A DNA stretch of 22,259 nt from Promethearchaeota archaeon (lineage in GTDB: Archaea; Asgardarchaeota; Lokiarchaeia; Sigyniarchaeales; SOKP01), in assembly GCA_004524535.1 (NCBI GenBank), contig SDNY01000057.1, forward strand, positions 1 to 22,259, given 5' to 3'. Below, piece after piece: positions 1-22,259 of this stretch. The notes under the pieces are model-generated. The model ran no database searches, was not told where the DNA came from, and was given only the letters and a program-made list of their open reading frames with translations. Made by a program: the position numbers and the translations under genes. Each line of letters starts with the position of its first letter. The stretch's first letter is position 1.

Positions 1-105
1 GATAACGGTGAGAGTAGTCCTAATCCCATAATTCTATTTATTATCTTGCTTGGAATCTTAGGCGTCGGTGTAATTTATTACCAAAAGAAGCATTCCAAGC
101 GATAA
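1..105 (+). CDS. 3' end of a membrane-anchored (probably secreted/surface) protein, truncated by the window edge
   Basis: Frame 1 is open from base 1 to TAA at 103-105 and reads DNGESSPNPIILFIILLGILGVGVIYYQKKHSKR*. This is a polar linker, one hydrophobic TM segment and a basic tail, typical of C-terminal anchors. Confidence 0.75.
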   Translation, partial: DNGESSPNPIILFIILLGILGVGVIYYQKKHSKR

Positions 106-322
106 TCGAAATATAAATTAAAATCAATTCCTATTAATTTTGCATTCTTTCCTCTTGCAGGGTTAGATATTTGCTCCGAAAGACCTTATATTGCTGTAAT
201 TGATTATACTATAATATTATTATTTTATTATAAAAAATTGTTCAATGTGAAACCGTAAGTTTTAATATGAGAAAATAATGTTTTGAAAAATGTTCACTTT
301 TTGATGGAAATCTTAGAAACCT

Positions 323-339
323 TTTATGGTTACCATAAA
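323..339. promoter_or_regulatory. Perfect palindrome TTTATGGT-t-ACCATAAA, candidate operator upstream of pckG
   Basis: 8-bp inverted repeat with a 1-nt spacer, read directly from the sequence, about 90-100 nt upstream of the pckG start. Confidence 0.45.
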
Positions 340-354
340 TTTTTTAAATAAATA

Positions 355-373
355 TCCACATAATTTATGTGGA
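355..373. promoter_or_regulatory. Perfect palindrome TCCACATAA-t-TTATGTGGA, candidate operator upstream of pckG
   Basis: 9-bp inverted repeat with a 1-nt spacer, just upstream of an AT-rich TATA-like stretch (~385-400). Confidence 0.5.
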
Positions 374-426
374 ACTAAAAATTTTTTAAAAAATATATTA
401 ATGTTATAATAAAAATTTTGATTAGA

Positions 427-2334
427 ATGGATGTAGTAAAAAACTTGTTGATCAATATTGATTCTGATGTTATAGACCAAGAGAGTCTCGATAAACTATA
501 TGCTTTAAACAACGAGCACGTTTTAAAGATTGTGAACGAATTTATCTCTCGATGTAAACCCAGCAAAGTTACCGTGATTACAGATTCTCAAGAAGATATA
601 GATTATGTAAGGCAAAGGGCAATCGAAATTGGTGAAGAAGCTAAATTATCCATAGATGGCCATACGATCCATTACGATGCGTTCTCTACAATGGGTTATC
701 ACGATCAAGCCAGAGATAAAGCAAACACAAGAATATTGGTCCCGAAAGGTGAATATGCAAGTCCTTGGATTAATACTATTGACAGAGATGAAGGGTTGAA
801 AGAGATTTTGGAGATAATGGAAGGTTGTATGAGAGGAAATGAATGTATAGTTCGATTCTTTTGTTTAGGTCCAATTAACTCTAAATTTTCAATTCTTGCA
901 TTACAATTAACGGATTCCCTTTATGTATGTCATAGTGAGGATATTTTATATCGAAAAGCTTATGAGGAATTTAAAAAGTTAGATGGATCTAATAAATTCT
1001 TTTATTTCATTCATTCTTCTGGGGAGCTTATAGGAGATCCTCCTGTTTCAAAGAATTTAGATAAACGTAGAATTTATATAGATTTAAAAGAGAATCGCGT
1101 TTTATCGGTAAATAATCAATATGCGGGGAATAGTTTGGGTTTAAAGAAGCTTGCATTAAGGCTAGCAATTAACCAAGCTAATAATGAAGATTGGTTGGCT
1201 GAACATTACTTCATATTAGGAGTTCATCCTAAAGGAAAAAATCGAGTGTCATACTTTTGCGGAGCGTATCCAAGTGCATGTGGTAAAACAAGCACAGCAA
1301 TGCTCCCTGGACAAACCGTACTAGGTGATGATATCGCTTACCTCAGACCATGGGACGATGGCTATGCTCATGTTGTCAATATTGAGCGAGGCCTTTTTGG
1401 AATTATCAAAGATGTAAATCCTGAAGATGACCCATATATATGGGATGCTATTACTACTCCTAGAGAAATAATCTTCTCAAATGTGTTAATAAGAGAAGAA
1501 ACTCCTTATTGGATTGGTGATGGAAGAGAAGTACCTGAAAAAGGCATAAATTTTTCGGGAGAGTGGCAGATCGGGAAAAAAGATGAGGAAGGTAAGAAAA
1601 TCCCTCATGCCCATCCAAATGCGCGATATACTCTTCGAATCGAGGAATTAAAAAATGCTGACGAAAATTTACATAATCCTGATGGTGTACCTTTACATGG
1701 TATCTTCTATGGTGGAAGAGATAGCGATACAATGCCACCGATCCTTGAAAGCCTTAATTGGGAACATGGTGTATTTTTGGGGGCGTCTATTGAATCAGAA
1801 ACAACATCCGCAACTATTGGGGCAGTTGGAGTAAGGGTACAGCAGCCAATGGCCAACTTAGATTTCATTGTAGTGCCACTACGGAAATATTTAGAAAATC
1901 ACCAGAGATTTGGAAATTCGTTGCAACATTGCCCTAAAGTGTTCGCCACTAATTATTTTCTTAAAAATCAGGATTGTAAGTATTTAAACGGCATGTTAGA
2001 TAAGTTATGTTGGGTTATTTGGGCAGAAGGACGTTCTCATGGAGATTATGAGGCAATTAAGACGCCAGTAGGGTATATTCCGAAATATGAGGATTTGAAA
2101 GAACTGTTCAAAGAATATTTGGGGAAAGATTATACCAAGGAAGAATACATGGAACAATTTGAAATTCGAGTCACTAAACTATTAAAAAAGCTAGAACGAA
2201 TAGAGATGATGTATAGGAAAGAAGAAAATGTTCCTGATTTTTTCTGGATTGTCGTTAATGAAGAAAGAGAGAACCTTTTAAATCTTAAAGAAAAATACCA
2301 AAAAGAAGATATACCCCCCGATGAATTTTTATAA
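427..2334 (+). CDS. pckG: Phosphoenolpyruvate carboxykinase (GTP)
   Basis: Motifs YAGNSLGLKK, WLAEH, kinase-1a GAYPSACGKT, kinase-2 GDDIA, HPNARY and GGRDSD; ~635 aa. ATG at 427 is preferred over the in-frame TTG at 418. Confidence 0.95.
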   Translation: MDVVKNLLINIDSDVIDQESLDKLYALNNEHVLKIVNEFISRCKPSKVTVITDSQEDIDYVRQRAIEIGEEAKLSIDGHTIHYDAFSTMGYHDQARDKANTRILVPKGEYASPWINTIDRDEGLKEILEIMEGCMRGNECIVRFFCLGPINSKFSILALQLTDSLYVCHSEDILYRKAYEEFKKLDGSNKFFYFIHSSGELIGDPPVSKNLDKRRIYIDLKENRVLSVNNQYAGNSLGLKKLALRLAINQANNEDWLAEHYFILGVHPKGKNRVSYFCGAYPSACGKTSTAMLPGQTVLGDDIAYLRPWDDGYAHVVNIERGLFGIIKDVNPEDDPYIWDAITTPREIIFSNVLIREETPYWIGDGREVPEKGINFSGEWQIGKKDEEGKKIPHAHPNARYTLRIEELKNADENLHNPDGVPLHGIFYGGRDSDTMPPILESLNWEHGVFLGASIESETTSATIGAVGVRVQQPMANLDFIVVPLRKYLENHQRFGNSLQHCPKVFATNYFLKNQDCKYLNGMLDKLCWVIWAEGRSHGDYEAIKTPVGYIPKYEDLKELFKEYLGKDYTKEEYMEQFEIRVTKLLKKLERIEMMYRKEENVPDFFWIVVNEERENLLNLKEKYQKEDIPPDEFL

Positions 2335-2412
2335 ATAAATCCTTTGTAAAAAATTTTATTCATTTTATTTTTAATAAAGGACTTACTTTCGTGTGATACT
2401 ACGATATTATAC

Positions 2413-2433
2413 TTTTTTTTTATCTTTTTTTTT
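2413..2433 (+). terminator. Oligo-T terminator candidate after pckG
   Basis: T9-ATC-T9 about 80 nt downstream of the pckG stop; oligo-T tracts are typical archaeal terminators. Confidence 0.5.
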
Positions 2434-2527
2434 AATTTTAAAAATAATTACTAGATTTTATCTCAATTTCGATGAATTTGTGGATATTAAAAACTTAGAA
2501 TGACATTAAATGAGTAAGGTATGAGAA

Positions 2528-2851
2528 ATGAAATCAACACAATTTTGTGAGAAAAAATATCTAAAAAAATTGGAAAGTACCCTTAGATTTCATGAATTAT
2601 ACAAATTAGATAAGGAAAAAGTTCAGAAATGTAAATTCAAATTAATTTCTGAGCTCGTAAATGAATTATTTAAATATAAAAATTGCCGAGATTGTTATGT
2701 CAATATTTCTAATTTAATAATATTATTTCTAACCATCTTTGATAAGGAATCTCCATGTGATAATTACTCAGAATCGGAAGAAGATAAATTCATAGATGAG
2801 AATCTTAAATTTAAAAGTATCTTGAAAAAAGAATTCAATGATTTTCTATAA
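2528..2851 (+). CDS. Hypothetical protein (107 aa, five Cys including a CRDC motif)
   Basis: ATG-started ORF that fills the intergenic gap, with AAGGT upstream and T-rich sequence downstream. No family recognised. Confidence 0.65.
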   Translation: MKSTQFCEKKYLKKLESTLRFHELYKLDKEKVQKCKFKLISELVNELFKYKNCRDCYVNISNLIILFLTIFDKESPCDNYSESEEDKFIDENLKFKSILKKEFNDFL

Positions 2852-2980
2852 AAAAGAAATTTAATTTCTGTTTTTTAATATTTTTTTATATGTTTTATTA
2901 ATATACTGTAATTCAATACTGTTCTTTAATTCTTTTATAGAATATATAAATTCAATCAATATTTTTAGACTTTATCTTGT

Positions 2981-3007
2981 TCAGAATAAAAAAGATATTA
3001 TTTAATT
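2981..3007 (+). promoter_or_regulatory. Promoter (BRE/TATA-like) of the first MFS gene
   Basis: TCAGAATAAAAAAGATATTATTTAATT, nearly identical to 4541-4567; both begin 43 nt before their ATG. Confidence 0.6.
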
Positions 3008-3023
3008 GTGTATTTTACACATC

Positions 3024-4493
3024 ATGAGTGAGATAATAAAACCTCGAGAATTACATGGAACAAAATTATTTGGATATTCTATAGGTTTTTTTGGACTATT
3101 TTTAACTAATCTCTTAATTTCCGTATTTGCCCTTCAATTCTACGTTTACACAGTCAATTTAAATTCTTTACTTGTTTCTATAGGATTGGCTATGCAATTA
3201 TTTTTTTCAGCAATTTTTTCAATTGTATTTGGAGTTATGACAGATAATAAAAAGCCGGGGCGATTCGGAAAACGTCGACCTTTTTTAATGTATGGATTAC
3301 CTATTTGGGTTTTAACGAGTATCTTAATATGGCTCCCTCCTTGGTATTGTCCAGAGGATAATGAATTTTTTTTGCCTACAGCGATTTATTTTTGTGTAGT
3401 AATCATTTTAAATTCAATATCAGGAACTTTAATCTTGACAGCACACATATCAATGCTACCTGAACAGTCTCAAACGCATAATAACAGAAAAAAAGTAGCA
3501 TCGATGAATACTTTTTTCACAATCATAGCTTCAATTTTATCTCTTTTACTCCCATTGATTATTCAGAGCATACTTAAAGATCCAACCGCCGTTAAATGGT
3601 GGGAGCCTTCTGGAAAAGTAATCCTTTTTTATATGCCATTGATAGGTATCGGATTTGTTATTTTTGGAGTAATTTCATTAATCTTAACGTTTTTTTCTGT
3701 AGATGAAAGCTTTCATAAAACCTCTCTAAACGCTGAAATGAAAAAAAAATCAATTTTGGCTACTTTTCAACAAATGGCAATTCCTGCCAAGGATAAAAAG
3801 TATAGAAAGTACCTGGCTGTAAGATATTTTAATAGTATTGGAGGCAGAATCTTAGGTCTTTTGGTTGTACCTTTTCTTGCTTTTGTGCTAAGATTTAAGG
3901 GAAATGAATTTTATATTTATATTCTTGTTTCATTCTCCTGTAAGTTTGGATGGTTCTTTGTTTGGAAAAAAATTATTGAAAAAGAAAAACAAAACTTTAT
4001 TAAGATGTATTCTCTATGCATCGCTAGCTCCATGATTGCGTCATTTTTAGAATTGTTATTTTTAATTAATATACTCTCTTATGAGTTTAAGATTATTCTA
4101 TTTGTTATAACTATAGGAACAATACTGGGGGCCATCTACTCGTTTCGATTGTTTGCAACGCCATTAGCAGCTATCTTAATTTACGAAGCTGCTGATAAAG
4201 TTAAAAATACTAGTAAGGATAAAGCGGTCTCTGAACTTTCGGGGTCTTATTTAGGAATAATGAGTTTTATGATGTCGCTTGGTCAAGCCTCTGCTACTAT
4301 TATGGTAGGGATTATTCTCATGGGGCCAAATTCAGAGAATCCTACAATTATTACGCTATGTCTATGTTCCATGGGTATATTTTACTTAATTAGTATGGTA
4401 ATTCTTGGAAGAATTAAATTAGAAAGAAGTATATCCGGCATTGATACTATTAATGAAAGTAAAGAAACTTCGAGGACAATTACACCAGTATAA
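3024..4493 (+). CDS. MFS transporter, GPH/MelB-like family (paralog 1)
   Basis: Roughly 12 hydrophobic segments and a GPH-type loop motif (DNKKPGRFGKRRPF). Start moved from the TTG at 3006 to ATG 3024 (MSEIIKPRELHG) by alignment with paralog 2. Confidence 0.9.
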   Translation: MSEIIKPRELHGTKLFGYSIGFFGLFLTNLLISVFALQFYVYTVNLNSLLVSIGLAMQLFFSAIFSIVFGVMTDNKKPGRFGKRRPFLMYGLPIWVLTSILIWLPPWYCPEDNEFFLPTAIYFCVVIILNSISGTLILTAHISMLPEQSQTHNNRKKVASMNTFFTIIASILSLLLPLIIQSILKDPTAVKWWEPSGKVILFYMPLIGIGFVIFGVISLILTFFSVDESFHKTSLNAEMKKKSILATFQQMAIPAKDKKYRKYLAVRYFNSIGGRILGLLVVPFLAFVLRFKGNEFYIYILVSFSCKFGWFFVWKKIIEKEKQNFIKMYSLCIASSMIASFLELLFLINILSYEFKIILFVITIGTILGAIYSFRLFATPLAAILIYEAADKVKNTSKDKAVSELSGSYLGIMSFMMSLGQASATIMVGIILMGPNSENPTIITLCLCSMGIFYLISMVILGRIKLERSISGIDTINESKETSRTITPV

Positions 4494-4540
4494 AAAGATT
4501 TAAATACTTACTTTTTTAATAATTTAACATTTTACCTTTT

Positions 4541-4567
4541 TCAGAATCATAAAAATATTATTTAATT
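4541..4567 (+). promoter_or_regulatory. Promoter (BRE/TATA-like) of the second MFS gene
   Basis: TCAGAATCATAAAAATATTATTTAATT, a copy of 2981-3007 at identical spacing to the ATG. Confidence 0.6.
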
Positions 4568-4583
4568 CTATACTTAGCAAAAC

Positions 4584-6053
4584 ATGAGTGAGCCAATAAT
4601 AGCCCCACGGGAATTACATGGAAAACGACTTCTTGGCTATATTATAGGAGGTTTTGGATTCTCTTTAACAAATATGTTAAGTGGTGTATTTGTCTTTCAA
4701 TATTATGTATATACAATTAATTTAAACTCTTTACTTGTTTCGATCGGATTAGCTATTCAATTGATCATTGCTGCGTTATGTTCGATTCTTTGGGGAGTCA
4801 TTATTGATAATAAAAAACCTGGAAAATTCGGAAAACGTCGACCATATTTATTTTATGGGCTTCCAATTTGGGTTGTAACAAGTATTTTACTTTGGCTACC
4901 CCCTTGGTATTGTCCAAAAAATAATTCAATGTTTTGGCCTACGGCAATCTATTTTTGGATCATTATCATAATAAATCCAATAGCTGGGACATCAGTCATA
5001 ATGGCTCATGCATCGATGTTCCCAGAACAATCTCAAACTGAGGAAAACAGACAGAAAATAGCATCATCAGGAACCATATTGCTTATTATTGCTTCAATTT
5101 TAGGCTTACTAGTACCATTAGTTGTTCAAAGTCTACTACCAGATCCGGAAAATATCAAATGGTGGGACTCTTCAGGTAAAATAGTACTTTTTTATATACC
5201 TTTAATTGGAACTACTTTTGCTATTTTTGCATTATTTTGTGTAGTTATAACATTTTTCTCAGTTGATGAGAGTTTTCATAAAGCCACCTTAGAAGCTGAA
5301 GTAGAAAAAGTATCCATTAGCATGATCTTTCATCAAATGATTATTCCTGCAAAGGATAAGAAGTTCAGAAAATTTATGGCTGTGGGATTATTTAATGGGG
5401 TTTCTGGCCGTCTCGTTGGTCTCATTATAATTCCCTTTCTAATATTTGTACTTAAATTTAGAGGAACTGACTATTTTATTTATGTTTTTGTATCATTCAC
5501 CTGTAAATTTGGATGGTATTATTTTTGGAAAAAAATAAGTGAAAGACAAGCACTTATTAAGGCATTCTCCCTTTGTATTGCTTTTTCGGTTATAACATCG
5601 TTTTTAGAGCTTTTTTTCTTGATAGAGATACTTTCCTTCGAGTTTAAAATAGCGCTTTTCATAATTTCTTATGGTACCGTATTAGGGTCTATGTATGCGT
5701 TTGGATTGTTTAATGGACCAGTATATAGCGCATTAGTTTATGAAGCAGCGGCAAAAATAGAACCTGAAACTGAAAACTTAGATGAGGCTGTATCCTCCAT
5801 CTCAGGGGCATATACAGGATTACTCACATTTATGGCTTCAGTTGGTCCTGCGATAGCTTCTCTTTTATTAGGATTTATTCTTATGGGATCAAACCAAGAA
5901 AATTCGGAAATTCTTACAATTTGCTTAGCATCTACGGGAATATTTTATTTAATTGCGTTGCTATACCTCAGACAAATTAAGTTAGATAAAAGTATCTCTG
6001 AAATTAAAACCATTAGTATTGAAAGTAAAGAGATTTTACCGCCGCCGGAGTGA
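4584..6053 (+). CDS. MFS transporter, GPH/MelB-like family (paralog 2)
   Basis: Same architecture as paralog 1 (DNKKPGKFGKRRPY, WLPPWYCP, PEQSQT, FFSVDESFHK). Confidence 0.9.
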   Translation: MSEPIIAPRELHGKRLLGYIIGGFGFSLTNMLSGVFVFQYYVYTINLNSLLVSIGLAIQLIIAALCSILWGVIIDNKKPGKFGKRRPYLFYGLPIWVVTSILLWLPPWYCPKNNSMFWPTAIYFWIIIIINPIAGTSVIMAHASMFPEQSQTEENRQKIASSGTILLIIASILGLLVPLVVQSLLPDPENIKWWDSSGKIVLFYIPLIGTTFAIFALFCVVITFFSVDESFHKATLEAEVEKVSISMIFHQMIIPAKDKKFRKFMAVGLFNGVSGRLVGLIIIPFLIFVLKFRGTDYFIYVFVSFTCKFGWYYFWKKISERQALIKAFSLCIAFSVITSFLELFFLIEILSFEFKIALFIISYGTVLGSMYAFGLFNGPVYSALVYEAAAKIEPETENLDEAVSSISGAYTGLLTFMASVGPAIASLLLGFILMGSNQENSEILTICLASTGIFYLIALLYLRQIKLDKSISEIKTISIESKEILPPPE

Positions 6054-6066
6054 GAAATAACTTTTC

Positions 6067-6723
6067 TTAAATTAATTTTTTTAAGACTTCATTAACTCGA
6101 TATACCCTATTGATCCTATCAATCTTAATGAATCTTCTAATTTCCAGAGCATATAAAAAGTCCCTCATTTGGGCCTTATTTTTGCGTAATTTCTCTGCTA
6201 ATCCCCTAATATTAGTTTCATAATTGCAGAGAATTTGTAAAAGCTTTTTGTATTTTTTAAATATTTCTGATACTAAATATTTTAAAGATTCTTTTATATT
6301 TTGTCCAGTCTTTATACTTGACGGGAAAATTTTACAATCCTGAGGTAATTTAATTTGGGTTTGCAACATTTTAGGTGAACGTGCATCCTTCAAATCTTGT
6401 TTATTAGCTAAATAAACCTTTGGAATCTTCTGATTTTTTATTTCATTTAATACTGATATAGCATCGTTATCAGATTTGGGATGAGCAGCGTCAAAAATGA
6501 AAATAATTCCATCAGCACCATTTAAAATAATTTTTCTCATTATCTTAAATCTTGAAAGACCAGGTGTGCCGAACAATGTGATTTGAAAACCCTCAAAATT
6601 TATATATGCTACATCCATTGCGACGGTATGTCCTTTTACATGTACGTTCATAGAATCTTTATCAAAGAATTTAACATAAGTCGATTTTCCACTTTGAGAT
6701 GCCCCTGTAACTACTATCTTTAT
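6067..6723 (-). CDS. Small GTPase (MglA/Rup/ATP_bind_1-like) with a C-terminal winged-helix-like extension; probable ATA start
   Basis: G2 TVAMD, G3 FGTPG, G4 NKQD and G5 SSI lie in the listed ORF. The same frame extends upstream of ATG 6651 as IKIVVTGASQSGKSTYVKFFDKDS (G1 P-loop) up to TAA at 6729-6727. Confidence 0.85.
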   Translation of the reverse strand: MKIVVTGASQSGKSTYVKFFDKDSMNVHVKGHTVAMDVAYINFEGFQITLFGTPGLSRFKIMRKIILNGADGIIFIFDAAHPKSDNDAISVLNEIKNQKIPKVYLANKQDLKDARSPKMLQTQIKLPQDCKIFPSSIKTGQNIKESLKYLVSEIFKKYKKLLQILCNYETNIRGLAEKLRKNKAQMRDFLYALEIRRFIKIDRINRVYRVNEVLKKLI

Positions 6724-6793
6724 CCCTTATCACCAAATAGTAATATAGTTTGGTTAAAACCATTTTGTATCTAGTTAATATATATATTAAACT

Positions 6794-6832
6794 TCATCCA
6801 TTTAATCTTTCTTTATTCATAAAAATGGATGA
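6794..6832. repeat. 10-bp inverted repeat TCATCCATTT-N19-AAATGGATGA between frhB-like gene and GTPase
   Basis: Read directly. It is adjacent to a palindromic TATA-like element TTAATATATATATTAA (6775-6790). It could be a terminator hairpin or an operator. Confidence 0.5.
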
Positions 6833-6927
6833 GAGATATAAAATTGTCTCAACTTTTTATCAATTCTATAAAAAAAACATATTGAGTTTTTTTAAATAAG
6901 CAAAACGCTTGAAGAATTCAAAAATAA

Positions 6928-8070
6928 TCATCCATTTGGAAGAAGTTTCAAAGCTTCTTCTGCACGTTTTATTTTTTGTTGACTCATTGTAATAATCTTT
7001 GCCAACATTTTTGATTTTTCAACGGATGTATTAATTTCTGGCGATTCTGTAATATATCCCTTTTGCATTGCAAGATTATAGATCTTTTCTCCTTTTTCAG
7101 TGCGGATCAATGTAGTTGTAAAGCCATCTTTAGAGCCTAAACCCCCAAAAGATATGTCTGCATAATAATTTGAAAAATTTTGACAAACTGAGCATGCATG
7201 TCTCATAATATCTTTTAATTCTGAAAATTCAATTCTCAATGGTTCTTCCCTATTTTTAATATCAACAATTACATTCTCTTTAATATTGACCTTTTCAATA
7301 TCATCAAAAGAAAATTTAAAACGCTCTTCGATCCTGGCTCGAGTAGCGGTGTCAAATTTGAAATTTTCATAACAAAATAATCCTAAAGTATATTCTACTA
7401 CATGAGCAGGTATTATTTTGAGTTCTTGCATTTTTCTAATAGAATGTATTTGACAAGGAACACCTACTACAGCTATTTTCATATTACCTGAATAGACTAT
7501 ATGTTTCAGTTCAGAAATCGTAGAAACATAAGTATCATAATTAACTAATCCTGAAATTGGGCCTTTTATGTCATAAAGGGTTCCAGCAGCTTCTTTCAGT
7601 TCTTCTTTAGTTTTCGCAAAAAATGGTTGACGTCTGAATGAATTTATCCTTTTTGCAACGAGTGCCCCGTCAATTAAATTATTTTCTAACAGCGCAATTA
7701 AAATAGACGTTACAACTCCTCCATCTGTCCCTAATTTTTGGAGTTCAGAACTCACAGCTTGAGCAGAGACAATCTTTTTCCAGTGTCCTATAGGCGGTTT
7801 AAATTTATATTTAGAGTTTAGCTCTTCATTCAATTCGTGAATTTCTGGACATATTAAATAACATAAACCGCAATGTAAACAATTGTCTTCATTCATATAT
7901 TTTGGAGGGCCATCTTTCGTCATCTTGATAGCCCCAATATCTGCAGCCGAACAAAAGCTCACACATCCTCCACATTCTCCACAAATACCTTTCTCATGAA
8001 CCTCTTTTATAAGATCTTGGAATGATTTTGGATTAACTTCATCTGCTTTTGTTGGTGTATTTTCAGCCAT
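6928..8070 (-). CDS. Coenzyme F420 hydrogenase/dehydrogenase beta-subunit family protein (FrhB/FdhB/FpoF-like) with N-terminal 2x[4Fe-4S] ferredoxin domain
   Basis: CGECGGCVSFC and CLHCGLCYLICP ferredoxin motifs; FrhB-family motifs DGGVVT, VGVPCQI, GLFC and ACSVC..ADISFG. Confidence 0.9.
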   Translation of the reverse strand: MAENTPTKADEVNPKSFQDLIKEVHEKGICGECGGCVSFCSAADIGAIKMTKDGPPKYMNEDNCLHCGLCYLICPEIHELNEELNSKYKFKPPIGHWKKIVSAQAVSSELQKLGTDGGVVTSILIALLENNLIDGALVAKRINSFRRQPFFAKTKEELKEAAGTLYDIKGPISGLVNYDTYVSTISELKHIVYSGNMKIAVVGVPCQIHSIRKMQELKIIPAHVVEYTLGLFCYENFKFDTATRARIEERFKFSFDDIEKVNIKENVIVDIKNREEPLRIEFSELKDIMRHACSVCQNFSNYYADISFGGLGSKDGFTTTLIRTEKGEKIYNLAMQKGYITESPEINTSVEKSKMLAKIITMSQQKIKRAEEALKLLPNG

Positions 8071-8591
8071 AATTCTCTCTATTTTTTATATTTATATTAT
8101 CTTTACTTAATAATTTCTTAATGCTTTTTAATTTTATAATTTTTCTTATAAATTAACTAAATCTTTGCAAGAAATCATCCATTTTTCTTTTGGATTTTAA
8201 GATAATAGGAACATTTTTTCCTAAATCAATTATTATAAACCATAATTTTTTTTTTAATTAGGAATAATTTTATGAGGTTAAAAGATCCTAATTTTCTGAA
8301 CATTATAAATATCAAAAAATAAAAAGTCAATTTCTTACAAAAAATAATACTTTTCTCTTACTAAATTATTGAAAATAATTAAAAAATTGTTGAAAAATTA
8401 AAAAAAAAGTTGCAAAACTGAAATGATAAAAAAGTTTTAAATAATAATCAAAAACATAATATTAATAGTGGAGAAATTATTCAAATCATCCAAATTTTTG
8501 CAGAATGGAAAAGGAAATGGGAAAAATCTTCTGAATTTAATAAAAATAATCATAGAAAATTTAAATTATATAAAATAGAGTTAAGAACATT

Positions 8592-9095
8592 ATGCAGATG
8601 GTCAATTTTGATTTTAAAAATGAAATTATAAAGGAAGATTTCTCTTTAAATTACTGTTATCAATGTGGAACTTGTTCCAGTATCTGTCCTGTTGCTTTTG
8701 CTTCTGAGGGTGAATATAATCCCCGAAAAATCATAGAAGAGTCACTAATGGGTCTTAAAAGTTTGTTAATAAAAGAACAAAAACCAAATATATGGTTATG
8801 CAGCACTTGCCAAATGTGCGTTGAAGAATGTCCCCAAGAAGTCTTTTTAACTGGGATATTTGAAAGTTTAAAGAATAAAATTGTACAAACGGGAGAAAAA
8901 TATCCTGAAGCATTTAAAGTGCAAGCAAAAGCGATAATAGATAATGGTGTTGCAATTTCACTTAGTCCTCCTATAATTCGAAGAAGAAAGGAATTAAAAC
9001 TTCCGAATGTGGAATCTGCTGATAGAATCGAATTGAAAAATTTGCTGAAGGCTACTAATTTTGAAAAAAAAATAAATATTAATGGAGATAGGTGA
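8592..9095 (+). CDS. hdrC: Heterodisulfide reductase subunit C
   Basis: CYQCGTCSSICP and WLCSTCQMCVEECPQ motifs; lies directly upstream of hdrB. Confidence 0.92.
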   Translation: MQMVNFDFKNEIIKEDFSLNYCYQCGTCSSICPVAFASEGEYNPRKIIEESLMGLKSLLIKEQKPNIWLCSTCQMCVEECPQEVFLTGIFESLKNKIVQTGEKYPEAFKVQAKAIIDNGVAISLSPPIIRRRKELKLPNVESADRIELKNLLKATNFEKKININGDR

Positions 9096-9100
9096 AATAA

Positions 9101-9970
9101 TTGACATATAAATATTTCTTGGGTTGTGTTATTCCAGGAAGACTTCCTTATCTAGAGGCTTCTGCTCGTAAGACATTTGAGAAATTAGGAATGAAAGTGG
9201 GTGATCAAGCGAATTATTCCTGTTGTCCTGATCCAACAGGTGCAGGACAATTAGATCATCTAACTTGGTTAGCTTTAGGAGCAAGAAACTTATGTCTCTT
9301 TGAAGAGAGTAATAGTAATATTTTAAGTCTTTGCTCTGGATGTACAGAAACGCTTAAAGCTGTTAAATATTCATTAGAAAAGGATAACAAATTAAAAGAA
9401 GAGATAAATTCTAAATTAAATTCAATTGGAAAGAAATATAAAGGAAATGTTGAAGTTAAGCACTTTGCTCAAGTATTATACGAAAATATCGATTCTATTA
9501 AAAAAAAGGTTAAAAAACCCTTAAAGGATCTCAAAGTTGCTAGCCATCCTGGTTGTCATTATCTTAGACCATCTGAAATTATGCAATGGGATGATCCCTT
9601 GGTACCTAAAACATTAGATGAATTAATTGAAGCAATTGGGGCAGATCCAGTAGATTATAGCTTAAAAATTGATTGTTGTGGCAATCCTGTAGAAAAATCG
9701 AATAAAGATATCTCCTTGTTAATGTTAGAAAATAAACTTAAAAGCATGAAAGATGCTGGAACGGATTGTATTGCTTGTGTTTGCCCAGCATGTTATCAAC
9801 AATTTGAATTCAATCAAAAAGAAGTAAATAAAAATAGTAATACAAATTATAACTTTCCTGTTTTTTATATAACTGAATTAATTGCTCTAGCATTTGGTAT
9901 GAATGCTGAGGAAATAGGATTAAAATATCATCGAGTTAAAACTGATGAGATTTTACAAAAAATATCTTAA
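9101..9970 (+). CDS. hdrB: Heterodisulfide reductase subunit B
   Basis: Two CCG domains (GC..SCCP..CSGC and GCH..CCG..CPAC). TTG start with GGTGA SD-like motif at 9091-9095. Confidence 0.93.
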   Translation: MTYKYFLGCVIPGRLPYLEASARKTFEKLGMKVGDQANYSCCPDPTGAGQLDHLTWLALGARNLCLFEESNSNILSLCSGCTETLKAVKYSLEKDNKLKEEINSKLNSIGKKYKGNVEVKHFAQVLYENIDSIKKKVKKPLKDLKVASHPGCHYLRPSEIMQWDDPLVPKTLDELIEAIGADPVDYSLKIDCCGNPVEKSNKDISLLMLENKLKSMKDAGTDCIACVCPACYQQFEFNQKEVNKNSNTNYNFPVFYITELIALAFGMNAEEIGLKYHRVKTDEILQKIS

Positions 9971-9990
9971 ATATTAATAGGTGTAGTTAC

Positions 9991-11286
9991 TTGGGAACAA
10001 ATAAAAAAAGTGTTATGGTTATTGGAGGAGGAATCGCGGGGATACAGGCCTCCCTAGACCTTGCTGAACAAGGAATTGAAGTAAAACTGATTGAAAAAAA
10101 TGCCTGCATAGGAGGAAGAATGGCACAGCTTGATAAAACATTTCCAACAAATGATTGCTCTATATGCATTTTGGCTCCAAAGCTCGCTGAATGTTTTCGA
10201 CATCCTAGCATTCAACTGTATACATTGTCAGAAGTGAAAGATATATCAGGGGAAGCAGGGAATTTTAAAGTGAAAATACTTAAAAAAGCGAGATATGTGA
10301 AGGAAGAGGAATGTATCAATTGCGGTACTTGTATAGAAAAATGTCCTATGAGGGTAGATGATGAATTTGATATGTTATTAAGAAAACGTAGAGCGATTTA
10401 CATTGATTATGTTCAAGGTGTCCCTTCAATTGTGACAATAGATAGGGATAATTGTTTATTTTTTACAAAGGGAGCTTGTAGAATTTGTGAGAAGGTTTGT
10501 GAAAGGGAAGCAATAGATTTTGAACAACAAGATGAGGAAGTTGAATTAAATGTGGGCTCTATTATTGTTGCTACTGGTTATGATATTTTTAATCCAGAAT
10601 ATATTGAAACTCTTGGATATGGACGATTTCCTAATGTTGTAACAGCTCTGGAGTTTGAAAGATTAATTTGTGCTTCAGGACCGCTAGGAGGGCATTTATT
10701 AAGACCCTCAGATAAAGCAGAACCGAAAAAACTTGCCTTTATTAATTGTGTAGGTTCAAGAGATATAAAAAATAATCCTTATTGTTCCTCATGTTGCTGT
10801 ATGTACACTACAAAAGAGGCAATGATTGCTTATGAACATGATAATGAACTCGAGACTTCGATCTTTTATATTGATCTTAGAGCTGCAGGAAAGGGATTTC
10901 GAGATTATATTGAAAGAGGGCACAATGAATACGCGATTAATTATATTAAAGGAAAAGTTGCTAAAATTTTACAAGATGAGGCGAATAATCCCGTAATTGT
11001 CTACGAAGATATAAATACCTCAAAAGTAAAACAAATTAAATTTGATTTAGTTATTTTAGCAACGAGTATGGTTCCAAAAAAAGATGCTTCAAAATTATCC
11101 AATATTTTAGGTGTAGAGTTAGATGAATATAATTTTTTTAAAGGGGGGTTCTATCATCCCCAAAAATCCTCCAAAGAAGGGATTTTTCTCTGTGGAGCAT
11201 GTAGAGAACCAATGGATATTCCAAATTCTGTAATTGATGGGAGTGGAGCAGCGGCTAAAGCTGCAGAAATAGTAATGAGGGAATAA
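9991..11286 (+). CDS. hdrA: HdrA-family flavoprotein, module A (FAD core with inserted 2x[4Fe-4S] domain; lacks the N-terminal CHCG and C-terminal ferredoxin domains)
   Basis: GGGIAG Rossmann motif, LDKTFPTNDCSIC, CINCGTCIEKCP, CRICEKVC, CVGSR..YCSSCCCMY and GIFLCG..PMDIP. TTG start with AGGTG upstream. Confidence 0.9.
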   Translation: MGTNKKSVMVIGGGIAGIQASLDLAEQGIEVKLIEKNACIGGRMAQLDKTFPTNDCSICILAPKLAECFRHPSIQLYTLSEVKDISGEAGNFKVKILKKARYVKEEECINCGTCIEKCPMRVDDEFDMLLRKRRAIYIDYVQGVPSIVTIDRDNCLFFTKGACRICEKVCEREAIDFEQQDEEVELNVGSIIVATGYDIFNPEYIETLGYGRFPNVVTALEFERLICASGPLGGHLLRPSDKAEPKKLAFINCVGSRDIKNNPYCSSCCCMYTTKEAMIAYEHDNELETSIFYIDLRAAGKGFRDYIERGHNEYAINYIKGKVAKILQDEANNPVIVYEDINTSKVKQIKFDLVILATSMVPKKDASKLSNILGVELDEYNFFKGGFYHPQKSSKEGIFLCGACREPMDIPNSVIDGSGAAAKAAEIVMRE

Positions 11287-11290
11287 TAAA

Positions 11291-12958
11291 ATGGTGGATG
11301 AAGAAGTCAAAATTGGAGTATTTATTTGTCATTGCGGTACAAATATCGGAGGTATTTTAGATGTTCCTAATATAACAGAATATGCAAAAACATTACCTCA
11401 TGTTGTTTATGCAGCTGATAACCTTTACACCTGTTCAGAAGTAGGATTAACGCAAATTAGAGAAAATATAAAAGAGCATAATTTAAATCGGGTTATTGTG
11501 GCTTCTTGCTCTCCCCGAACACATGAGCCCTTGTTTAGAGCAACATGCTTTGAAGCAGGTTTAAATCCTTATTTATTTGAAATGGTAAATATTAGAGATC
11601 AAGACTCATGGGTTCACATGAAAGAACCAGAGAGAGGTACAGAAAAGGCTAAAGATCTTATTAGAATGGGGGTATATAAGGCAGCATTATTAGAACCATT
11701 AGAAAAAATAAAAGTCTCTATAATTCCGTCCGCTTTAGTAATTGGGGGAGGCATCTCGGGAATGAATGCCGCGCTTAATTTAGCGAATCGAGGTTTTGAA
11801 GTAAATTTGATCGAAAAAGAACCCCATCTAGGAGGTTTAATTAGATCTCTTAATAAAACTTATCCTACAAATGAGGACGCATCAAAATTATTAGAAATAA
11901 CGAATTTAGTAGAAGAAAATAAAAAAATTAAAGTATTTAAATCTGCAATTATAGAAAATATAGATGGTTTTGTTGGAAATTATAAAACAACTATAGTTCA
12001 AAATGAAAATCTTACAAAAATTGAGTCTGGTATCATTATTGTAGCAACTGGGGCATCTCCTTTATCACCAGAGGGTTATTACAGTTATAATGGAAAAGAT
12101 ATTATTAGCCAGATGGAATTAGAACATTTATTAAAAAATAATTCAGTTTATGCGAATAATGTTATCATGATTCAGTGTGTTGGATGTAGGAATGAAGAGC
12201 GAAAATATTGTTCTAATATATGTTGCATGGGTGCTCTTAAAAATGCAATGTTAATTAAAGAAAAAAATCCCGATGCACATGTTAGTATCATATTTAGGGA
12301 TATTCAGACAAAGGGAACAACTTATGAGGCATATTATAGAAAGGCAAGGGAAAAGGGAATTCTTTTTATAAAATATTTACCTGAAAAACCCCCAGTTATT
12401 AAAAAAGATCATATTCAGGTTTATAATGAATTTTTAAATCACGAAATTAGCATATCATACGACCTTATTGTATTATCAATGCCTCTCATCGCTAATGATG
12501 ATTCTGAAACTTTGGCGAAAATGTTAAAAGTTCCTTTAGAAGTGAATGGTTTCTTTTTGGAGGCACATGTGAAATTAAGACCTGTTGATTTTGCCACTGA
12601 TGGAATTTATGTCTGTGGTTCAGCTCATTGGCCTGCAGATATTTCAGAATGCATTTCTCAATCAAATGCAGCCGCCTCTAGAGCTAGTACAATATTATCG
12701 AAAGATATGTTAGAGGTGGAGGGTTCCACTGCTGAGATTAACGAGGATCTTTGCGTGGGATGTGAAGCATGTATTAAACTTTGTCCTTACAGTGCCATAT
12801 CTAAAGACGAAGAGACAGACACTGTAATTGTCAATAAAGTAATCTGCAAAGGATGTGGTGTGTGTGGTGCGAGTTGTCCTCATCAAGCAATAACTATTCA
12901 CCATTTTACGGGTGATCAAATTCTTTCAGCAATAGTAACATATGGGGGTGAAGAATAA
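11291..12958 (+). CDS. hdrA: HdrA-family flavoprotein, module B (N-terminal CHCG domain, FAD core, C-terminal 2x[4Fe-4S]; no inserted ferredoxin)
   Basis: IGVFICHCG, YTCS, ASCSPRTHEP, GGGISG, YCSNICC, EAHVKLRP, CVGCEACIKLCP and CKGCGVCGASCP. Confidence 0.9.
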   Translation: MVDEEVKIGVFICHCGTNIGGILDVPNITEYAKTLPHVVYAADNLYTCSEVGLTQIRENIKEHNLNRVIVASCSPRTHEPLFRATCFEAGLNPYLFEMVNIRDQDSWVHMKEPERGTEKAKDLIRMGVYKAALLEPLEKIKVSIIPSALVIGGGISGMNAALNLANRGFEVNLIEKEPHLGGLIRSLNKTYPTNEDASKLLEITNLVEENKKIKVFKSAIIENIDGFVGNYKTTIVQNENLTKIESGIIIVATGASPLSPEGYYSYNGKDIISQMELEHLLKNNSVYANNVIMIQCVGCRNEERKYCSNICCMGALKNAMLIKEKNPDAHVSIIFRDIQTKGTTYEAYYRKAREKGILFIKYLPEKPPVIKKDHIQVYNEFLNHEISISYDLIVLSMPLIANDDSETLAKMLKVPLEVNGFFLEAHVKLRPVDFATDGIYVCGSAHWPADISECISQSNAAASRASTILSKDMLEVEGSTAEINEDLCVGCEACIKLCPYSAISKDEETDTVIVNKVICKGCGVCGASCPHQAITIHHFTGDQILSAIVTYGGEE

Positions 12959-13729
12959 ATGACATTTGAACCAAAAATTCTTGGTTTTTTATGTAATTGG
13001 TGCTCATATGCGGGAGCTGATTTAGCAGGAGTTAGTCGAATACAATATCCCACAAATATTAGAGTTATTAGAGTTATGTGCTCTGGAAGGGTTGATCCTG
13101 TGTTTATCGCAGAGGCTTTCATTGAAGGTATTGATGGAGTTATTATTTTAGGGTGCCATTTAGGGGATTGTCATTATATAAGCGGTAATTACGAAACTGA
13201 ATTAAAAATGAAAATGTTAAGTAAATTATTGAATTTTATCGATTTTTCTGACAGGATCCGTCTTGATTGGGTGTCTGCTGCAGAAGGTAATAGATTTGCT
13301 CAAATTGTTGGAGAATTTACTGAACATATTCGTAAATTGGGTCCAAACCCACTAAAAGAAAAGAAGAAGAAAATCGAAATACTTGATAATTTAAACACAA
13401 TTAAAGCAGTTTTATCAGACAGGAGACTCAGAGGTTTAGTTGCAAGACAAAGAGAATTAACTACAGAGGGAAATGTATATAATAAAGTGATCTCATCAGA
13501 AGAATTTGAGAAATTCTTCGATGATGCCATCCTAAATGAATTATTACGTCATAAAATCATGATAAAAATAAGAGAAAAGGGGAAATCCGTCCCTAATATT
13601 GCAAAAGAGATTGGTATAGAGCCCTATAAAGTTTTACAACATATTGTTACATTAAGGGCTCGAGGATGGGTTGATGTAGATGAAATAAATGAAGAAATTC
13701 CAACTTTTATTTCAATTAAAGAGGGATAA
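12959..13729 (+). CDS. mvhD: MvhD ([2Fe-2S] adaptor) with a ~125-aa C-terminal extension ending in a winged-helix-like domain
   Basis: FLCNWCSYAGAD, RVMCSGRVDP, GCHLGDCHY and WVSAAEG. The tail KSVPNIAKEIGIEPYKVLQHIVTLRARGWV resembles an HTH. Confidence 0.9.
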   Translation: MTFEPKILGFLCNWCSYAGADLAGVSRIQYPTNIRVIRVMCSGRVDPVFIAEAFIEGIDGVIILGCHLGDCHYISGNYETELKMKMLSKLLNFIDFSDRIRLDWVSAAEGNRFAQIVGEFTEHIRKLGPNPLKEKKKKIEILDNLNTIKAVLSDRRLRGLVARQRELTTEGNVYNKVISSEEFEKFFDDAILNELLRHKIMIKIREKGKSVPNIAKEIGIEPYKVLQHIVTLRARGWVDVDEINEEIPTFISIKEG

Positions 13730-13731
13730 AA

Positions 13732-16700
13732 ATGGAAAAAGTCGGTGCAGTTTTAGTAATAGGAGGAGGGATAGCAGGTATGCAGGCTTCAATGGATTTA
13801 GCTGATTCTGGTTATAAAGTTTATTTAGCTGAATCCACAATGAGTATTGGAGGTGTTATGTCCCAATTAGATAAAACTTTTCCAACCAACGATTGTGCAA
13901 TATGTATCCTCGCGCCAAAATTAGTCGCCACAGGACGACATGAAAATATAACGTTATTAATAAATACCAATGTTGAAAAGATTGAAGGAGAAGCAGGTAA
14001 TTTCTCAGTTGAATTTAAGCAAAAAACATTATTAATAGATCAAGAAAAATGTACTGGATGCGGTGTTTGTGCCCAGGAGTGTCCAGTAGAGGCAATAGAC
14101 TTCTTTAACGAAGGGCTTTCCAATAGATCAGCTATTTCCGTTAAGTTTCCTCAAGCTGTTCCTTTGGTTTTTTCTATAAATCAAGATATATGTATTGGAT
14201 GTGGATTTTGTAAAGCTGTGTGTAAAGCTAATGCTGTAGATTACACACTTGAGGATAAAATAACCAAGCTTAATGTAGGTGCTATAATAATAGCGCCTGG
14301 ATTTGATGAATATGACCCTAGTCCAACGGAACATTATGGTTATGGTAAATATTTAAATGTTGTTACCAGTATTCAATTTGAACGAATATTAAGTGCAAGT
14401 GGTCCGCACTCAGGGCTCATTCTTAGACCTTCCGATGGGATTATTCCTAAAAAAATCGCATTTATCCAATGTGTTGGGTCAAGAGATAAAACGCATGGTG
14501 CAGAATATTGTTCCTCTGTCTGTTGTATGTATACTGCTAAAGAAGCGGTAATAGCTAAAGAACATATGGATATTGTACATCCAACCATTTTTTCAATGGA
14601 TATTAGAGCTTGTGGGAAAGATTTTGATAAATATATTGAACGAGCTCAGCAAGAATATGGTGTTAGATATATTAGGAGTAGAATTTCTACAATTAAAGAG
14701 ATTCCTGAATCAAAAGACTTAAGACTTTATTATGAGAGTGAAGATGGAAAGGTGGTTGAGGAGATCTTTAACTTAGTAGTATTAGCAGTTGGAGCACAAC
14801 CACATCATAGCACTAAAGAATTGGCAGAGAAATTAAATATCGAATTGAATGAATATAATTTTTGTCAAACTAAACCGTTTTCTCCTATTGAAACAACTAA
14901 AGAAGGCATATATGTATGTGGTATGTTTTCAGAACCTAAAGATATTCCAGAAACTGTAGTTGAAGCGAGTGCTGCTGCTGGAGCAACAAATATTTTATTA
15001 TCTGATGTAAGAAATACCTTAATTACAGAAAAAGAACTTCCTAAAGAGATTGATATTAGTGGTGAACCACCCCGAATTGGTGTTTTTATTTGCCATTGTG
15101 GAATTAATATTGGAGGAGTTGTTGATGTCCCCGAGGTTGTTGAATATGCAAGTAAATTACCTGATGTAATTCATGCAGAAAGAAATTTATATACATGCTC
15201 GGCAGATACACAAACGAATATTAAAGAGAAAATAAAGGAGCATAATTTAAATAGAGTGATAGTTGCTTCATGCACACCAAGAACGCATGAACCACTATTT
15301 CAAGCAACTATTAGAGAGGCGGGATTAAATAAATACCTTTTTGATTTAGCGAATATTAGAGATCAGTGTTCTTGGGTACATATGCATGAACCAGAAAAGG
15401 CTACTGATAAAGCAAAAGACTTAGTCAGAATGGCGATCGCGAAGGCACGAAAGTTGGTTCCATTACAAGAGCAAGAAGTGGAAGTGATTCATAAAGGAAT
15501 GGTAATCGGAGGAGGAGTTGCAGGGATGACGGCAGCCTTAAATTTAGCAAATCAAGGATTTGAAGTATTTCTTGTTGAAAAAGATGATAAATTAGGAGGT
15601 TTTTCAAGAAATATCTATCAAACCATAGAAGGTTATGACGTTCAAGATTTTCTAAAGAATTTAATCCAGAAAATTAACGAACATAAACTTATTAATGTTT
15701 TTCTTTCTGCTAAAATCAATTCTATTGAAGGTTATGTTTGTAATTTCACCACAAACATAAGTTATGGTAAGGATAAACAATCAAAGGAATTTAGACATGG
15801 GATAATAATTTTAGCTACTGGTGCTCACGAATATAAACCAAAAGAAGGAGAATATCTCTTTATACAAGATAAAAGAGTTATATTGCAGTCTGAACTTGAA
15901 AAAATTCTTTTTACTGATGAAGAAAAAATTAAACAATTAAACTCATTAACAATGATTCAATGTGTAGGGTCAAGAAACGAAGAACATCCTTATTGTAGCA
16001 GAATGTGTTGCTCTGAGGCCATCAAAAACGCATTGAAGGCCAAGGAGATTAATCCAAATCTGAATATTGTTGTTTTATACAGGGATATTAGAACTTATGG
16101 ATTTAAAGAAAGATATTACAATTTAGCTAGAGAAAAAGGGATTGTTTTTATTAGATTTAAAGAAGATAAAATACCAGAAATTAGAAAAGAAAATGGAAGT
16201 TTAGCTTTATATATAAATAGACCTGATATAGGAGAAATTGAAATTAAGACTGATCTAATAGCTCTAAGCGCCGGTATTATTGCTGACGGAGAAGCTAATG
16301 AAGGTCTAGCAAAAATGCTAAAGGTCCCTATTAACGATGATAAATTCTTCTTAGAGGCTCATGTAAAGCTTAGGCCCTCAGATTTTGCTACTGATGGAAT
16401 ATTTTTATGTGGAACTGCCCGAGGAACTGCAACAATTAGTGAAAGTGTCGCACAAGCGTTATCCGCTTCCTCAAGAGCAACTACTATCCTTTCTAAAGAG
16501 ATTTTGATTACAGAAGGTGTTATTTCCAGAGTCGACCCCGCATTATGTATTGGTTGTAATCGATGTGCTGAAGTATGCAATTATGGTGCGGTGGGAGTAA
16601 AATACGAAGAAGGGAAAATGGTCTCAGAAGTAAATCCATTACTATGCAAAGGATGCGGAGATTGTGCTGCTGAATGTCCTGCTGAAGCAATTACGATGAG

Positions 16701-17190
16701 CCACTTTGGACGCGTTCAGATTGAGCCCATGATTGCAGAGGCAGCAAGGACTGAATTTGAAAACGGCCGCCCAAGATTAATTGCTTTCCTTTGTAATTGG
16801 TGTAGTTATGCGGGAGCGGATTTAGCGGGAGTTAGTCGATATCAATATCCTCCAAATGTGAGAACCATTAGAGTGATGTGCTCTGGAGGGATTCCAAAAA
16901 GCTTCATTTTGCAAGCTTTCTTAGAAGGAGCGGATGGAGTTTTTATTGGGGGATGCCATATAGGGGATTGCCATTATATAGCGGGAAATCATGATACATT
17001 AAGAAGGACTAATGAAATTGAATCAAAGCTTGAATCACTGGGTATTAATCCCGAAAGATTTATGCGTAAATGGGTATCTGCTAGTGAGGGTAAAATCTTT
17101 TCTGAGACTATAACAGAATTTACTAATAAAATAAAAAAATTAGGTCCGATCGAGTTAGATTATAAAAAAAAAAATCAAAAAAAAGAATAA
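13732..17190 (+). CDS. hdrA: Large HdrA-MvhD fusion (module A + module B + MvhD; two FAD-binding cores)
   Basis: Two GGGxAG motifs, LDKTFPTNDCAIC, an internal IGVFICHCG (~15076) and C-terminal ferredoxin motifs. An MvhD domain starts at ~16768 (FLCNWCSYAGAD, GCHIGDCHY). Confidence 0.93.
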   Translation: MEKVGAVLVIGGGIAGMQASMDLADSGYKVYLAESTMSIGGVMSQLDKTFPTNDCAICILAPKLVATGRHENITLLINTNVEKIEGEAGNFSVEFKQKTLLIDQEKCTGCGVCAQECPVEAIDFFNEGLSNRSAISVKFPQAVPLVFSINQDICIGCGFCKAVCKANAVDYTLEDKITKLNVGAIIIAPGFDEYDPSPTEHYGYGKYLNVVTSIQFERILSASGPHSGLILRPSDGIIPKKIAFIQCVGSRDKTHGAEYCSSVCCMYTAKEAVIAKEHMDIVHPTIFSMDIRACGKDFDKYIERAQQEYGVRYIRSRISTIKEIPESKDLRLYYESEDGKVVEEIFNLVVLAVGAQPHHSTKELAEKLNIELNEYNFCQTKPFSPIETTKEGIYVCGMFSEPKDIPETVVEASAAAGATNILLSDVRNTLITEKELPKEIDISGEPPRIGVFICHCGINIGGVVDVPEVVEYASKLPDVIHAERNLYTCSADTQTNIKEKIKEHNLNRVIVASCTPRTHEPLFQATIREAGLNKYLFDLANIRDQCSWVHMHEPEKATDKAKDLVRMAIAKARKLVPLQEQEVEVIHKGMVIGGGVAGMTAALNLANQGFEVFLVEKDDKLGGFSRNIYQTIEGYDVQDFLKNLIQKINEHKLINVFLSAKINSIEGYVCNFTTNISYGKDKQSKEFRHGIIILATGAHEYKPKEGEYLFIQDKRVILQSELEKILFTDEEKIKQLNSLTMIQCVGSRNEEHPYCSRMCCSEAIKNALKAKEINPNLNIVVLYRDIRTYGFKERYYNLAREKGIVFIRFKEDKIPEIRKENGSLALYINRPDIGEIEIKTDLIALSAGIIADGEANEGLAKMLKVPINDDKFFLEAHVKLRPSDFATDGIFLCGTARGTATISESVAQALSASSRATTILSKEILITEGVISRVDPALCIGCNRCAEVCNYGAVGVKYEEGKMVSEVNPLLCKGCGDCAAECPAEAITMSHFGRVQIEPMIAEAARTEFENGRPRLIAFLCNWCSYAGADLAGVSRYQYPPNVRTIRVMCSGGIPKSFILQAFLEGADGVFIGGCHIGDCHYIAGNHDTLRRTNEIESKLESLGINPERFMRKWVSASEGKIFSETITEFTNKIKKLGPIELDYKKKNQKKE

Positions 17191-17227
17191 AAAATATTGT
17201 ATAAAGAAAAAAGAGGAGTTATGTAAT

Positions 17228-17926
17228 ATGATTATTACAGAACAAAAAGATATTGAAGAAATTTATGAAATGATAAAACCTTATTCAAAAATATTAGTTG
17301 CTGGATGCGATGGTTGCTGTCAGCCTCCTCGTTCGATAAATGAGGCTAAAGTGCTAGCTCAGATGTTAGAATTGAAGGCAAGAAGCGAAGGAAAAGAACT
17401 AAAATGGAAAGCAATTACTGTTTTAAGGCAATGTGATGATAGAATTGTTGCTACCACAGTTAGACCATTTATAGAAGAATTTGACGTAATCGTATCACTT
17501 TCCTGTGGACTAGGTGTGGTAATGATGAATAAAGTATTTCCCAATATTCTTACATTTCCCGCTCAAAATAGTAAATTTGGGGGGGCAGAAAATAATGCAG
17601 AGAATCAATTCGTAGAATATTGCGAAACTTGTGGAGAATGTTTATTAGGAGTCACTGGGGGAGTTTGCCCTATGGCGGGGTGTGCTAAAAATCTTAGTAA
17701 TGGCCCATGTGGAGGGACCGTAGGAGGGAAATGTGAAGTTGGCGGATATACTCATGATTGTGCATGGGTTAAAATCTGGGAACGACTTAAAAAATTTAAT
17801 AGACTTGATCTTTTTACTCAATATAGACCCCCAAGAAATTATCGTTTATGGTCAAGCCCAAGATTTAAAGAAATAAATAAGACATATACCAACGTAGAAG
17901 AATCAAATAAGGAGGAGAAACAATAA
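17228..17926 (+). CDS. metV: Methylenetetrahydrofolate reductase small Fe-S/Zn subunit (MetV, MTHFR_C domain)
   Basis: GCDGC, RQCD, SCG, CETCGEC, GVCPMAGCAKNLSNGPCGG, KCEV and CAW; directly upstream of metF. Confidence 0.9.
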   Translation: MIITEQKDIEEIYEMIKPYSKILVAGCDGCCQPPRSINEAKVLAQMLELKARSEGKELKWKAITVLRQCDDRIVATTVRPFIEEFDVIVSLSCGLGVVMMNKVFPNILTFPAQNSKFGGAENNAENQFVEYCETCGECLLGVTGGVCPMAGCAKNLSNGPCGGTVGGKCEVGGYTHDCAWVKIWERLKKFNRLDLFTQYRPPRNYRLWSSPRFKEINKTYTNVEESNKEEKQ

Positions 17927-17927
17927 A

Positions 17928-18860
17928 ATGGCAAATAGAACTGCATATAGCAATTTGGTAAAAACAATGAGGGAAGGTAAATTCCTTTTTACTGGAGAAT
18001 TAGAGCCAAAAAAAATGTTTGATCTATCCTCTGTACTTCATTCAGCTGAAGAAATGAAAAAAACAGGGAAAATTGTTGCAGCTAATGTTACAGACGGACC
18101 ACAAGGAGATGCATATACATGTTCAATGGTACCAAGTTATTTAGTCCAGGAAAAGGTTGGATTAGAGGCAATTTGGCAGATGACTGTGAGAGATAGAAAT
18201 CGGATTGCACTATTTGGAGACATTTTAGGTGGATCGATTCTTGGACTTAAAAATCTGCTAGCATTGACGGGAGACCATTCAGCTTTAGGGGATAATAAAA
18301 ACGCAAGAGCTGTCTATGATCTCGATTCCACGCAGTTAATCGATTTAGTCTCCAAAATGGTCGATGATGGTACTGATCTAGAAGGTAATGAAATTGAAGG
18401 CGGGAAAGTTGAAATGAATGTGGGATGCGCTGCTAATCCAAATTCGGATCCCAGAGAACCAGAGATCCTAAAAGTAGGAAGAAAAGTTGAAGTTGGCGCT
18501 GATTTCATACAGACTCAAACTTCTTTCGATATTGATGAAGCTAAAGAGTTTCTAAAAGATTTGGAAAAATTCAATATTCCCGTGTTACTTGGTTTATTTC
18601 CAATAAAAAATTACGGGATAGCATGGTATTTCAACGAATATATTCCAGGAGTATCTGTTCCCAAAGATTTCTTGAACGACCTTAAAGCTACTAAAAAAAT
18701 AAAAGATAAGAAAGAAAAATATGCGAAAATTGATCAGATTAATATTGACTTTTACGTACCATTTATTAAGGAAATCAAGAAAACTACGAAAGCGGCTGGT
18801 GTACATTGTATGGCAGTTCATTATGAAAGACTTTTCGAGCCGCTATTAAAGGAATTTTAA
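17928..18860 (+). CDS. metF: Methylenetetrahydrofolate reductase flavin subunit (MetF)
   Basis: FTGELEP, NVTD, TVRDRNRIAL, LALTGD and KVEVGADFIQTQ motifs. Confidence 0.93.
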   Translation: MANRTAYSNLVKTMREGKFLFTGELEPKKMFDLSSVLHSAEEMKKTGKIVAANVTDGPQGDAYTCSMVPSYLVQEKVGLEAIWQMTVRDRNRIALFGDILGGSILGLKNLLALTGDHSALGDNKNARAVYDLDSTQLIDLVSKMVDDGTDLEGNEIEGGKVEMNVGCAANPNSDPREPEILKVGRKVEVGADFIQTQTSFDIDEAKEFLKDLEKFNIPVLLGLFPIKNYGIAWYFNEYIPGVSVPKDFLNDLKATKKIKDKKEKYAKIDQINIDFYVPFIKEIKKTTKAAGVHCMAVHYERLFEPLLKEF

Positions 18861-18899
18861 AATATAAATTAGAAAATTAATGAAATATCAAAATAAGAT

Positions 18900-18953
18900 A
18901 TGAATCAGAAGGATAAACAATTTCTCGAAATGTTATTGGACGATTGTAGAAGA
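18900..18953 (+). pseudogene. Remnant of the 5' end of an Lrp/AsnC-type HTH gene
   Basis: Translates as MNQKDKQFLEMLLDDCRR, versus LDEKDKIILEMLIEDSRR at the start of the adjacent Lrp gene (10/18 identical, ungapped). Similarity ends there. Confidence 0.6.
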
Positions 18954-18972
18954 TTTTTAATAGTAAAATATC

Positions 18973-18982
18973 TTTTTTTTTT
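18973..18982 (+). terminator. Oligo-T terminator candidate for the hdr-met operon
   Basis: T10 tract about 110 nt downstream of the metF stop. Confidence 0.5.
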
Positions 18983-19029
18983 ATCAAGAATAAAATTAGT
19001 TAAATCCAAAATAAATAAAAGGTACATTC

Positions 19030-19488
19030 ATGAAAAATTTAGACGAAAAAGACAAGATAATCCTTGAAATGCTAATAGAAGATTCAAGAAGACCATATCG
19101 CGAGATTGCGGATGGAATAGGATTGTCTGAATCAACAGTAAGAAAAAGAGTTATTCGGTTGCAAGAGGGTGGTGTAATTGAGAAGTTCACGATAAGGATC
19201 TGCCGAGAAGAAGAACGTTGTATAATTGCTTTTATCACTTTAATACCAAAATCGGAGATGGAAATAAAAGAATTATTAAGAGAGACTCAAGTATTACCTC
19301 AATGCGAAGAAGTTTACTTTCTTGCCGGTCAATGTGGGGTTTTAATTAAAGTTAATGTACCTGAAATTAACGAATTGGATGCATTAATGGAGTCTTTTCG
19401 TGCAAGGAGTGATGTAAAGAGCGTAGAGCGTGTTTGCGTTGTCTTAAAACCAATTAAAACTCCTACACCTAACAATCATCAATTTTAA
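19030..19488 (+). CDS. Lrp/AsnC family transcriptional regulator
   Basis: N-terminal HTH LDEKDKIIL..DSRRPYREIADGIGLSESTVRKRVIRL..GVI, followed by a RAM-like domain (EEVYFLAG). Confidence 0.92.
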   Translation: MKNLDEKDKIILEMLIEDSRRPYREIADGIGLSESTVRKRVIRLQEGGVIEKFTIRICREEERCIIAFITLIPKSEMEIKELLRETQVLPQCEEVYFLAGQCGVLIKVNVPEINELDALMESFRARSDVKSVERVCVVLKPIKTPTPNNHQF

Positions 19489-19537
19489 TAAAGGTTAAAC
19501 TTATTTTACTTGTTGTTGATAATAATAATATAAATAT

Positions 19538-20560
19538 TCAGCTGGAAAATAAGAATTTTCCATTTTTTTCAATTCTTTTAACTCTATCTTGACTTTCTAA
19601 ATAAATAAGATGAGCTAGAACTTCACTTAGTGCTAAAAAACTGTTTATCTCATCCAAGTCCTCTCCAAAGTGAATCTGAGAAATTTTGAAAGGAGTCATT
19701 GGATTATTTTCAATTAAACTTGAAATTTCATTAAGTCTATTTTTGTGGTGTTCTTTAATTTCCAAGATACGCTCATGTGGATTATAAATGACTTCTTGGT
19801 GAGCTGGGAAGATAATTTTTGGATTTAAATCGTCAATTCGATCCAAAGATTTTAAGTAATAATCCAAGATATTTTTAAAATCGTATTCTTTTTGGAGTTT
19901 GGGATTAACAAGAAAATTACCGATATGAGGGGTTATTCTAGAAAGAATGTGATCTCCTGAAAATAAATATCGATCATTTTCTTCAAATACGCAAATATGG
20001 CCAATAGAATGACCAGGAGTCCAAATTATCTTTAACTTATTAGTTTTGAAATTAATCTCCTCACCATCCCGTACAATTTTATCAGGTTCATGATATCTCC
20101 TTAACTTTGGCCACATCGTATGCCATTGAACTAATCTTTTTCCTTGGGCTTCACTAATCCCGAATTTAACCATTTCCTTAGCAATTTTCTTAGCTTCATT
20201 CTCTAATTCTTCAGAATTTTCTTTTTCTGACTCCCATTTCATAGTAGAATGAGTAAATTCACCCATTACAATTTGAATATTATGATTCATACGTTTAAAT
20301 TTCTTAATTAAACCAGTATGATCCAAATGTTGATGTGAGATAATGCAATAATCTATATCTTTAATAGATATATTTCTGTCTTGAAGGGCAGAAAAAAATA
20401 ATTTTTCCCAATTGCGCATATTTAATCCAGCATCGTAGAAAACTTTTTTACCATCGATTTCAAAATAAAAAATTGAAACAAATCCTACGTCGAAAGGCGT
20501 AGAAATTTTAAATTGATAAACTCCATCTATTTCATTAGACTCAGATTTAAATTTTGGCAA
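19538..20560 (-). CDS. Metallo-beta-lactamase-fold hydrolase with C-terminal winged helix
   Basis: DAG, SHQHLDHTG (HxHxDH), TPGHSIGH, SGDH and PAH motifs; TTG start. Confidence 0.9.
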   Translation of the reverse strand: MPKFKSESNEIDGVYQFKISTPFDVGFVSIFYFEIDGKKVFYDAGLNMRNWEKLFFSALQDRNISIKDIDYCIISHQHLDHTGLIKKFKRMNHNIQIVMGEFTHSTMKWESEKENSEELENEAKKIAKEMVKFGISEAQGKRLVQWHTMWPKLRRYHEPDKIVRDGEEINFKTNKLKIIWTPGHSIGHICVFEENDRYLFSGDHILSRITPHIGNFLVNPKLQKEYDFKNILDYYLKSLDRIDDLNPKIIFPAHQEVIYNPHERILEIKEHHKNRLNEISSLIENNPMTPFKISQIHFGEDLDEINSFLALSEVLAHLIYLESQDRVKRIEKNGKFLFSS

Positions 20561-20679
20561 AATTAAAGCTAGTAAATGATTTTATATTCTTTATTAAGAA
20601 AAGAATTAGAACAATTTTTAGGTTACTATTTAATAAAAGCCTAAATATAAAATGAGAAATTAAAAAAAATTTTATTATC

Positions 20680-21015
20680 TTATAAAACCTGTCTAATTTT
20701 CTTTGCCAATTCTTGAGCATCTGCTTCAGATTCTTCAAGAATTTTAAACATTTCTTCAGGAGCGACCAGTAACGAAGCATCTATTAATTTTTCTAGTCCT
20801 ATAACAGTAGTAAGCCTATCATTTTTAAATAGATGGAATATGACTCTGCCTAACTCATTTTTTAACGCTCCTTTTTCTGTATTTAATAGAGTGTTGTATA
20901 GCGCTGGACAAACTTCTTCTCGCGTTTCTTTACTAATACGACTGGAAAAAGAATATATTTGCGTACGTTGTTCATCAGTAATTTCTTCTTTCTTAACTTT
21001 TTCTATTAATTCCAT
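20680..21015 (-). CDS. Hypothetical helical protein (111 aa)
   Basis: Start moved to ATG 21015 (MELIEKVKKEE) because GGAGG lies at 21027-21023 and a TATA box at 21082-21075. No family recognised. Confidence 0.75.
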   Translation of the reverse strand: MELIEKVKKEEITDEQRTQIYSFSSRISKETREEVCPALYNTLLNTEKGALKNELGRVIFHLFKNDRLTTVIGLEKLIDASLLVAPEEMFKILEESEADAQELAKKIRQVL

Positions 21016-21074
21016 TTTTTTTCCTCCAATTTTTTTTTTAATTTTTATTACCATTTTATAATATAATCTCTTCA

Positions 21075-21082
21075 TATATAAA
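21075..21082 (-). promoter_or_regulatory. TATA box TTTATATA
   Basis: Matches the archaeal TATA consensus, 60 nt upstream of ATG 21015, with an SD motif in the implied 5' UTR. Confidence 0.55.
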
Positions 21083-21103
21083 TGCATTGGGAATCTTTCC
21101 TTA

Positions 21104-21123
21104 ACCGATTATACAGAATCGGT
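21104..21123. promoter_or_regulatory. Palindrome ACCGATT-N6-AATCGGT, candidate transcription-factor site
   Basis: 7-bp perfect inverted repeat with GC-containing arms, about 20-40 nt upstream of the minus-strand TATA box. Confidence 0.45.
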
Positions 21124-21494
21124 AAGAATCATTAAGATCTAATTTTTTCTGCGATTCTTATGACGAAAAACGGAATTCATCATTTTACGAGAGATTTTTT
21201 TACTTTTTAATCATTTTTATTAAATTAGTTTTTGAGAAACTGCAAAAATCGGAATTAATGATCACAATTTGTTACTATTTTCAATAAAACTAATTTTTTT
21301 GGGAAAAAAAAGAATAAAAGAGTTGTCGCAAAAAGTATAAAAACTTCCCAATCTATGATCGAAATCCTTAATAATTATTTTAAAAAATCTTTAAGATCGA
21401 TCAATATTGAATTCACAGATAGTTTTTAGTATTGAATTTTTGACAACCGTTAAAATTAGATTAGTAATTTCTATTTTTAAAATTTAAAAAATAT

Positions 21495-21507
21495 AAAAAA
21501 AAAAAAA
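21495..21507 (-). terminator. Oligo-T terminator candidate (T13 on the minus strand)
   Basis: A13 on the + strand immediately after the stop of the minus-strand membrane protein gene. Confidence 0.55.
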
Positions 21508-21515
21508 TAATTTAT

Positions 21516-22259
21516 TTATTTACCAAATAAGGCTTCCTCAAAACCTAATATAAATGCTAAATAGATGCATAAAATTGCTGATAGAATAATTAAACAAATG
21601 AGAATTATCCTTCCAATTGAGGTTCGAAAGAAACCACCTGTTTCGTCAATCATATCTGGTTTATTTAGATATTGCATTGTTTTCATATCTGGTTTTCGGA
21701 CTTCCAATGTACCGACTTGCATAAATTCACTGGCACGAATTCTTACATTATTAACCCATCGTTCATGATATAATGTAAGATATACCAATGTAACTAAGAA
21801 GGGAATTGCTGCACTCATTGCAATGATAAGACCAAACCATATGAAGGTTGTCATATATAGTTGCAATGCTTTTTCTGGACTTGTAATAAAACCTGAAGAT
21901 CCACCGCCTCCCAAAAGCGCCATGGCAAATTGTTGAGACAAATTAAATACCAATACGAGTCCAAAAAATGAAAGGATTTTACTTAATAAACCGCTTCTTA
22001 AAAATAAACCTAGTCGAATTGAATCTTGATTTGGAGTAATTCGATATGCTTGAATATCCTCAGCCATCCAAAATACTGGCATAACGAGCATGAGTATGAT
22101 TAAAGTCAATGGTCCTAAATAAAGCATCATGTCAATAATCAGTTCCTCTATGTTCATATACATCTCTGGATCTGTAGCCAAAATTCTCTGGTAAATAGAA
22201 GGTGCGACAAACTGAGAAATCACTACACTCATACCCATAGAGAGGAATAATACTTCTAA
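21516..22259 (-). CDS. Multi-pass membrane protein of unknown function, 5'-truncated by the window edge
   Basis: Several hydrophobic segments. The frame stays open past ATG 22238 to the window end (LEVLFLSMGMSV...). Confidence 0.8.
   Translation of the reverse strand, partial: LEVLFLSMGMSVVISQFVAPSIYQRILATDPEMYMNIEELIIDMMLYLGPLTLIILMLVMPVFWMAEDIQAYRITPNQDSIRLGLFLRSGLLSKILSFFGLVLVFNLSQQFAMALLGGGGSSGFITSPEKALQLYMTTFIWFGLIIAMSAAIPFLVTLVYLTLYHERWVNNVRIRASEFMQVGTLEVRKPDMKTMQYLNKPDMIDETGGFFRTSIGRIILICLIILSAILCIYLAFILGFEEALFGK

Follow-up and report, generated by a model that had tools for sequence, protein, structure and literature searches.

Results

The window, that is, the whole stretch of 22,259 nt that we analysed, carries a string of eight co-oriented genes (hdrC, hdrB, hdrA(a), hdrA(b), mvhD, a fused hdrA(a-b)-mvhD, metV and metF) with intergenic gaps of 0-37 nt (5, 20, 4, 0, 2, 37 and 1 nt from hdrC to metF), and the gene of a ferredoxin-FrhB protein (FrhBl) that diverges from hdrC across 521 bp (8071-8591). 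This layout, proposed earlier from the DNA alone, was borne out by the open reading frames (ORFs) and by a Pfam scan of the window, which covered all 18 ORFs of at least 80 aa outside overlaps and left three of the 18 without a Pfam match. The same scan found no NiFe-hydrogenase, formate dehydrogenase or Flx-type genes among the 18 ORFs, in agreement with the predicted lack of mvhAG, fdh and flx in the window. The features are the following.

6928-8070, minus strand: FrhBl, ferredoxin-FrhB, 380 aa; Pfam 2x[4Fe-4S] ferredoxin, FrhB_N (130 bits) and FrhB_C (61 bits)
8071-8591, no strand given: divergent intergenic region, AT-rich, 521 bp, with a conserved 17-nt block inside
8592-9095, plus strand: HdrC-like subunit, 167 aa, dicluster, two CxxCxxCxxxC motifs; TIGR03290 87 bits, below the cut-off
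9101-9970, plus strand: HdrB, 289 aa, two CCG domains with complete cysteine sets; TIGR03288 297 bits (cut-off 345)
9991-11286, plus strand: HdrA module a, 431 aa; aligned to 5odc_A residues 145-562
11291-12958, plus strand: HdrA module b, 555 aa; aligned to 8rvu_a
12959-13729, plus strand: MvhD-long, 256 aa; Pfam FlpD 175 bits
13732-17190, plus strand: fused HdrA(a)-HdrA(b)-MvhD, 1152 aa; pseudo-heterodimer in a single chain
17228-17926, plus strand: MetV, 232 aa, Cys-rich; PF12225
17928-18860, plus strand: MetF, 310 aa, MTHFR fold; PF02219
19030-19488, plus strand: Lrp/AsnC-type regulator, directly 3' of metF in nearly all relatives

The gene order of the cluster is kept in many relatives, and the arrangement is therefore not a matter of chance. 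These data support the conclusion that the Hdr-type MetVF methylene-THF reductase has its archaeal counterpart in this operon. Alignment of four FrhBl-positive loci revealed a 17-nt block at 8346-8362 (AATACTTTTYTCTTACT), which lies some 230-246 nt upstream of hdrC. It is present upstream of hdrC in 7 of the 83 loci, FrhBl-positive and FrhBl-negative alike, and since it precedes hdrC with or without FrhBl, it is part of the hdr side.

We analysed the HdrA and MvhD proteins for their domain composition. HdrA module a combines a thioredoxin-reductase-like flavin domain, into which a ferredoxin domain is inserted, with the Cys194/Cys197 pair (5ODC numbering), and according to its alignment to 5odc_A and the module alignment it lacks both the N-terminal domain and the ferredoxin domain of the C terminus. 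Module b, aligned to 8rvu_a, has an FeS domain at its N terminus and a 2x[4Fe-4S] ferredoxin domain at its C terminus, and its flavin domain has neither the CxxC pair nor the ferredoxin insertion. The operon encodes two such HdrA pseudo-heterodimers, one split (a and b) and one fused (a-b), and two MvhD domains, an unusually large Hdr core. Equivalents of Glu356 and Lys409 (5ODC numbering), taken by Kremp 2022 as the mark of a bifurcating HdrA flavin, align in all four HdrA flavin modules, as a signature in sequence only. Pfam and a motif check detected no GltD/Fer4_20 domain and no second dinucleotide-binding (GxGxxG) motif in any of the HdrA modules, which confirms that they are free of a GltD-like NAD(P)H domain, as had been claimed.

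The best NCBIfam model for every HdrA and MvhD part of the window is HdrA2 (NF040770). The fused HdrA-MvhD exceeds the cut-off of 1100 with 1172.6 bits, reached through three stretches of the doubled HdrA, and the split modules, at 526 and 541 bits, stay under that cut-off. In MvhD-long, the MvhD [2Fe-2S] domain (1-130) is followed by a helical and winged-helix-like extension that is conserved in an alignment of 24 homologues; its predicted model (pLDDT 84) matches the fold of 5odc_D and shows a weak likeness to the ArsR-type winged helix.

The FrhBl protein contains 12 cysteines, all invariant across 17 homologues: Cys30/33/36/40 and 64/67/70/74 in the N-terminal ferredoxin domain and four (206, 233, 293 and 296) in the FrhB core. 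Its best PDB matches are 8rja_E (E 2.5e-46, residues 17-375) and 8riu_B, which are experimentally established F420-reductase subunits of Ca. Ethanoperedens. FrhBl is a credible F420 reductase by sequence.

We then compared the locus across relatives. Most of them carry at the same locus a shorter, common cassette (fused HdrA-MvhD, HdrC, HdrB, MetV and MetF) without FrhB. One scan found no FrhBl homologue beside the common cassette in 30 loci, and in other scans an FrhB-family gene adjoined it at 1 of 18 loci, that of genome G149 (L029), where the cassette is headed by an FrhB paralogue different from FrhBl. FrhBl is an adjacent gene in 15 of the 37 relatives having the window-type MetF; these 15 belong to two genera, and in them it holds the same divergent position, 6-11 kb from MetF on a shared contig. 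It is absent at seven loci whose stretch to a conserved GTPase gene is complete, six of them with the full window-type cassette (L020 and L066-L070) and one, the reduced locus L064, in which the fused HdrA is kept with MetVF alone. The presence and absence of FrhBl are interspersed on the tree and require at least three changes. The original prediction had linked the frhB-like, hdr and metVF genes and named non-conservation of frhB next to the operon as one of the points on which it could fail. That point holds by about half, given the 15 adjacent genes and at least seven complete upstream stretches without FrhBl. The repeated linkage of FrhB to this Hdr core type stands; conservation beside the MetVF operon does not.

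FrhBl orthologues (55-73% identity) form the end of co-oriented Hdr operons in relatives, with the order HdrCB-HdrA(a)-HdrA(b)-MvhD-HdrAA-MvhD-X1-X2-X3(NAD(P)H module)-FrhBl, and the closest ones (72-73%), in genus g2, lie within an Hdr operon that has no MetVF. The genome itself has about 12 FrhB-family loci with many different partners, and FrhB paralogues are found inside two co-oriented paralogous Hdr operons, on C15 and C152. In the HdrA tree, the fused HdrA of the window type forms a clade of 14 rows (support 100) whose sister is the genome's own C152 copy; it stands next to the C15-type clade, and the clade of the common cassette, with 19 rows and a support of 100, is separate from it. 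This shows that the Hdr core of the window derives from FrhB-associated Hdr paralogues and not from the common MetVF-linked core. From the placement in the HdrA tree together with the pattern of FrhBl, it follows that FrhB belongs to the Hdr core type and not to MetVF.

The genome encodes Mtd (357 bits), Mch (366 bits) and CdhC (CODH/ACS). Its best match to Mer reaches 138.2 bits against a TIGR03555 cut-off of 348.7, so that the suspected lack of Mer from the genome was verified. CofD and CofE are present, neither CofG nor CofH turned up in this assembly, and CofH occurs in 38 of the 41 sampled genomes of the family; the lineage makes F420, as the proposed use of this cofactor demands. FolD is present and Fhs is absent. 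There are three MetVF pairs, one of which adjoins a lipoamide-dehydrogenase-like gene, and the Hdr-linked pair is the copy that is conserved across Asgard classes. MetF groups in an archaeal MetF clade common to Bathyarchaeia and Syntrophoarchaeum. Two NiFe large-subunit genes were found in the genome, one on C51 beside hdrCB paralogues and one on C151 beside an HdrA-MvhD fusion.

Discussion

The same six protein families occur in one gene string in the acetogen Hdr-type MTHFR of Moorella thermoacetica and Sporomusa ovata. As described by Kremp 2022, the acetogen HdrA also carries a further thioredoxin-reductase-like flavin module, and its C-terminal half is without the inserted ferredoxin domain. 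The NADH-linked HdrA that the original prediction cited for Moorella is in line with that account, which places a GltD NAD(P)H domain there; the window HdrA has none and in this resembles the HdrA of S. ovata, described in the same work as lacking it. With the bacterial systems compared by description, the window differs in its two HdrA pseudo-heterodimers, its two MvhD domains, of which one bears a long extension, and its FrhB-type neighbour. The host is moreover archaeal, with Mtd and Mch, and the substrate of the reductase is therefore probably H4MPT.

Closer to the archaeal side, HdrA2B2C2 of Methanosarcina acetivorans likewise has HdrA fused to MvhD, and experiments have demonstrated its scheme, in which F420H2 is the donor and ferredoxin and a disulfide are the acceptors; it differs in having a single HdrA-MvhD chain, no MetVF, no FrhB and CoM-S-S-CoB as substrate. 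In the tandem or fused HdrA proteins of ANME-1 and Syntrophoarchaeum, as described by Chadwick 2022, the Cys197 pair and the N-terminal domain are lost in the same complementary way, although the Cys197-bearing module comes first in the fused window HdrA and the order is reversed in ANME HdrA3/4; the clustering of MetFV, HdrA and MvhD in Syntrophoarchaeum was also seen in our locus scan (L144). FrhBl itself is similar in architecture and length to the FwdI and CODH-zeta modules of Ca. Ethanoperedens thermophilum (8RJA, 8RIU), in which an N-terminal two-cluster ferredoxin domain precedes an FrhB-like FAD/[4Fe-4S] domain. In those modules the ferredoxin domain is the anchor and the partners are Fwd and CODH, whereas the partner of FrhBl, as judged from genes alone, is the Hdr core. 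For an FrhB beside HdrA and MvhD, the role of an F420 port has been put forward (Chadwick 2022; Korarchaeia 2023), and the idea of an F420-fed Hdr via FrhB is already published for other archaea. In the searchable literature, no description brings FrhB together with HdrBC, a doubled set of HdrA and MetVF.

We give about even chances to the explanation that the operon encodes a flavin-based, Hdr-type electron-bifurcating or confurcating methylene-H4MPT (or H4F) reductase that takes the place of the absent Mer in this Lokiarchaeia-type Asgard archaeon, in the methyl branch of its Wood-Ljungdahl pathway, with FrhB as an accessory port. Mer would catalyse the same step with the same proposed donor, F420H2, but it is unrelated in architecture, being one luciferase-like protein with neither FeS clusters nor bifurcation. 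The two MvhD domains could serve as two entry ports, with MetVF docking at one of them as in the Sporomusa/Moorella complex; according to Kremp 2022, MetVF of S. ovata physically contacts HdrA, HdrB and MvhD. FrhBl, as a putative FAD/[4Fe-4S] F420 reductase that is anchored through its N-terminal ferredoxin domain in the manner of FwdI and CODH-zeta, might dock at the other MvhD port or at an HdrA ferredoxin site, and electrons would pass between F420H2, methylene/methyl-H4MPT, ferredoxin and a disulfide at HdrB. In its most specific form, which we regard as rather speculative, this would be a two-port, four-flavin Hdr supercomplex with FrhBl at one MvhD and MetVF at the other, in which the Mer step is energy-coupled and also reduces ferredoxin and/or the disulfide, and the two same-locus cassettes are swaps of the electron input on a constant MetVF.

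The neighbouring FrhBl gene probably gives the operon an F420 port that is optional in relatives. The original prediction that FrhBl feeds F420H2 into the complex retains the full-length match to 8rja_E/8riu_B and the linkage of FrhB to Hdr, and it is weakened by the optional presence of the gene beside MetVF. An FrhB-associated Hdr core, which in relatives serves an NAD(P)H module, probably replaced the smaller common MetVF-linked core at the same locus and so produced the window cassette. FrhB would then be an accessory port of this core type, kept in about half to two thirds of the loci, and not an obligatory MetVF subunit.

FrhB may in fact be dispensable, because HdrA2-type proteins can use F420H2 directly, as M. 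acetivorans HdrA2 does by itself. It is quite possible, if somewhat less probable, that MetVF-Hdr works without FrhBl, either by confurcation of reduced ferredoxin and a dithiol onto methylene-H4MPT or by direct entry of F420H2 into the HdrA2-like modules; FrhBl would then be the leftover of a donor Hdr cluster, acting as a ferredoxin:F420 oxidoreductase of its own or serving other Hdr paralogues. The seven complete stretches and the common cassettes without FrhBl point this way, as do the best scores of the window HdrA modules on the HdrA2 model, the use of reduced ferredoxin by purified MetVF in vitro (in the account of Kremp 2022), the soluble FqoF-type Fd:F420 role proposed elsewhere in the literature and the many partners of the roughly 12 FrhB-family loci. 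Such independence is harder to reconcile with the retention of FrhBl at one divergent position in two genera, with the FrhB genes within two paralogous Hdr operons and with the independent joining of an FrhB paralogue to the common cassette in G149. The FrhBl gene is divergently transcribed and lies outside the operon, which counts against an accessory FrhB port as the main explanation, as do the closest orthologues, in genus g2, within an Hdr operon that has no MetVF, the nearness of the HdrA modules to HdrA2 and the missing CofG and CofH hits in this assembly.

A supply of electrons from H2, through an MvhAG-type [NiFe] hydrogenase encoded elsewhere and docked on one MvhD as in the methanogen MvhAGD-HdrABC, would find candidates in the hydrogenases on C51 and C151. 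Both of them, however, have their own adjacent Hdr or MvhD partners, and the window, in contrast to the methanogen clusters with mvhA/mvhG beside hdr/mvhD, has no mvhA/mvhG or other hydrogenase gene by Pfam, so we consider this donor improbable. The related MetVF loci likewise showed no hydrogenase gene, which carries little weight, since their scan used the window's proteins as queries and is blind to such genes. It is at least as improbable that the cluster is anabolic or oxidative, with MetVF making or oxidising methyl-H4F for methionine or methyl metabolism and Hdr disposing of electrons outside the Wood-Ljungdahl pathway. FolD without Fhs would fit such a role, and with three MetVF pairs in the genome, one by a lipoamide-dehydrogenase-like gene, the catabolic pathway need not be the task of every MetF; against it, the genome lacks Mer but has Mtd, Mch and CdhC, and it is the Hdr-linked MetVF that is conserved across Asgard classes.

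How electrons are fed into or withdrawn from the methylene/methyl step in archaea that have MetF in place of Mer is an open question, raised for ANME-1 by Chadwick 2022, and for the bacterial Hdr-type reductase, Kremp 2022 describes both the electron donor and the second acceptor as likewise still open. In this family the same MetVF comes with either of two interchangeable Hdr cassettes, one that has the F420 module and one that lacks it, and these make a defined set of constructs. If the proposed reading is true, the same-locus cassettes within one Lokiarchaeial family would be natural swaps between a small fused HdrA-HdrCB type and a large FrhB-associated type.

Gene content of the locus

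The window is the complete contig C147 of a 3.66-Mb source genome (198 contigs, 99% complete), whose nearest public relatives are Asgard archaea of the Lokiarchaeia type (Promethearchaeota/Promethearchaeia). The original prediction had proposed an F420H2-fed, electron-bifurcating methylene-THF/H4MPT reductase, and its gene list was borne out, each named gene being recovered in its place by ORF listing and Pfam searches. The locus is arranged as follows:

6928-8070, minus strand: ferredoxin-FrhB gene, encoding the stand-alone 380-aa protein FrhBl
plus strand: string of eight genes, hdrC, hdrB, two hdrA, mvhD, an hdrA-hdrA-mvhD fusion of 1152 aa, metV and metF
upstream flank: PEPCK, two MFS transporters and a small Ras/Arf-like GTPase
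downstream flank: Lrp/AsnC regulator and a metallo-beta-lactamase-fold gene

The intergenic gaps within the string are 5, 20, 4, 0, 2, 37 and 1 nt, and 521 bp separate it from the ferredoxin-FrhB gene; no hydrogenase, formate dehydrogenase or Flx-type genes were found in the window by the same searches. A 17-nt block, AATACTTTTYTCTTACT, lies at 8346-8362, about 240 nt 5′ of hdrC, is kept in both FrhB-positive and FrhB-negative loci, and could be a promoter element or an operator. A sigma-70 promoter and terminator scan, a model not applicable to archaea, gave a site count not above that of shuffles.

Complementary HdrA modules and an extended MvhD

The separate hdrA genes were ruled out as simple duplicates, since alignments show that they encode complementary halves. 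HdrA(a), of 431 aa, aligned to residues 145-562 of 5ODC_A; it retains Cys194 and Cys197 together with the inserted ferredoxin domain and lacks the N-terminal FeS and C-terminal ferredoxin domains. HdrA(b), of 555 aa, carries both of those terminal domains and has neither the CxxC pair nor the inserted ferredoxin domain, and the 1152-aa protein joins HdrA(a), HdrA(b) and MvhD in a single chain. Chadwick et al. 2022 read such complementarity as heterodimeric HdrA; the window differs from the arrangement described there in that the Cys197-bearing module stands first. The Glu/Lys signature by which Kremp et al. 2022 recognise a bifurcating HdrA flavin is kept in all four flavin modules of the window. 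A Pfam and motif check found no second dinucleotide motif and no GltD domain in any HdrA module of the window, in agreement with the original prediction that an NAD(P)H domain is missing here; Kremp et al. 2022 confirm that a GltD-type domain is present in Moorella HdrA and absent from Sporomusa HdrA.

HdrB has two CCG cysteine sets, both complete. The free-standing MvhD (12959-13729) is twice the usual length, and its extension (residues ~130-256) is conserved in 24 homologues, is restricted to the MvhD copy that follows HdrA(b), and is predicted to fold into helices and a small domain (pLDDT 84) with a weak winged-helix likeness. Among NCBIfam models, HdrA2 was the nearest for all HdrA and MvhD parts of the window.

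FrhBl as a predicted F420 reductase

Eight cysteines of FrhBl fall in two ferredoxin motifs; FrhB_N and FrhB_C domains with four more follow, and all 12 were invariant across 17 homologues. Its best full-length matches among solved structures were 8RJA chain E (E 2.5e-46) and 8RIU chain B (1.5e-37), followed by FrhB and the F420 domain of Fsr; an identity as FdhB was rejected because FdhB chains matched far more weakly (E 3e-14 to 5e-7). These two structures are the formylmethanofuran dehydrogenase and the CO dehydrogenase, respectively, of Ca. Ethanoperedens thermophilum, and Lemaire et al. 2024 showed that an extra subunit of both enzymes reduces F420 and is anchored by its N-terminal ferredoxin domain. 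FrhBl shares the domain plan of that subunit and, given the structure matches, most likely acts as a plug-in F420 reductase. A complex prediction for FrhBl with the extended MvhD scored 0.00 in a run without controls and weighs neither way.

C1 pathway, F420 and hydrogenase genes

Mer was not found in the source genome (best match 138 bits, cut-off 349), nor was Fhs, and Mtd and Mch (both on contig C119), FolD and CdhC are present. CofD and CofE are neighbours on C26, and neither CofG nor CofH was found in the 198-contig assembly. Within the same family, 38 of the 41 genomes sampled have CofH (36 exceeding the curated cut-off), against none of 14 in a sister family of the same order. We therefore rejected the reading that the organism has no F420 biosynthesis, given CofD, CofE and the frequency of CofH in the family; an assembly gap is the likelier reason for the missing CofG and CofH. 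The genome also encodes two NiFe hydrogenase large subunits, each adjoining its own Hdr or MvhD genes, and 12 FrhB_C matches, 11 of them above the cut-off.

MetV and MetF occur as a pair twice more, with about 49% identity, on C29 (930-2546, L077) and C105 (4848-8034, L078). The first 149 nt of C29 are the last 149 nt of the window, which probably puts the C29 pair some 4 kb past the window end, as in relatives. Directly after the C105 pair comes a lipoamide-dehydrogenase-like gene, and C105 ends in 130 nt that overlap the start of C15.

Two cassettes at one chromosomal site

Of the phylum's 399 genomes, 262 have a MetF homologue (E <= 1e-20); in the family it is 126 of 133. Comparison of 60 loci from sampled relatives with 79 from named records revealed that the site between the GTPase and Lrp genes carries one of two cassettes. 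The common cassette (fused HdrA-MvhD, HdrC, HdrB, MetV, MetF) was found at 18 loci of the genome sample, at 30 of the 43 Promethearchaeota-type loci among named records, and in all four other examined members of the window's genus. The window-type cassette (HdrC, HdrB, HdrA(a), HdrA(b), extended MvhD, fused HdrA-MvhD, MetV, MetF) was found in two other genera. Greedy labelling at times called the a+b pair a weak 'HdrAAD' (L019, L070, L090, L091), and the extended MvhD was confirmed in L019 and L070.

The association with FrhBl was examined in the 37 relatives whose best MetF is at least 80% identical to that of the window. An FrhBl orthologue (70-73%) lies 6-11 kb away on the MetF contig in 15, a count taken from coordinates and thus free of locus-choice bias. 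FrhBl was not found in seven with a complete stretch to the GTPase gene (L020, L064, L066-L070); in one of these, the reduced locus L064, the fused HdrA is the sole Hdr part beside MetVF. Two others have a degenerate cluster (L025, L073), three have the common cassette (L014, L015, L071), and ten fall outside these classes owing to contig ends or loci not fetched. The locus sample over-represents absences, as 9 of the 20 loci in the second genome batch were picked for lack of a FrhBl match of at least 70%. Among 13 window-type loci from named records, FrhBl is present in eight and the contig is cut in five. No FrhBl homologue was found at the 30 common-cassette loci from named records, and only one of the 18 in the genome sample has an FrhB-family gene: a distinct, co-oriented paralogue (33% identity) directly upstream in G149, absent from the sister genome G147. 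The predicted synteny of the frhB-like gene with hdr-metVF thus stands for part of the window-type relatives and fails in the seven without FrhBl and at the common cassettes.

In a sub-variant of the window-type cassette (L018, L084, L087, L088), FrhBl is directly divergent from hdrA(a), and hdrC and hdrB are missing. When window positions 6652-18995 were compared with L014-L017, L021 and L066-L070, the flanks proved 87-95% identical to those of the same-genus G167, which bears the common cassette, and for the window cassette itself the likeness was to two other genera (70-90%). This mismatch points to a recombinational cassette swap or an old polymorphism. Seven records (L094, L096, L101, L102, L106, L107, L125) are syntenic with the family, with MetF 66-81% identical, yet are titled Thor-, Hod-, Odin- or Hermodarchaeota; these submitters' phylum labels look inconsistent.

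FrhB-associated Hdr operons and the origin of the Hdr core

Related operons and FrhB fusions occur elsewhere in the source genome:

C15, single strand: HdrC-HdrB-FrhB-HdrA(a)-HdrA(b)-extended MvhD-HdrAA-MvhD, then two FeS proteins
C152 553-14479 (L075), single strand: HdrCB fusion, HdrA(a), HdrA(b)-MvhD, fused HdrA-MvhD, FrhB, another fused HdrA, extended MvhD
C151 11133-13901: FrhB-GltD-like fusion, 922 aa (L080, L083, together with the C189 fusion)
C189 12756-14594: FrhB-PyrK-like NAD(P)H/[2Fe-2S] fusion, 612 aa

The FrhB gene is internal to the C15 operon, and the divergent FrhB/Hdr layout recurs on C113. The C152 string has three HdrA pseudo-dimers around a mid-placed FrhB gene, with no obvious substrate module. 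A further FrhB on C151 (4126-5574, 482 aa) has a weak TrmB-type HTH match.

In other genomes, FrhBl orthologues form the last gene of co-oriented operons, at 72-73% identity in genus g2 and 53-61% in many others, with the order HdrC-HdrB-HdrA(a)-HdrA(b)-extended MvhD-HdrAA-MvhD-X1-X2-X3-FrhBl, where:

X1: FeS protein with a degenerate FrhB domain
X2: AsrA-like Fer4_22 protein
X3: PyrK/AsrB-like protein (FAD, NAD(P)H, [2Fe-2S])

MetVF was not found in these operons of relatives. The trio, which occurs at L054 6819-9747, L057 10999-13931 and C15 12892-14941 (L074), suggests an Hdr complex linking F420 and NAD(P)H.

From the first 1010 residues of each, 47 fused HdrA proteins were placed in a quick maximum-likelihood tree; L065 (fewer than 900 residues aligned) was left out, as were L025 and L073, both degenerate. 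Proteins of the common cassette fall in a single clade (19 rows, support 100) that includes other Asgard classes and roughly tracks taxonomy; the window-type proteins form a separate clade (14 rows, support 100), with the C152 copy as sister and the C15-type clade as neighbour. HdrC and HdrB fit this tree: the window copies share 30-39% identity with their common-cassette counterparts, 55-59% with C15 and 70-72% with the FrhB-ending operon of g2, and MetV and MetF are 62-76% identical across the two cassettes. So the ancestral MetVF locus appears to have had its Hdr part swapped for a copy of an FrhB-associated Hdr operon, and MetVF would have substituted for the NAD(P)H module of that operon. 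FrhBl-positive and FrhBl-negative loci are intermixed in the window-type clade, with at least three changes needed, and FrhBl has therefore been repeatedly lost or gained.

Hdr genes also adjoin MetVF in other Asgard classes (L034, L036, L038/L151) and in the Halobacteriota MAG L159. Ca. Syntrophoarchaeum (L144) has MetVF with tandem a/b HdrA and MvhD, matching the account in Chadwick et al. 2022, and Bathyarchaeia loci are mostly MetF-MetV without Hdr. No FrhBl match (E <= 1e-8) was found within 10 kb at the 36 loci L127-L162.

Proposed electron flow and significance

Directly seen are the gene string, the domain and cysteine sets, the pathway context and the recurrent linkage of FrhB to the window's type of Hdr core. 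By analogy with the S. ovata pull-downs in Kremp et al. 2022, MetVF would pass electrons to or from one MvhD. The ferredoxin domain of FrhBl would link to the second MvhD or to an HdrA ferredoxin site, and the flavins would split or merge electron pairs among F420H2, methylene/methyl-H4MPT, ferredoxin and a disulfide at HdrB. Standard potentials are about -340 to -380 mV for F420, -320 mV for methylene-H4MPT, -200 mV for methylene-H4F, -450 to -520 mV for ferredoxin and -140 mV for the heterodisulfide. On these values the methyl-H4MPT/methylene-H4MPT couple could itself take the mid-potential place in a bifurcation between ferredoxin and disulfide, in which case an F420 port would be a second mid-potential entry.

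The main rival to this scheme is that FrhBl is dispensable, with HdrA2-like modules taking F420H2 directly or ferredoxin and dithiol sufficing. It is favoured by the many loci that have no FrhBl and by HdrA2B2C2, whose bifurcation is driven by F420H2 with no FrhB involved (Yan 2017), whereas the retention of the FrhBl gene in 15 relatives and the FrhB genes inside paralogous Hdr operons speak against it. Of the proposed F420H2-fed MetVF-Hdr complex, what holds is that FrhBl is a credible F420 module; judged by its distribution, it is an accessory that goes with the Hdr core type and not with MetVF. An F420 link to the window complex is plausible, with the chances about even.

The component ideas are already in print: Chadwick 2022 treats MetF as a Mer replacement, possibly docked on HdrA, and Kremp 2022 describes an Hdr-type MTHFR with donor and co-substrate unknown, while the Korarchaeia and Culexarchaeia papers regard FrhB-HdrA-MvhD as an F420-linked complex. 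No account of FrhB occurring in Asgard archaea alongside HdrBC, a double HdrA set and MetVF was found in a full-text literature search whose scope excluded many subscription papers and all supplements; Asgard sequences may already figure in the supplementary trees of Chadwick 2022 for FrhB and HdrA. From its sequence, the window probably encodes an Asgard version of the Hdr-type MetVF reductase, its core doubled, HdrA2-like and FrhB-associated. With its functional side inferred throughout, the locus is modular by nature and bears on an open problem in bioenergetics.
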